Source: an uncultured delta proteobacterium
Lineage (GTDB): Bacteria > Myxococcota > Myxococcia > Myxococcales > Anaeromyxobacteraceae
Length of the DNA: 64,000 bases
NCBI GenBank assembly: GCA_963802065.1
Contig: CAWDHF010000004.1
Span: forward strand, 31,204-95,203
Direction: 5' to 3'
A model generated the notes under the pieces. It saw only the letters and a list, made by a program, of their open reading frames with translations. It ran no database searches and was not told where the DNA came from. Below are positions 1 to 64,000 of this stretch, piece by piece. Position 1 is the first letter of the stretch. Each line of letters starts with the position of its first letter. The translations under genes and the position numbers were made by a program.

Positions 1-270
1 CACGCGCGCTGGGGCGGGTATGCCCGGGAGCGCGGGATCATGACCATGGCCATCTTCGGCGGCGTCATCACCAGCCTCTCCTGGTTCGGCGTGAACATGC
101 TGGGGGTGGGCCTCCACTCCTACGGCTTCATGGACAAGGCCTTCTGGGCGCTCTCGGGCTTCGTGGCGAGCCAGCTCCTGCTCATGGCGCTTGCCATGGC
201 CCCCCGGCACTTCTGGAAGGGGAAGGCAGCCCGGGCCGCCGACGAGGCGGCGCACGCCGCCAAGGCGTGA
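1..270 (+). CDS. cytochrome c biogenesis protein, CcsA/ResC family, C-terminal fragment (5' end lies left of the window)
   Basis: Frame open from nt 1 to TGA 268-270. Terminal hydrophobic helices end in ...VNMLGVGLHSYGF, the His-containing C-terminal motif I associate with CcsA/ResC. High GC3. Confidence 0.5.
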   Translation, partial: HARWGGYARERGIMTMAIFGGVITSLSWFGVNMLGVGLHSYGFMDKAFWALSGFVASQLLLMALAMAPRHFWKGKAARAADEAAHAAKA

Positions 271-301
271 TAGGAAGCGTCCGCCCCGAGGGGCGGACCC
301 C

Positions 302-1924
302 ATGAAGCACCAGATCGCACGCCGGCGAACGTTCGCCATCATCTCCCACCCGGACGCCGGCAAGACGACGCTCACCGAGAAGCTGCTCCTCTACGGGGGC
401 GTCATCCAGCTGGCCGGGGCGGTGAAGGCCAAGCGGGGTAGGGCCAGCGCCGTCTCCGACTGGATGGAGATGGAGCGGGAGCGCGGCATCTCCATCACGA
501 CGAGCGTCCTGCAGTTCCCCTACCGGGGACTGCAGATGAACCTGCTCGACACCCCGGGCCACGCCGACTTCAGCGAGGACACCTACCGGACCCTCCACGC
601 GGTGGACGGAGCGGTCATGCTCCTCGACAGCGCCAAGGGCGTGGAGGCCCAGACCCGGAAGCTCTTCCGGGTCTGCCGGCAGCGGTCCATCCCCATCTTC
701 ACCTTCGTGAACAAGCTCGACCGGCCCGGACGCGACGCCTTCGACCTCATCGGCGAGGTGGAGAACGTGCTCGGCATCGGCGTCTACCCTGTCACCTGGC
801 CCATCTTCCGGAGCGGCGTGTTCCGGGGCGTCTACCACCGGCTGCGCCAGCGCGTGTACCTGTTCGAGGCCAACCGCGCCAATTCCAGCTCCACGGCCGG
901 CTCGGAGCGGCCGCCGGTGGAGGTGACCGGCATCGACGACCCGGCCCTTCGCGAGGAACTCGACGACGCCGGGTACGACAAGCTCCGCCACGACGCCGAG
1001 CTCCTCGAGATGGCCGGCGACAGCTTCGACCGGGAGCGCTTCGAGGCCGGTCAGCTCTCGCCCATGTTCTTCGGGTCGGCGGTGAACAACTTCGGCCTGG
1101 AGGCCTTCCTCGAGACCTTCTCCGAGCTCATGCCCCCGCCGCGCGCCCGCCCGTCCGACGCCGGCCCCATCGAGCCCTCCCGGGAGGAGTTCAGCGGATT
1201 CGTCTTCAAGATCCAGGCGAACATGGACAAGGCCCACCGCGACCGGGTGGCCTTCGTGCGCATCTGCTCCGGCAAGATGGTCCGCGGGATGAAGGTGACC
1301 CACGTCCGCACCGGAAAGGAGGTGCGGCTCGCCAGCCCCACCCAGTTCCTGGCCCGGGAACGCAGCGTCGTCGACGAATCCTACGCGGGCGACGTGGTGG
1401 GGATCCACGACCCGGGCAACTTCGAGATCGGCGATACCCTCACCGGCGGCTCCCGGTTCGCCTTCGAGGGAATTCCCAGCTTCGCCCCGGAGCACTTCCG
1501 ACGCCTGGCCCTCGTCGACCCCATGCGCCGCAAGCAGTTCGCCACGGGGATCGAGCAGCTGGCGCAGGAGGGGACCGTGCAGCTGTACCGGCCGCCGGTC
1601 GGACGCGCCGGGGACCTGGTGCTCGGTGCGCTGGGGCAGCTCCAGTTCGAGGTGGTGAAGTACCGGCTCGAGGCCGAGTACGGCGTCGAGGTGCGGGTGG
1701 AGGCCGTCCCCTGGGTGCTGGCCCGGTGGCCCAGCCGCGTCGACGGGGCTCCGGTGGATCTCGAGGCGCTGCAGGACGCGGTCGAGGGGATGGTGGTGCT
1801 CGACGTGCGCGAGCGACCGGTGGTGCTCTTCGACCGGGCCTGGGCGCTCCAGACCGCCGAGCGTGTGCACCCGGAGTACGTCTTCGCCGAGACCGCCACC
1901 GGCGTCGTCGTCCGCGCCGCGTGA
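302..1924 (+). CDS. prfC: peptide chain release factor 3 (RF3 GTPase)
   Basis: ATG at 302 (MKHQIARRRTFAIISHPDAGKTTLTEKLLLYGG...). GTPase motifs AGKTT, DTPGH, NKLD. Collinear with RF3 over the full length. The listed ORF start at 191 adds an Arg/Pro-rich non-coding-looking leader. Confidence 0.93.
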   Translation: MKHQIARRRTFAIISHPDAGKTTLTEKLLLYGGVIQLAGAVKAKRGRASAVSDWMEMERERGISITTSVLQFPYRGLQMNLLDTPGHADFSEDTYRTLHAVDGAVMLLDSAKGVEAQTRKLFRVCRQRSIPIFTFVNKLDRPGRDAFDLIGEVENVLGIGVYPVTWPIFRSGVFRGVYHRLRQRVYLFEANRANSSSTAGSERPPVEVTGIDDPALREELDDAGYDKLRHDAELLEMAGDSFDRERFEAGQLSPMFFGSAVNNFGLEAFLETFSELMPPPRARPSDAGPIEPSREEFSGFVFKIQANMDKAHRDRVAFVRICSGKMVRGMKVTHVRTGKEVRLASPTQFLARERSVVDESYAGDVVGIHDPGNFEIGDTLTGGSRFAFEGIPSFAPEHFRRLALVDPMRRKQFATGIEQLAQEGTVQLYRPPVGRAGDLVLGALGQLQFEVVKYRLEAEYGVEVRVEAVPWVLARWPSRVDGAPVDLEALQDAVEGMVVLDVRERPVVLFDRAWALQTAERVHPEYVFAETATGVVVRAA

Positions 1925-1943
1925 AGCCCGGTCCGGGGCGCCG

Positions 1944-2915
1944 TCACTCCCGGGTGGGCGGACCGGATGCGGGAGCCGGACCCTCCCGGTCGAGCCCCTC
2001 GTCGGCGTAGGAGGCGGGGTCCTCGAGCGCCTCCAGGTGGGTGAGCACGTGGGCGTTCGGGACGGCGAGCCGGATCTCCTGCTCGATCCGCTCGAGCAGC
2101 GCGTGCCCGCGGGAGACGCTCCAGGTCCCGGGGACGAGCACGTGGACCGAGACGAACCGGCGAGCGGCTGCCTGGCGCGTCCGGAGCGCGTGGAACTGGA
2201 CCTCCGGGCTACGGTGGGCGTCCAGGACCTGCTGGACGGCGCCCTGCTCGTCGGGCGGGAGGGCGGTGTCGAGCAGCCCCAGCGCCGAGCGGCGGATCAG
2301 CTTCACACCCGTCCAGGTGATGTTCAGCGCCACGCCGATGGCCACGACGGGATCGAGCCAGTGCCATCCGGTGAGCGCGACGACGCCGATGCCGGCGAGC
2401 ACGCCGGCCGAGGTCCACACGTCGGTCATGAGGTGGTGCGCGTCGGCCTCGAGGGCGATGGAGTGGTGCTTCTTCCCGGCTCGGAAGAGCACCCGGGATA
2501 CAACCAGGTTGACGATCGAGGCGCCGGTCGAGACGAGCAGGCCGATGCCGACCTGCTCGATGGCGCGCGGGTGGAGGAGCCGGTTCACCGCCGACCAGAC
2601 GATGGCCAGGGACGCCACCAGGATGAGGGCCCCCTCGACACCGCTCGCGAAGTACTCGGCCTTGTCGTGGCCGTAGGCGTGCTCCTGATCGGGGGGGCGG
2701 GCAGCCACCGTGAGCATTCCCAGGGTGGTGAGCGCCGCGACGAGGTTCACCACCGACTCGGCGGCGTCGGAGAGGAGGCCGACCGACCCGGTGAGGAGCC
2801 AGGCCGCGGTCTTGAGGGCGATGGTGACCGCCGCGGCGGCGATGGAGAGCCAGGCGAACCGGGCCAGGGACGGGCGCGTGTTCGTCACCGACCCGGCCGA
2901 CATCGCCTGCGTCAT
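1944..2915 (-). CDS. cation diffusion facilitator (CDF) family metal efflux transporter
   Basis: MTQAMSAG... with six hydrophobic segments, HAYGHDKAEY and HHLMTD motifs, and a cytoplasmic C-terminal domain. Its ATG overlaps the upstream stop (ATGA at 2912-2915). The 870 codons upstream in the listed 1194-aa ORF are shadow. Confidence 0.85.
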   Translation of the reverse strand: MTQAMSAGSVTNTRPSLARFAWLSIAAAAVTIALKTAAWLLTGSVGLLSDAAESVVNLVAALTTLGMLTVAARPPDQEHAYGHDKAEYFASGVEGALILVASLAIVWSAVNRLLHPRAIEQVGIGLLVSTGASIVNLVVSRVLFRAGKKHHSIALEADAHHLMTDVWTSAGVLAGIGVVALTGWHWLDPVVAIGVALNITWTGVKLIRRSALGLLDTALPPDEQGAVQQVLDAHRSPEVQFHALRTRQAAARRFVSVHVLVPGTWSVSRGHALLERIEQEIRLAVPNAHVLTHLEALEDPASYADEGLDREGPAPASGPPTRE

Positions 2916-3988
2916 CGGACCGGTCGCTCTCGCGCCGGGAGGATGTCGTGCAGCACCTCCCGGGCGCGCCGGAGCATCTCCACGGTGGTGTCCCAGCCGA
3001 CGCAGGCGTCGGTGACGGAGCAGCCGTAGCGCAGCTTCGACAGGTCGGCCGGGATGGGCTGGTTCCCCGCCTCGATGAAGCTCTCCACCATGAAGCCGAC
3101 GACCGACTGGTTGCCCTCGCGGATCTGGTGCACGACGTCGCGCATGACCAGCGGCTGGAGGTCGGGCTTCTTCCAGGAGTTGGCGTGCGAGCAGTCGACG
3201 ACCAGGTTCCGGGGCAGCTTCGCCTTGGCGAGGGCCTCCTCGGCGAGCGCGATGGAGACGGTGTCGAAGTTGGGGCGCCCCCCGCCGCCGCGGAGCACCA
3301 GGTGGCCATAGCGGTTGCCGCGGGTCCGGACGATGGCGGACCGCCCCTGCCCCGAGACTCCCAGGAAGCTGTGGGGACCGGCGGCCGAGAGGATGGCGTT
3401 CACCGCGCCCTCGATGTCGCCGTCGGTGCCGTTCTTGAAGCCCACCGGGGTCGAGAGGCCGGACGACATCTCGCGATGGGTCTGCGATTCGGAGGTGCGT
3501 GCGCCGATGGCGGTCCAGGCGATGAGGTCGCCGTAGTACTGGGGGGCGATGGGGTCGAGGGCCTCGGTCCCGGCCGGGAGTCCCAGCTCGTTCACGTCGA
3601 GCAGGAACTGGCGGCCGCGCTCCATTCCCTCGTCGATGCGGAAGGAGTCGTCCATCCGGGGGTCGTTCACGAACCCCTTCCACCCCAGCGACGTGCGCGG
3701 CTTCTCGAAGTAGACCCGCATGACGAGGAGCAGGGTGTCGGAGAGCTCGTCCGCAAGGGTCCGGAGGCGGCGCGCGTAATCCAGGCCGGCTACCGGGTCG
3801 TGGATGGAGCACGGGCCCACCACCACGAGGAGGCGCCGGTCGCGGCCGTCGAGGATGGCCTCGATCGCGCGGCGTGCGGAGACCACGGTGGAGGCTGCGC
3901 TCTCGGAGAGGGGGTGTCGACCCTTCACCTCGTCGGGCGAGGGCATGAGGTCGAGGGACGCGACGTTCAGGTTCTCGGTCTGCTGCAT
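2912..3988 (-). CDS. 3-deoxy-7-phosphoheptulonate (DAHP) synthase, class I (AroF/G/H type)
   Basis: MQQTENLNVASLDLMPSP... with VVGPCSIHD, EKPRTSLGWKG, GARTSESQTHREM and DCSHANS motifs. About 358 aa, as expected. Confidence 0.9.
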   Translation of the reverse strand: MQQTENLNVASLDLMPSPDEVKGRHPLSESAASTVVSARRAIEAILDGRDRRLLVVVGPCSIHDPVAGLDYARRLRTLADELSDTLLLVMRVYFEKPRTSLGWKGFVNDPRMDDSFRIDEGMERGRQFLLDVNELGLPAGTEALDPIAPQYYGDLIAWTAIGARTSESQTHREMSSGLSTPVGFKNGTDGDIEGAVNAILSAAGPHSFLGVSGQGRSAIVRTRGNRYGHLVLRGGGGRPNFDTVSIALAEEALAKAKLPRNLVVDCSHANSWKKPDLQPLVMRDVVHQIREGNQSVVGFMVESFIEAGNQPIPADLSKLRYGCSVTDACVGWDTTVEMLRRAREVLHDILPARERPVR

Positions 3989-4013
3989 GGGATCCCCATG
4001 GTACCAAGAACTC

Positions 4014-5957
4014 GTGACGCTGCTGCACGCATCCTCGATCGGCCTCGCCTTCGGCAGTCGGACCATCCTCGACCGGCTCACCCTCACCATCGAGGAGGGG
4101 GAGCGCGTGGGGCTGGTGGGCGTGAACGGATCGGGAAAGTCGTCGCTCCTTCGCATCCTTGCTCGCGCCGCCGAGCCGGATCGGGGCGAGGTCCAGCTGC
4201 GGCGCGGGGCATCGGTCACCTACCTGCCGCAGGAGCCGGTGTTCCCCGAGGGCGCCACCGTGGCCTCGGAGCTGGAGGTGGCGCGCGCGCCGCTCAAGGC
4301 TGCCATCGACGCCCACGCCGCCCTCTCGGCGCGCCTCGCCGGGGAGGCCGAACCGGCCCGGCACGACCGCATGCTGGCGGAGCTGGCGGCGCTCTCCGAC
4401 CGGGTCGAGCACCTGGGCGGCTGGGACACGGCCCACGAGGCCCGCCGCCTGCTCGACCGGCTCGGCGTGCCGGACTGGGATCGCCCCATCTCCGAGCTCT
4501 CCGGGGGAGCGCGCAAGCGGGTGGCCATCGCCCGGGCGCTCCTGTCCCACCCCGATCTCCTGCTCCTCGACGAGCCCACGAACCACCTCGACGCCGACAC
4601 GGTGGACTGGCTGGAGGACGAGCTCGACGGCCGTCCGGGCGCGCTGGTGCTCGTCACCCACGACCGCTACTTCCTCGACGACCTGGTCGACCGGATGCTG
4701 GAGATCACCGCCGACGGGAGCGTGACCAGCTGGCCGGGGAACTACGAGGCCTTCCTGGAGCAGAAGCTCCTCGCCGAGGAGCAGTCGGCGCTCGGCCAGC
4801 ACAAGCGGGAGCGCTGGATCTCGCAGGAGGTGGCCTGGCTGCGCCGGGGCCCGGAGGCGCGCCGCACGAAGAGCAAGGCGCGCATCCAGCGGGCCCGGGC
4901 CCTCATGGCCGAGAAGGGCTTCGTGCGCCCGCGCGTCGCCGACTTCCAGGCCTCGCCACCGCCCCGCCTGTCCCAGGTGGTGATCGAGGCCCACGGCCTC
5001 GGGAAGTCCTTCGGCGACCGCAAGGTGCTCGAGGAGGTCGACTTCATCCTGCAGCGCGGGGAGCGGGTCGGCATCGTGGGCCCGAACGGCGCCGGCAAGA
5101 CCACGTTCCTGCGCCTCCTGCTCGGCGAGCTGGAGCCCGACGCGGGAAAGGTGGTGACGGGCGTCCGGACCCGCGTCGCCTACCACGACCAGCAGCGGGC
5201 CACCCTCGATCCGGAACAGACGGTCTACGAGGCGGCCGGGGGAGGGGCTCCCGGCATGGCAGGAGAGGACTTCGTCACCATCGGGGATCGGCGCGTGGGC
5301 CTGCGCGACTACCTCGACGACCTGCTCTTCCCCCCGGTCATGCAGCGGATGAAGGTGAGGGTGCTCTCCGGGGGGGAGAGAAACCGTCTCCTGCTCGCAC
5401 GCCTGTTCCTCGAGGGGGCGAACGTGCTCGTCCTCGACGAGCCCACCAACGATCTCGACCTCGTGACCCTGAACGTGCTCGAGCGGCTGCTCCTCGACTT
5501 CGGGGGCAGCGTCCTCCTCGTGACCCACGACCGGTACTTCCTCGACAAGGTGGCCACCTCGATCCTGGCCTTCGAGGGGGACGGGCGGGCCGTCCGGTAC
5601 CCGGGCAACTACGAGATGTACCGGAGGCTCAGGGCTCCGAGGGCCGAGCCGGCGGCGCCGGCCCCGGCCAGGCCAACCCCGCCTCCACCGGCGCGGAGCC
5701 GTTCCGCCCGGAAGCTCTCCTTCAACGAGCAGCGTGAACTCGAAGGTATCGAATCCGCCATCCAGTCCGCCGAATCCCGCAAGTCGGCGGCCGAGACGGC
5801 GCTCTCCGATCCGGCCACCTACCAGAAGGGAGGGGACGTCGTTCCCGCCCTGCGCGCAGAGATGGAGACGGCCGCCGCCGAGGCGGAGCGGCTGTACGCC
5901 CGGTGGGAGGAACTGGAGTCGATCGCCGCCGCCAGCCTCAAGCCCGGGCCTGGATGA
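4014..5957 (+). CDS. ABC-F family ATPase (Uup-like, two ABC cassettes plus C-terminal coiled coil)
   Basis: Walker [12 protein letters not shown] and [11 protein letters not shown]. Signatures LSGGARKR and LSGGERNR. C-terminal coiled-coil tail. Start set at GTG 4014 ([14 protein letters not shown]...). The in-frame ATG 3987 would overlap the divergent DAHP synthase start. Confidence 0.88.
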
Positions 5958-6324
5958 GCTCGATGCGGTAGCCGTCCGGGTCCTCGACGAAGGCGATGAC
6001 CGTCGTGCCGTGCTTCATCGGGCCGGCCGGCCGGACCACCTTCCCGCCGCGTCGCTCGATCTCCGCGCACGCGGCGTACGCGTCCGGAACCTCCAGCGCC
6101 ACGTGGCCGAATCCACCGCCCAGGTCGTAGCGGGCGGTGTCCCAGTTCCAGGTCAGCTCGATGGCCGCCGCCTCCGACTCGGGGGCGTAGCCCACGAACG
6201 CCAGCGTGAACCGGCCGTCCGGGTAGTCGTGGCGCCGGAGCAGCTTCATCCCCAGTACCTCGGTGTAGAAGCGGATCGAGCGATCGAGGTCGCCCACGCG
6301 GATCATGGTGTGGAGGATGCGCAT
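5938..6324 (-). CDS. gloA: lactoylglutathione lyase (glyoxalase I)
   Basis: [46 protein letters not shown]... is collinear with GloA. 128 aa. Its 3' end overlaps the convergent ABC-F gene by 20 nt. Confidence 0.92.
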
Positions 6325-6328
6325 CGGA

Positions 6329-7111
6329 TCACTCGTACATCTTCCGGGTGCTGTTGCCCATGAAGCGGATCGCGGCCGGGCGGGAGAGGAGCCGCTGCAT
6401 GACGAAGTTCACGGTCCGGTTGAGCCGGCCGGCGACGACCACGGGCTTCTTCCCCAGCGCGGCGAGCGCCTCCGCGACGACCGGCCCGGATTCCATCATG
6501 GGGACCCTCTTCCGGGGGCGGGAAGCCTCGTAGCTGGGGGTCCGGGTGGGGCCGGCCCGGCAGGCCAGCACGTCGACGCCCGCCGGCCGGAGCTCGTCCC
6601 AGAGCCCCTCGGCGAGCACGATCTCGAAGGCCTTCGATGCCGCGTAGGCAGCCACGATGGGGGTGCCCTGGCCGCCGGCGAGGGAGGACATGAGCAGGAT
6701 GCCACCGCGTCCGCGCTCCGCCATGCGGCGGCCGAAGTGGTGGGCCATCGCGAGCGGCGCCCGGCAGTTCACGTCGATCACCTTCAAGAGGTCGTCGAGC
6801 GGCCGGTCGAGGAATGGGCCCAGCGCCGAGAAGGCGGCGTTGTGGACGAGGAGCCCCACCTCGTCCTGGCCCGCGAGCGCGTCCAGCACGGCGAGGAGGT
6901 CGGGGCGGGCCACGTCGGCCGTGGCCGTCCGGACCCGGATGCCGTGGGCGGTGCGGAGCTCGCCGGCGAGGGCCTCGAGCGGTCCAGGGCGCCGGGCCAC
7001 GAGCAGGAGGTCGAGCCCGCGCGCGGCGAGAGCACGGGCGAAGGACTCGCCGATGCCCTCCGAGGCGCCGGTGATGAGCGCCCACGGGCCGTAGCGGGCC
7101 CGGAAGTCCAC
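6329..7111 (-). CDS. short-chain dehydrogenase/reductase (SDR) family oxidoreductase
   Basis: [11 protein letters not shown] cofactor motif, NAA, and YAASKAF catalytic Tyr-x3-Lys. GTG start at 7111 abuts or overlaps the upstream TAG (TAGTG). Confidence 0.85.
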
Positions 7112-7623
7112 TACGCTTCCTCGGTGAACGGGTGGGGCTGGAGCCACATCCGCGCGATGACCAGGACGGGCACGATCATCCACGGGGCATTCGCTCCCAC
7201 CACGACGGCGGGGAAGGGAGTCGCGTGGATGCCGCGCAACTCGTCCCCCAGGATGATGAAGACGTTGGTGAAGAGCATCGTCCCCCAGATGATGCTGGGG
7301 ATCCGGATCCACTCCCGACCCTTCACGTAGGCCCAGATGGCCGCCGCGTAGAACGGTCCGAAGACGAGGACGTCGAGCCAGATGGTGGCCCGGTACCAGG
7401 CCGGCCGGGCGATGAGCAGGGGGTCGAAGCTCCTCTCCCACCAGTGAACGAGAGCGAGCAGCCGCTCCGGGGGCCAGAGGGGAGGCGTGAAGCGCTGGAT
7501 GTCGTCGATCACCACCTGCTCGAGGCTCACGACGTAGGTCGTGAAGAACAGGTTGACGACGAAGAACACCACCAGCGCCAGGTCCCAGGGGCGCCGCCGG
7601 AGCGGCAGTACGCGCCGGGTCAC
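7111..7623 (-). CDS. EXPERA-domain membrane protein (TMEM97 / sigma-2 receptor / EBP superfamily homolog)
   Basis: Four hydrophobic helices. The string RPWDLALVVFFVVNLFFTTYV...PPLWPPERLLALVHWWERSFDPLL...WLDVLVFGPFYAAAIWAYVKGREWIRIPSIIWG reads like TMEM97/EBP family proteins. GTG 7623 overlaps the upstream TGA (GTGA). Confidence 0.6.
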   Translation of the reverse strand: MTRRVLPLRRRPWDLALVVFFVVNLFFTTYVVSLEQVVIDDIQRFTPPLWPPERLLALVHWWERSFDPLLIARPAWYRATIWLDVLVFGPFYAAAIWAYVKGREWIRIPSIIWGTMLFTNVFIILGDELRGIHATPFPAVVVGANAPWMIVPVLVIARMWLQPHPFTEEA

Positions 7624-8114
7624 TTGAAGGAGAAGTTGAAGAACGGGAAGACCGGGAGCATGCCGCCCTTGTGGATGATGTTGATGAGGCCGATCTGCAC
7701 GCCCTCCATGGTGTCGGTCTGGTTCACGATCCCGAGCTGCAGGCCCTTCACGTGGCTCGCCTGGTTGTAGAGGCCGGTCTGGAGCCCCTCGAAGTTCCCC
7801 TTGGTGATGCTCACGATCCAGTTGCCCTGCCAGCCCTTGAACTGTCCGTTCACGATGCTGACGGCGCCCCACTGCACGCCCTCGGCTCCGCCCGAGGTCA
7901 TGTTGACGAGCCCGAGATCGAAGCCGTTCACGAAGGCGTTGTTGCCGTAGAGGAGGCTGAAGCGGAAGCCGCTGATGCCCTCGGCCTCCGGGACGATCTG
8001 GACCGGCGTGACGAGGCCGAGGGAGATGGGCTTTCCGCCCGACTCGGCGCGCGAGGGGGCGGGAACCGCCAGGAGGGCGGCAAGGACGGGGAGGGCGAAT
8101 GCGAGTCGACGCAT
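7620..8114 (-). CDS. secreted repeat protein (about 7 tandem G-x-Q/x-x-G-x-x-N units), signal peptide
   Basis: MRRLAFALPVLAALLAVPAPSRA signal peptide. Repeated units follow: GFDLGLVNMT, GVQWGAVSIVNG, GLQTGLYNQA, GLQLGIVNQT, GVQIGLINII. High GC3. Confidence 0.7.
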   Translation of the reverse strand: MRRLAFALPVLAALLAVPAPSRAESGGKPISLGLVTPVQIVPEAEGISGFRFSLLYGNNAFVNGFDLGLVNMTSGGAEGVQWGAVSIVNGQFKGWQGNWIVSITKGNFEGLQTGLYNQASHVKGLQLGIVNQTDTMEGVQIGLINIIHKGGMLPVFPFFNFSFK

Positions 8115-8143
8115 GTTCGTTGCTCCTTGTGAGTGAAGGTTCT

Positions 8144-10450
8144 TCAGCCGAGCGCTTCCTGAAGGGCCTTCCTTATTGCGGCCGGGTCGGATTTGCCCTG
8201 GGTTTCGCGCATGACCGCTCCGAGAAGGAATGCGAGCAGCTTCTTCTCGCCGGCCCGGTAGCGCGCCACCTCCGACGCCTGGGCGGCGAGGACGCGGGCC
8301 ACGGCGCCGTCGATGGCGGCCCGGTCGTCCACCTTCTCGAGCCCGAGCTCGACCAGCCGGGCCCCCGGGTCACCCGGCCGCTCGACGAGGCTCGCGAGCA
8401 GCGCCTTGGCCCCCGCGCCCGTGGAGCGACCCGACTCAGCGAGCACGACGAAGCGGCCGAAGTCCCCGGGCTGCAGGGGAATCGCGGCGAGAGGCGCGTC
8501 GCCGGCGAGTCCGAGGAGCTCGTTCACGAGCCAGCGGGCGGTGGGGCCGGGAGGCGCTCCCGCCGCCAGGGCAGCATCGAACCAGGCGGCGGTGGCCGCA
8601 TCGGCGGAGAGGATCTCGGCCTGGCTGGGCGTGAGGCCCGGGGTGGCCGCCAGGCGGGCGTGGATCGCCGCCAGCGCGGGGTCGGCGGCGCGCTGCTCGG
8701 CCCGGACGTCCCCGCGCCCCTTCCTCGGGGGCGTCGCCTCGACGGGTTCCCGGGGGGACCGGGCCGGCCGCCTGGAAACCGGCGTGGCAGTCCTGGAGGC
8801 CCAGGTGTCCTTCAGCGTCATGGTCCGGTTCCAGGCCGGGGCGCCCGGCCCGGAGTCGACCGGGTCGACGAAGAAGTACCCCTCCCGGAGGAACTGCCAA
8901 TGGGTTCCCGGAGCCGCACCGGCCAGCGCCGGCTCGACTCGCGCCCCGGTCGCCGAGGAGAAGGATTCCGGGTTGAGCACGTCGAGGAAGTTCGCCGCCG
9001 CGTCGGGCTGCTCGACGGTGAACAGCCGGTCGTAGAGCCGGACCTCGGCGGGAACCGAGCGGGTCGCGTGGACCCAGTGGAGGGTGCCGAGGCCGCGCCG
9101 CGCACCGCCGCCGTCCCGGGAACCGGGGTCGTAGGTGCAGCGGACCTCCGCAACCTCGCCTCCGGGGCCGCGGACGACCTCGTCGCAGCGGACCACGAAC
9201 GCCCCGGCGAGCCGGACCTCGCGACCGGGTGCGAGCCGCTTCCAGTCGGCGGGAGGGTCGAGCGAGAAGTCGTCCCGCTCGACGAGCAGGTCCCGGCCGA
9301 AGGGAACGGCCCGTTTCCCGCCGCGTTCCGGTTCGGCAGGCCACCAGGGGAGGTCGAGATCCTCGTCCGGTCCGGACCAGTTCGTCAGCGTGAGCCGGAG
9401 CGGGTCGAGGACGGCCAGGGCTCGTGGCGAGCGGCGCTCGAGGTCACCCCGGATGCAGAACTCGAGCTTCCCGATGTCGACCACGCTGTTGTTCTTCGCC
9501 ACCCCGATCAGATCGGCGAAGTCGCGCAGGGCGTCCGGGGTCACGCCGCGCCGGCGCATTCCGGCGATGGTGGGCATGCGGGGGTCGTCCCACCCCGAGA
9601 CCCGCTTCTCGTTCACGATCTGGAGGAGCTTCCGCTTCGACATCACGGTGTATCCGAGGGCCAGCCGCGCGAACTCGTACTGGCGGGGCCGGGGCTCCCA
9701 GGGTCCGGTGTGGTCGAGCACCCAGTCGTACAGTTCACGGTTCGACTCGAACTCGAGCGTGCAGATGGAGTGGGTGACCCCCTCGATGGCGTCCTCGAGC
9801 GGGTGGGCCCAGTCGTACATGGGGTAGATGCACCAGGCGTCTCCGGTGCGGTGGTGGTGCGCGTGGCGGATCCGGTAGAGAAGCGGATCCCGCATGATCA
9901 CGTTGGGATGCGCCATGTCGATCCGCGCGCGGAGCACGGCGGCTCCGTCGGGGAGCTCCCCGGCGCGCATCCGGCGCAGGAGGTCGAGGTTCTCGGACGG
10001 GGACCGGTCGCGGAAGGGGCTCGCCGTTCCAGGGCGCTCGAAGCTGCCCCGCTGCTCGCGGATCGCCTCCTGGGACTGGCTGTCGACGTAGGCCCTGCCG
10101 TCCAGGACGAGCTTCTCGGCGCAGGCGTACATCTTCCCGAAGTAGTCGGAGGCGAAGTGGAGGTTGTCGCCCCAATCGCACCCCAGCCACCGGACGTCGT
10201 TCTCGATCGACTCGACGTACTCGGTGTCCTCGGTGGTGGGATTCGTGTCGTCGAAGCGGAGGTGGGCGCGCCCCCCGTATCGGGCGGCGAGCCCGAAGTT
10301 GAGGAGGATCGACTTCGCGTGCCCGATGTGGAGGAAGCCGTTCGGCTCGGGAGGGAAGCGGGTGACGACGGGGCCGTGCACCCGGCCCGCCGCCAGGTCG
10401 GCGTCGACGATGTCGGTGAGGAAGTTCCCTGGACGGGCCGATTCTGCCAT
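8144..10450 (-). CDS. glnS: glutamine--tRNA ligase fused to a C-terminal GatB/YqeY-like domain
   Basis: MAESARPGNFLTDIVDADL...RFPPEPNGFLHIGHAKS (HIGH) and VMSKRKL (KMSKS). Catalytic and anticodon-binding parts are collinear with class I GlnRS. The last ~210 aa (...WLVNELLGL...AGAKALLASL...YRAGEKKLLAFLLGAVMRETQGKSDPAAIRKAL) match the GatB_YqeY pattern. Confidence 0.9.
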   Translation of the reverse strand: MAESARPGNFLTDIVDADLAAGRVHGPVVTRFPPEPNGFLHIGHAKSILLNFGLAARYGGRAHLRFDDTNPTTEDTEYVESIENDVRWLGCDWGDNLHFASDYFGKMYACAEKLVLDGRAYVDSQSQEAIREQRGSFERPGTASPFRDRSPSENLDLLRRMRAGELPDGAAVLRARIDMAHPNVIMRDPLLYRIRHAHHHRTGDAWCIYPMYDWAHPLEDAIEGVTHSICTLEFESNRELYDWVLDHTGPWEPRPRQYEFARLALGYTVMSKRKLLQIVNEKRVSGWDDPRMPTIAGMRRRGVTPDALRDFADLIGVAKNNSVVDIGKLEFCIRGDLERRSPRALAVLDPLRLTLTNWSGPDEDLDLPWWPAEPERGGKRAVPFGRDLLVERDDFSLDPPADWKRLAPGREVRLAGAFVVRCDEVVRGPGGEVAEVRCTYDPGSRDGGGARRGLGTLHWVHATRSVPAEVRLYDRLFTVEQPDAAANFLDVLNPESFSSATGARVEPALAGAAPGTHWQFLREGYFFVDPVDSGPGAPAWNRTMTLKDTWASRTATPVSRRPARSPREPVEATPPRKGRGDVRAEQRAADPALAAIHARLAATPGLTPSQAEILSADAATAAWFDAALAAGAPPGPTARWLVNELLGLAGDAPLAAIPLQPGDFGRFVVLAESGRSTGAGAKALLASLVERPGDPGARLVELGLEKVDDRAAIDGAVARVLAAQASEVARYRAGEKKLLAFLLGAVMRETQGKSDPAAIRKALQEALG

Positions 10451-10515
10451 CAGGGGCGTGTACCGCAGCCCCGGACCGCTCGCAACTGCGCGGAAGGAGG
10501 GTATCCTTCGCCCCC

Positions 10516-10752
10516 ATGGAGGTCCTCCTCGACGGGTCGAGCCCCCTCCACTGGCTCGTGGTCGCGGTGCTCGCGGTGTCGGGCGCCCTGACGGCCTGGA
10601 TGGGTTTCCGCGACGGATTCGTGAGGGGCGTCGTCCGCACCAACTCGGGACCGCTGACCGGCTGGAAGGCGGTCGCTGCCGGGGCGCTATACGCCGCGTT
10701 CGGGCTCGCCGGGGTCGCGGGCGCGATCTTCTTCGTCCTCCGGGCCCGTTAG
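10516..10752 (+). CDS. small membrane protein (2 predicted TM helices), hypothetical
   Basis: 78-aa ORF with very high GC3 and two hydrophobic helices. Its 3' end overlaps the convergent DTW gene by 66 nt, so one of the two ends may be wrong. Confidence 0.5.
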   Translation: MEVLLDGSSPLHWLVVAVLAVSGALTAWMGFRDGFVRGVVRTNSGPLTGWKAVAAGALYAAFGLAGVAGAIFFVLRAR

Positions 10753-11367
10753 GGGCCCGTGCCGCCAGGCCTCGCCCCGGTGGCGCGGGCTGCGCCTGTC
10801 GCCGCGGGAGCAGGCGAGTTGCAGGGCGACGCTCCGCTGGAACGCCGCGATCATCGGGGCGAAGCGCTCCGGGGCGGTTTCCAGATCCCCCAGGGCGAGC
10901 GCGACGGCCTCCAGGGTCGACAGGTGGACCGCGCCGGGTTCGGCCCGCAGCCCTCCGTACCCGCTGGGGCGCCCTGCGTCGACCGAGATGCGTGGAAGGG
11001 CCGCCAGCGACGGGGAGAGGCGGAGCATCTTCTCGGACTGGTGCCAGGTGCCATCCACCGCGAACAGGACCGGAGGGGGATGCGGAGCGAGCTCCCGGGC
11101 CGGCGTGGAGCCCGGGCCAGGGTAGAGGATGGCGGCGCCGGGCAAGGCGGCCAGCTCCCTCACCCGGGGCGATGCCTCGAAGGAGACTCCCTGGTGCAGC
11201 TCGGCATTCTCCAGGGCGAGGCGGGTCAGCCAGGCCGAGCAGATGGCCAGGCGCGCCTCCCGGGGGTGCTGCAGGAGGACCACCCGGGTCCGGGAGGCAG
11301 CGGGCGTGAGCCCTTCGCAGACGCAGAACTCGGCGGGGCGCAGGCAACGGCTGCAGCTCGCGCGCAT
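10687..11367 (-). CDS. DTW-domain protein (tRNA-uridine aminocarboxypropyltransferase family, TapT/TuaA-like)
   Basis: MRASCSRCLRPAEFCVCE (CxxC...CxC zinc motif) followed by FAVDGTWHQS (DTW motif). The upstream 152 codons of the listed ORF are antisense to the lysine-rich gene and are rejected. Confidence 0.75.
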   Translation of the reverse strand: MRASCSRCLRPAEFCVCEGLTPAASRTRVVLLQHPREARLAICSAWLTRLALENAELHQGVSFEASPRVRELAALPGAAILYPGPGSTPARELAPHPPPVLFAVDGTWHQSEKMLRLSPSLAALPRISVDAGRPSGYGGLRAEPGAVHLSTLEAVALALGDLETAPERFAPMIAAFQRSVALQLACSRGDRRSPRHRGEAWRHGPLTGPEDEEDRARDPGEPERGV

Positions 11368-11521
11368 GCCGGCAGCACTACCCGGTCGGCGGGGCCGAGG
11401 CAAGGCGTCCGGGGGTCCTGGACGGGGACGAACACCCCGCCCTGTTGCAGTTCCCGTCGCGGGTGCGTAAACCATTGCTCGTGCCAGGTTTCGGGCCAGA
11501 ACGGATTCCGGGAGGATCGAC

Positions 11522-11920
11522 ATGAACGGGGAGCAGGAGAGCACGACGCAGCCGACGCTCGGCGAGACGGCGGTGGCGAAGTACGAGGAGGGCAAGGCCG
11601 TCGTCGAGAAGGAGGCGGCGGTGGTCGCGGCCGAGTTCGACGCCGGCATGAAGAAGGTGAAGGCCGCGCAGAAGAAGGCCAAGGCAGAGGTCAAGAAGGA
11701 CATCCGGAAGGTGAAGGCCGGCGTGAAGAAGGCCCAGGCCAAGGCGAAGAAGTTCGTCGCCACCGTGAAGAAGACGGCCAGGACCGAGGTCAAGAGGGTG
11801 AAGGCGGCCGCCAGGGCCCTCACCGGGAAGCCGGCGAGGAAGGTCGCGAAGAAGCCCGTCAGGAAGGTCGCGAAGAAGCCGGTGAAGAAGGCGGCCAGGA
11901 AGGCCGGAAAGCGGAAGTAG
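11522..11920 (+). CDS. lysine/alanine-rich histone H1-like (nucleoid-associated) protein
   Basis: 132 aa. The C-terminal two thirds are KKxKA/AKKPVRKVAKKP repeats. GGGAGGA Shine-Dalgarno sequence a few nt upstream of the ATG. Confidence 0.7.
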   Translation: MNGEQESTTQPTLGETAVAKYEEGKAVVEKEAAVVAAEFDAGMKKVKAAQKKAKAEVKKDIRKVKAGVKKAQAKAKKFVATVKKTARTEVKRVKAAARALTGKPARKVAKKPVRKVAKKPVKKAARKAGKRK

Positions 11921-11938
11921 GCCTCTTCCAGGGGTCCT

Positions 11939-11982
11939 GGGGCGCGTCGCCCGTGGCCACTGCCGCGGGGGGGTCGCGCCCC
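11939..11982 (+). terminator. candidate stem-loop terminator after the H1-like gene
   Basis: GGGGCGCG (11939-11946) pairs with CGCGCCCC (11975-11982), followed by TTCCGTTC. Long loop and weak U-tract. Confidence 0.3.
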
Positions 11983-12046
11983 TTCCGTTCAAGCCCCGCG
12001 TGGAACCCGTGGACGGGTCGCGCGAGTTCTGCTTTCCTTCCGGGTC

Positions 12047-13666
12047 ATGGCCACCCCCGACTTCAAGTACCAGGACCCGTTCCCGCTCTCGAAGGACCAG
12101 ACCCCCTACCGCTCGCTCGGCAAGGAAGGCGTCTCGGTGACGACCTTCGAGGGCAAGGAGATGCTCAAGGTCGAGCCGTCGGCGCTCGAGCGGCTGTCGC
12201 ACGCCGCGATGCGCGAGCTCTCCTTCTTCCTCCGCCCCGCGCACAACGAGCAGGTGGCGAAGATCCTCGCAGACCCGGAGTCCTCCCCGAACGACCGCGG
12301 CGTGGCGCTCGCCTTCCTGCGCAACGCGGAGATCGCGGCGCAGGGCGACCTCCCCATCTGCCAGGACACCGGCACCGCCACCGTGGTGGGCAAGAAGGGG
12401 CAGCAGGTCTGGACCGGGGCTCGTGACGAGGAGTGGATCTCCAAGGGGGTCTACCGCACCTACACCGAGGAGAACCTGCGCTACTCCCAGACCGTCCCGC
12501 TCACGATGTACGAGGAGGTCAACACCGGCACGAACCTGCCGGCCCAGATCGACCTCTACGCGACCGAGGGAGACGAGTACAAGTTCCTCTTCGTCGCCAA
12601 GGGCGGCGGCTCGGCCAACAAGACGCTGCTCTGGCAGGAGACGAAGGCGCTGCTCACGCCGGAGAAGCTCGAGAAGTTCCTGGTCGACAAGATGAAGTAC
12701 CTCGGCACCGCCGCCTGTCCGCCGTACCACATCGCCGTGGTGGTGGGCGGCACCTCCGCCGAGACGAACCTCAAGGTCGTGAAGCTCGCGTCCACCAAGT
12801 ACTACGACGGGCTGCCCACCGAGGGAAACAAGCACGGGCAGGCGTTCCGCGACCTCGAGCTGGAGAAGCGGCTCCTCGATGCGGCGCACAAGCTGGGCAT
12901 CGGCGCCCAGTTCGGGGGGAAGTACTTCGCGCACGACGTCCGGGTGGTGAGGCTGCCCCGCCACGGGGCCTCGTGCCCGGTGGGCATGGGCGTCTCCTGC
13001 TCCGCCGACCGAAACGTGAAGGCCAAGATCACCCGCGAAGGGCTCTTCATCGAGGAGCTCGACCGGAACCCGGGGCGGCTCATCCCGGAGGCGTACCGGG
13101 GCAAGCACGGACACGGGGTGAAGATCGACCTCAACCGTCCCATGAAGGAGATCGTGGCCGAGCTGTCGAGGCACCCGGTCTCGACGCCCCTGCTCCTCAC
13201 CGGCACCGTGGTGGTGGCCCGGGACATCGCCCACGCCAAGTTCAAGGAGCTCATCGACGCGGGGAAGGGCGTCCCCGAGTACCTCAAGAACCACCCCGTC
13301 TACTACGCCGGCCCGGCCAAGACGCCGAAGGGCAAGCCCTCCGGCTCCTTCGGCCCGACCACCGCCGGCCGCATGGACTCCTACGTCGACCTCCTGCAGT
13401 CGCACGGCGGCTCGCTCGTCATGATCGCGAAGGGCAACCGCAGCCAGCAGGTCACCGACGCCTGCAAGAAGCACGGTGGATTCTACCTGGGCTCCATCGG
13501 CGGCCCGGCCGCGGTCCTGGCCGAGGAGAACATCAAGAAGGTCGAGTGCATCGACTTCCCCGAGCTGGGAATGGAAGCGGTCTGGAAGATCGAGGTGGTG
13601 GACTTCCCGGCCTTCATCCTCGTCGACGACAAGGGCACCGACTTCTACAAGAACCTCGGGATCTAG
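12047..13666 (+). CDS. fumA: fumarate hydratase, class I (Fe-S, FumA type)
   Basis: Near end-to-end collinearity with E. coli FumA as I recall it: [74 protein letters not shown]. Confidence 0.93.
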
Positions 13667-13727
13667 CGAGCAGCGTCGCATCCATTTGGGTCGTGTATAC
13701 TGGCGGGCCCTTTTCCCGAACCGCCGG

Positions 13728-15137
13728 ATGCACATGACCGAGCCTCGAACGCTGCTGCAGAAGATTCGGGATTCCCACGTCGTCGCGCAGGAGGAGGGCG
13801 CTCCCGCCGTCCTCTACATCGACCGGCACCTGGTCCACGAGGTGACCTCGCCGCAGGCCTTCACGGGCCTGCGGGCGCGGAAGCTCCGGGTCCGGCGCCC
13901 CGATCTCACCACCGCCACCGCGGACCACTCCATTCCCACCCGCGGGCCGGTCGTCGACGAGCAGGCCGCCGCGCAGCTCCGGCAGCTCGAGGCGAACTGC
14001 CGCGAGTTCGAGGTGCCGCTCCACGGCCGCGACAGCCCGACACAGGGAATCGTCCACGTGATGGGGCCGGAGCTGGGGCTCACCCAGCCGGGAATGACCA
14101 TCGTCTGCGGCGACAGCCACACCGCCACCCACGGCGCCTTCGGTGCGCTCGCCTTCGGCATCGGCACGAGCGAGGTGGAGCACGTGCTCGCCACCCAGTG
14201 CCTGCTCCAGCACCGCCCCCGCAACTACGAGGTCCGGGTCGACGGACGGCTCCCGGCGGGCGTCTCCGCCAAGGACGTGATCCTGGCCCTCATCGCCCGC
14301 ATCGGCGTGGGCGGCGGGACTGGCCACGTCTTCGAATTCACCGGCTCCGGAATGGGCGCCCTCGACATGGAGGAGCGCATGACGGTGTGCAACATGGCCA
14401 TCGAGGGTGGTGCGCGCGCCGGCCTGGTGGCGCCCGACGACACGACCTTCCAGTACCTGGCCGGGCGTCCGGCCGCGCCGATGGGAACGGCATGGGACCG
14501 CGCGCTGGCCCGCTGGCGCGCCCTCCCCAGCGATCCGGGCGCGCGCTTCGACCGGACCCTCTCCCTCGACGCCGCCGCGCTCGAACCCATGATCACCTTC
14601 GGGACCAACCCCGGAATGGGGATGGCCATCGGCGGCCGCATCCCGGAGCCCGGGGCGCTCTCCGACGCCTCGCAGCGGGCGGCGCTGGAGAAGGCGCTCG
14701 GCTACATGGGACTCCGGCCCGGCCAGCCCATCGCCGGCCAGGCCGTGCAGGTGGTGTTCATCGGAAGCTGCACCAACGGTCGCATCTCCGACCTGCGGGC
14801 CGCGGCCACGGTCCTTCGCGGGCGAAAGGTGGCCCCCGGCCTGCGGGTGCTCGTCGTCCCCGGTTCGCAGATGGTCAAGAGGCAGGCCGAGGCCGAGGGA
14901 CTGGACCGGGTCTTCGTCGAGGCCGGCGCCGAGTGGCGCAACCCTGGCTGCTCGATGTGCATCGCCATGAACGGTGACCAGCTCCAGCCGGGCGAGTACG
15001 CCGTCTCCACCTCGAATCGGAACTTCGAGGGGCGCCAGGGCAAGGGCGGCAGGACGTTGCTCGCCTCGCCTCTCACCGCCGCCGCGGCGGCCGTCACCGG
15101 CGTGGTCACCGACCCGCGCACGCTTCCCAGCGCCTGA
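13728..15137 (+). CDS. leuC: 3-isopropylmalate dehydratase large subunit
   Basis: [19 protein letters not shown]...[12 protein letters not shown]...CGDSHT...GSCTNGR...[10 protein letters not shown] aconitase-family motifs. Alternative start ATG 13734. Confidence 0.92.
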
Positions 15138-15148
15138 GGATCCCGGAC

Positions 15149-15745
15149 ATGGCCCAGTTCACCACGCTGACCTCCCGCGTCGTGGTCGTCCCCCAGAACG
15201 ACATCGACACCGACCAGATCATCCCGGCCCGGTTCCTCAAGACCACCGACAAGGCCGGGCTGGGATCGAGCCTCTTCGCCGACTGGCGCTACGGCCCGGA
15301 CGGCGCCCCGCGCCCGGAGTTCCCGCTCAACGCCCCCCGCGCGCAGGGGGCCCAGGTGCTGCTGGCCGGCGACAACTTCGGTTGCGGCAGCTCGCGCGAG
15401 CACGCGCCCTGGGCCCTGACCGGGTTCGGCTTCCGCGCGGTGGTGAGCACCTCGTTCGCCGACATCTTCCGGAACAACGCGCTGAAGAACGGGCTCGTGC
15501 CGGTGGCCGTCGACGCGGCGGCCCACGCCGCCCTGCTCGAGCAGCTGGCCCGGGATCCCGAGAGCGAGGTCACGGTCGACCTGGCCTCCCAGGCCTTCCG
15601 CCTCCCGGACGGCTCCACCGTGAAGTTCCCCATCGACCCGTTCGCCCGGACCTGCCTGCTCGAGGGGGTCGACGAGCTGGGCTACATCCTGCGCTTCGAG
15701 CCGCGCATCGCCGAGCACGAGCGGCTCGTCCGGGAGGGTCCGTGA
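15149..15745 (+). CDS. leuD: 3-isopropylmalate dehydratase small subunit
   Basis: [14 protein letters not shown] and [17 protein letters not shown] motifs. 198 aa. Confidence 0.92.
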
Positions 15746-17286
15746 TCCAGATCTACGACACCACGCTCCGCGACGGCACCCAGCGCGAGGGCATCTCCCT
15801 CTCCTGCGACGACAAGATCGTCATCGCGCAGCGGCTCGACGAGCTGGGCGTGACCTTCATCGAGGGTGGGTGGCCCGGCTCCAACCCCAAGGACGCCGAG
15901 TTCTTCGCGCGGGCGCGCGACCTTCCCTGGAAGACCGCCCGCATCGCGGCGTTCGGTTCCACCTGCCGGGTGGGGGGAGGGCCGGAGGACGACGCCAACA
16001 TCCGGGCGCTGGTCGATTCGGGGGCGCCGGTCTGCACCGTGGTCGGGAAGACGTGGACCCTGCACGTCACCGACGTTCTGCGTACGACCCTCGAGGAGAA
16101 CCTCCGCATCATCGAGCAGAGCCTTCGCCACCTCGTGGCCCAGGGGCGGCGCGTGATCTACGACGCCGAGCACTTCTTCGACGGCTACCGGGCCGACCCG
16201 GGCTACGCGCTGGCGACCCTGGAGGCGGCCGCCCGGGGCGGGGCCGAGACGCTGGTGCTCTGCGACACCAACGGCGGCTCGCTCCCGTGGCAGATCGCCG
16301 ACGTGGTGCGGACGGTGAAGGGAAGGGTGGACCGGCCCCTCGGCATCCACGCCCACAACGACAGCGAGACCGCGGTGGCCAACTCGCTGGCGGCCGTCCA
16401 CGAGGGCGCCGTCCAGGTCCAGGGCACGGTGAACGGCTACGGGGAGCGCTGCGGGAACGCCAACCTGTGCTCCGTCATCCCGGCGCTCGAGGTGAAGCTC
16501 GGACTGGAATGCCTGCCGGCCGGGAGGCTGCACACGCTCACCGAGGTTTCCCGGTTCGTGGCAGAGCTGGCAAACCAGGCTCCCGACGACCACCAGCCCT
16601 ACGTGGGCAAGTCGGCCTTCGCCCACAAGGGCGGGATCCACGTGGCGGCCATGCGCCGCAACGAGGCCACCTACCAGCACGTCGATCCGGTGCTGGTGGG
16701 CAACCGGATGCGGGTGGTGGTCAGCGAGCTGTCGGGGCGGGGCAACCTGCTCTCCAAGGCCGAGGAGATGGGGATCGCCGGCGGGGACGTCGGCGGGGTG
16801 CTCGGCGAGATCAAGGACCTCGAGTCCAAGGGTTTCTCCTTCGAGGCCGCCGAGGCCTCGGTGGCCGTGCTCATGAAGCGGCAGGAGCCGGGCTACCGTC
16901 CCCCCTTCGAACTGGTCGACTTCCTCGTGAACGTCGAGCACCGCACCGGGCGGGGGATCTTCGCGGAGGCCATGGTCAAGGTGCGGGTCGACGGCGAGGT
17001 GCTGCACACCGCCGCCGAGGGGGACGGCCCGGTCGACGCCCTCGACGCCGCGCTCCGCAAGGCGCTCTCCCCGCGCTACCCCAGCGTCGGGAAGATGAAG
17101 CTCACCGACTACAAGGTCCGCATCCTCGACAGCGAGCGGGGCACGGGTGCGGTGACCCGCGTCCTCATCGACACGCACATGGGCGATCGGCGCTGGAGCA
17201 CCGTCGGCGCCTCCACCAACATCATCGAGGCCAGCTGGCGCGCGCTCAGCGACTCGGTCGAGTACGGGCTCACCGTCGCGGCCTGA
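15742..17286 (+). CDS. cimA: citramalate synthase / LeuA-related (TIGR00977-type) 2-alkylmalate synthase
   Basis: GTG 15742 overlaps the leuD TGA (GTGA). [16 protein letters not shown] and [16 protein letters not shown] motifs. C-terminal LeuA-dimer regulatory domain. 514 aa. Sits between leuD and leuB. Confidence 0.75.
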
Positions 17287-17312
17287 CGGCGCGGCGCCCC
17301 CGGGGAGACGAC

Positions 17313-18369
17313 ATGAAGGCGACGATCGTGGTTCTGCCGGGCGACGGGATCGGTCCGGAGGTGACGGCCGAGGCCCTCCGGGTCCTGTCCGCCGTGGCCG
17401 CGAAGGGCGGGCACGAGTTCCGCATCGTGGAGCGGCTCATGGGGGGGTGTTCCATCGACGCCCATGGCGTGGCGCTCACGCCCGAGGTGCTGCGCGACTG
17501 CCAGGCGGCCGACGCGGTGCTGCTGGGCGCCGTGGGAGGGCCGAAGTGGGACGACCCGAAGGCCAAGGTCAGGCCGGAGCAGGGGCTGCTGGGCCTGCGC
17601 AAGGGGCTCGGCGTCTTCGCCAACCTGCGCCCGGTCCGGGTCCACCCGGCGCTGGTGGACGCATCACCGCTCAAGGCCGACCGGCTGGCGGGCGTCGACA
17701 TCCTGGTCATCCGGGAGCTCACGGGTGGGCTCTACTTCGGCGAGCCCAAGGGGCGGCACCACAAGGACGGGCACGAGCACGCCGTCGACACCCTCGATTA
17801 CGCCGACTACGAGGTGCGGCGCGTGACCGAACTGGCTTTCCGGCTGGCCAAGGGGCGTCGCAGGAAGGTGACGTCCGTCGACAAGGCCAACGTCCTCGAG
17901 TCTTCCCGGCTGTGGCGCCAGGTGGCCACGGCGGTGGGTCTGGACAACCCCGACGTCGCCCTCGATCACATGCTGGTCGACACGGCCGCCATGCGGCTCG
18001 TCCAGGCCCCGGCCTCGTTCGACGTGCTCGTCACCGAGAACATGTTCGGGGACATCCTCACCGACGAGGCGGCCGTGCTGGCCGGGTCGATGGGCATGCT
18101 CCCCTCGGCGTCGCTGGGCGCCGGCGGGCCCGGGCTCTACGAGCCCATCCACGGCTCGGCTCCGGACATCGCGGGGAAGGGGATCGCGAACCCGCTGGGG
18201 ACCATCCTCTCGTCGGCCATGATGCTGCGCCACTCGCTCGGGCTGGAATCCGAGGCGGCTGCCGTGGAACGGGCGGCCGAGGCAGCCATCACCGAGGGTG
18301 CGCGTACGGCCGACCTGGGGGAAGCTCTCGACCCGGGCCATGGCCGACGAGGTGCTGCGGCGACTCTAG
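17313..18369 (+). CDS. leuB: 3-isopropylmalate dehydrogenase, with an apparent 1-nt frameshift 50 nt before the stop
   Basis: [17 protein letters not shown]...NLRP...[15 protein letters not shown]...[10 protein letters not shown]...[19 protein letters not shown]. After ...RTADLG (G-run 18317-18321) the canonical ending [15 protein letters not shown] continues in the +1 frame and stops at TAG 18367-18369. The unshifted frame runs 300 nt into the convergent pepF. Confidence 0.85.
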
Positions 18370-20259
18370 CTAACCCTTGGCCGGCGGCGCCGGCTTGCGG
18401 CGAGCCAGGATCCTCTCCATCTCGTCCATGGTCGCGTTCATCTCGGCGATGGCCGCGTCGAACGGGGCGGAGGTGGTCATGTCGACGCCCGCGCTGCGGA
18501 GCAGGTCGATGGGGAAGCGCGACCCGCCGGCGCGCAGCATGTCGAGGTAGGCGTCCCGCCGGGCGGTCCCGCCCTTCGCGGAATCCTCCCGGATGGCGCG
18601 TGCCAGCGCGGTGGAGGCGACCATGCTGGTGGCGTACTGGTAGACGTAGAACGGGCGGTAGAAGTGGGGGATGAAGGCCCACTCCGCGGCGATCAGGTCG
18701 TCGACCTCGGTCACGCCCGCGTCGTGGCCGTAGTAGGCGCGGACGATTCCCAGGTAGAGCTCCCCGAGGCTCTCGCCGGAGAGCGGTTCTCCCCGCTCCG
18801 CCCTCTCGTGCATGGCGAGCTCGAACTCCGCGAACTGGGTCTGCCGGAAGAGCGCGCCGCGAACCCCGTCGAGGTGGTTGCCGAGGAGCGCGAGACGGGT
18901 CTCGTCGTCCCTGGCCTTCCCGAGCATGTGGTGCAGCAGGAGGTTCTCGTTCAGGGTGGACGCCACCTCGGCGACGAAGGTCGGGTAGTCGTAGGTGGGG
19001 TAGGGCTGGCCCGACATCGCATACCAGGTGTGCATCGAGTGGCCCGACTCGTGGGCCAGGGTCGAGAGGTCCTCGTACTGCCCGTTGAAGTTGAGGAGCT
19101 GGTACGGGTGTACGCCGTAGACGCCCGTGGAGTAGGCGCCGGAACGCTTCCCCGTGGAGGGGAGGTAGTCGGTCCAGCGGCTGGCGTAGCCCTTCCGGAG
19201 CGTCGCCACGTAGTCGGATCCCAGCGGGGCGAAGGCCTCGAGCGTGATGGCGCGGGCCTCGTCCGGGGAGAACTGGAGGGACACGCTCCCCACCATCGGG
19301 ACGTAGAGGTCCTGGTACCGGAGCTTCTCGACCCCGAGCATGCGGCGCCGCAGTTCCAGGTAGCGGTGGAACGTGGGGAGGCTCCGCCGGACGTCGGCGA
19401 TGAGCTGCCGGTAGACCGCGGGGGGGATGTTGGAGTCGAACAGGGCAGCCTCGAGCGAGGACCCGAATCCGCGGACCTTCTTCTGGAAGACCTGGGCCTT
19501 CACCTGGCCGTCCAGCGTCGCGCCCATGGTGCGGGAATAGGCCTTGAGGGCGCCGAAGAAGGCGGCGAAGACCGCCTCGCGGTCGGCGCGGAGGGGCGCT
19601 GCGCGGGCCAGGCCGTAGCCGGAGGGGTCGAGCCGCACCTCGCCGGAGGAGAGCTTCACGGTCGGCCAGGGCAGGTCGGCGTTGGAGAGGATCCCGTAAG
19701 CGGCCCCGCCGGTATCCGCGAAGCTCTGCGCCTCCGCCACGATGCGCTCCTCGCCCGCGGACAGGGTGTGGGGCTTCGCGCGAAGGACGTCGTCGAGGAA
19801 GAAGCGGTAGATCGCGAGGCGGGGCTCGGCTTCCGACCAGGCTCTCACCTTCCCGGGGTCGATGGCGAGGATCTCGGGCCGGATGAACGACGTCGCCGCC
19901 TCCAGCCGGACCGCGATCTGCTGCGCGGAGTCGCGCATCTCGCGGGGGTGGGCAGCCCGGACGTCCTCGTCGGAGAGGCAGGAGGCGTAGACGTAGATCC
20001 GCTCCAGATCCCGGCTGAGCGCGAACATCGCGTCGAGGGCGTCGGCGAGGGAGCCCGCCGACGTCCCGAGCCGGCCACGATGCGCGGCCAGGCCGGGGAT
20101 GCGGCGCCCGAGGTCGTCCCGCGCCGCGCTCCAGGCGGCCTCCGAGGGGTAGAGGTCGGCGAGATTCCACCGGTACCCCGCGGCGGTCTCCGCGCGATCC
20201 GCCGCGCCGGCGGGGAGCGCCAGGGTCAAGGCGACGACGACGAACGCGACACGGGCCAT
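18370..20259 (-). CDS. pepF: oligoendopeptidase F family (M3B) metallopeptidase, secreted
   Basis: Signal peptide [28 protein letters not shown] zinc motif. 629 aa, collinear with the PepF family. Confidence 0.85.
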
Positions 20260-20272
20260 GACGATCCTCGTG

Positions 20273-20464
20273 CTAGTCCTCCGGGATGGGCTGCGGCCCC
20301 GGCACGATCCCGGCGATGTCCGGATCCTCTCCCGGCGTTCCCGGGGAACCGGGGTTCGTCTCCTTCTCCCGCTTGCGCGTCTCGCGCCGCTCGTCCTTCT
20401 TGCGCTGCTTGTCGCGGCGTGCGGCTTCCTTCTGTCGCTTCGTCGAACCCGGGTTGAAGACCAT
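20273..20464 (-). CDS. small basic/proline-rich hypothetical protein (63 aa)
   Basis: High-GC3 ORF (KRQKEAARRDKQRKKDERRETRKREKE then a Pro/acidic tail). Lies 13 nt upstream of pepF on the same strand. Confidence 0.5.
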   Translation of the reverse strand: MVFNPGSTKRQKEAARRDKQRKKDERRETRKREKETNPGSPGTPGEDPDIAGIVPGPQPIPED

Positions 20465-20507
20465 GTGCGCTCCTGGAGGCAGGGGCCTCTCGGCTTGGGA
20501 AATGCGA

Positions 20508-20530
20508 AGGCCCGGCCGCCGGCCGGGCCT
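20508..20530 (-). terminator. stem-loop terminator downstream of cspA
   Basis: Perfect 10-bp arms AGGCCCGGCC / GGCCGGGCCT (20508-20517 and 20521-20530). On the minus strand they are followed by TCGCATTTCC. Located 25 nt after the csp stop. Confidence 0.5.
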
Positions 20531-20554
20531 CCACCGAACGGCTCGGCCTGTAGC

Positions 20555-20758
20555 TTACAGCGGCCGGACGCTGGCGGCCTGAAGACCCTTCGGCCCCTTC
20601 TTCACCTCGAACTCCACCCGCTGCCCTTCCTTGAGGGTGCGGAACCCTTCGGTCTGGATGGCCGTGTGATGGCAGAAAACATCCTCACCACCGCCGTCCT
20701 GCGTGATGAAGCCAAAGCCCTTCGCATCGTTGAACCACTTCACGACTCCACTGGCCAT
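20555..20758 (-). CDS. cspA: cold-shock protein (CspA family)
   Basis: [34 protein letters not shown] (RNP1 KGFGFI, RNP2 VFCHH). 67 aa from ATG 20758. Confidence 0.93.
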
Positions 20759-20887
20759 CCAGCACTTCCTTCGTCGTTCGCGCGGGAACCGTTCCCGGTG
20801 GGCCCGGGCCACCCCTGTAGCGCGGGCCGCCAAATTCTCTAGCGCGCCCGAAACGGTTTGTCGAGGGACCCGGCAAACCGGGGGCCG

Positions 20888-22957
20888 TCAGCCGGCCTGG
20901 TCGAACCGGTCGAAGCTCATGGTGAAGACGGCCCGCCCCTGGGTGAGCGAGCGAAGCTCGGTGGCGTACCCGAACATCCGCCGAAGGGGGGCTTCCCCCT
21001 GGATGACCTTGGTCACGGTCCCCCGATCGGAGACGTCGAGGACCGAACCCCGGCGCCGGTCGATGCTGCCGAGGACCTCGCCCAGGTACTCGGAGGGGAG
21101 GACCACCTCGGTTCGCATGACGGGCTGGAGGATCACGGGTCCCGCCCGGGTGGCGGCATCACGCACCGCGTCGGCCACCGCGATCTTGTAGGCGAACGGG
21201 CGCGACGCCCCCTCCCGCCACGCGGCGCCGATCAGGATCACCTCGACGTCCTGGAGCGGATGCCCTTCCAGGACGCCTGTCTCGGCGGCCTCCCGTGCCC
21301 CTGCCGCGGCCATCTCCAGCGTCTCGCCCCGCAGGAAGGGCAGGGCACGCGCCTCCGCCGAGACGGAGAACCGGAAGCCCGTCCCGCGGGCCAGGGGCGC
21401 GACGGCGACGCTGGCCTGGCCGAAGACCTCCTCGTCCTCGAACGACCGCTCGAAACGACCCTCGCCGTGGGCTTCCGTGGTCAGGGTCTCCCGGAGGAGG
21501 ACCTGCGGCTCCCCCGTGCGGACCTCCAGGCGGAACTCGCGCTTCAGGCGTTCGGCCACGATCTCCAGGTGGAGCTCCCCCATGCCGGAGATGAGCAGCT
21601 GCCCGGTGTCGGGGTTCTCGCCGAAGCGGAAGCTGGGGTCCTCGTCGGCGATGCGCGCCAGGGCCTCGAGCAGGAGCTCCCGGTCGGAGAGGCTCCGGGC
21701 CTCCACCGCCGCCGAGATGACCGGCTCGTAGGCCGAGATGCGCTCGAGGACGAGTCCATGCCCCGGAGTGGTGAGTGTGTCCCCGGTCTTCGTGTCCTTG
21801 AGCCCCATGACGGCGAAGATCTGGCCGGCGCCCAGCACCGGCATGCGCCGCTTCTGGGATGCGTGCATGAGCAGGATCCGGGAGACCCGCTCCTTCCTCC
21901 CCTGGCTGGCGTTCCAGACCTCGTCCCCCTCGGCGATCCGGCCGGAGTACACCCTCAGGAAGACGAAGCGCCGCAACTCGTCCAGGAGCGACACCTTGAA
22001 GGCGAGCGCCACGAGGGGGGAGTCGTCGGACGGGGAAGGGGTCACCACGTCGATGCCGGCGGCATCGGTGCCGTGCGGGGGCGGAACGTCCAGGGGCGAC
22101 GGGAGCCAGTCGCAGACCGCGTCCAGCACCTGGGGAACCCCCTTGTTCCGGAGCGCCGAACCGCAGAGCAGGGGGACGAACTTCCCGGAGAGTGTGGCCC
22201 GACGCACCGCCGCGCCCATGGCGACCGGATCGAGGTCGGCGTCCTCCAGGAGGGCGGTCGCGGCGCCGTCGTCGACGTCGGCCAGCGTCTCGAGGAGCTC
22301 CCTCCGGGCATCCTCTCCCGCGGGCGAGATGCCTGGAGTCACCACGAAGGCACGAGGGTCGTCGTCGTCGGCGAAGGTGACGGTCTGGCGCGTCACCAGG
22401 TCTTCCAGCCCCGAGAACTGCGGCCCGCTGCCGAGGGGGCGCTGCACGGCGGCGCTGCGGTGGTCGGGGAAGTGGCGCCTCATGGAGCCCAGGGTCTCCT
22501 CGAAGTCGGCGCCCACGCGGTCCATCTTGTTGGCGAGCGCGATCCGGGGGACGCGGTAGCGGTCGGCCTGGCGCCAGACGGTCTCGCTCTGCGGCTCCAC
22601 CCCGTTCACGGCGTCGAACACCACCACCGCACCGTCGAGGACGCGCAGGCTCCGCTCCACCTCGACCGTGAAGTCCACGTGGCCCGGGGTGTCGATGAGG
22701 TGGATCTCGTGGCCCGCCCAGTCGAACGTGCTCACCGCCGAGGTGATGGTGATCCCGCGCTCGCGTTCGAGGTCCATCCAGTCCATCACGGCCAGGCCGT
22801 CGTGGACCTCGCCCATCTTGTGGGTCCGTCCGGCCGCGAAGAGGAAGCGCTCGGAGAGCGTGGTCTTCCCCGCGTCGATGTGGGCCATGATCCCGATGTT
22901 CCGGATCGCACGGATCCGGCGCACCGGTGCCGCCTCCCGCGTCGCCTCCCCGGACAT
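20888..22957 (-). CDS. elongation factor G family GTPase (EF-G paralog)
   Basis: NIGIMAHIDAGKTTLSERF, DTPGHVDF and NKMD motifs, with domains II-V collinear with EF-G. 689 aa. No adjacent rpsL/rpsG/tuf, hence called a paralog. Confidence 0.85.
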   Translation of the reverse strand: MSGEATREAAPVRRIRAIRNIGIMAHIDAGKTTLSERFLFAAGRTHKMGEVHDGLAVMDWMDLERERGITITSAVSTFDWAGHEIHLIDTPGHVDFTVEVERSLRVLDGAVVVFDAVNGVEPQSETVWRQADRYRVPRIALANKMDRVGADFEETLGSMRRHFPDHRSAAVQRPLGSGPQFSGLEDLVTRQTVTFADDDDPRAFVVTPGISPAGEDARRELLETLADVDDGAATALLEDADLDPVAMGAAVRRATLSGKFVPLLCGSALRNKGVPQVLDAVCDWLPSPLDVPPPHGTDAAGIDVVTPSPSDDSPLVALAFKVSLLDELRRFVFLRVYSGRIAEGDEVWNASQGRKERVSRILLMHASQKRRMPVLGAGQIFAVMGLKDTKTGDTLTTPGHGLVLERISAYEPVISAAVEARSLSDRELLLEALARIADEDPSFRFGENPDTGQLLISGMGELHLEIVAERLKREFRLEVRTGEPQVLLRETLTTEAHGEGRFERSFEDEEVFGQASVAVAPLARGTGFRFSVSAEARALPFLRGETLEMAAAGAREAAETGVLEGHPLQDVEVILIGAAWREGASRPFAYKIAVADAVRDAATRAGPVILQPVMRTEVVLPSEYLGEVLGSIDRRRGSVLDVSDRGTVTKVIQGEAPLRRMFGYATELRSLTQGRAVFTMSFDRFDQAG

Positions 22958-23031
22958 GGACGTGGAGTATACCCATCCAGGCGCGGCGCCGGTCGGTGTC
23001 GTCGAGCTAGAAGTAGCTGCTCCCTACCGAG

Positions 23032-25200
23032 GTGAGACCCATGGCCCCGACCCCCAGCTCCTCCCCGCACCCCTGGCGGTTCCACCGCGTCGGGGGGCTC
23101 GACCAGGTCCAGCTCGACACCGCCGAGGACCTGCGCAACCTCGACCGGCTCGACCAGAAGCTCTGGGTCGCGCTGGCCTGCCCCGTGAAGGGGCTCGAGA
23201 TCGACGCGGCCACCCTGGCCCTCCTCGACTCCGACAAGGACGGACGCGTCCGCGCGCCCGAGGTGATCGCCGCGGTCAAGTTCGTGGACGCCCGGCTGAA
23301 GGATCTCGGAGATCTGGTGAAGGGCAAGCAGACCCTTCCCCTCGCCGACATCCGCGAGGACACGCCGGAGGGGAAGGCTCTCCTCGGCGCGGCCCGGCAA
23401 GTCCTCGCCGCGGCCGGGAAGCCGGAGGCGACCGAGGTCGCCCTCGACGACGTCGCCGACCTCTCCAACGTGTTCGCGAGGACGCTCTTCAACGGCGACG
23501 GCGTGGTGATCCCGGAGTCGGCGCCCGAGGGGGCGGTCCGGCAGGTCATCGTGGACGCCATGGCCTGCGCGGGCGAGGTGCCCGACCGCTGCGGCAAGCC
23601 GGGGCTCGACCGGCCGCGGCTCGAGGCCTTCTGGGCCGACCTGGCCGATTTCGACGCGTGGTGGAAGGAGGGGCGTGGCGCCGCCGTCCAGGGGCTCGGG
23701 GAGGCCACTCCGGCGGCCGCCGACGCGGTCCGTGCCGTGCGAGCCAAGGTCGACGACTACTTCACCCGGGTGGGCCTGGCCTCCATCGACGACCGCATGC
23801 CGCCACTGCTCGCCCGTCCCGAGGTGGAGATCGCGGCCATGGCGGGCAAGGACCTGTCCCCGGCCAGCGCCGAGGTCTCGTCGCTTCCCATCGCTCGCAT
23901 CGCCGCCGGCCGCCCCCTGCCCCTCGGCGAGGGCGTGAACCCGGCCTGGGCCGGTGCAGTGGCGGCCCTCCAGGCGCACGCGGTGTCGCCGGTCCTCGGC
24001 GCCGGCCGCGCCTCGCTCACGGCAGCCGAATGGGAGTCCACCAAGGCCGCTCTCGCCCCGTACGAGGCATGGCTCGGCGCGCGGAGGGGCGGCCGGGTCG
24101 AGAAGCTGGGGGCTACCCGGGTGGCGGAACTCCTCGCAGGGACCGGTAGGGCCGACGTCGAGGCCCTCATCGTGCAGGACGAGGCCCGCAAGGACGAGGC
24201 GAACGAGGTCGCGGAGGTGGTCCGGATGGTGCGGTACCGCCGGGACCTGTACCGCCTGGTCCGGAACTTCGTGAACTTCGCCGACTTCTACGATCCGCGC
24301 CTGCCGGCGGTGTTCCAGGCCGGCTCGCTCTACATCGACGGCCGCGCCTGCCACCTCTGCGTCAAGGTGGACGACCCGGCGGCGCACGCCGTCATCGCCG
24401 TCCCCAGCCGGATGTTCATCGCCTACTGCGACTGCAGGCGGCCCGGAGGCGAGGCCATGAAGATCGCGGCCTGCGTCACTCAGGGTGATTCCGATTTCCT
24501 CTCGATCGGGCGGAACGCCCTCTTCTACGACCGCGCGGGCCGGGACTGGGACGCCACGGTCACCAAGATCGTCGAGAACCCCATCAGCCTGAGGCAGGCC
24601 TTCTGGTCGCCCTACAAGCGTGCCATCCGGGCCATCAGCGAGCAGGCGGCCAAGTTCGCCGCCGCCAAGGACAAGGAGGCCGAAGGTCGGCTCACGCAGG
24701 CGGCCGACAGGGCCGGCGGCGCGGCGGTGTCTGCGAAGCCGGTGACTCCCCAGCCCGTCGACGTGGGCAAGATGGTCGGGATCGTCGCCGCCCTGGGCGT
24801 CGGCGTCGGCGCCGTCGGCACCATCTTCGGCGCGGCCGTCTCGGGATTCGTGGGACTGCAGCCGTGGTGGGCCAAGATCCTGGCCGTGGTGGGGATGGTG
24901 CTCGTCATCTCCGGCCCCGCGGTGGTCATCGCCTGGCTGAAGCTCCGGCAGAGGACGCTCGGTCCGGTGCTCGACGGAAACGGCTGGGCGGTGAACGGGC
25001 GGGTCGTCGTCAACATGCCGCTCGGCACGGTGCTCACCGACCGGGCCGCGTTGCCACCCGGTTCGAGCCGGTCCCTCCAGGACCCCTACGTCGACCAGGC
25101 GGCTAGGAACCGGCGCGTCCTCGCCTGGCTCCTGGTAGTCGCCGTCCTGGCCGCGCTCACCGTGGCCAGGCTGCAGCACCTCTGGCCGTTCCGCCGGTAG
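23032..25200 (+). CDS. large hypothetical protein with EF-hand-like loop and three C-terminal TM helices
   Basis: Uninterrupted 722-aa high-GC3 ORF. DSDKDGRVRAPEV (DxDxDG Ca-binding-like loop) near the N-terminus. Hydrophobic helices at about aa 590-620, 625-650 and 700-718. No family recognised. Alternative start ATG 23041. Confidence 0.7.
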   Translation: MRPMAPTPSSSPHPWRFHRVGGLDQVQLDTAEDLRNLDRLDQKLWVALACPVKGLEIDAATLALLDSDKDGRVRAPEVIAAVKFVDARLKDLGDLVKGKQTLPLADIREDTPEGKALLGAARQVLAAAGKPEATEVALDDVADLSNVFARTLFNGDGVVIPESAPEGAVRQVIVDAMACAGEVPDRCGKPGLDRPRLEAFWADLADFDAWWKEGRGAAVQGLGEATPAAADAVRAVRAKVDDYFTRVGLASIDDRMPPLLARPEVEIAAMAGKDLSPASAEVSSLPIARIAAGRPLPLGEGVNPAWAGAVAALQAHAVSPVLGAGRASLTAAEWESTKAALAPYEAWLGARRGGRVEKLGATRVAELLAGTGRADVEALIVQDEARKDEANEVAEVVRMVRYRRDLYRLVRNFVNFADFYDPRLPAVFQAGSLYIDGRACHLCVKVDDPAAHAVIAVPSRMFIAYCDCRRPGGEAMKIAACVTQGDSDFLSIGRNALFYDRAGRDWDATVTKIVENPISLRQAFWSPYKRAIRAISEQAAKFAAAKDKEAEGRLTQAADRAGGAAVSAKPVTPQPVDVGKMVGIVAALGVGVGAVGTIFGAAVSGFVGLQPWWAKILAVVGMVLVISGPAVVIAWLKLRQRTLGPVLDGNGWAVNGRVVVNMPLGTVLTDRAALPPGSSRSLQDPYVDQAARNRRVLAWLLVVAVLAALTVARLQHLWPFRR

Positions 25201-25215
25201 GCCCAGGCTCCCGGT

Positions 25216-25713
25216 TCACTCCGGCAGCACGCGCTCGGTGATCTTCACCCCGGTGGCGGGGTCGACTCCCTCGAGGTCGGCCCAGGCCACGCTGGGAATG
25301 AGCCCGCCGTCCTCCTCGGCCTGGACGAAGATGCGCCGGAGCAGGGCCGGTCGGCCGGCGATGGTGACCGTGGCGGCAGGGCAGCCCTCGCGGAGGGTGA
25401 GCTTCACCGGACGGTCCTTCTTGGCCTTGAGCACCACGACGAAGCCGTCGCCCGCCGTGGCCGGGTCGACGCTGAAGCCGTAGGCGAGGAGCTTCTCGAT
25501 GAAGTTGAGTCCCTCCCGGTGGCCATCCTCGGCCAGCATGTGCCACTCCGCCTGGATCGGGTCGTCCGGATCGAGCGTCCCGTTCGCGCCCCACCGGGCC
25601 AGGTACACCACCTCGTTGGCGTTGGTGCTCCGGCCGATGCGGAAGAGCTCGGGGGCGCACGACGGAGCGGGGGCCGTCGAGAGGAGCAGCGCCAGGGTGA
25701 GCGTTCCGAACAT
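25216..25713 (-). CDS. secreted DUF4833-like protein
   Basis: MFGTLTLALLLSTAPAPS signal peptide. LFRIGRSTNANEVVY...PIQAEWHML...EKLLAYGF pattern I associate with DUF4833. Start ATG 25713. Confidence 0.5.
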   Translation of the reverse strand: MFGTLTLALLLSTAPAPSCAPELFRIGRSTNANEVVYLARWGANGTLDPDDPIQAEWHMLAEDGHREGLNFIEKLLAYGFSVDPATAGDGFVVVLKAKKDRPVKLTLREGCPAATVTIAGRPALLRRIFVQAEEDGGLIPSVAWADLEGVDPATGVKITERVLPE

Positions 25714-25748
25714 CGTGTGCCTCCGCGCCGGGTGCCGGCCAACCCGTG

Positions 25749-26555
25749 CTATCGAATCACGGGCCCGGGCGCAACGATCCCGTGGTGGCGCACGCAGCCG
25801 CGTCCCTTGCCGACCGCGTAGGCCCGGCGCAGCCCCTCGGTGAGGTAGGCCTTGGCGTTCCGGACGGCCTCGGCGACCGGGTCGCCCATGGCCAGCCGGG
25901 CCGCGATGGCGGCGGACAGCGTGCAACCCGTTCCGTGGGTGTGGGGCGTGTCGATCCGGAGGGCGGACACGTCGTGCGTCTCCCGGCCGTCGAACAGGAC
26001 GTCGATCGCGTCGCCGCTCGAGGGCATTCCTCCCCCTTTCACGAGCACTGCGACCGGGCCCATGGCCTGGAGAGCGCGGGCCGCCTCGCGCATCGCCTCG
26101 AGGTCGCGGACGGGCCGTCCGAGCAGGGCCTCGGCCTCGAGCAGGTTCGGCGTGAGGAGGGTGGCGAGAGGGAAGAGCAGTTCCACGTAGGCCCTCTGCG
26201 CCGAGGCGTCCACGAGCCGGTCACCGCTGCGGGCCACCATGACCGGGTCGACCACGAGCGGCGCGACCCGGTGCCGGCGCAGGGCACGGACGACTGCCTG
26301 CACCACCTGAGCCGTGCCGAGCATCCCGGTCTTCGCCGCCGCGATCGGCATGTCGGAGGCGACCGCGTCGATCTGGGCCTCGACGAGCGACGGCTCCACC
26401 ACGGCCCATGCCCGGACGCCCGTCGAGTTCTGGGCGGTGACGGCCGTGATGGCGCTGGTGCCGTGGATCCCGTGGGCCGCGAACGTGTGCAGGTCGGTCT
26501 GGATCCCGGCTCCGCCGCCCGAATCGGAGCCGGCGATGGTGAGGGCGACCTTCAT
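25749..26555 (-). CDS. thiD: hydroxymethylpyrimidine/phosphomethylpyrimidine kinase
   Basis: [25 protein letters not shown]...DPVMVA...[15 protein letters not shown], collinear with ThiD. Confidence 0.92.
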
Positions 26556-26788
26556 GCGCCGAGTGTCCGCGAATCACGGAAAGGTGCAAGGGCGGCCCGA
26601 GGGTGGGTGGAAACCGCCACGGGGGTCAGGGCGGCCCGGGTCGCCGGTGATGCTCGGCGGCCCGGCTCTCGCTGGCCCGGGTCCTTCAACGTGCCGCAGG
26701 CAGACGGGAAAGTGTGCAGGGGGTCCCGGGCGCGAACTCGGGCTGGCCCGTCGCCAGATGGCATGTACCATGCTCTCGAAGTGGACCG

Positions 26789-28462
26789 ATGCCATCCGGG
26801 CCGGTCCTCCTGATCGCTCGTGCCGTCGCGCTGCTCCCCGCCGCGCTGTTCTTCGCGTGGGCGCGCACGCGCGAGGCCAGGAGCATCGCGTCGTCGCCTG
26901 CGCCTGTCCCCGTCCGGGTATCCGGCGATGCCGCCACCGCCTTCCAGGTCCTCTCCGACTGTTCCTCCGACCTCGTCCTCCTCGTCGATCGGGACGGAAA
27001 GGTCGCCTACGCGAGCCGGTCCGCGGAGCAGGCGTTCGGCGCTCCCCTGTCGGCGCTGAGGGGCAAGGCCTTCACGGAGCGGTTTCTCGAGGCCGACCGG
27101 GTCCTCGGCGCGGAGATGCTGCACCGGGCCCGGCGGCACGGGTCCGCCCGCGGAACGTTGCACGCTGCCCGTCCGTGCGGCGACATCAGGGCCTACGACA
27201 CCGTCGTGGATGCGTCCAGGGGCGGTGACCCGGGAGTGCTGGCCATCTCGGGCCGCGACGTCACCGAGCAGGTGCGACTCTCGGCGCAGCTCCGCCAGGC
27301 GCAGAAGCTGGAGGCGGTGGGGCGCATGGCGACCGGCGTGGCGCACGAGTTCAACAACCTGCTCGCGGTGATCCGGTCGGGCACGGCGCTGGCGCGCGAG
27401 TCCCTGCCGCCTGGCCACCCCGCCCACGCCGACCTGGCCGACGTGGCGACCGCCGCGGACCGCGGCGTGGCGGTCACGCGAAAGCTCCTCTCCTTCTCGC
27501 GCCAGGAGACCCCCGATGCGCAGCGCGCCGACGTGTCGGAGGTGCTCGCCGAGCTGGCCAGCTTCATCCCGCGCCTCGTCTGGCGGGGACACCAGGTCCG
27601 CGTCGCCGAGGGAGCCGCGCTGGGAGAGGTCCCCCTCTCGGCCACGAGCCTGGAGCAGGTCGTGCTGAACCTGGCCATCAACGCGCGCGACGCCACTCCC
27701 TCGGGCGGGTGGATCGAGGTCGAGGCCCGCCGGGTCGAGGTTCGCGACGGCGACGCCTCGGGGCTCCCGCCCGGCCCGCACGTCGAGATCGCCGTCCACG
27801 ACCAGGGCACCGGGATGCGCGACGAGGTGAGGCGACGCCTCTTCGAGCCGTTCTTCACCACCAAGTCCCCGGGGCTCGGCTCGGGCCTCGGGCTCGCGAT
27901 CTCGCTCGGGATCGTGCAGGGAGCCGGAGGGACCATCGAGGTGGATACGGAGGAGGGAAGGGGAAGCGTCTTCCGGGTGCTCCTGCCCCACCTGGCGGTC
28001 GTTCCGGGAGTCCAGGTAGCGGCCACGCCCGATCCCCCGGCGATCCGTCGCTCCCGGGTCCTCCTCGTCGACCACGACCCCGCGCTGGTGGCGATGCTCT
28101 CCCGACTGCTCGCGGCGCGAGGACACGAGGTCGTCACCGCGGCCACCGCGGCCGAGGCACGGCTCCAGGCGGCCTCGTTCCCGGGCGCCGTGGACGTCGT
28201 CCTGACCGGGCTCGAGCTGGGGAGCGAGCACGGCGTGACCATCCTCGGCGAGGTGAAGCGAACGAGCCCCCGTGCACGGGCCGTGCTGCTCTCCAGCGAG
28301 GTTCGCGATGCCTCCGACGTCGACCACCTGCTCGAGGCCGGCGTGGAGCTGGTCCGTCGTCCGGTTCCCGCCGAGGCGCTCGTAGAGGTGGTGGAACGGG
28401 CCGCGGCGCGCTCGCTCGTCCGGCTCGACCCGCCCGTGGCGCCGGTCCTGGCTATCGCCTAG
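26789..28462 (+). CDS. hybrid sensor histidine kinase (TM anchor, PAS, HisKA, HATPase, receiver)
   Basis: N-terminal [25 protein letters not shown]-like [17 protein letters not shown]-box [12 protein letters not shown] boxes [15 protein letters not shown] and GLGSGLGL. C-terminal [12 protein letters not shown]... Confidence 0.88.
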
Positions 28463-29535
28463 CGCTCGGCCGCCGGCTCCTGCTGCGTCAGGCAGTGGAG
28501 CGTGCCGAGCCCCCAGACCAGGTCGAGGGCGTGGACGCCCACGACAGGGCGATCCCGGAACAGCTCGCCCAGGATGCCCAGCGCCTCGCGGTCGGCCGGG
28601 TCGTTGAACGTCGGCACCAGCACGGCGGCGTTGGCCACGTAGAAATTGGCGTAGCTCGCCGGGAGGCGCTGGCCGTCGAAGACGACGGGAGCGGGCATGG
28701 GCAGGTCGACCACCTCCGGACGCGAGCCGTCGGCGAGCCGCGCCGAGGCGAGACGCTCGCGATTCTCGGAGAGCGCGGCGTGGTTCGGGTCGGACGGGTC
28801 GTCCTCCCGTGCCAGGACGATGGTGGACGGGGAGACGAATCGCGCCAGGTCGTCGACGTGGCCGTGGGTGTCGTCGCCGGCGATTCCCTTGCCCAGCCAG
28901 ATGGTCCGGGACGCGCCCAGCACGTCGCGGAAGATCGCCTCGTAGTCGGAGCGGCCGAAGCCGGGATTGCGCACCTGCACCGTGGGGTCGAGGAGGCACT
29001 CCTCGGTGGCCAGGATGGAGCCGGCCCCGTTCACGTCGATGGCGCCGCCCTCCAGGACGACGTCGCGCCCCCCCCGCCGCACGGGGAGCAGCGGCAGGCC
29101 GAGCCCCCTCGCGGCCCGCTCCGGCACCCGGGCGTCGCGTCGCCAGTCGGGGTACTTCGCCCAGGCGTCGAAGCCAAGCCCCGCCACGGCGCGCACCGCG
29201 CCCCGGGCACCGCGCCGGACGAAGACGGGACCGGAGTCGCGCATCCAGGCGCGGTCGGTCGGGATGCGCCGGAAGTCGACCCTCCCGGTGTCGGCGCCGT
29301 GGCGCCGGAGGTGGCGTCGGGCCTTCGCCTCCTGGGCGGCATCGTTCACCAGGAGGCGGACGGTCTCCCCAGCGGCGACCTTCTTCACGATGTCGGCGTA
29401 CGCCCAGGGGATTGGCCCGAACCGGCCCGGCCAGTCGCCGGCGGCGTGGGGCCAGGCGAGCCAGGTGGCCTCGTGGGGCTCCCACTCGGCGGGCATCCTG
29501 AGGGCAGGCGTGCGAGGACTCTGGGGCCGGGCCAC
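28459..29535 (-). CDS. aguA: agmatine deiminase
   Basis: MPAEWEPHEATWLAWP...DRAWMRDSGP...GGAIDVNG...THGHVDDLARF...GTLHCLTQQ, collinear with the agmatine deiminase/PAD family. Confidence 0.9.
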   Translation of the reverse strand: MARPQSPRTPALRMPAEWEPHEATWLAWPHAAGDWPGRFGPIPWAYADIVKKVAAGETVRLLVNDAAQEAKARRHLRRHGADTGRVDFRRIPTDRAWMRDSGPVFVRRGARGAVRAVAGLGFDAWAKYPDWRRDARVPERAARGLGLPLLPVRRGGRDVVLEGGAIDVNGAGSILATEECLLDPTVQVRNPGFGRSDYEAIFRDVLGASRTIWLGKGIAGDDTHGHVDDLARFVSPSTIVLAREDDPSDPNHAALSENRERLASARLADGSRPEVVDLPMPAPVVFDGQRLPASYANFYVANAAVLVPTFNDPADREALGILGELFRDRPVVGVHALDLVWGLGTLHCLTQQEPAAER

Positions 29536-29542
29536 GGGGTCC

Positions 29543-30430
29543 TCAGTCGATGAAGCGCTTCTCGATGCCGGAGTAGGCGTCGACGCGCCGATCGCGCAGG
29601 AAGGGCCAGTGGCGCCGGACCTCCTCGATGCGGGAGACGTCGACCTCGCCGAGGAGGGTCTCCTCCCGGTCCATGGAGGCCTCCGCGATCACCTGGCCGA
29701 ACGGGTCGCAGAGGAAACTCGATCCCCAGAACTCGAGCCCGGCCTGGCCGGCCTCCCCGGCCTCGAAGCCGGTGCGGTTCACGGCTGCGACGTAGACCCC
29801 GTTGGCGATGGCGTGGGAGCGCTGGATGGTGCGCCAGGCGTCGCGCTGCGCCGCGCCGAAGCGCTCCTTCTCGGCGGGGTGCCAGCCGATCGCGGTCGGG
29901 TAGAAGAGGATGGCCGCGCCCTGGAGGGCGGTGAGGCGTGCGCCCTCCGGGTACCACTGGTCCCAGCAGATGAGGGTGCCGACGCGGCCCGCGGAGAGGT
30001 CGAAGGACCGGAATCCGAGATCACCCGGCGTGAAGTAGAACTTCTCGTAGAAGGCCGGATCGTCCGGGATGTGCATCTTTCGATAGGTGCCGCGCAGCGA
30101 TCCGTCCGCGTCCACCAGGAGCGCGCTGTTGTGGTAGAGGCCGGGCGCCCGCCGCTCGAAGATGGGGACGACGATCGCGACGCCGGCCCGGCGCGCGACC
30201 TCCTGGAATCGCCGGCTACTCGGTCCGGGGACGTCCTCGGCCAGGTCGAAGAAGGCGTGGTCCTCGCGCTGGCAGAAGTACGGGGAGCGGTAGAGCTCCG
30301 GAAGGCACACCACCTCGGCGCCCCGGCGAGCCGCCTCCTCCACCCTGGCCGCGGCCCGCTCCTCGTTTTCGCGCGGGTCGGCGGACATCGCCATCTGGAC
30401 GAGGCCGACCTGGAACTTGCCCTTCGACAT
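29543..30430 (-). CDS. aguB: N-carbamoylputrescine amidase (nitrilase superfamily)
   Basis: CLPELY (Glu), YRKMHIP (Lys) and LICWDQWYPE (Cys) catalytic triad contexts. Adjacent to aguA. Confidence 0.88.
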   Translation of the reverse strand: MSKGKFQVGLVQMAMSADPRENEERAAARVEEAARRGAEVVCLPELYRSPYFCQREDHAFFDLAEDVPGPSSRRFQEVARRAGVAIVVPIFERRAPGLYHNSALLVDADGSLRGTYRKMHIPDDPAFYEKFYFTPGDLGFRSFDLSAGRVGTLICWDQWYPEGARLTALQGAAILFYPTAIGWHPAEKERFGAAQRDAWRTIQRSHAIANGVYVAAVNRTGFEAGEAGQAGLEFWGSSFLCDPFGQVIAEASMDREETLLGEVDVSRIEEVRRHWPFLRDRRVDAYSGIEKRFID

Positions 30431-30506
30431 GGGGCGAGAGGATACGCGGAGCGGGGCCGGGACGCACCCCCGAAGGGTGGGGCCATGGAGAGCGGCCCGG
30501 TCGGGA

Positions 30507-30995
30507 TCAGGAACGGCCGAGCGGCGCCTCGTCGTCCTCGTCGGCGCCGCCGTGAAGCGATCGCACGACAGCCCGGGGAAGGATGGCTTCCAGGCTCCCC
30601 ACGGCCAGCACCACCTCCCGCAGGAAGAAGGTCAGCGCCAGGGTGAGCGCGCCCATGGCGGCCACGAAGAGCCCCGCCACGAGGAGCGAGAAGTTCATCC
30701 GGGCCAGGAAGCCGATGAAGGCGACCCCGATCACCAGCGCCACCAGGAGAGCGGCTCCGGTGCCCATGGTGATGGCCCAGCGCACCAGCTCTCCCCGACG
30801 TTTCAGCACCGGCAGCTCGGGAGATTTGCCGTCGACCGGGCAAAGCGGGTCCTCCAGCGCGCGGGTCCGGTCGACGATCCGGGCCAGCCGGTTGGCGAAC
30901 ACGTTGAGGAGCGCCCCGACGGCGGAGAGAAGGAAGGCCGGAGCGAGCGCCATCTGGATGACGCGGGCGATGTCGTGGACGTGGGACTCTTCCAT
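30507..30995 (-). CDS. DUF2721-like membrane protein
   Basis: 162 aa with three hydrophobic helices. IQMALAPAFLLSAVGALLNVFANRLARIVDRTRAL pattern. Confidence 0.55.
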   Translation of the reverse strand: MEESHVHDIARVIQMALAPAFLLSAVGALLNVFANRLARIVDRTRALEDPLCPVDGKSPELPVLKRRGELVRWAITMGTGAALLVALVIGVAFIGFLARMNFSLLVAGLFVAAMGALTLALTFFLREVVLAVGSLEAILPRAVVRSLHGGADEDDEAPLGRS

Positions 30996-31005
30996 GGGGC
31001 TCGCT

Positions 31006-31926
31006 TCAGCGCTCGAACACGAGGGGAAGGGTGACGCGGGAGGGCGTCGGGCGGCGGGGGAACCTCCAGGCGCCTACGTGCGTCCGGGCGGCGGCCACGA
31101 GGCGCCTCCGCTCCCGCTCCGCTCCGGAGGGGGAACGCGTGGTGTCGGAGAGCACGCGGGCGTCGCGCACCTCTCCCGCGGGGGTCACGCGGAATCCGAG
31201 CGAGAGCAGGCCGGCCACGGCGAGACCGCTGGCCAGCGGGCGGATGGCGTCGGAGAGGGAGTCGATGCGCGGCGCGAGCTCGCCGGCGTCGAGCGCGCCC
31301 TCCACGAAGGGGCGGGGGGAGACGAACCATCCGTGCACGACGGCGCGCCCGTCGCGCGGGTCGAGCGTGCCGCGCACGGTGCGGACGGAATGGGGCAGGC
31401 GGGGATCGAAGACGACCAGCCGGTCGAAGCGGGGCTCGACGACGCGGAGGAGCTCCGGCCTCTCGGCCTTGCGGGTGGATCGGAACGCCCCCCACCAGTC
31501 GAGCACCTCGTCGCGCAGGATCTCGGTCTCGCCGCCCTGGAAGCGCCGCCCCTTCCAGCGGGTGAGCGAGTAGACGAACGCCCAGGGCCCGTGGGGCAGG
31601 TCCCCGTGAAGCTCCTGCCCGCACCCATCCACGTAGACCGAGAGCCAGGGCGGGGAGACGTCGTGGCAGCCGAGCGTGCGCCGGCCCCACCACACCAGCC
31701 GGGAGTGAAAGCGTTCGTAGACGTCCTCCGGAAAATACTTCCAGGCGGGGGTCCGGAGCGCCGTGTACTGGCCGGGCTGATGCCAGAAGTCCCACACGAA
31801 GCGATCCGGCGAGGCGACGCGCGGTTCGGCGAAGCGGGCGTCCAGGTGGGCTCGCAGGGCGCGCCCTTCGGGGGCGAAGCGGTCGACGATGGCGAGGGAG
31901 CGGACCAGTCCCGGCGAGCCTAGCAC
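31006..31926 (-). CDS. 2OG-Fe(II) oxygenase superfamily protein with extra C-terminal ~90-aa domain
   Basis: HGD...(VVF)DPRLPHSV facial-triad context. Start placed at GTG 31926, where GC3 rises. The in-frame ATG 31971 shares the CATG with the ilvD start and is preceded by low-GC3 codons. Confidence 0.6.
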
Positions 31927-31969
31927 GGCGGTTGACTTCCACCCCTTCTCGGCTATTCCCTCTACGACC

Positions 31970-33649
31970 ATGCGAAGCGACGTCATCAAGAAGGGGTACG
32001 AGCGCGCCCCCCACCGCAGCCTGCTGCGCGCCACCGGACTCGTCGACGCCGACTTCGACAAGCCGTTCATCGGGGTCTGCAACAGCCAGGTCGACATCAT
32101 CCCCGGCCACGTCCACCTCGCCGGATACGGCCAGATCGTCAAGGACGAGATCCGCAAGGCGGGCGGGGTGCCCTTCGAGTTCCACACCATCGGTGTGGAC
32201 GACGGCATCGCCATGGGGCACGCCGGCATGCTCTACAGCCTGCCGTCCCGCGAGCTCATCGCCGACTCCGTCGAGACGATGATGAACGCCCACGCGCTCG
32301 ACGCCATGGTCTGCATCCCCAACTGCGACAAGATCGTCCCGGGGATGCTCATGGGAGCGCTTCGCGTGAACGTGCCCACCGTCTTCGTCTCGGGCGGGCC
32401 CATGAAGGCGGGAAAGCTCGCCGACGGCACCGAGATCGACCTGGCCACCGCCTTCGAGGCCGTGGGCAAGCGGGCCCAGGGCCAGATCACCGACGAGGAG
32501 CTCTACGCCATCGAGTGCGCCGCGTGCCCGGGGGCCGGCTCCTGCTCCGGGATGTTCACCGCCAACTCCATGAACGTCCTCTGCGAGGCCATGGGCATCG
32601 CGCTCCCCGGCAACGGGACGGCCGTGGCGCTTTCCCCGGAGCGGGAGGCGCTCCTGCGCCGGGCCGCCCGGCGCGCCGTGGAGGTCGCGGGCGACGAGCG
32701 GTTCCGCATGCGCAGGATCGTCAACGAGGACGCCCTCTGGAACGCCCTCGTGGTGGACATGGCCATGGGCGGGAGCTCGAACACCGTTCTCCACATGCTG
32801 GCCATCGCAGCCGAGGCGGGGGTTCCCATGGACCTCGCCACCATCGACCGGGTCGGCCGGCAGGTGGCCCATGTGGCCAAGATCGCGCCCTCCCTCTCCA
32901 CCGTCCACATCGAGGACGTGGGCCGGGCCGGTGGCGTCTCGGCGGTGCTCCACGAGGTGGCACGCCGGGGCGACGTGGTGCGTACCCGGGCGCTCACCAT
33001 CACCGGCGACACCATCGGCGATCGCATCCGCGAGGCCGAGGCCACCGACCGGCGGGTCATCCGCTCCATCGACGACCCGTACTCCAAGGTGGGCGGCATC
33101 GCCGTCCTGCGGGGCAACCTGGCTTCCGAGGGTGCGGTGGTCAAGACCGCCGGCATCGATCCCTCCCTGCGCCGCATGTCCGGGAAGGCCATCTGCTTCG
33201 ACTCCCAGGACGACGCCATAGCCGGGATCATGGCCGGCAAGGTGCAGGCCGGGCACATGGTGATCATCCGCTACGAGGGGCCCAGGGGCGGCCCGGGCAT
33301 GCAGGAGATGCTCTCGCCCACCAGCCTCATCATGGGAATGGGGCTCGGCGACAAGGTGGGGCTCGTCACCGACGGGAGGTTCTCCGGAGCCACCCGCGGC
33401 GTGTGCGTCGGGCACGTCTCGCCCGAGGCGGCCGAGGGAGGCGTCATCGCCCTCGTCTGCGACGGCGACGAGGTGATCGTGGACATCGACCACCGGAGGC
33501 TCGAACTCGCCGTGACGCCGGAGGAGCTCGATCGGCGCCGGGCGACGCTCCGTCCACGCAGGAGGGTGGTGGAGTCGAAGTGGCTCCGCCGCTACGCCGC
33601 GATGGTGGAGAACGCCTCGAAGGGAGCCGTGCTCCGGTCGGAGTTCTGA
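31970..33649 (+). CDS. ilvD: dihydroxy-acid dehydratase
   Basis: [23 protein letters not shown]...[10 protein letters not shown]...[12 protein letters not shown]...TDGRFSG, collinear with IlvD. 559 aa. Confidence 0.93.
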
Positions 33650-33662
33650 CGGCGGCGGCGTC

Positions 33663-34244
33663 GTGCGCTTCCTTCCGTCCCGGACCGTGACCCTGCGGTG
33701 CGACGAGCCGCCGGATCGGGTGGCGCACCGGATCGCGTCCGCGACCCGACGGAGGGGATGGACGCTTCGCGTTCGACGGCACGATCTTCGGCGAGGCCGA
33801 CGGGATCCGCTTCCGGGTGCTGCTGGATCCGCCTGGCGCCTACGGCCCCAAGGGGGCGCGGTTCTTTCACCCGATCGCGACGGGGCGGGTCGAGGCGGTG
33901 GGCGATGGCAGCGTCGTGAAGGTGCACCTCCGTCCGGTGTGGAGCGACCTCCTGGCCGCCGCGCTGACCATCGGGATCGTCTCGACCGCGGCGGGGCTCG
34001 TCGCCGCGGGATTCCGGGGGTCGGCCGCCGTCGAGGGACGCGGGCCGTCCGGGTGGGTGCGCCTGGGAGTGCCGTCTGGTTCGCGGGCGGGGTGGCCTGG
34101 TACGTCGCGCTCCTTGCGCGGCGGTTTCGCGCAGGAGTCCAGGAGGCGACGACGCGGATCGAGCGGGCCCTCGGATGTGTGACGCAGGGTGAAGCGCGGG
34201 GGCCGGAGTCCGTGCCGCGGACCGTGCGGGCAGATGGGGCGTAA
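33663..34244 (+). pseudogene. small two-TM membrane protein gene carrying two compensating frameshifts
   Basis: N-terminus (33663 to about 33746) and C-terminus (about 34075 to 34244) have high GC3 in frame 0. The middle section (DGRFAFDGTIFGEADGIRFRVLLDPPGAYG...WSDLLAAALTIGIVSTAAGLVAAGF) is sensible and high-GC3 only in frame +1. Frame 0 stays open but reads Arg/Gly-rich nonsense there. Confidence 0.5.
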
Positions 34245-34448
34245 GGAAACGCTGCATTGACAGGGTCTGGGTGAGGATCGCCTTGGCGTGACGAACGGCG
34301 CCGGGGTTGCGGTTCTCGCTGCTTGTCCGCCCCGTCCGCGCGTCTCCGGCGTTTCCGGCGAGGGTCGAGAGTGTCCCGCCGGAGGATGCGAGGGCGGCCG
34401 TCCTCGTGCGTTCCAGGAGGCCGCGAAAACGCGTGAGAGAGTGGGTGC

Positions 34449-41298
<6,850 letters not shown>

Positions 41299-41377
41299 AC
41301 TCTACGATCTACCGGGGAAGTGCGCCCCCTCGCCGGTGAGGTCGACAGGGGGGAGGCCGCCATGGTTCATTGGCCCC

Positions 41378-42118
41378 GTGGGGGTACCCCGGCTCACCGA
41401 GCCCTTCGAGGCGCACAGCTATGCCGTGGACGCCTTCGGGCAACTCTCGGCGCCGGCCCTCTCCGGCTGGCTGCAGGAGGCCGCCGGTCGCCACGCCGAT
41501 CGGCTCGGGGTCGGGGTGGACGCCCTGCAGGCCCGGGGCCTCACGTGGGTGCTGGCGCGCCAGTCGGTCCTGGTGGAGAGGCCGGTGGCGTTCGGGGAGC
41601 GGGCCGAGGTGGTGACCTGGCCGAGCGGGGCGGACCGGCTGAGTGCGCTCCGGGATTTCGAGATCCGTGTGGCGGGCGAGGTGCGGGCGCGGGCGGTGAC
41701 CCAGTGGATCGTCCTCGACCTGGCCAGCCGGAAGCCGGTGCGCCCCGGGTCGGTGCTCCCCCTGGAACTCGTCGAGCAGATGGAGCACGTCCTGCCGCTC
41801 CCGTCGGGCCGGCCTCCAGCTCCCGGGCCGCCCGAGGCCGAGCGACCCTTCTCCACGAGGTACCGGGACATCGACCGGAACCTGCACGTCACCAACTCCA
41901 GCTACGTCGAGTGGGCCTGCGAGGCGATCCCGGAGGAGGTCTGGAGTTCCCGGCGGCTCCGCTCCTTCGAGGCCTTCTTCATCGCGGAGTGCCGGCACGG
42001 GAGCCGCATCCTCTCGCGGTCGTCCGCCACCGGGAACGGGCACTTCGTCCACTCGGTCGTGCGGGAGGAGGACGGGAAGGAGCTCGCGCGGCTCCGGACG
42101 GCCTGGGTCGAACGGTAG
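41378..42118 (+). CDS. acyl-ACP thioesterase family protein
   Basis: Double hotdog pattern: YAVDAFGQLSAPALSGWLQEAAGRHA...LTWVLAR...RDF.I... and YRDIDRNLHVTNSSYVEW. Start placed at GTG 41378. The listed ATG 41288 would overlap the divergent giant gene. Confidence 0.75.
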   Translation: MGVPRLTEPFEAHSYAVDAFGQLSAPALSGWLQEAAGRHADRLGVGVDALQARGLTWVLARQSVLVERPVAFGERAEVVTWPSGADRLSALRDFEIRVAGEVRARAVTQWIVLDLASRKPVRPGSVLPLELVEQMEHVLPLPSGRPPAPGPPEAERPFSTRYRDIDRNLHVTNSSYVEWACEAIPEEVWSSRRLRSFEAFFIAECRHGSRILSRSSATGNGHFVHSVVREEDGKELARLRTAWVER

Positions 42119-42127
42119 GGGTCCTGG

Positions 42128-42628
42128 TCACCCCGTCGGGCGGCAGAGTTCGCGGATGATCCCGGCGAGGTCGGGACGGAGGAGCAACAGGTCGGCCTCC
42201 CGGGCCATCTCGAAGTCGGCGAAGTCGAATCCGGGGGCGACCGAGCAACTCGCCAGCACGTGGAGTCCGCCCACCGGCCGCGCCGCCTGCCAGGATCCCG
42301 CCGGCACCACCACGTGCGGGACGGTGGCTCCCGTCCCTGCCCGCCCCACCCGGTGCACCTCGTGGGCGCCGGAGACATCGAGGACGTGGAGTTCGAGCGG
42401 GCCGCCCCCGGCGTGGTGCCACACCTCGTCGGAGTGCACGCGGTGGAAGGCGGAGAAGCCGCCGGCCGGCAGGAGGTAGTGGATGACCGTGAGTGCGGGC
42501 CTCTCGCCGCGCGGGGTGATCACCCGGGACGGCGAGCGCCAGGTCTCGCGGTAGAACCCGCCCTCGGGGTGCGGGGCGAGCGCGAGTCGCGCCACGAGGG
42601 CCTGAGCCTCTGGGTGCATGTCGTTCAC
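42128..42628 (-). CDS. cupin-fold DUF985 family protein
   Basis: LAPHPEGGFYRETWRS...IHYLL...SAFHRVHSDEVWHH...VVPAGSWQAA...CSVAPGFDFADFE matches the DUF985/YML079w pattern. Confidence 0.75.
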   Translation of the reverse strand: MNDMHPEAQALVARLALAPHPEGGFYRETWRSPSRVITPRGERPALTVIHYLLPAGGFSAFHRVHSDEVWHHAGGGPLELHVLDVSGAHEVHRVGRAGTGATVPHVVVPAGSWQAARPVGGLHVLASCSVAPGFDFADFEMAREADLLLLRPDLAGIIRELCRPTG

Positions 42629-42733
42629 GGGCCTCCCGGCAGCCCCTCTTGCACCGGGGCGATTCCTCGCTCATTCTCCACGATTCGGGAGCAGCGGGAA
42701 CCCTGGAATCAGCCGGCGGGAGGAAGGCGGGAG

Positions 42734-44650
42734 ATGGTCACGAAGGCCAGGTCGAAGCCGAGGAAGAGCAAGCCCACGCCGAAGAAGACGCCCTCCCGGC
42801 GGCCGTCGAAGCCCGTTGCCGTCAGGCGCCCGTCCGCGGCGCCGAAGGGGGCCACCGCCAAGGCCAAGGCGCCCCCGGCCAGGGTCCGGACCAGTTCCCC
42901 CCCGGACGCCCCTCTACCGAAGCCCAGGTCCGCGTTTCCCCCGGTCGGTCCCCAGCGCCTGGCGCTCCCCCCGGCACTGGCACGGGAGGTGAAGGGCACG
43001 CTCGCCGAGTGGGTGGCGGGCGCCAAGATGGCCCGGCTCTGGAGGGGCGATTCCACCCTCTGGACCGGCCGCGACGAGGACCGGTGGGTCGGATGGCTCC
43101 GGCTCGTGGACCAGCAGCGCGCCCGCCGCGAGGAGTTCGGACGGGTCTCCGAGGACGTGCGCCTGGCCGGCTTCGGCCATGCCCTCGTCCTGGGAATGGG
43201 GGGCTCGAGCCTCTGCCCGGACGTCTTCGCCCGCACCTTCGGTCGCGTCCCCGGACATCCGATCCTCCGCGTGCTCGACTCGACCGTGCCCGCGCAGATT
43301 CGATCCATCGAGCGGGAGATCGACCTCCGAAGGACCCTCTTCGTCGTCGCGTCCAAGTCGGGGACCACGGTCGAGCCGGCTGCCCTCCTCGCCCACTTTC
43401 TCGACCGGACGCGCAGCATCATGGGAAGCGAGGCCCCGAGCCGCTTCGTGGCCATCACCGATCCCGGGACGGAGCTGGAGAAGCTCGCCCAGCGGGAGGG
43501 CTTCCGCAAGATCTTCCACGGGGTGCCGAGCGTCGGGGGCCGCTTCTCGGCGCTCTCCCACTTCGGCATGGTCCCGGCGGCGGCCATGGGCGTGAGCGTG
43601 CCTCGCCTGCTCGATCGGGCGCTGCTCATGGCCGACGCCTGTGCCGCCGATCGCCCGGGCGAGGAGAATCCGGGACTGGTGCTGGGCGTCGTGCTGGGCG
43701 CCGCCGCGCGGGACGGGCTGGACAAGCTCACCTTGGTGGCCTCGCCGGGGGTGGCCGGGCTGGGGGACTGGGTCGAGCAACTCGTGGCCGAGTCCCTGGG
43801 CAAGCAGGGCAGGGGGATCGTCCCGGTGGTCGGGGAACGGCCGGAGCCGCCCCGCGCCTACGGGGCGGATCGACTCTTCGTGTACGTCCGCCTGGCCTTC
43901 GCCCCGTCCGAGGAGCAGGACCGGGCGGTCTCCGCCCTGGAGCGCTCGGGGGCGCCGGTGGTCCGCATCGAGATCTCCGACCCAGCCGACCTGGGACAGG
44001 AGTTCTTCCGCTGGGAGATCGCGACGGCCGTCGCCGGTTCGGTCCTGGGGGTGAACCCCTTCGACCAGCCCGACGTCGAGGCGGCCAAGGTCGCGGCGCG
44101 CAAGGTGACCGCGATGGTCGAGGAGACCGGGGCGCTGCCGCCCGAGGCCCCCGTGCTGGCCGGCGACGGCTTGCGCCTCTTCGCCGATCCGGAGAACGCC
44201 CGCTTCCTGGCCGGCGCCGCGCGGGAAGCCTCACCGGCAGCCTGGATCCGCGCCCACCTCTCCCGGCTCGGGAAGGGGGACTATCTCGCCCTGAATGCCT
44301 TCCTGGAGCAGAGCCCGCCCGTCGCGGCGGCCCTCCAGGAGATCCGCGAGGCGCTGCCGACGCCGGGCCGTGTCGCCACCACGCTCGGCTTCGGCCCCCG
44401 CTTCCTCCATTCCACCGGGCAGCTCCACAAGGGCGGTCCGAACAGCGGGGTCTTCCTGGAGATCACGGCCGACGATGCCGAGCCCTTGCCCATTCCTGGC
44501 CGCCGTTACGGGTTCGGGGAACTCTGCCGGGCGCAGGCGCGGGGCGACCAGGAGGTCCTGGCCGGTCGGGGTCGTCGCATCCTCCGCGTGCACCTCGGCG
44601 TCGACGTTAAGGCGGGGCTGGCGGCCCTCAGGAGGGCAGTCCGGCCCTGA
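42734..44650 (+). CDS. pgi: glucose-6-phosphate isomerase (PGI domain of the transaldolase/PGI type) with ~75-aa Lys/Pro-rich N-terminal tail
   Basis: GMGGSSL, ASKSGTT.E, GGRFS and FDQPDVEAAK motifs. ATG 42734 is preceded by GGAAGGCGGGAG. The basic tail is in frame and has high GC3. Confidence 0.85.
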   Translation: MVTKARSKPRKSKPTPKKTPSRRPSKPVAVRRPSAAPKGATAKAKAPPARVRTSSPPDAPLPKPRSAFPPVGPQRLALPPALAREVKGTLAEWVAGAKMARLWRGDSTLWTGRDEDRWVGWLRLVDQQRARREEFGRVSEDVRLAGFGHALVLGMGGSSLCPDVFARTFGRVPGHPILRVLDSTVPAQIRSIEREIDLRRTLFVVASKSGTTVEPAALLAHFLDRTRSIMGSEAPSRFVAITDPGTELEKLAQREGFRKIFHGVPSVGGRFSALSHFGMVPAAAMGVSVPRLLDRALLMADACAADRPGEENPGLVLGVVLGAAARDGLDKLTLVASPGVAGLGDWVEQLVAESLGKQGRGIVPVVGERPEPPRAYGADRLFVYVRLAFAPSEEQDRAVSALERSGAPVVRIEISDPADLGQEFFRWEIATAVAGSVLGVNPFDQPDVEAAKVAARKVTAMVEETGALPPEAPVLAGDGLRLFADPENARFLAGAAREASPAAWIRAHLSRLGKGDYLALNAFLEQSPPVAAALQEIREALPTPGRVATTLGFGPRFLHSTGQLHKGGPNSGVFLEITADDAEPLPIPGRRYGFGELCRAQARGDQEVLAGRGRRILRVHLGVDVKAGLAALRRAVRP

Positions 44651-44682
44651 TCGCCTTCGGCCCGTCCTCGCGTCTGCCGCCG

Positions 44683-44792
44683 GGCGCGGGCGCCCCTCTC
44701 CGCGGCGCTGGTCCTCGCGACTGGCCGGATTTGCGATGGGTGAATGGTGCAGAGGTCGCTGCGGAGGCGCCGCGGAGAGGGGCGCCCGCGCC
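44683..44792. repeat. perfect 26-bp inverted repeat with 58-nt spacer
   Basis: GGCGCGGGCGCCCCTCTCCGCGGCGC at 44683-44708. Its exact reverse complement is at 44767-44792 (checked base by base). Located 33 nt after the pgi stop. Confidence 0.85.
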
Positions 44793-45288
44793 GGCTGGCG
44801 AATGCCGGGGCCGAAGGCGACCCGGTCGCACTTGCCTCGTTGTGAAATCCGGGTGACGGTCGTCGTCGCGGGACCCGCCAGTCCGCCAGGCGGACCGGGT
44901 GGCCCCGGCGCGGGGCGCTTCCGCAGGGGGCGCCGCATTGGTGCCACCCGGGCCTCGGTGTTTGGCGGCGCAGTCCGGCCGGATTTGCTCTCGCCCCGAG
45001 GACCCGGCGCCCCCAGCGACGCGGGCCATCCGGAACCGCCGGCATCCCGGAAGGAGTCCCGCGACGGCGACCGCGACCGTCTACCCGTGTGCGGCTCGCC
45101 CCTCCGACAGGCGCACGGGTGGGCCTCGTCGGGCGCCGCCTCCGCAGCGACCTCATCGTGGTCCCCGGTCGTCGCGGCCCCGGGGCGGATGCGTCACCCT
45201 GTCGCCGCGACCCCGCCGACCCCGGAGAGCGAGGACCAGCGGCGCGGAGACGAGGCCCACCCGGGCGCCGGCCTTCGGTGGGGCGCCC

Positions 45289-46701
45289 TCACGGCGACAG
45301 CTGGCTGAGGATCTTCGGATCCTTCTCGTCGACCGCGAGCAGCGAGTGGCAGAGTCCGCAGTCCTGCGAGATGGCCTCGCCGGTGGAATCGGCGTGATCG
45401 CCATCGTGACACCGGAAGCACCCGGGCGCCTGGTCGTGGCCCAGGAAGCTCGGGTAGGTGCCCCAGGCGATCTTCATCGACGGCCAGACGTTCCACGCGT
45501 AGATGTCACCGAGTGCCTTCGCCGCCGCCTTCACGCTGCCCTCCCGGGCGGGAAAGGCGGCGGGGTCCAGCTTCCGATAGAAGTCGACGATGTGCCTCTC
45601 GATGCCGGCCCGGGCGGACGCATGGTCGGCGTAGGTCGCCTGCACCGCCGCGAGCGACTCCCGCTTGATCCAGGGAAGGGTCCCGTCGATCCGGTGGGAC
45701 TGGATGGCCTGGTCGATCTCGCGTCCCGGCTCGCGGTAGAGGTGGGTCGGCCGGTTGTGGCAATCGATGCAATCCATGGTGCGCCAGGCCTCCGGGGGCG
45801 GCAGGGTCGCCGGGGTGTCCTTGGTCCGGTAGAGCACCGTCTTGCCGTCGGCCCAGGTGGCCTCGACGGTGGAGATGACGTTCCGGTTCGGGTCGGAGAG
45901 GTAGCGGATGTGGACGTCCTGTGCCACGTGGGCATGGATGCCCTGGATGGGCCCGCGGGCGGTCTGGCCGCCGCCCACGTGCAGCAGGGCGACGGTCTTC
46001 TTCTCGGTGCTGGCCTCGTCGTCGGCGTAGCTCGTGGTGACGCGCAGGCGGTCGCCCGTGAACTTCGACGGCCAGTGACACTCCTCGCAGGTTTCCCGGG
46101 CCGGTCGGAGGTTGTGGATCGGAACCGGGATGGGGCGCTGGTAGAGGTCGAAGGTGACCGAGATGAGCTGCCAGGCCCCGGAAAGCTTGGACTTCACGAA
46201 CCAGCTCGCCCCCTCGCCGATGTGGCACGCCACGCAGGAGACCCGCGCGTGCGGTGACCGGTGGTAGGCGGTGACCTCCGGGTCCATGACCGAGTGGCAG
46301 GAGCCGCAGAAGGCCACCGAGTCCATCACCTGGAGCCCCTTGTAGCCGGCCACGCCGAGGATGAGGACGTTCAGCGCGGTGAGCACGGCGAACACGAGCA
46401 CGCGCCGGCGCGTCAACTCGTCGTTGAAGTCGATGATGGGGAGGTGGGGGATCTCCTCGCCCCGCTCGGCGGCGAGCCGGGCCCTCCGCCGGGCCAGCCA
46501 GGTGCCGAACGGGATGAGCAGGAGCCCGAGGACGAAGAAGGCGGGCAGCACCAGGAAGGCGGCGATGCCGATGTACGGACTCCCCACGAATCCCTGGATG
46601 GCGGCCGCGGCCAGGCCGAGGATGAGCACGCCCGAGACCGTGGTCAGGGCGGCGCCGAGGATTCCGATGGTGGTCCTGGGGATTCCGGGCGAGTGCTTCA
46701 C
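45289..46701 (-). CDS. membrane-anchored hexaheme c-type cytochrome (NapC/NirT-like N-terminal module)
   Basis: GTG 46701 is preceded by GGAGG. Two N-terminal TM helices. Six CxxCH sites (CGSCH, CVACH, CEECH, CIDCH, CFRCH, CGLCH). The remaining 565 upstream codons of the listed ORF are shadow. Confidence 0.8.
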   Translation of the reverse strand: MKHSPGIPRTTIGILGAALTTVSGVLILGLAAAAIQGFVGSPYIGIAAFLVLPAFFVLGLLLIPFGTWLARRRARLAAERGEEIPHLPIIDFNDELTRRRVLVFAVLTALNVLILGVAGYKGLQVMDSVAFCGSCHSVMDPEVTAYHRSPHARVSCVACHIGEGASWFVKSKLSGAWQLISVTFDLYQRPIPVPIHNLRPARETCEECHWPSKFTGDRLRVTTSYADDEASTEKKTVALLHVGGGQTARGPIQGIHAHVAQDVHIRYLSDPNRNVISTVEATWADGKTVLYRTKDTPATLPPPEAWRTMDCIDCHNRPTHLYREPGREIDQAIQSHRIDGTLPWIKRESLAAVQATYADHASARAGIERHIVDFYRKLDPAAFPAREGSVKAAAKALGDIYAWNVWPSMKIAWGTYPSFLGHDQAPGCFRCHDGDHADSTGEAISQDCGLCHSLLAVDEKDPKILSQLSP

Positions 46702-46821
46702 GAGGCCTCCGGTGGGAGAAACGTTCGCCGCGAGTGTTGCACGGCTCGGAAGGGATGTGTCGGAACGGATGGGGCGCGGGGTAGCATGGCCGCCTACCCG
46801 ATGGAGGGATCGGAGGCGGAC

Positions 46822-47364
46822 ATGATCGCTGCGCTCATCCTGGCCGACGGAGGCCTGAACCGGCTCGCCGAGCAGTGGCTGGCCCTCCGGAGCGCGGGGC
46901 TCGATCCCCTGAGAGTCGCCGTGGGCAAGGCTCGCGGCGACGAGACCTCGGGCGCGGGCCTGTCGCGGGAGAACTTCGTCCGGGACCGATCCCGCGCGGG
47001 AACGCCCTTCTCGGCGATGCAGGCGGGGCTTCGTGCCCTGCTCGACGCCGACGACTGGGACGCGGTGGTCCTCCAGCCGGTCGAGGCGGCCCCTCCCCAT
47101 CCCTCGGTCGTGCTCGCCCTGCTCACGCGGCTGGCCGAGGGCGACGCCGGGGCGGTCCGCCCCGTCCACCGGAGGCGCGCCGGCTTTCCGGTGGTGATGG
47201 CCCGGCAGGCCGCCGAGGCGCTCCTCGACGTCGACCCTCGCCGGGGAACCCTCGACGGGGTGCTGTCCGCCCTGGACCAGGCGGGGGCGGTGGCGACACT
47301 CGAGGTCTACACCTCCGAGGTCCTGGGCGATCGGGCGCGCCGGCGGGGCGGGGCCGGGAGGTGA
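46822..47364 (+). CDS. MobA-like NTP-transferase-fold protein (divergent, nucleotide-binding motif degenerate)
   Basis: ATG 46822 is preceded by GGAGG. MIAALILADGG... instead of LAGGxSxRMG. Later ...VVLQPVEAAPPHPSVVLALL...RAGFPVV resembles the NTP_transf_3 layout. Confidence 0.5.
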   Translation: MIAALILADGGLNRLAEQWLALRSAGLDPLRVAVGKARGDETSGAGLSRENFVRDRSRAGTPFSAMQAGLRALLDADDWDAVVLQPVEAAPPHPSVVLALLTRLAEGDAGAVRPVHRRRAGFPVVMARQAAEALLDVDPRRGTLDGVLSALDQAGAVATLEVYTSEVLGDRARRRGGAGR

Positions 47365-48386
47365 CCGCTCCACCGGAGGTGCTCGTCGTCGGCGCCGGTG
47401 TCTCCGGCCTCTCCTGCGCCCGGGAGCTGGTTGCGGCGGGAAGGGGGGTGGCGGTGCTCGATCGCGCGCGCGGCGTCGGGGGACGCTGCGCCACCCACCG
47501 CCTGCTCGGGATGCCCTTCGACCTCGGCGTCGCGTTCCTCCACGGGACCGATGCGGACTTCCTTGCCTCCGTGCGCGCATCCTCCCCCCGGCGCATCGAG
47601 GGCTGGCCGCGCACCGTCCAGGGAGCCGGGCGTCCGTGCCAGCCGGAGGCCTTCCGGCCCGGCGAGCAGCGCATCGCCCTCGCCGACGGCGTGACGGCCT
47701 TTCCCCGGCACCTGGCCACCGGCGTGCGGGTGAGGACCGGCGCCCGGGTCGAGCGGCTCGAGCTCGGTGGCCCACTTCCCGGCGTGGTCCTGGAAGGCGG
47801 CGAGGAGCTACGTGCGAGGGACCTCGTGCTGGCGCTCGCCCCCGAGCAGGTCCTGCTGCTCCTCGACGGGGCCGGTGAGCTCCCCCGGCCGCTCGCGTCG
47901 ATCCGGGCCCTGCTCGAGACCTCGGGGAGCGAGCCATCCCTCTCGCTCTGCGCCGCCTACCCGGAGGGCACGCCGGCTCCGGCATGGGAGGCCTGGTATC
48001 CGGAGGATTCCCGGGTGCTCCAGTACCTTGGACACGAATCCTCCAAGCGCGACACGCCGCCGTTCGTCGGGCTCGTCCTCCAGGCGCAGCCCGGCTGGTC
48101 CCGCCGCCACCTCGACGACCCGGGATGGCCCGACGCCCTGCTCGTCGAGGCGGCGCGCGTCGCCGGGGCGTGGGCGGGACGGCCCTCGGCCACCCACGCC
48201 CACCGCTGGCGCTTCGCCCGGAGCGACCTGGCCTCCGAGCTGGCCGGTCCGGTCCGGGTCCGGCTGCCGTCCGGAGGATCGGTGGGGATCTGCGGGGACC
48301 GGTTCGCGCCGGGTGGCGGCGTGGAGGCGGCCTGGATATCCGGAAGGGAACTCGGGCGGCGCCTCGCCGCCCCGGAGGTGGCATGA
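47361..48386 (+). CDS. NAD(P)/FAD-dependent oxidoreductase (renalase-like, COG3380-type)
   Basis: VLVVGAGVSGLSCARELVAAGRGVAVLDRARGVGGR dinucleotide fold. GTG 47361 overlaps the upstream TGA (GTGA). Confidence 0.7.
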   Translation: MTAPPEVLVVGAGVSGLSCARELVAAGRGVAVLDRARGVGGRCATHRLLGMPFDLGVAFLHGTDADFLASVRASSPRRIEGWPRTVQGAGRPCQPEAFRPGEQRIALADGVTAFPRHLATGVRVRTGARVERLELGGPLPGVVLEGGEELRARDLVLALAPEQVLLLLDGAGELPRPLASIRALLETSGSEPSLSLCAAYPEGTPAPAWEAWYPEDSRVLQYLGHESSKRDTPPFVGLVLQAQPGWSRRHLDDPGWPDALLVEAARVAGAWAGRPSATHAHRWRFARSDLASELAGPVRVRLPSGGSVGICGDRFAPGGGVEAAWISGRELGRRLAAPEVA

Positions 48387-49111
48387 GCGTCGGCAAGGAT
48401 GCGCTGCGGGCGCTGGTGGTCCGCGACCGCGATCACGAGTGCGATGGGTTCGGGCCGGCGCGGGTCTGCGTCCGGGTGGTCGCGGTCGCCGAGCTCCCCA
48501 CCCGCTTCGGCCCGTTCCGTCTGGTCGGCTTCTGGAACAACCGGGACGGCAAGGAGCACGTGGCCATGGTGCACGGCGACGTGGTCGGCGCCGCGAACGT
48601 GGCGGTCCGTCTTCACTCGGAGTGCCTGACGGGCGACGTGATGGGATCCCTGCGCTGCGATTGCCGGGATCAGCTGACCGAGGGGCTGCGGGCCATCCAG
48701 CGGGAGGGGCGGGGCATCCTGCTCTACCTGCGCCAGGAGGGGCGCGGGATCGGGCTGCTCAACAAGATCCGGGCCTACTCGCTCCAGGAGCAGGGGCTCG
48801 ACACGGTGGAGGCCAACCAGGCGCTGGGGTTCCGCGACGACGAGCGCGACTATGCGGTCGCCGCCCACATGCTTCGCAGCCTGGGCGTGACGTCGGTCCG
48901 GGTGGTGACCAACAATCCCGACAAGATCCGGCAGCTGTCCCAGCATGGCGTGGAGGTCACCGGGCGCATCCCGCACGTCATCCCCCCGAACGACTTCAAC
49001 CGCTTCTACCTCGAGACCAAGGCACGTCGCTCCGGCCACATGATCGACCTGGCCGAGGAGCGCCTCCCGGAGCAGAGCGATCCGGTCCTCGTCGAGGGCA
49101 TGCCGCGGTAG
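48383..49111 (+). CDS. ribA: GTP cyclohydrolase II
   Basis: ELPTRFGPFRLVGF...VRLHSECLTGDVMGSLRCDCRDQL...GRGIGLLNKIRAY. ATG 48383 overlaps the upstream TGA (ATGA). Confidence 0.88.
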   Translation: MSVGKDALRALVVRDRDHECDGFGPARVCVRVVAVAELPTRFGPFRLVGFWNNRDGKEHVAMVHGDVVGAANVAVRLHSECLTGDVMGSLRCDCRDQLTEGLRAIQREGRGILLYLRQEGRGIGLLNKIRAYSLQEQGLDTVEANQALGFRDDERDYAVAAHMLRSLGVTSVRVVTNNPDKIRQLSQHGVEVTGRIPHVIPPNDFNRFYLETKARRSGHMIDLAEERLPEQSDPVLVEGMPR

Positions 49112-49124
49112 CCGGGGGGCCGCC

Positions 49125-49652
49125 TCACGCGCGACGGTAGGCCCGGATGGCGGCGATCTCCAGGTTGAACGGCCCGGACTGCCGATCGCCCACCAGCAAC
49201 CCGAACGACGACACCTGCGACGGCTCGAGCGGAGGGGCCCCCGGGACCGGACGCCCGCGCCAGGTGGCGCGGAACTCGCCGAAGGGGAGGCGGTGGACCG
49301 TCAACTCCCCGGAGCGCGTGGCGAAGCGAACCTGGTAGGCGACGGCGTCGAACCAGGGATCGGTCCGGATCGAGAGCTTGTAGGTCCTTCCGTCTCCGCG
49401 GACCTCGAGGATCAGTCCCTCGTGGGCCGAGAGGTCGAAGAGCCCCGGCGCGGAGCGCACAGAGGCGAATCCACCCCCTTGCTCGAGGAGTACCTCGCCG
49501 CTGAAGGCCGCGCCGCCGCCGGCGAGCGGGACGAGCCGCCCGGAGGAGACCCCGCCCATCACCCGGTCCCCCACCGATTCCCAGGCGGCGACCAGCGAAG
49601 GGTCGGCGAAGTCGAAGAGGGTCTCCAGGATCTCGCCCGCGGTCGGGAGCAC
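49125..49652 (-). CDS. CIA30 (complex I intermediate-associated protein 30) family protein
   Basis: W..VGDRVMGGVSSG...GGGFASVRS...GDGRTYKLSIRT...LPFGEF pattern. Confidence 0.7.
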   Translation of the reverse strand: MLPTAGEILETLFDFADPSLVAAWESVGDRVMGGVSSGRLVPLAGGGAAFSGEVLLEQGGGFASVRSAPGLFDLSAHEGLILEVRGDGRTYKLSIRTDPWFDAVAYQVRFATRSGELTVHRLPFGEFRATWRGRPVPGAPPLEPSQVSSFGLLVGDRQSGPFNLEIAAIRAYRRA

Positions 49653-49712
49653 GGCCCGGTCTTATGATCCGCCGTCCCGGGGCGCCAGACCCCCGGGAGG
49701 GAGGCTTCACCC

Positions 49713-50558
49713 ATGCACGTCCTCGTCGCCGGTGCAGGCTGGCTCGGAACCGCCCTGTCCCGGTCCCTGGCCGGGCAGGGGCACCGCGTCACCGCTGTCC
49801 GGCGGGACCCGGCCCGGGCAGCGGCGCTCGCTTCACCCGGTGTGACCCCGCTGGCGCTCGACCTCTGCGCGCCCGGGGCAACGGGTCGCCTGCCGCGCGA
49901 CCTCGATGCCGTGGTCGCCTGCCAGAGCGCCGGCGCCGACGGCGCCGAGGCGTACCACCGGGCCTACGTGGACGCCACGGCCAGCCTGATCGACGCGCTC
50001 CGGGCGGCGGGACGCCCGGCCGCGCTCGTGTACACCGGATCGACCGGGGTCTTCGGCCAGCGGGATGGCGGCGACGTGGACGAGTCGACCCCTCCCGCGC
50101 CGGCGAGCCCGGCCGCCGAGGTGCTGGTCCTGGCCGAACGGCTCGTCGTCGGGGCCTCGGCCCCTGGCCTCCGGACGATGGTCCTGCGCCTGTCCGGGCT
50201 CTACGGGCCGGGGCGGAACTGGCCGGTCGAGCGGGTCCGGGGCGGGCAGATCGCGCTCGGGCCGGGAGACGGTACGTGGCTCAACCTCTGCCACCTGGAC
50301 GACGCGGTGGAGTCGGTCTCGGCCGCGCTGGAGCGAGGCGCGACGGGGCGGATCTACCACGCCAGCGACGCGGAACCGGTGCGCCGCCGCGATCTCGTGA
50401 CCTGGGTGGCGGCCCGCCTGGGAATTCCGCCGCCCCGATCACCGGAGGGTTCCAAGGCGCCGACGCTTCCCGACCGTCGGATCCGGGCGGATCGCTCCCG
50501 CGCCGATCTGGGCATCGTGCTTCACCACCCGAGCTACCGGGAGGGGCTCGGGATCTAG
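49713..50558 (+). CDS. NAD-dependent epimerase/dehydratase family (extended SDR) protein
   Basis: MHVLVAGAGWLGTALSRSL Rossmann motif. YTGSTGVFG. About 281 aa. Confidence 0.75.
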   Translation: MHVLVAGAGWLGTALSRSLAGQGHRVTAVRRDPARAAALASPGVTPLALDLCAPGATGRLPRDLDAVVACQSAGADGAEAYHRAYVDATASLIDALRAAGRPAALVYTGSTGVFGQRDGGDVDESTPPAPASPAAEVLVLAERLVVGASAPGLRTMVLRLSGLYGPGRNWPVERVRGGQIALGPGDGTWLNLCHLDDAVESVSAALERGATGRIYHASDAEPVRRRDLVTWVAARLGIPPPRSPEGSKAPTLPDRRIRADRSRADLGIVLHHPSYREGLGI

Positions 50559-50565
50559 CGGTCCA

Positions 50566-51438
50566 CTAGGGCTCCGCCCCTGGCGAAGGCTCGGGTCGGA
50601 CCGGGAGGCTCTGCGCGGTCCCGCCCTCGCCGACGATCCGCCGAAGGCCCCTGACGGTCATCGGGACCGCGAGCGCCAGCAGGGCGCCGGCCACGAGGTC
50701 GACCGCGTAGTGAAGGGAGAGGTAGACGGTGGCGAAGATGATCCCGACGACCGAGATGGCGAGCGGGATGCGGATCTTCCAGGAGGGGTAGAGGCGCCAG
50801 CCGTACCCCAGGTAGACCAGGGAGAGCGCGGTGTGGCCGCTCGGGAAGGCGTCGAGCTGGTTGATCTCGGCCGCCCTCAGGAAGTCCCTCACCCGTGCGC
50901 TGAAGGTGCCTCCGCCGAGGACCTGGAGCTCGAGCTCGTGGGGTACGCGAGGGCCCGTCGTCGGCACGAGGAAGTAGCCGACGTAGGTGAGGAGAAGGGT
51001 GGTGATGAGGCCGAAGCCCAGGTCGTCGAAGTCCTTCCAGCGGCCCTGCACCCAGAGGGCGATGCACATGCCGAAGGGGATGAAATAGTAGCTCACGTAG
51101 GCAAGGGAAGCCGCGTCGGTGAGCCAGTTCGGCCTCCCGAGGAGGTTGAACCATGCGGGGACCAGCGGGCCGAACCATCTCGCGTCGAGCGCGGCCATCG
51201 TCCCGTCGAATCGCAGCGGGTTGAGCGCCCCGATGAGCGGCCCGGCGACGTTGAAGATCGTCACCACGATGGGGAGCGGAAGGAATGCATGGGCCACTCG
51301 CCCCAGGGCGGAGTGGCGGTCCCAGAGCGCGACGGCCAGGAAGGCCAGCGCCATGATCCCCAGCAGCACCAGGTAGTGGAGCGAGCCAGGGTTCACGTAC
51401 ACCGCCACCGCCGCCAGGAGGGCGATGAAGGTGAGCAT
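50566..51438 (-). CDS. PAP2-superfamily membrane phosphatase/transferase
   Basis: Multiple TM helices. FPSGHT and SLHYAVD (PAP2 C2/C3 motifs). Start placed at ATG 51438. The listed TTG start at 51576 adds 46 low-GC3 codons across an AT-richer promoter-like stretch. Confidence 0.7.
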   Translation of the reverse strand: MLTFIALLAAVAVYVNPGSLHYLVLLGIMALAFLAVALWDRHSALGRVAHAFLPLPIVVTIFNVAGPLIGALNPLRFDGTMAALDARWFGPLVPAWFNLLGRPNWLTDAASLAYVSYYFIPFGMCIALWVQGRWKDFDDLGFGLITTLLLTYVGYFLVPTTGPRVPHELELQVLGGGTFSARVRDFLRAAEINQLDAFPSGHTALSLVYLGYGWRLYPSWKIRIPLAISVVGIIFATVYLSLHYAVDLVAGALLALAVPMTVRGLRRIVGEGGTAQSLPVRPEPSPGAEP

Positions 51439-51540
51439 CAACCTGTCGATGGGGGCGAACAAGGCGGCGCAGTCTACTCGATGGCCCCCCGCCTCGAGCA
51501 AGGGGTGTGGGACGCCGAGGTCCCGGACGGGCCTTTCCCG

Positions 51541-51574
51541 GTCGAATCGGTTGAAACCAAACGGCAAATTCGAC
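51541..51574. promoter_or_regulatory. 7-bp inverted repeat GTCGAAT-N20-ATTCGAC in the carH-like/PAP2 divergent intergenic region (candidate operator)
   Basis: GTCGAAT at 51541-51547 and ATTCGAC at 51568-51574. Lies in the only AT-richer patch of this spacer, 11 nt upstream of the regulator start. Confidence 0.35.
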
Positions 51575-51584
51575 AATCCCAGGG

Positions 51585-52415
51585 GTGATGCCCCAGAAGC
51601 TCCTCACCAGCGCCGAGGTCGCGAAGATCCTCGGGGTCACCACGATTTCCGTGAAACGCTGGGCGGACATGGGGCTGCTCCGGACGGCGCGGAGCGCCGG
51701 GAGCGTCCGCCGGTTCGACCCGGTGGAGGTGGAGAGGTTCCTCAAGGACCAGACCGGGGCGGTCCAGCCCGAGAACGGTCCGGACGTGGAGGCGTGGCTG
51801 GATCTGCTCCTCTCCGACTGCGATTCCCATCAACTGCTCGCCACGCTCTACGCGGAGAGGGCAAGGCTCGGGGCCTGGTGGAGGGTGGCCGAATCGCTCT
51901 CCGTCGTCCTGGAGGAGATCGGCGAGCGCTGGACGGAGGGAACTCTCTCCATCCTCGAGGAGCACATCGCCACCGAGCGGCTGGCCCGCGTCCTGGCCCA
52001 GGTCTCCGACCAGCTGCCCTCCCGCCCTGGCGCGCCCCGGATCCTGCTCACGACCGCCGAGGGGGAGGATCACACCCTGGGCCTGTCGCTGGCCGAGATC
52101 GTCATCCGCGAGCAGGGGTGGCCGGTGCTCTGGGCGGGGCGCCGCGTGCCGCTCTCGGAGATCGTGGCCCACGTCGCCAGCGGGAGCGTCGACGCGGTCG
52201 CGGTCTCGGCGAGCTCGGTCGCCGACCCGGGGGACCTCCTGGCGCAGACCGAGCGACTCGGGGCCATCTGCCGTGCCGGCGAGGTCCAGCTCCTGCTCGG
52301 GGGCTCCGGTCCCTGGCCAGAGTGGATTCCCTACGGGGCGCGCGTGGTCACCTTCCAGGAGCTCCGGGGATGGCTGAAGCTGGTGGAGGCCGGTGCGGCG
52401 CCGGACGCCGCGTGA
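51585..52415 (+). CDS. CarH/LitR-like regulator: MerR-superfamily HTH + B12-binding domain
   Basis: N-terminal HTH LLTSAEVAKILGVTTISVKRWADMGLL. W116-x9-E126-H127 (ERWTEGTLSILEEH). E161-D-H163-T-L-G166 then SSV and GG at the expected spacing. GTG 51585 or ATG 51588 as start. Confidence 0.75.
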   Translation: MMPQKLLTSAEVAKILGVTTISVKRWADMGLLRTARSAGSVRRFDPVEVERFLKDQTGAVQPENGPDVEAWLDLLLSDCDSHQLLATLYAERARLGAWWRVAESLSVVLEEIGERWTEGTLSILEEHIATERLARVLAQVSDQLPSRPGAPRILLTTAEGEDHTLGLSLAEIVIREQGWPVLWAGRRVPLSEIVAHVASGSVDAVAVSASSVADPGDLLAQTERLGAICRAGEVQLLLGGSGPWPEWIPYGARVVTFQELRGWLKLVEAGAAPDAA

Positions 52416-52422
52416 CGGGGTG

Positions 52423-52683
52423 CTACGCCTCGCCGCGCAGGATGGCGTCGAGCTTTCCCAGCCGCTCGAGCGCATCGACGTCGGAGAACCCACCCAGCGA
52501 CCGCTCGCCGACGAAGATCTGGGGAACGGTTCGCTGGCCGGTCTTCTCGACCAGCCAGGTGCGGAGTTCGTCGTCCTTTCCGGCGTCGATCTCCTCGTAC
52601 GCGACGCCCTTGCGGTCGAGCAGCGACTTGGCCCGCACGCAGTAAGGGCAGTTTGCCTTGGTGTAGACCGTCACATGGGTCAT
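52423..52683 (-). CDS. grxC: glutaredoxin 3
   Basis: VTVYTKANCPYCVRAKSLL (CPYC) ...TVPQIFVGERSLGGFSD. 86 aa. Confidence 0.92.
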   Translation of the reverse strand: MTHVTVYTKANCPYCVRAKSLLDRKGVAYEEIDAGKDDELRTWLVEKTGQRTVPQIFVGERSLGGFSDVDALERLGKLDAILRGEA

Positions 52684-52695
52684 TGGAGCTCCTGG

Positions 52696-53538
52696 TCACT
52701 GTCCGAGCGGCACGGTGAAGGGCCCGGCCACCGCCTGCCCTCCGCGGAGGTCGAGGGCGACGACCCACACCTCGGCAGAGGTCTGGCCGGGCAGGAAGCC
52801 CGTCCCCTCGAGATCGGTCGTGGTGTCGGTACCCGAGGTGATCCCGGCGCTGAAGGTCCCCCCGGTCGTGTAGAAGTAGCCGGTCATCGTCTCGGTCTGG
52901 GCGACCCCTGCCGCGTCGAGGTAGGTCTGCACGCTGGCGGGGTCGATGAGGAGCCGGACCGGCAGGATGCCGTCGACCGGAAGCGGGAGGGTGGGCACGC
53001 CCACCTGGGCTGGACTCCCCCCGACCTCGACGCCGAGGATCACCGGCGGCAGGTTGGGATCGGGCGGCGGCGCGCGGGTCCACTGCGGGATCTGGAGCAC
53101 CGCGTCGCGGGTCTCGGCCTGGTCGGTGGCGACCCGGTAGCGGAACACCGTGAGGAGCTGATCCGGGACGCTCGACGGGATGACGCCTCCCGCGAAGCCC
53201 AGGCAACCCGCGATGATCTCGCTGGGGTTGGCGGTGACCGAGCCGTCCGGGGCGGGAGCGAGCTCGACCTCGCACTGGGGAACGGCACAGGCATAGGCCG
53301 CCACGGCCCCGCTGCTGAGGGGACAGAACGTCCACCGCTGCGACGCGATGGCGGAGCCGGGGGGCACGTGGGTCGTGGGCCGAAGGGTCACCGGTTCCCC
53401 GGGGCCGAGCTCGAGCGGGTCGGCGACCAGGGCCAGGACCCGCAGCCCGAGGAGGTCGCTCTGGGGGGAGAAGTCGTCCGAGCAGCCGGCCGAGAGCAGA
53501 AGGACCGAGGCGATCGAGACGGCGAGGGCGCGGTTCAT
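52696..53538 (-). CDS. lipoprotein, hypothetical (last gene of the TonB-receptor operon)
   Basis: MNRALAVSIASVLLLSAGC lipobox. ATG 53538 overlaps the receptor TGA (ATGA). No family recognised. Confidence 0.7.
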   Translation of the reverse strand: MNRALAVSIASVLLLSAGCSDDFSPQSDLLGLRVLALVADPLELGPGEPVTLRPTTHVPPGSAIASQRWTFCPLSSGAVAAYACAVPQCEVELAPAPDGSVTANPSEIIAGCLGFAGGVIPSSVPDQLLTVFRYRVATDQAETRDAVLQIPQWTRAPPPDPNLPPVILGVEVGGSPAQVGVPTLPLPVDGILPVRLLIDPASVQTYLDAAGVAQTETMTGYFYTTGGTFSAGITSGTDTTTDLEGTGFLPGQTSAEVWVVALDLRGGQAVAGPFTVPLGQ

Positions 53539-56108
53539 CACCACTCTCCCTTCAGCCCGAGGATGGGCAGGATGGGAAGGCCGGTCGAGGCCGTACGCTC
53601 GGTGTAGTCGTAGTTGTACGTCCAGCCCTCCTGGTTCTCCCGGTTGGTCACGTTCTGCGTGTCGAGGTAGAGCGTCAGGGTCCAGTCCTTGAAGGTCCAG
53701 ACCTTGTCGATGCGCAGGTCGATGGCCCAGAAGGTGGCCAGCCGGTCGCTGTTGGTCTCCCCGTACTCGGGGACGAACACGCCGGTGGCGGAGTCGAAGA
53801 CCGACCCGACGACCGGGGTGTAGGGATTGCCGGAGACGAGCCGGAAGCGCGCGCCGGCGGACCATCCCCGGCCCAGCTGGTAGGTGCCGAGCACGGTCAG
53901 GTTGTTCGGCTGATCGAAGTCGTAGGGGCGCTGGACGTCGGGCGGGTCGGTCCGGAGGGATCGCTGGAAGGAGTAGGCGAGCCACCCGGCGAAGCTGTCG
54001 CCGATGGCCACCTTGAGCAGCGCCTCCAGGCCGTAGATGGTGCCGGTGCCGGTGCTGGTGTAGCGGGCGGCGCCGGGGTCGTAGTTGGAGCTGGAGTTGG
54101 GGATGGCCTGCTGCGTGAGCGACTTGTGGAAGCCGGTCAGGTCGAGGGAGACGCCGTCCACGATCCTCTGGCCCAGGCCGATGCTGGTCTGCAGGCTGCG
54201 CTCCGGGAGGAGGAACGGGTTCCCGGTCGCCTGGTTGGTCTTCTGCGGAGCGGGCGCCTGCTGGTACAGCCCCACGGCCGCGCGGAGCTCCGTACCCGGG
54301 ACCACCTCCCAGCGGGCGAGCAGCCGGGGGTCCACGGCCCACTGGCTGATGTCGGAGAACCAGTTGGCGCGCACCCCGGGGAGGATGGACAGGTTCGGCA
54401 GCGGCGCCCAGCGGAGCTCGGCGAAGAGCGCCGGCGAGTAGTACATGGTGGTGAGGTCGGCGCCGATCTGGGGCAGCGACGACGGGGGCAGCGGGTTCGG
54501 GCCGGTTGAGTTCGGCAGGTTCACCGCGATGGAGGCGCGTCCCATCTCGGCGTCGATGCCGCCCCGCAGCTCCCACTGCGAGGAGAAGTCGTAGACCCAC
54601 GTGCTGCGCAGCGAGAGACGGCGCAGGTTCAGGTCGAAGAAGTACTGCGGGCCGATCTGGGTGCTGATCTCCTGGAGCCCGATCACCACCGAGGTGTCCT
54701 GGCGGAAGTCGGGCGAGAAGGTCCGCGTGTACTGGCCTTGCAGGTTGTAGAAGGAGACCCGCGCGTCGAGCTGGCCGGTGATGGTCGGGTCGCGCATGGG
54801 CTTGTCGAAGAGGCCCACCAGCCGGTCCATCGACCCGTAGAAGACGATCCGCAGCTTCTGGCTCGCGTCCGGACTCCAGGTGGCGATGAACTGGAAGTCG
54901 TAGAAGCGAGGGGCCGTGCTGAAGGAGAGGTTGGCGTCCTCGGGGAGGAAGAGCGGCAGGACCGTGTCGATCCAGGAGCGCCGCGCCGCGCCGCCGAGCG
55001 ACCAGCCATTGCCGAGGCCGCCTTCCATCACCACGCCCACGTCGTAGAAGTTCACGTCCGCCTGTCCGTGAAAGCCGTCCTGGCGGGGATCGCGGATCCG
55101 GACGTCGATGATGCCGCCCTGGGCTCGCCCGTAGTCCACCGAGAAGTTCCCCGGCACGAACTCGACCGACTGGAGGAAGGCCGGGGCGTAGGTGCTGCGG
55201 ATGCCGCCGAAGTGGTAGAGCTGGGGAATCTGCTGCGACTCGAGGAAGACCTTGCTGTCCCCCGGGGCCAATCCGCGCAGCACGAGGAGGCCGGCGCCGA
55301 AGGGAGCCCGCGCCGCGCCGGGGAGGTTCAGGACGGCCTTGAGCGTGTCGCCGGCGGAGCCGGGTACCGTGAACACCTGCTCCGCCGTCAGCACCTCCTT
55401 CATCACCTCCCGCTGGATGGCCGAGGCGCTCACCACGGTCTCGTTGGCTCCGCCCACGGACTCGAGGAGGTAGTTCTCCTCACGGACCTCGCCGGCCTGG
55501 GCCTGCACGAGGAGGTCGAGCTCCTGGTGTCCGGGGGGGGCAGCCGAGATCCGGAACTCGACGCCTGGCACCTCGAACTGGAAGCGGCCGGAGCCGTCGG
55601 TGGTGGCGCGGGCGACGACCTCGTCCCCGACGCGGGCCACCACCGGCACGCCGGGAATGGGAAGGCGCGAGCCCCGCTCGAGGAGGAAGCCGGTGAGCTT
55701 CACGGGCGCGGGAGGCGGCGCCACGGGCTCCTGGATGCGCAGGCGGAAGGTGACCGTGACAGGGACCGGCTCGCCCGTGGTGAGCCGTCCGGGCTCGAAC
55801 TCGAAGCGACGTGCCGCCGAGAGCGCGGCGGCGTCGAAGGGCTCGCCGGCGCCGCTCTCCACCGAGGCCTTCTCCACCTTGCCCTCGGCGGAGACGTCCA
55901 GGGTCAGGACCACGACCACCTCGGGCGCGGGAAACCTCGTGCCGGGCGGAACGTCGGCCGGGACGAGCTCCTTCAGGCGCGGGGAGGTGGCCAGCGTCGG
56001 CTCGGCGGGTCCGGCCGGCGCGGGAGGCTGCTGCTGCCCCGCGGCCGGGGCCGCAGCGAGGAGCGCGAGAAGGGGGATGAGGCGCGCGGTGCGCCAGCTT
56101 CGCATCAT
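53538..56108 (-). CDS. TonB-dependent receptor with N-terminal TonB_C-like and carboxypeptidase-regulatory-like domains
   Basis: Signal peptide. TonB_C-like VVVVLTLDVSAEGKVEKASVESGAGEPFDAAALSAARRFEFEP. CarboxypepD_reg-like GFLLERGSRLPIPGVPV...TTDGSGRFQFE. Plug domain, long beta-barrel, and terminal ...LGLKGEW aromatic residue. Confidence 0.85.
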   Translation of the reverse strand: MMRSWRTARLIPLLALLAAAPAAGQQQPPAPAGPAEPTLATSPRLKELVPADVPPGTRFPAPEVVVVLTLDVSAEGKVEKASVESGAGEPFDAAALSAARRFEFEPGRLTTGEPVPVTVTFRLRIQEPVAPPPAPVKLTGFLLERGSRLPIPGVPVVARVGDEVVARATTDGSGRFQFEVPGVEFRISAAPPGHQELDLLVQAQAGEVREENYLLESVGGANETVVSASAIQREVMKEVLTAEQVFTVPGSAGDTLKAVLNLPGAARAPFGAGLLVLRGLAPGDSKVFLESQQIPQLYHFGGIRSTYAPAFLQSVEFVPGNFSVDYGRAQGGIIDVRIRDPRQDGFHGQADVNFYDVGVVMEGGLGNGWSLGGAARRSWIDTVLPLFLPEDANLSFSTAPRFYDFQFIATWSPDASQKLRIVFYGSMDRLVGLFDKPMRDPTITGQLDARVSFYNLQGQYTRTFSPDFRQDTSVVIGLQEISTQIGPQYFFDLNLRRLSLRSTWVYDFSSQWELRGGIDAEMGRASIAVNLPNSTGPNPLPPSSLPQIGADLTTMYYSPALFAELRWAPLPNLSILPGVRANWFSDISQWAVDPRLLARWEVVPGTELRAAVGLYQQAPAPQKTNQATGNPFLLPERSLQTSIGLGQRIVDGVSLDLTGFHKSLTQQAIPNSSSNYDPGAARYTSTGTGTIYGLEALLKVAIGDSFAGWLAYSFQRSLRTDPPDVQRPYDFDQPNNLTVLGTYQLGRGWSAGARFRLVSGNPYTPVVGSVFDSATGVFVPEYGETNSDRLATFWAIDLRIDKVWTFKDWTLTLYLDTQNVTNRENQEGWTYNYDYTERTASTGLPILPILGLKGEW

Positions 56109-56112
56109 CGGT

Positions 56113-56850
56113 TCACCCCTCGAGTCGGAACTTGTAGGTCCAGGTGACGGTGGCCGGGACGGCCTTGCCGCCCCGGGTGGCGGGACGGAAGCGGAACCGC
56201 CGGACGAGCCGCCGGGCGGCGTCGTCGAAGCCGTCGCCCCCGGAGCGTACCACGCGCGATCCGATCACCTCGCCCGTGGCGGAGACGTCGAGCTCGAGAC
56301 GGACGTCTCCCTCCAGGCTCGCGCGCCGGGCCGCTTCCGGGTAGAGGGCGCGCATCTCGGTCGCGTCGGGCTGGGCGATCAGGCTCGGGGCCGAATCGGG
56401 CTCGGTGAAGTACGCGGGAGCGTCGGGGCGATCGCTGGTTCCGCCCGGCGTGGCGCGCAGCGCCGGCTCGGACCCTGGCTGGGCGGTTGGGACCGCGATT
56501 CCGCCCCCGGGCACGGTGGCCTCGAGGGAGACGGCGAAGCGTCGGGGGGCGGCCGCGGGGGGCTGAGCGGCGCTGGGCGGGGCCTCGAGGAGCGGAGCCG
56601 GGGCTGGAGGGGCCTTCGAGGGCGATCGCTTCGCCACCTCCATCTTCTTCGGGGGATCCTGCGGTGCGGGAGGAGCGGGGGGGGGCTCCACGATTGGAGG
56701 ACGGGTGTCCACCAGCGTCACCCGGGTGGGCGGCGGCCGGTTCGAGGCGCGCCGGACGGGAGGCGCCAGCGCGACCCATGCGAGGAAGGCCGCATAGAGC
56801 CCCAACGTGATCGTCCAGCCCTGCACGCCGGTATGGGCGACTCGCTTCAC
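56113..56850 (-). CDS. tonB: energy transducer TonB
   Basis: N-terminal TM, Pro-rich spacer (PPPAPPAPQDPP), and C-terminal GDVRLELDVSATGEVIGSRVV...FRFRPA...TWTYKF. GTG 56850 overlaps the exbD TGA. Confidence 0.85.
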   Translation of the reverse strand: MKRVAHTGVQGWTITLGLYAAFLAWVALAPPVRRASNRPPPTRVTLVDTRPPIVEPPPAPPAPQDPPKKMEVAKRSPSKAPPAPAPLLEAPPSAAQPPAAAPRRFAVSLEATVPGGGIAVPTAQPGSEPALRATPGGTSDRPDAPAYFTEPDSAPSLIAQPDATEMRALYPEAARRASLEGDVRLELDVSATGEVIGSRVVRSGGDGFDDAARRLVRRFRFRPATRGGKAVPATVTWTYKFRLEG

Positions 56851-57284
56851 TTCCCGGGGGCCTCGACGGGCTTCGTGTCGAGCGCGATGTCGGTCACGCC
56901 CTCCTGGCGCAGTCGATCCACGACCTCGGCGAACCTCCCGTACGGTGCCGACACGTCGGCGGAGACGAACCCGGAGAGCTTCTGCCCGGGCTCGATCCTC
57001 TTTCGGGCCTCGGCGACCGCGCGAGGGATGTCGTCCACGCGGGCGGGCTGACCGTTCACGTAGAGGTCTCCTGAGGCGGCGACGACCAGCGCGAGGAGGC
57101 CCACCGCGGTCTCGGAGCCGGTTGCCGCCCGGGGCACCTCCACCTGGATGCTCTTCGAGACGATGAGCGACGAGGTCACCAGGAAGACGATGAGGAGGAC
57201 GAGCACGACGTCGACGACGGGGGTGATGTTGACCCCGGTGACGAGCTCGTCGGTGGGATCGGTTCCATAGCCGCCGGCGTTCAC
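56847..57284 (-). CDS. exbD: biopolymer transport protein ExbD/TolR
   Basis: GVNITPVVDVVLVLLIVFLV single TM plus periplasmic domain. GTG 57284 overlaps the exbB TGA. Confidence 0.88.
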   Translation of the reverse strand: MNAGGYGTDPTDELVTGVNITPVVDVVLVLLIVFLVTSSLIVSKSIQVEVPRAATGSETAVGLLALVVAASGDLYVNGQPARVDDIPRAVAEARKRIEPGQKLSGFVSADVSAPYGRFAEVVDRLRQEGVTDIALDTKPVEAPGK

Positions 57285-57934
57285 TGCCCGTCCTCCGCCT
57301 CGAGTCGGCCCAGGTTCGCGAGCACCTCGCGCATGAGGGACTCCGCCTCCCGGAGCCGGACGGCCATGTGCGCCCGGAGCAGGTTGTAGGCCACCACGCC
57401 GGGAACGGCCACGAAGATGCCGAAGGCCGTGGAGGCGAGCGCCTCGGCGATGGACGTCATCACCTGGGGGTTCCCGGCCGACTCCGTCGTCCCCGCCTGC
57501 CCCAGGCCGTAGAACGCCCCGACGATTCCGATGATCGTGCCGAGCAGCCCGACCAGGGGCGCGATGTTCGCGATGGTGGTCAGCCAGGCGACCCGGGCGT
57601 CGTACCTCGATCGCTCGGCGGCGAGCGTCGCCAGCATCTCCTCCTCGACCGCCTTGGCGTCCCGCTCGCCTCGCCCCACCGCGTCGAGCCCGGCCCGGAG
57701 CACGTTCCGGACGAGGCTGTCGGACTGGACGAGTGCCCGGGCCCCCGGGAGGTCCTGGCTGCGAAGCGTCTCCTGCAGGGCCGCTTGCAGGGGGAGGAAT
57801 CGCTCCCGGGTGCGGAAGTAGAGGATGAGCCGATCGGCGGTGATGGCCACTCCGATGAGGGAGAAGATCACGAGGGTCCAGTTGACCCATTCCGATCCGA
57901 GCAGGTTCAGCTGGAGGAATCTCTGCGTCAGCAT
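57281..57934 (-). CDS. exbB: MotA/TolQ/ExbB proton channel protein
   Basis: IANIAPLVGLLGTIIGIV...EALASTAFGIFVAVP signature. ATG 57934. Confidence 0.88.
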   Translation of the reverse strand: MLTQRFLQLNLLGSEWVNWTLVIFSLIGVAITADRLILYFRTRERFLPLQAALQETLRSQDLPGARALVQSDSLVRNVLRAGLDAVGRGERDAKAVEEEMLATLAAERSRYDARVAWLTTIANIAPLVGLLGTIIGIVGAFYGLGQAGTTESAGNPQVMTSIAEALASTAFGIFVAVPGVVAYNLLRAHMAVRLREAESLMREVLANLGRLEAEDGQ

Positions 57935-57954
57935 GCGTGCACCCGAAACACTCG

Positions 57955-57990
57955 TTGAATATAATGAATCGCGCGACCCATCTAATTGGA
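57955..57990. promoter_or_regulatory. AT-rich divergent promoter/operator patch between exbB operon and tetR
   Basis: TTGAATATAATGAATCG...TCTAATTGG. Exact TATAAT at 57960-57965 on the plus strand. TTAGAT-N16-TATATT readable on the minus strand. This is the only AT-rich stretch in the spacer. Confidence 0.4.
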
Positions 57991-58029
57991 CCCAGGTCGG
58001 GCGGCAAGCGGAAAGACGGACTGCGGAGC

Positions 58030-58692
58030 ATGGGACGACGAGCGGGCTCAAGGAACCTGGACTACGACCGGACAAGGTTCGAGATCGTCACGAAGGTGAC
58101 GGATCGGATATTATCGTCCACCAAGACCAATCTGAGTTTCCGGGAACTCGCGCACCTCGCCCAGGTCGCCCCCTCGACCCTTCGCCACTACTTCCCCGAC
58201 CGGGAGGCCGTCCTGCTCGGGGTCCTGGAACGCCTGCACGAGCTCGGGCACAGGCACGTCGCGGAGGGCGCGACCGCCGAGCACGGTGCGGCTCCCGAAT
58301 CGCTCCGATGGTTCCTTGGTTCCCTGGTGGAAGGATGGAGCCGCGGGGTGGGGAGGGCCCACGAGCTCGGGCTCACGGAGGGAATCGCCGACGCGGCGAT
58401 CGGACCGGCCTACCTGCGCTCTCTCCTCGAGCCCACCCTCCACTCTGCCGAGGCCCGCATCGCCCTGCACATGGCGCGCGGCGAGATCGGGCCCTGCGAC
58501 GTGCGCGTCGCCGCCGTGGAGCTGGTCGCGCCGGTGGTCCTGGTCCTGCTGCACCAGCGCGCGCTCGGGGGAGGGACGGTCCGGCACCTCGAAGTGCAAT
58601 CCTTCCTCGACGAGCACGTGGCTCGCTTCCTGCGCGCCTTCCAGCCGCCTGGGCGGCGCTCTCTCACGCCCAGTCGCGAGGAACGCGGATGA
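58030..58692 (+). CDS. TetR family transcriptional regulator
   Basis: HTH FRELAHLAQVAPSTLRHYFPDREAV. Start placed at ATG 58030. The listed ORF start 57937 lies in the AT-rich promoter patch. Confidence 0.8.
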   Translation: MGRRAGSRNLDYDRTRFEIVTKVTDRILSSTKTNLSFRELAHLAQVAPSTLRHYFPDREAVLLGVLERLHELGHRHVAEGATAEHGAAPESLRWFLGSLVEGWSRGVGRAHELGLTEGIADAAIGPAYLRSLLEPTLHSAEARIALHMARGEIGPCDVRVAAVELVAPVVLVLLHQRALGGGTVRHLEVQSFLDEHVARFLRAFQPPGRRSLTPSREERG

Positions 58693-59551
58693 CCTGGAGG
58701 AGCCTATCCTCCTCGCTTCCCGCCTCGGGATGGTGGTCGTAGCGCCACTGCACCCGGGGAGGAAGCGACATGAGGATCGACTCGGTGCGCCCGCCCGTCT
58801 CCAGCCCGAAGACGGTGCCCCGGTCGTGGAGGAGGTTGAACTCCACGTAGCGGCCGCGGCGGATCTCCTGCCAGTTCCGCTCCCGCTCTCCCCAGGCCAT
58901 CCCCTCGCGCCGCGCCACGATGGGGAGGTAGGCTCGGGAGAAGCTGCGCCCCACGTCCTCCACGAAGGCCAGCTCGCTCCACGGATCGCCTCCCAGGTCC
59001 TCGAAGAAGACACCGCCCACGCCGCGGTGCTCGCCGCGGTGGGGGAGGAAGAAGTAGGCGTCGCAGGTCCTCTTGAATCCGGGGTAGCTGCCGGGCCGGT
59101 GGCGCTCGCAGGCGAGGCGGAGCTCCCGGTGGAAGTGGGAGGCGTCCTCCTCGAACAGGTAGTAGGGGGTCAGGTCGGCTCCGCCGCCGAACCAGGCCTT
59201 CGACCCCCGCGCCAGGAGTCGGATGTTGGCGTGGGTGGTCGGCACCCACGGGCTGCGCGGGTGGATGACGAGGGAGAGCCCCACGGCGGCGAACTCGTCC
59301 CCATCGCCGGGAAGGCGGGCGGCCATGCGGGGCGGCACCGCGCCCTGTACCCGGGAGACGTTGACCCCGGCCTTCTCGAAGCGGCTCCCCTCGGCGAGGA
59401 CGCGGGTCACGCCGCCGCCCCCGCCGGGACGCTGCCAGGCGTCCCGGGCGAAGCGCCCGCCTCCGTCGGCCTCCTCGAGCGCGGCGACGATCGCGTCCTG
59501 CAGGGCCCGGACGACGGCCTCCATCCCATCCACCAGGCGTGCGTGTTCCAC
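58664..59551 (-). CDS. hemF: oxygen-dependent coproporphyrinogen III oxidase
   Basis: WQRPGGGGGVTRVL...GVNVSRV...HPRSPWVPTTHANIR...GGGADLTPYY...RGVGGVFFEDL...RRGRYVEFNLLHDRGTVFGLETGGRTESILMSLPP is collinear with E. coli HemF. Alternative start ATG 59524. Confidence 0.92.
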   Translation of the reverse strand: MEHARLVDGMEAVVRALQDAIVAALEEADGGGRFARDAWQRPGGGGGVTRVLAEGSRFEKAGVNVSRVQGAVPPRMAARLPGDGDEFAAVGLSLVIHPRSPWVPTTHANIRLLARGSKAWFGGGADLTPYYLFEEDASHFHRELRLACERHRPGSYPGFKRTCDAYFFLPHRGEHRGVGGVFFEDLGGDPWSELAFVEDVGRSFSRAYLPIVARREGMAWGERERNWQEIRRGRYVEFNLLHDRGTVFGLETGGRTESILMSLPPRVQWRYDHHPEAGSEEDRLLQVIRVPRDWA

Positions 59552-59566
59552 CAGGCCTCCGGTCCG

Positions 59567-60418
59567 TCAGGCGAAGACGATCGTCTTGTTGCCGTGGACC
59601 AGGATGCGGTCCTCGCAGTGCCAGCGCACCGCGCGGAAGAGGACGCGCCGTTCCAGATCGCGCCCCAGGGCCCGCAGGTCCTCCACCGAGTCCCGGTGGC
59701 TCACGCGGGCGACGTCCTGGTCGATGATGGGGCCGCCGTCTAGCTCGGCGGTGACGTAGTGCGCCGTGGCGCCCACGATCTTCACGCCTCGCTCGTAGGC
59801 CTGCCGGTACGGATCCGCGCCTGCGAACGCGGGCAGGAAGGAGTGGTGGATGTTGATGATCCGCCCGGGGAAGCGATCGACGAAGCCAGGCGAAAGGACC
59901 TGCATGTAGCGGGCGAGCACCAGGAGATCGGCATTCCCCTCCAGGGCCTCCAGCATTCGCGCCTCGGCCCCGGCCCGGGTGCTCCGGTCGTTCGGGACGT
60001 GGAGGAACGGGACCTGGAACGACTCCACGGCGGGGCGCAGGTCGGGGTGGTTGGAGACGACGAGGGGGATCTCGGCCCGCAGGTCGCCGCGTCGCCAGTT
60101 CCAGAGCAGGTCGAGGAGCGCGTGGTCGTGGCGGGAGACCAGCACCGCCACCCTGCGCCGGTCGGCGTGGCTGGCGAGGCGCCACTCCATCGCCATGGGG
60201 CCTCCCACCTCGGCCCCGAAGAGCTCCCCGAGCCGGGGGAGGGGCACGTCGAGCCCCTCGGTCTGGAACTCGAGCCGCATGAAGTAGGTACCCGGAGTCT
60301 CCTCCGTGGAGTGCTGGTCCAGGTCCACCACGTTGGCGCCGTGGCGGAAGAGGAAGGTGGAGACCGCAGCCACGATTCCCGGGCGGTCGGCGCATCGGAT
60401 GAGGAGGACGGCGTGCAT
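59567..60418 (-). CDS. purU: formyltetrahydrofolate deformylase
   Basis: ACT-like N-terminus (LLIRCADRPGIVAAVSTFL). INIHHSFLPAF, GATAHYV and PII.Q motifs. ATG 60418 (alternative 60445). Confidence 0.9.
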   Translation of the reverse strand: MHAVLLIRCADRPGIVAAVSTFLFRHGANVVDLDQHSTEETPGTYFMRLEFQTEGLDVPLPRLGELFGAEVGGPMAMEWRLASHADRRRVAVLVSRHDHALLDLLWNWRRGDLRAEIPLVVSNHPDLRPAVESFQVPFLHVPNDRSTRAGAEARMLEALEGNADLLVLARYMQVLSPGFVDRFPGRIINIHHSFLPAFAGADPYRQAYERGVKIVGATAHYVTAELDGGPIIDQDVARVSHRDSVEDLRALGRDLERRVLFRAVRWHCEDRILVHGNKTIVFA

Positions 60419-60549
60419 GGACCTGCTGTGTACCCCGGGGAGCACCCGTCGGGGAACCGGGTCTCCCGGGGCGGGTTGATTCTCGACAATGGACGTTTAC
60501 GGGCGGCGGAGTAGGGTGGCTCGAGGGTTTTCGCGCGGGGAGGCACGCG

Positions 60550-62235
60550 GTGGGCGACGGGCCGGAGAGCGAGTCGGGAGCGGGTGGGACGCCGGTCGGC
60601 ACGGGGGCGCGCCCTCCGCAGTCGCGCGCGGGCAACGAGCACGCCGCGCTCGACTCCATCCCCTGGCGCGATCGGCTCTCCACGCAGCTCCTCGGCGTGG
60701 CGGCGGCGATCGTGCTCGGGGCGGTGGTGGTTTTCACGCTCGTGGAGATGGCCATCGCCCGCCAGCGGCTGGGAGGCTTGACCCGGTCCACGGTGCTCCT
60801 CAGCGAGACCATCTCGGCCTCGATCCGTCACTCCATGATGCGCGACGACCGGGCCGAGGCCTACGCCATCATCGACAACATCGGACGGCAGCCGCAGATC
60901 GCCCACGTCCGGCTCTTCAACAAGGAGGGGCGAATCACCTTCTCCACCGTCCCCGGCGAGCGGGGAAAGCTTGTGGACAAGCGGGCCGAGGGCTGCCGCG
61001 CCTGCCACGAGGAGAACGAGAGCCTGATCGTCCCGGTGGACGCGCTCCGGGCCAGGACCTACGAGGGACGCCACGGGCGCGTGCTCTCGATGGTGACCCC
61101 GTTCCGGTCGGGGGCGGACTGCACGACCAGCTCCTGCCACGTCCACCCGCGGGAGCGGGCGGTCGTCGGGGTACTCGACGTCGGCGTCTCGCTCGAGCAG
61201 GTGGACCGGGACCTCTCCGCGTTCCGACGGGTCAGCTTCCTCGTCACGGCGCTCCTCGCCCTGATGCTGGCGAGCATCCTCTGGTACATGGTCAAGACCC
61301 GCGTCGTGCGCCCCGTCGAGGCGCTGGTCCAGGGCACGCGCCGGGTGGCCCACGACGAGCTCGACACCGAGATCCACGTCGACGCCCGAGGGGAGCTGGG
61401 GCTCCTGGCCGCGTCCTTCAACGAGATGATCCGCTCGCTGCGGAGGGTGGAGGGCGAGTTCCAGGCGCTCAACGCGCAGCTGGAGACGAAGGTCCAGGAG
61501 CGAACCGGCGAGCTCCGCGCCGCCCAGGACACGCTGGTTCGCACCGAGAAGCTCTCCTCGCTGGGAAAGCTCTCTGCCTCCATCGCGCACGAGATCAACA
61601 ACCCGCTGGCCGGCATCCTGACCTTCGCGAAGCTCATGATCCGCACCATCGAGCACGGGCCGGTCGGGGAGGCGGAGCGGAGGACCCTGGTGAAGCAGCT
61701 GGCGCTCGTCCAGCGGGAGACCGAGCGCTGCACGGCCATCGTCCGGAACCTGCTCGACTTCGCCCGCGAGCGTCCGCTCCAGCTCAAGGACGTGGACGTG
61801 AACCACGTCATCGAGGAGGTCTTCTCGCTGGTCTCGAACCAGACGGCCATGCTGGGGGTCGAGGCCTCGAAGGACCTGGCCCCGGTTCCCAAGGTGGAGG
61901 CCGACTTCGGCCAGCTCCGCCAGGCCTTCATCAACATCGTCATCAACGCAATCGAGGCCATGGGGAAGGGGGGGCACCTCCGGGTCTCGACCCGCCCCCT
62001 GCCCGGGCAGCACGCCCTGGAGGTGGTGTTCCAGGACGACGGTCCGGGCATCCCGCCGGAGCTGATGCAGAAGGTCTTCGACCCGTTCTTCACCACCAAG
62101 GAGAAGGGCACCGGGCTGGGGCTCTCGGTGGTCTACGGCATCGTGGAGCGGCACAAGGGGCGCGTGTCCGTGGAGAGCGAACCGGGGAAGGGAACCCGCT
62201 TCACAATCTGGCTCCCCGCGACGCGCGGGTCGTGA
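60550..62235 (+). CDS. sensor histidine kinase with periplasmic c-heme-motif domain, HAMP, HisKA, HATPase
   Basis: Two TM helices flank a ~160-aa loop containing CRACH (60994-61008) and CTTSSCH (61120-61140). HAMP domain. H-box SIAHEINNPL. N/G boxes NIVINAIEA, DDGPGI and GTGLGL. GTG start 60550 is uncertain. Confidence 0.85.
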   Translation: MGDGPESESGAGGTPVGTGARPPQSRAGNEHAALDSIPWRDRLSTQLLGVAAAIVLGAVVVFTLVEMAIARQRLGGLTRSTVLLSETISASIRHSMMRDDRAEAYAIIDNIGRQPQIAHVRLFNKEGRITFSTVPGERGKLVDKRAEGCRACHEENESLIVPVDALRARTYEGRHGRVLSMVTPFRSGADCTTSSCHVHPRERAVVGVLDVGVSLEQVDRDLSAFRRVSFLVTALLALMLASILWYMVKTRVVRPVEALVQGTRRVAHDELDTEIHVDARGELGLLAASFNEMIRSLRRVEGEFQALNAQLETKVQERTGELRAAQDTLVRTEKLSSLGKLSASIAHEINNPLAGILTFAKLMIRTIEHGPVGEAERRTLVKQLALVQRETERCTAIVRNLLDFARERPLQLKDVDVNHVIEEVFSLVSNQTAMLGVEASKDLAPVPKVEADFGQLRQAFINIVINAIEAMGKGGHLRVSTRPLPGQHALEVVFQDDGPGIPPELMQKVFDPFFTTKEKGTGLGLSVVYGIVERHKGRVSVESEPGKGTRFTIWLPATRGS

Positions 62236-62236
62236 C

Positions 62237-62770
62237 GTGGAGGCCATACACCTTTGGTGGATCGGTGAGAAGGATCCCGGCGCCCGGACGCTCGACCACG
62301 TGCGGCTCCACCTGGGGCGCGCCCTGGGCGTGCCCGTGCGCATCTGGGAGGATCCGGCGCGTCCGCCCGACGCCTACGACCCCCGGCGCAAGCAGTGGTC
62401 GACCTCGAGGATCCTGGCCTGGATGGCGACGGCCGGTCCTGCCGGGAAGGTCCTGGCCGTGACCGACCAGGACCTCTTCATCCCCATCCTGACCTTCGTC
62501 TTCGGCGAGGCACAGCTCGGAGGGCGGGCCGCGGTGGTCTCCACCGCGCGGCTGGGGGAACCCGGGCTTCCCGACCCTCGCGTGGCGCTGGAGCGGCTGG
62601 CCAAGGAGAGCGTCCACGAGCTGGGCCACTGCTTCGGCCTGGTCCACTGTGACACCCCGGGTTGCGTGATGGGACGCTCGCCCAGCGCGCGGGACGTGGA
62701 CCGGAAGCGCGCAGATTTCTGCTCGAAGTGCCGAGACCGCGTCAGGCGGCCCGGGGGAGAGACGAGATGA
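62237..62770 (+). CDS. archaemetzincin-like zinc metallopeptidase (family M54)
   Basis: HELGHCFGLVHCDTPGCVMG-x16-CSKC fits the archaemetzincin HEXXHXXGX3CX4CXM...CXXC signature. GTG 62237 lies 1 nt after the kinase stop. Confidence 0.75.
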   Translation: MEAIHLWWIGEKDPGARTLDHVRLHLGRALGVPVRIWEDPARPPDAYDPRRKQWSTSRILAWMATAGPAGKVLAVTDQDLFIPILTFVFGEAQLGGRAAVVSTARLGEPGLPDPRVALERLAKESVHELGHCFGLVHCDTPGCVMGRSPSARDVDRKRADFCSKCRDRVRRPGGETR

Positions 62771-64000
62771 CCGGAGAGAACACCCGCGTGCTGGTGGTCG
62801 ACGACGAGGAGATCGTCCGGGAGTCGCTGGGCGGCTGGCTCCAGGAGGACGGCTTCCAGGTGTCCTCGGCTCCCGAGGGTCGCACCGCCGTGGAGATGAT
62901 GAAGAAGGACCGGTGGAACGTGATGCTCGTGGACCTCAAGATGCCCGGGATGGACGGCCTCCAGGTGCTCGAGGAGGCCCGCAAGCTGCAGCCCGAGGCC
63001 GCCATCATCATGATGACGGCCTACGCCACGGTCGACACCGCGGTCACCGCCATGAAGCTCGGCGCCTTCGACTATCTGGTGAAGCCCTTCGACCCGGAGG
63101 AGCTCTCCCTCCTCATGCAGAAGGTGGTGGCCCAGCAGAGCCTGATCCGGGAGAACGCGGTCCTGCGCAAGGCGCTCAAGAAGGAGCACCGGTTCCGGGA
63201 CCTGGTCTCGAAGAGCGGGGCGATGCAGCGGGTCTTCGAGCTGGCCCAGGTGGCGGCCCGGTCCAACTCCACCATCCTGGTCCTCGGGGAGAGCGGCAGC
63301 GGCAAGGAGGTCCTGGCCCGCACCATCCACGAGGAGAGCCCGCGCGCAGGGGGCCCCTTCGTGGCCATGAGCTGCGCGGCCCTCACCGAGACGCTCCTGG
63401 AGAGCGAGCTCTTCGGTCACGAGAAGGGGTCCTTCACCGGAGCGAACGCGCGCCGGAAGGGAAAGTTCGAGGCGGCGGCCGGGGGAACGCTCTTCCTCGA
63501 CGAGATCGGCGACATCTCCCCGAAGCTCCAGCTCGACCTCCTGCGGGTCCTGGAGGAGCGGAAGTTCCAGCGGGTCGGGGGGAACGAGCCCATCGACGTG
63601 GACGTCCGGATCATCGCCGCCACCAACAAGGATCTCAAGAAGGCGGTGGCCGACGGCTCGTTCCGCGAGGACCTCTTCTACCGGCTGAACGTGATCCCGG
63701 TGACCTTGCCCCCCCTCCGGGAGCGCAAGGAGGACATCCCCCTCCTGGTCGAGCACTTCCTCGATCGGCTCGAGGCGGAGATGAAGAAGCGGGTGAGGGT
63801 CTCCCCCGAGGCCATGGGCGCGCTGCTGGCCCACGACTGGCCCGGCAACGTCCGGGAGCTCCGCAACGTCCTCGAACGGGGTGCGGTCGTTGCCCAGGGA
63901 GACGTCATCAAGCCCTCCGACCTGGGCCTGGCGCCGGCGCCTGCCCGGGCTCCCGGGGCAAATGCACCTGGCGAGCCGGTCTCCCTGGAGGAGGTGGAGA
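62767..64000 (+). CDS. sigma-54-dependent response regulator (NtrC family), 3' end beyond window
   Basis: ATG 62767 overlaps the upstream TGA (ATGA). REC domain (VLVVDDE...DLKMPGMDG...KP). AAA+ domain GESGSGKE, GAFTGA-like GSFTGA, ESELFGHEKG and DWPGNVRELRN. Frame open to nt 64000. Not in the ORF track because there is no stop in the window. Confidence 0.9.
   Translation, partial: MTGENTRVLVVDDEEIVRESLGGWLQEDGFQVSSAPEGRTAVEMMKKDRWNVMLVDLKMPGMDGLQVLEEARKLQPEAAIIMMTAYATVDTAVTAMKLGAFDYLVKPFDPEELSLLMQKVVAQQSLIRENAVLRKALKKEHRFRDLVSKSGAMQRVFELAQVAARSNSTILVLGESGSGKEVLARTIHEESPRAGGPFVAMSCAALTETLLESELFGHEKGSFTGANARRKGKFEAAAGGTLFLDEIGDISPKLQLDLLRVLEERKFQRVGGNEPIDVDVRIIAATNKDLKKAVADGSFREDLFYRLNVIPVTLPPLRERKEDIPLLVEHFLDRLEAEMKKRVRVSPEAMGALLAHDWPGNVRELRNVLERGAVVAQGDVIKPSDLGLAPAPARAPGANAPGEPVSLEEVE

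Follow-up and report, generated by a model that had tools for sequence, protein, structure and literature searches.

To our knowledge, the M54 protease family, or archaemetzincins (AMZs), has no known job in bacteria. Among the members described elsewhere, the archaeal AmzA enzymes (M. kandleri 2X7M, A. fulgidus 3ZVS/4A3W), AMZ-tk and human AMZ1 and AMZ2 share the pattern HExxHxxGxxHCx4CxM...CxxC, whose residues make up two zinc sites, one catalytic and the other a Cys4 structural site (PMC3427221). In archaeal AmzA the cleft is closed and no activity is seen in vitro; that activating factors may be needed is raised as a possibility by the authors, and neither a partner nor a substrate is known for the archaeal enzymes (PMC3427221). 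The sole functionally studied bacterial member is CarG of Myxococcus xanthus (NF033824), a species of the same phylum as the present DNA. This AMZ-fold zinc protein has a Gln where the catalytic Glu would stand, lacks protease activity and is the obligate partner of CarD, an RNA polymerase-binding, HMGA-type transcription factor encoded beside it (PMC8156234, PMC6061681).

On the signalling side, pairs of the NtrB/NtrC class (AtoS/AtoC, ZraS/ZraR) combine a HisKA + HATPase_c kinase core with a REC-AAA+-HTH_8 regulator and have a sigma-54 promoter beside the regulator gene. The chemoreceptors GSU0935/GSU0582 of Geobacter sulfurreducens (PDB 3B42) have a periplasmic PAS/Cache-like fold with a CxxCH site. 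In the BccR-CbcBA system of the same organism, a sigma-54 regulator encoded beside an inner-membrane cytochrome operon is required for induction of that operon, which is expressed at low redox potential and begins with hypothetical small proteins (10.1101/2021.04.15.440034).

In the 64,000-nt window of Anaeromyxobacteraceae DNA analysed here, an archaemetzincin gene lies between the genes of a sensor histidine kinase (HK) and an NtrC-type response regulator (RR), as set out in Table 1. The gene coordinates, one-base gap and ATGA overlap given by the initial annotation are borne out by the open reading frames and the sequence. Unlike archaeal AmzA, the window AMZ is bacterial and embedded in a two-component operon; relative to the NtrB/NtrC class, the locus adds a conserved zinc peptidase gene, a putative di-haem Cache sensor and, as its likely output, a respiratory cytochrome operon. 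The whole reading that we develop below, of a conserved three-gene signalling cassette with the AMZ as dedicated protease partner of the activator and the respiratory operon as output, is one in which we place even confidence for and against. A published description of the cassette was not found in the literature.

Table 1. Features of the kinase-archaemetzincin-regulator locus, in window positions
Feature	Position	Strand	Basis
Sensor histidine kinase, 561 aa	60550..62235	+	ORF, start GTG 60550, stop TGA 62233-62235
Periplasmic sensor domain, predicted single Cache/PDC fold (~residues 71-222)	60760..61215	+	AlphaFold2, Foldseek
CxxCH (CRACH, residues 149-153), candidate haem-c attachment site 1	60994..61008	+	Sequence, conservation
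CxxxxCH (CTTSSCH, residues 191-197), candidate haem-c attachment site 2	61120..61140	+	Sequence, conservation
Kinase stop/AMZ start junction TGAcGTG	62233..62239	+	Single base C at 62236 between genes
Archaemetzincin (AMZ; MEROPS M54) zinc peptidase, 177 aa	62237..62770	+	GTG 62237, TGA 62768-62770; HMM matches
Active-site/zinc signature H127-E128-xx-H131-xx-G134-xx-H137-C138-x4-C143-x-M145-x16-C162-xx-C165	62615..62731	+	Alignment A1
ATGA overlap, AMZ stop/regulator start	62767..62770	+	Sequence
NtrC-type sigma-54 response regulator (REC + AAA+ sigma-54 interaction domain)	62767..64000, past window end	+	Pfam

The TGAcGTG junction is identical in all 13 genus-level relatives, and the ATGA overlap recurs in 12 of them, with TGATG in the remaining one. 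In six loci of other genera the kinase-AMZ gap is 0-101 nt, mostly no more than 40 nt, and the AMZ/regulator junction in other genera ranges from a 4-nt overlap to a few-base gap; HK-AMZ-RR order with tight junctions is kept, beyond what chance would give, in 19/19 loci taken from related genomes of the same genus or family. From gene arrangement, the AMZ is placed in one predicted transcript with the kinase and the activator, and its translation is predicted to be coupled to theirs in this genus. The adjacency of AMZ and regulator genes could merely reflect operon history.

A zinc protease as a fixed third partner of a two-component pair, as the initial annotation had proposed, is a recurrent arrangement found far outside this genome, in several phyla and in two gene orders, with one refinement: it is the regulator, not the kinase, that stays constantly next to the AMZ. 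Among 80 AMZ loci, the nearest ones found in GTDB species genomes, a sigma-54 regulator adjoins the AMZ in 75 (55 HK-AMZ-RR, 20 (HK-)RR-AMZ); one of the others is cut by a contig end after HK-AMZ, and four have no two-component genes. HK-AMZ-RR is the order of Anaeromyxobacteraceae and Acidobacteriota, HK-RR-AMZ that of Desulfobacterota, Planctomycetota and others. In the AMZ tree the gene order switches only twice, and the HK-AMZ-RR sequences form one clade with 100% SH-aLRT support. By position, inside the kinase/regulator transcription unit and adjoining the regulator in both gene orders, the AMZ belongs to the signalling layer; the sensor, meanwhile, varies, six HK-RR-AMZ kinases having no homologous sensor, and so do the target genes nearby.

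Could the AMZ be a housekeeping cytoplasmic peptidase that is simply carried along, with no functional link, by a mobile kinase-regulator pair? The same phyla have many stand-alone AMZs. Within Myxococcota the cassette is confined to Anaeromyxobacteraceae, and that clade groups with Acidobacteriota in the AMZ tree, so the cassette has evidently moved between phyla. On the other hand, the association of AMZ and regulator has survived both the rearrangement of the genes and a deep divergence of the cassettes, whose AMZs are down to about 40% identical over several phyla, and the junctions are tight or overlapping. Judged by gene content, moreover, every cassette has an AMZ of its own where a genome contains several, and often a stand-alone copy is present too. 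One genome (G372) has three cassettes with one AMZ each, two of them complete and the third with its regulator seen in a short flank; in another (G431) both gene orders occur, in one cassette each; in a third (G253) there are two AMZ-regulator pairs, and a kinase was not detected with either. Passive carriage is, on this evidence, very improbable. The existence of stand-alone bacterial AMZs does mean that the cassette AMZs make up a single clade within a wider family. In a less biased sample, the 60 best HMM matches from two phyla, 36 have no sigma-54 regulator beside the AMZ, and the family must therefore have at least one other role.

The middle gene is, by its sequence, a true archaemetzincin with all catalytic residues and zinc ligands present. 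It scores above the curated cut-offs of both NCBIfam NF033823 (158.1 bits, cut-off 145) and Pfam PF07998 (81.9 bits, cut-off 24.4), confirming the M54 assignment made at first reading, and it matches solved archaemetzincin structures at E 2e-29 to 3e-23, the closest being M. kandleri AmzA (2X7M, E 2e-29). Its reading frame carries a compositional coding signal (GC1/2/3 = 0.73/0.54/0.88). The AMZ motif reads HELGHCFGLVHCDTPGCVM-x16-CSKC, with a small correction to the initial annotation: between the Met and the next Cys there are 16 residues, which makes 15 after the Gly that was written. Counted from the Met, the spacer is one residue shorter than the archaeal x17 and equal to that of CarG. 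The catalytic site (H127, E128, H131, G134, H137) is kept in ten cassette-linked orthologues (alignment A1), and the window protein has the Cys4 structural zinc site and Met-turn (C138, C143, M145, C162, C165). Across the 80 nearest AMZ loci, the HExxHxx[G/S/N]xxH core, including the catalytic Glu, is kept in all and the full Cys4 pattern is matched in 73. A hydropathy search of the AMZ revealed no hydrophobic segment, and the protein is predicted to be a cytoplasmic, catalytically competent zinc peptidase.

The closest functional precedent would suggest something else, namely a non-proteolytic, CarG-like adaptor that forms a stoichiometric complex with the sigma-54 activator, or with RNA polymerase/sigma-54, and adjusts how its target assembles or acts. 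Such a protein would resemble the anti- and co-activators found beside other enhancer-binding proteins, and its active site would be incidental or serve as a binding groove. CarG, which lacks protease activity, is just such a partner of CarD (PMC8156234, PMC6061681), the archaeal AmzA proteins are inactive in vitro although their motifs are intact (PMC3427221), and tight translational coupling suits a stoichiometric partner. On contig 8 the present genome even has an AMZ-like gene, its likely CarG, downstream of a CarD-type gene. It is the comparison with such paralogues that speaks against the adaptor. Of three AMZ-like genes in this genome, only the cassette AMZ keeps the catalytic Glu, the other two reading HAVGH and HFIGH, whereas Glu and all three His are kept in 80/80 cassette-type and related AMZs; retention in the cassettes and loss in same-genome paralogues is the outcome expected of purifying selection on catalysis. 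Identification of the window AMZ as CarG was itself considered and rejected: it reaches 87 bits against the NF033824 cut-off of 250, the Glu is present, and its neighbours are a kinase and a sigma-54 activator. We regard the adaptor as unlikely.

The kinase consists of a first transmembrane helix, a periplasmic Cache/PDC sensor, a second transmembrane helix, HAMP (residues 251-298), HisKA (338-407) and HATPase_c (454-558), the two hydrophobic helices lying at about residues 44-70 and 224-250 by hydropathy. Its orthologues in 19 relatives are 54-91% identical. As first noticed, the CRACH and CTTSSCH motifs both fall between the two helices, and hence in the periplasmic loop. Pfam gives just weak, sub-threshold matches to this domain (CHASE8 and sCache_3_2). 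An AlphaFold2 model built from a 41-sequence alignment has a mean pLDDT of 84.9 and a pTM of 0.78, and its best Foldseek matches are WalK, KinD, CitA and the haem-c sensor GSU0935 (E 2.5e-6 to 1e-4); the match to 3B42 (E 2.5e-5, 19-21% identity) is a partial alignment with a TM of 0.36.

All 20 of 20 family orthologues keep both motifs, CxxCH and Cx4CH, without change, and in the multi-phylum alignment of 41 sequences (A2) C89/C92/H93 of site 1 and C131/C136/H137 of site 2 are invariant as well. The spacing between the sites is 41-43 residues in 54 kinases of several phyla and both gene orders, a set chosen for having both motifs under a 38-46-residue spacing filter. The genome also carries four Cytochrom_C_asm genes for cytochrome c assembly. 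Together with the modelled Cache/PDC fold, the conserved motifs and the assembly genes strengthen, rather than prove, the haem-based sensing proposed at first reading, and the domain probably carries two covalently bound c-type haems. Both motif loops are modelled at low confidence (block-mean pLDDT about 57-71). The cassette sensor differs from GSU0935/GSU0582 in sitting on a histidine kinase and in having two motifs, the second a Cx4CH. Cx4CH is an unusual haem site.

The full-length regulator, read from the contig, has 462 aa and comprises REC, sigma-54 AAA+ and HTH_8 domains (Response_reg 8-114, Sigma54_activat 147-312, AAA_lid_14, HTH_8 406-447), the last 51 codons, with HTH_8, lying beyond the window end. 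Its translation shows a GSFTGA loop, a variant of GAFTGA, its orthologues in genus and family relatives are 71-98% identical, and the genome encodes RpoN (430 bits, cut-off 277). Assignment of the pair to a named equivalog (AtoSC, ZraSR or NtrBC) was rejected, the best scores being 238 bits for AtoS (cut-off 646) and 484 for AtoC (cut-off 714).

The search for sigma-54 promoters that had been suggested for the genome turned up a positionally conserved one just downstream of the regulator, ~230 nt past its stop codon (window-equivalent 64385-64400, just outside the window). TGGC-N8-TTGC is found 38-49 nt upstream of a small-ORF start in 40/47 loci from two phyla; the copy in this genome reads TGGCCCACCCCTTGAA, with TTGA and not TTGC as its -12 element. 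A comparable signal was not found upstream of the kinase, which served as a negative control. The genes that follow encode a small 4-Cys protein, a TAT-exported 4Fe-4S protein, an NrfD-type quinone-interacting membrane protein and two cytochromes, one a 3-haem c7-type and the other a 9-haem, membrane-anchored protein. Three of these types of component, the TAT 4Fe-4S protein, the NrfD-type membrane protein and the nine-haem cytochrome, also occur together in the Hmc/Nhc-type complexes of sulfate reducers (HmcB/HmcC/NhcA). Compared by domain content alone, the operon looks like an Hmc/Nhc-like electron-transfer module, from which it differs in its extra small 4-Cys protein and c7-type cytochrome. 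From its position and promoter, this respiratory operon is likely the target of the cassette. BccR-CbcBA offers an analogy, with the differences that bccR is divergently transcribed, that its operon encodes a b/c-type cytochrome pair and not FeS/NrfD, and that no peptidase is mentioned (10.1101/2021.04.15.440034).

The AMZ might instead mature or process a product of the regulated operon, standing in the regulatory operon only so as to be present beforehand. Candidate substrates would be the 4-Cys protein, the FeS subunit prior to its TAT export, and the GcvH-like proteins of other lineages. A redox operon with FeS/NrfD genes adjoins the cassette in both HK-AMZ-RR phyla and in at least four HK-RR-AMZ loci, its first gene encodes an unassigned Cys-rich protein with an invariant M-x-C-P N-terminus, and human AMZ1 and AMZ2 are reported to be aminopeptidases (cited in PMC3427221). 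Yet FeS or NrfD genes lie within 4 kb in only 5/20 HK-RR-AMZ loci, and the AMZ never lies within the sigma-54-driven operon in the loci examined. Target genes also differ between the gene orders (small 4-Cys-FeS-NrfD in one, FeS-NrfD-GcvH-like in the other), while AMZ-regulator adjacency is constant. A maturation role seems to us quite unlikely.

In the signalling scheme that we favour, the kinase would monitor the periplasm for redox state or a small ligand through its putative di-haem Cache/PDC domain and would phosphorylate the NtrC-type activator, which would then bind upstream of, and open, the sigma-54 promoter beyond its own stop codon. This promoter would drive the 4-Cys/FeS/NrfD/cytochrome operon, of which the AMZ is not a part. 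The AMZ, as CarG does with CarD, would work with the regulator encoded beside it, as a dedicated and predicted active partner of its own cassette's activator. Above all it is the substrate of the protease that we infer: most likely the AMZ would cleave or trim the activator, or possibly the cytoplasmic part of the kinase, and so set or reset the switch. The specific proposal that cassette AMZs cut their cognate sigma-54 activator, for example in the receiver-AAA+ linker or at the N-terminus, in a protease-gated three-component switch, is a tentative one that we would not yet bet on. Were it true, activation or shut-off of the respiratory operon would be irreversible until new protein is made, the M54 family would have its first physiological substrate, and CarG might be suggested to descend from such a partner after loss of catalysis. 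The cassette in any case places the AMZ family in a setting where its function can be tested.

A GAGAAT-N16-ATTCTC inverted repeat lies 184 nt upstream of the promoter; it is unique in the 3.9-Mb genome and is clear only within the genus.

The initial annotation had placed a kinase, an archaemetzincin (AMZ) and a sigma-54 response regulator as three same-strand genes at the 3' end of the window, and the translated window sequence bears out their positions. The DNA is very GC-rich, with many spurious overlapping ORFs; a coding pattern is present in all three frames (GC3 0.95, 0.88 and 0.95). The kinase has HAMP, HisKA and HATPase_c domains, and its residues ~71–222 are flanked by two hydrophobic helices. 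Read on along the contig, the regulator is 462 codons in full length (REC, sigma-54 AAA+, AAA lid and HTH_8), with best matches to AtoC and NtrC that score under their equivalog cut-offs; it is of the NtrC class, as is the kinase–regulator pair, which falls outside every named equivalog. By every sequence criterion, the middle gene product belongs to the archaemetzincin family. The proposed M54 assignment is upheld by HMM scores of 158 bits on NF033823 (cut-off 145) and 82 bits on PF07998, and the closest solved structures are those of archaeal AmzA (2X7M, E 2e-29). In alignment, its residues read H127-E128-xx-H131-xx-G134-xx-H137-C138-x4-C143-x-M145-x16-C162-xx-C165. The zinc signature first noticed thus stands; the hand-counted spacer does not stand as written, the 16 residues running from the Met of CVM to the next Cys, which lies 15 residues past the Gly written in the initial annotation. 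Sequence analysis of the 177-residue protein found neither a signal peptide nor a membrane segment.

Positions of the cassette genes, of the operon and promoter 3' of them, and of the AMZ-like paralogues (C4, contig of the window; C6 and C8, other contigs of the same genome; L numbers, fetched loci)
Feature	Position	Strand	Remarks
Kinase	GTG 60550 to TGA 62233–62235	+	ORF
AMZ	GTG one base after kinase stop, to TGA 62768–62770	+	ORF, 177 codons
Regulator	ATG 62767, past window end	+	ATGA overlap with AMZ stop
Own-genome sigma-54 promoter	C4:95588–95603 (window-equivalent 64385–64400)		TGGCCCACCCCTTGAA, 44 nt before ATG
Small 4-Cys ORF	L024 4633–4857 (C4:95632–95856), beyond window end		74 codons; M-x-C-P-[YH]-x8/9-C...C...C, four invariant Cys
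TAT-signal 4Fe-4S protein gene	beyond window end, after small 4-Cys ORF		
NrfD-family membrane protein gene	beyond window end, after 4Fe-4S gene		
c7-type three-haem cytochrome gene	beyond window end, after NrfD gene		
Nine-CxxCH cytochrome gene	beyond window end, after c7-type gene		C-terminal helix
AMZ-like gene, C8 copy	C8:355848–359336 (L003, L026)		HFIGH, without final CxxC
AMZ-like gene, C6 copy	C6:274159–277659 (L002, L025)		HAVGH

The two cysteine motifs of the kinase sensor, CRACH (149) and CTTSSCH (191), are conserved without exception in the 20 family orthologues, at kinase identities down to 54%. Both are present, 41–43 residues apart, in 54 kinases from Myxococcota, Acidobacteriota, Desulfobacterota-type MAGs, Planctomycetota and Eisenbacteria, and the invariant sensor columns of a 41-sequence alignment are M36, R61, G67, S72, C89, C92, H93, C131, C136, H137 and G147. 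AlphaFold2 models the sensor with good confidence (pLDDT 84.9) as a single Cache/PDC fold, in which the two motif loops are the lowest-confidence parts, as is expected for a cofactor pocket left out of the model. In Foldseek, the model matches best to extracellular domains from WalK, KinD and CitA and to a haem-c sensor domain, that of Geobacter GSU0935 (3B42). The genome encodes four proteins of cytochrome-c assembly families. From the conserved Cys/His motifs, the fold, the likeness to 3B42 and the assembly genes, we infer on good grounds that the sensor carries attached haem, for which Cx4CH would be an unusual site.

Whether this gene arrangement recurs had been raised as a check on it, and it does: the order kinase–AMZ–regulator (HK-AMZ-RR) is kept in all 19 family loci, within the genus as well as outside it, and is found again in other phyla. 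The TGAcGTG junction of kinase and AMZ is identical in 13 of 13 genus-level loci, 12 of which also share the ATGA overlap of AMZ and regulator, and the kinase–AMZ gap in the six loci of other genera is 0–101 nt, mostly ≤40 nt. Cultured carriers are Anaeromyxobacter sp. PSR-1, A. terrae SG22 and A. oryzae Red232. Two MAGs (G012, locus L006; G003, locus L013) have the kinase orthologue in two pieces in different frames, owing either to a frameshift or to misassembly.

With the AMZ alignment as query, prokaryote species, each represented by a single genome, were scanned for AMZs; the 80 nearest loci were scored for kinase and regulator domains. Fifty-five are HK-AMZ-RR, from Anaeromyxobacteraceae and Acidobacteriota (e.g. 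Vicinamibacteria, Thermoanaerobaculia). Another 20 are RR-AMZ, with a kinase upstream in 17 (HK-RR-AMZ), and are hosted by Desulfobacterota-type bacteria, Geobacteraceae, Planctomycetota, Eisenbacteria, Ignavibacteria and other Acidobacteriota. One locus ends at a contig edge after HK-AMZ, and four, from an archaeon, a Bacillota MAG, an Aminicenantes MAG and a 'Deltaproteobacteria' MAG (L088), are without two-component genes. HK-AMZ-RR forms a single clade of the AMZ tree (100% SH-aLRT), and over the whole tree gene order changes just twice; the AMZs of the archaeon and of the Bacillota and Aminicenantes MAGs, all without two-component neighbours, lie nearest the root, and that of L088 falls within the RR-AMZ group. 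Cassette-type AMZs occur in 15 of the 17 sampled Anaeromyxobacteraceae, with one weak outlier only among other sampled Myxococcota (n = 184 genomes). This narrow distribution, taken with the AMZ tree, points to exchange of the cassette as a whole between Anaeromyxobacteraceae and Acidobacteriota.

Because the 80 loci were ranked by likeness to the window AMZ, a broader sample was taken with the family HMM from two other phyla, at 151 genomes apiece; AMZs above cut-off are present in 43 and 31 of these, respectively. A sigma-54 regulator adjoins 24 of the 60 best-scoring loci, and the top-scoring, most archaeal-like bacterial AMZs of this sample stand alone; the notion that all bacterial AMZs are regulator-linked is thereby rejected, and the cassette AMZs are one clade, not the entire bacterial family. 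The stand-alone subfamily (L108–L167; HELGH[LT][YF]GLxH), which has the highest HMM scores and is common in the two phyla, often shares a genome with a cassette copy. Where genomes hold several AMZs, 16 of 20 further copies are regulator-linked. One genome (G372) has three cassettes with one AMZ each, two complete and the third with its regulator in the short flank; G431 has one cassette of each gene order, G253 has two AMZ–regulator pairs with no kinase detected, and several genomes pair a stand-alone with a cassette copy. Such a one-to-one match of AMZ to cassette is what a specific partner should show, as cognate kinase–regulator pairs do, and is unlike what a general peptidase would show. 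Hitch-hiking of the AMZ gene with the kinase–regulator pair would likewise place it beside them; given this pattern, we regard it as very improbable.

The small-ORF, FeS and NrfD genes lie 3' of the cassette in almost all HK-AMZ-RR loci, in both phyla. An exact-pattern search for TGGC-N8-TGCW returned just two intragenic chance matches; the sigma-54 promoter that the initial annotation proposed to look for was detected by position-weighted scoring over 47 loci, 40 of which have TGGC-N8-TTGC 38–49 nt before the small-ORF start. As a control, the region 5' of the kinase was searched likewise; scores there were lower and their positions scattered, and no conserved sigma-54 promoter was found there among relatives. 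The genome has rpoN. An inverted repeat, GAGAAT-N16-ATTCTC, 184 nt upstream of the promoter, is unique in the 3.9-Mb assembly and kept within the genus, and is a candidate activator-binding site. A wider binding consensus for the regulator was rejected, since [CT]GAGAA words do recur but the inverted repeat can be made out clearly in the genus alone, and so was autoregulation: the word ATTCTCGAC 5' of the kinase resembles the upstream repeat and is conserved in no relative. The chain from kinase through regulator and promoter to operon is probably a conventional sigma-54 two-component pathway, apart from its unusual sensor.

The small 4-Cys protein, the cytoplasmic product of the first gene behind the conserved promoter, has no Pfam or NCBIfam match and no Foldseek match (best E 1.7), and its AlphaFold2 model is modest (pLDDT 74, pTM 0.35). 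Its conserved C-terminal K-G-A is not read as a protein feature, since its codons coincide with the next gene's ribosome-binding site. A Syntrophobacterales-type HK-RR-AMZ locus has the same FeS and NrfD genes convergent with the cassette, and after these come genes for two GCV_H-family proteins, of which one is anchored in the membrane and the other has a Cys-rich head; the short flanks (72–346 nt) of such convergent operons at HK-RR-AMZ loci contain no convincing sigma-54 promoter. In three Desulfobacterota-type loci (L087, L104 and L106, minus strand), an ORF with a conserved ...GGD-x-IDK-[EK]-[KT]-x-[KE] tail ends ~130–220 nt upstream of the TAT-FeS gene, and the operon start is evidently upstream of the fetched flank.

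What, then, might the AMZ do? With the likely target operon so often next to the cassette, it could be a maturation peptidase for the products of that operon. At the loci examined, its gene is in the signalling operon and never in the regulated one, and the regulator is its constant neighbour while sensors and nearby targets vary; we consider maturation improbable. A second alternative is a non-proteolytic adaptor like Myxococcus CarG, a zinc-bound AMZ-like protein known to partner only the transcription factor CarD (PMC8156234, PMC6061681). The window's own genome has two further AMZ-like genes, both without the catalytic Glu (HAVGH, HFIGH). The C8 copy is directly 3' of a CarD-type gene (PF21095 and PF02559) with a Lys/Ala/Pro-rich tail and, judged by this position, is probably the organism's own CarG; the C6 copy, which has gyrB/recF within a few kb, reaches 182 of the 250 bits that the CarG model sets as cut-off. 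The cassette AMZ lacks the marks of CarG and was ruled out as such. Whereas the CarG-type paralogues have lost the catalytic Glu, every cassette AMZ keeps its catalytic residues, and an adaptor role seems unlikely.

The reading we prefer is that the AMZ would be catalytically active and dedicated to the activator as its partner, and would cut the activator (or the kinase) so as to set or reset the switch. It draws on the kept catalytic residues, the place in the signalling operon, the single AMZ per cassette and precedent: the sole studied bacterial relative, CarG, is a transcription-factor partner (PMC8156234), and archaeal AmzA is inactive in vitro and may need something extra for activity (PMC3427221). 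As an overall statement we hold it with about equal belief and doubt; the cleavage step itself is more tentative, and less likely than not.

Archaemetzincins range from archaea to humans, and we know of no physiological substrate for the family. The predicted catalytically intact clade described here, with one copy per cassette, is tied to a defined signalling pair and a defined promoter, which gives this orphan family a context: the candidate substrates are few, and a reporter assay can be set up directly. Full-text literature searches found no description of an AMZ with sigma-54 two-component genes; what is new relative to the literature is that a sigma-54 two-component system includes a third, conserved protein that belongs to an orphan protease family. 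This may be a new layer, proteolytic or accessory, added to sigma-54 two-component signalling, and a pointer to the control of a quinone-linked multihaem cytochrome module in metal-reducing and other anaerobic soil bacteria (Anaeromyxobacter, Acidobacteriota, Desulfobacterota). Cassette and operon can be likened to Geobacter BccR–CbcBA by analogy only; identity was rejected, since in the published system the regulator is divergent, the target is a b/c cytochrome and no peptidase is described (10.1101/2021.04.15.440034).

Haem-related genes flank the cassette. On the 5' side are coproporphyrinogen-oxidase-like and purU-like ORFs (window 58664–59551 and 59567–60445, both minus strand), named by eye from their translations, and on the 3' side are B12/radical-SAM-like and glutamyl-tRNA-reductase-like (hemA) ORFs (L024 13522–16545). 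purU is divergent from the kinase across Anaeromyxobacteraceae, an arrangement not kept in Acidobacteriota. Beyond the window end, between the cytochrome operon and a second kinase, is a gene for a BlaR1/M56-M48-type membrane metallopeptidase (HELAH; L024 9421–10413); a BlaI-type partner was not found, and the ORF immediately upstream has no Pfam match. The second kinase (Cache-like periplasmic domain with CSECH, HAMP, HisKA_3) and a LuxR-type regulator make up a further two-component pair ~6.5 kb 3' of the cassette, also beyond the window end (C4:101879–104478; L024 10880–13479). Homologues of this pair (56–59% and 70–74% identity) lie just 5' of the cassette in four Acidobacteriota loci (L062, L064, L078 and L081, positions 1–1560), and the cassette and the second system may travel together.
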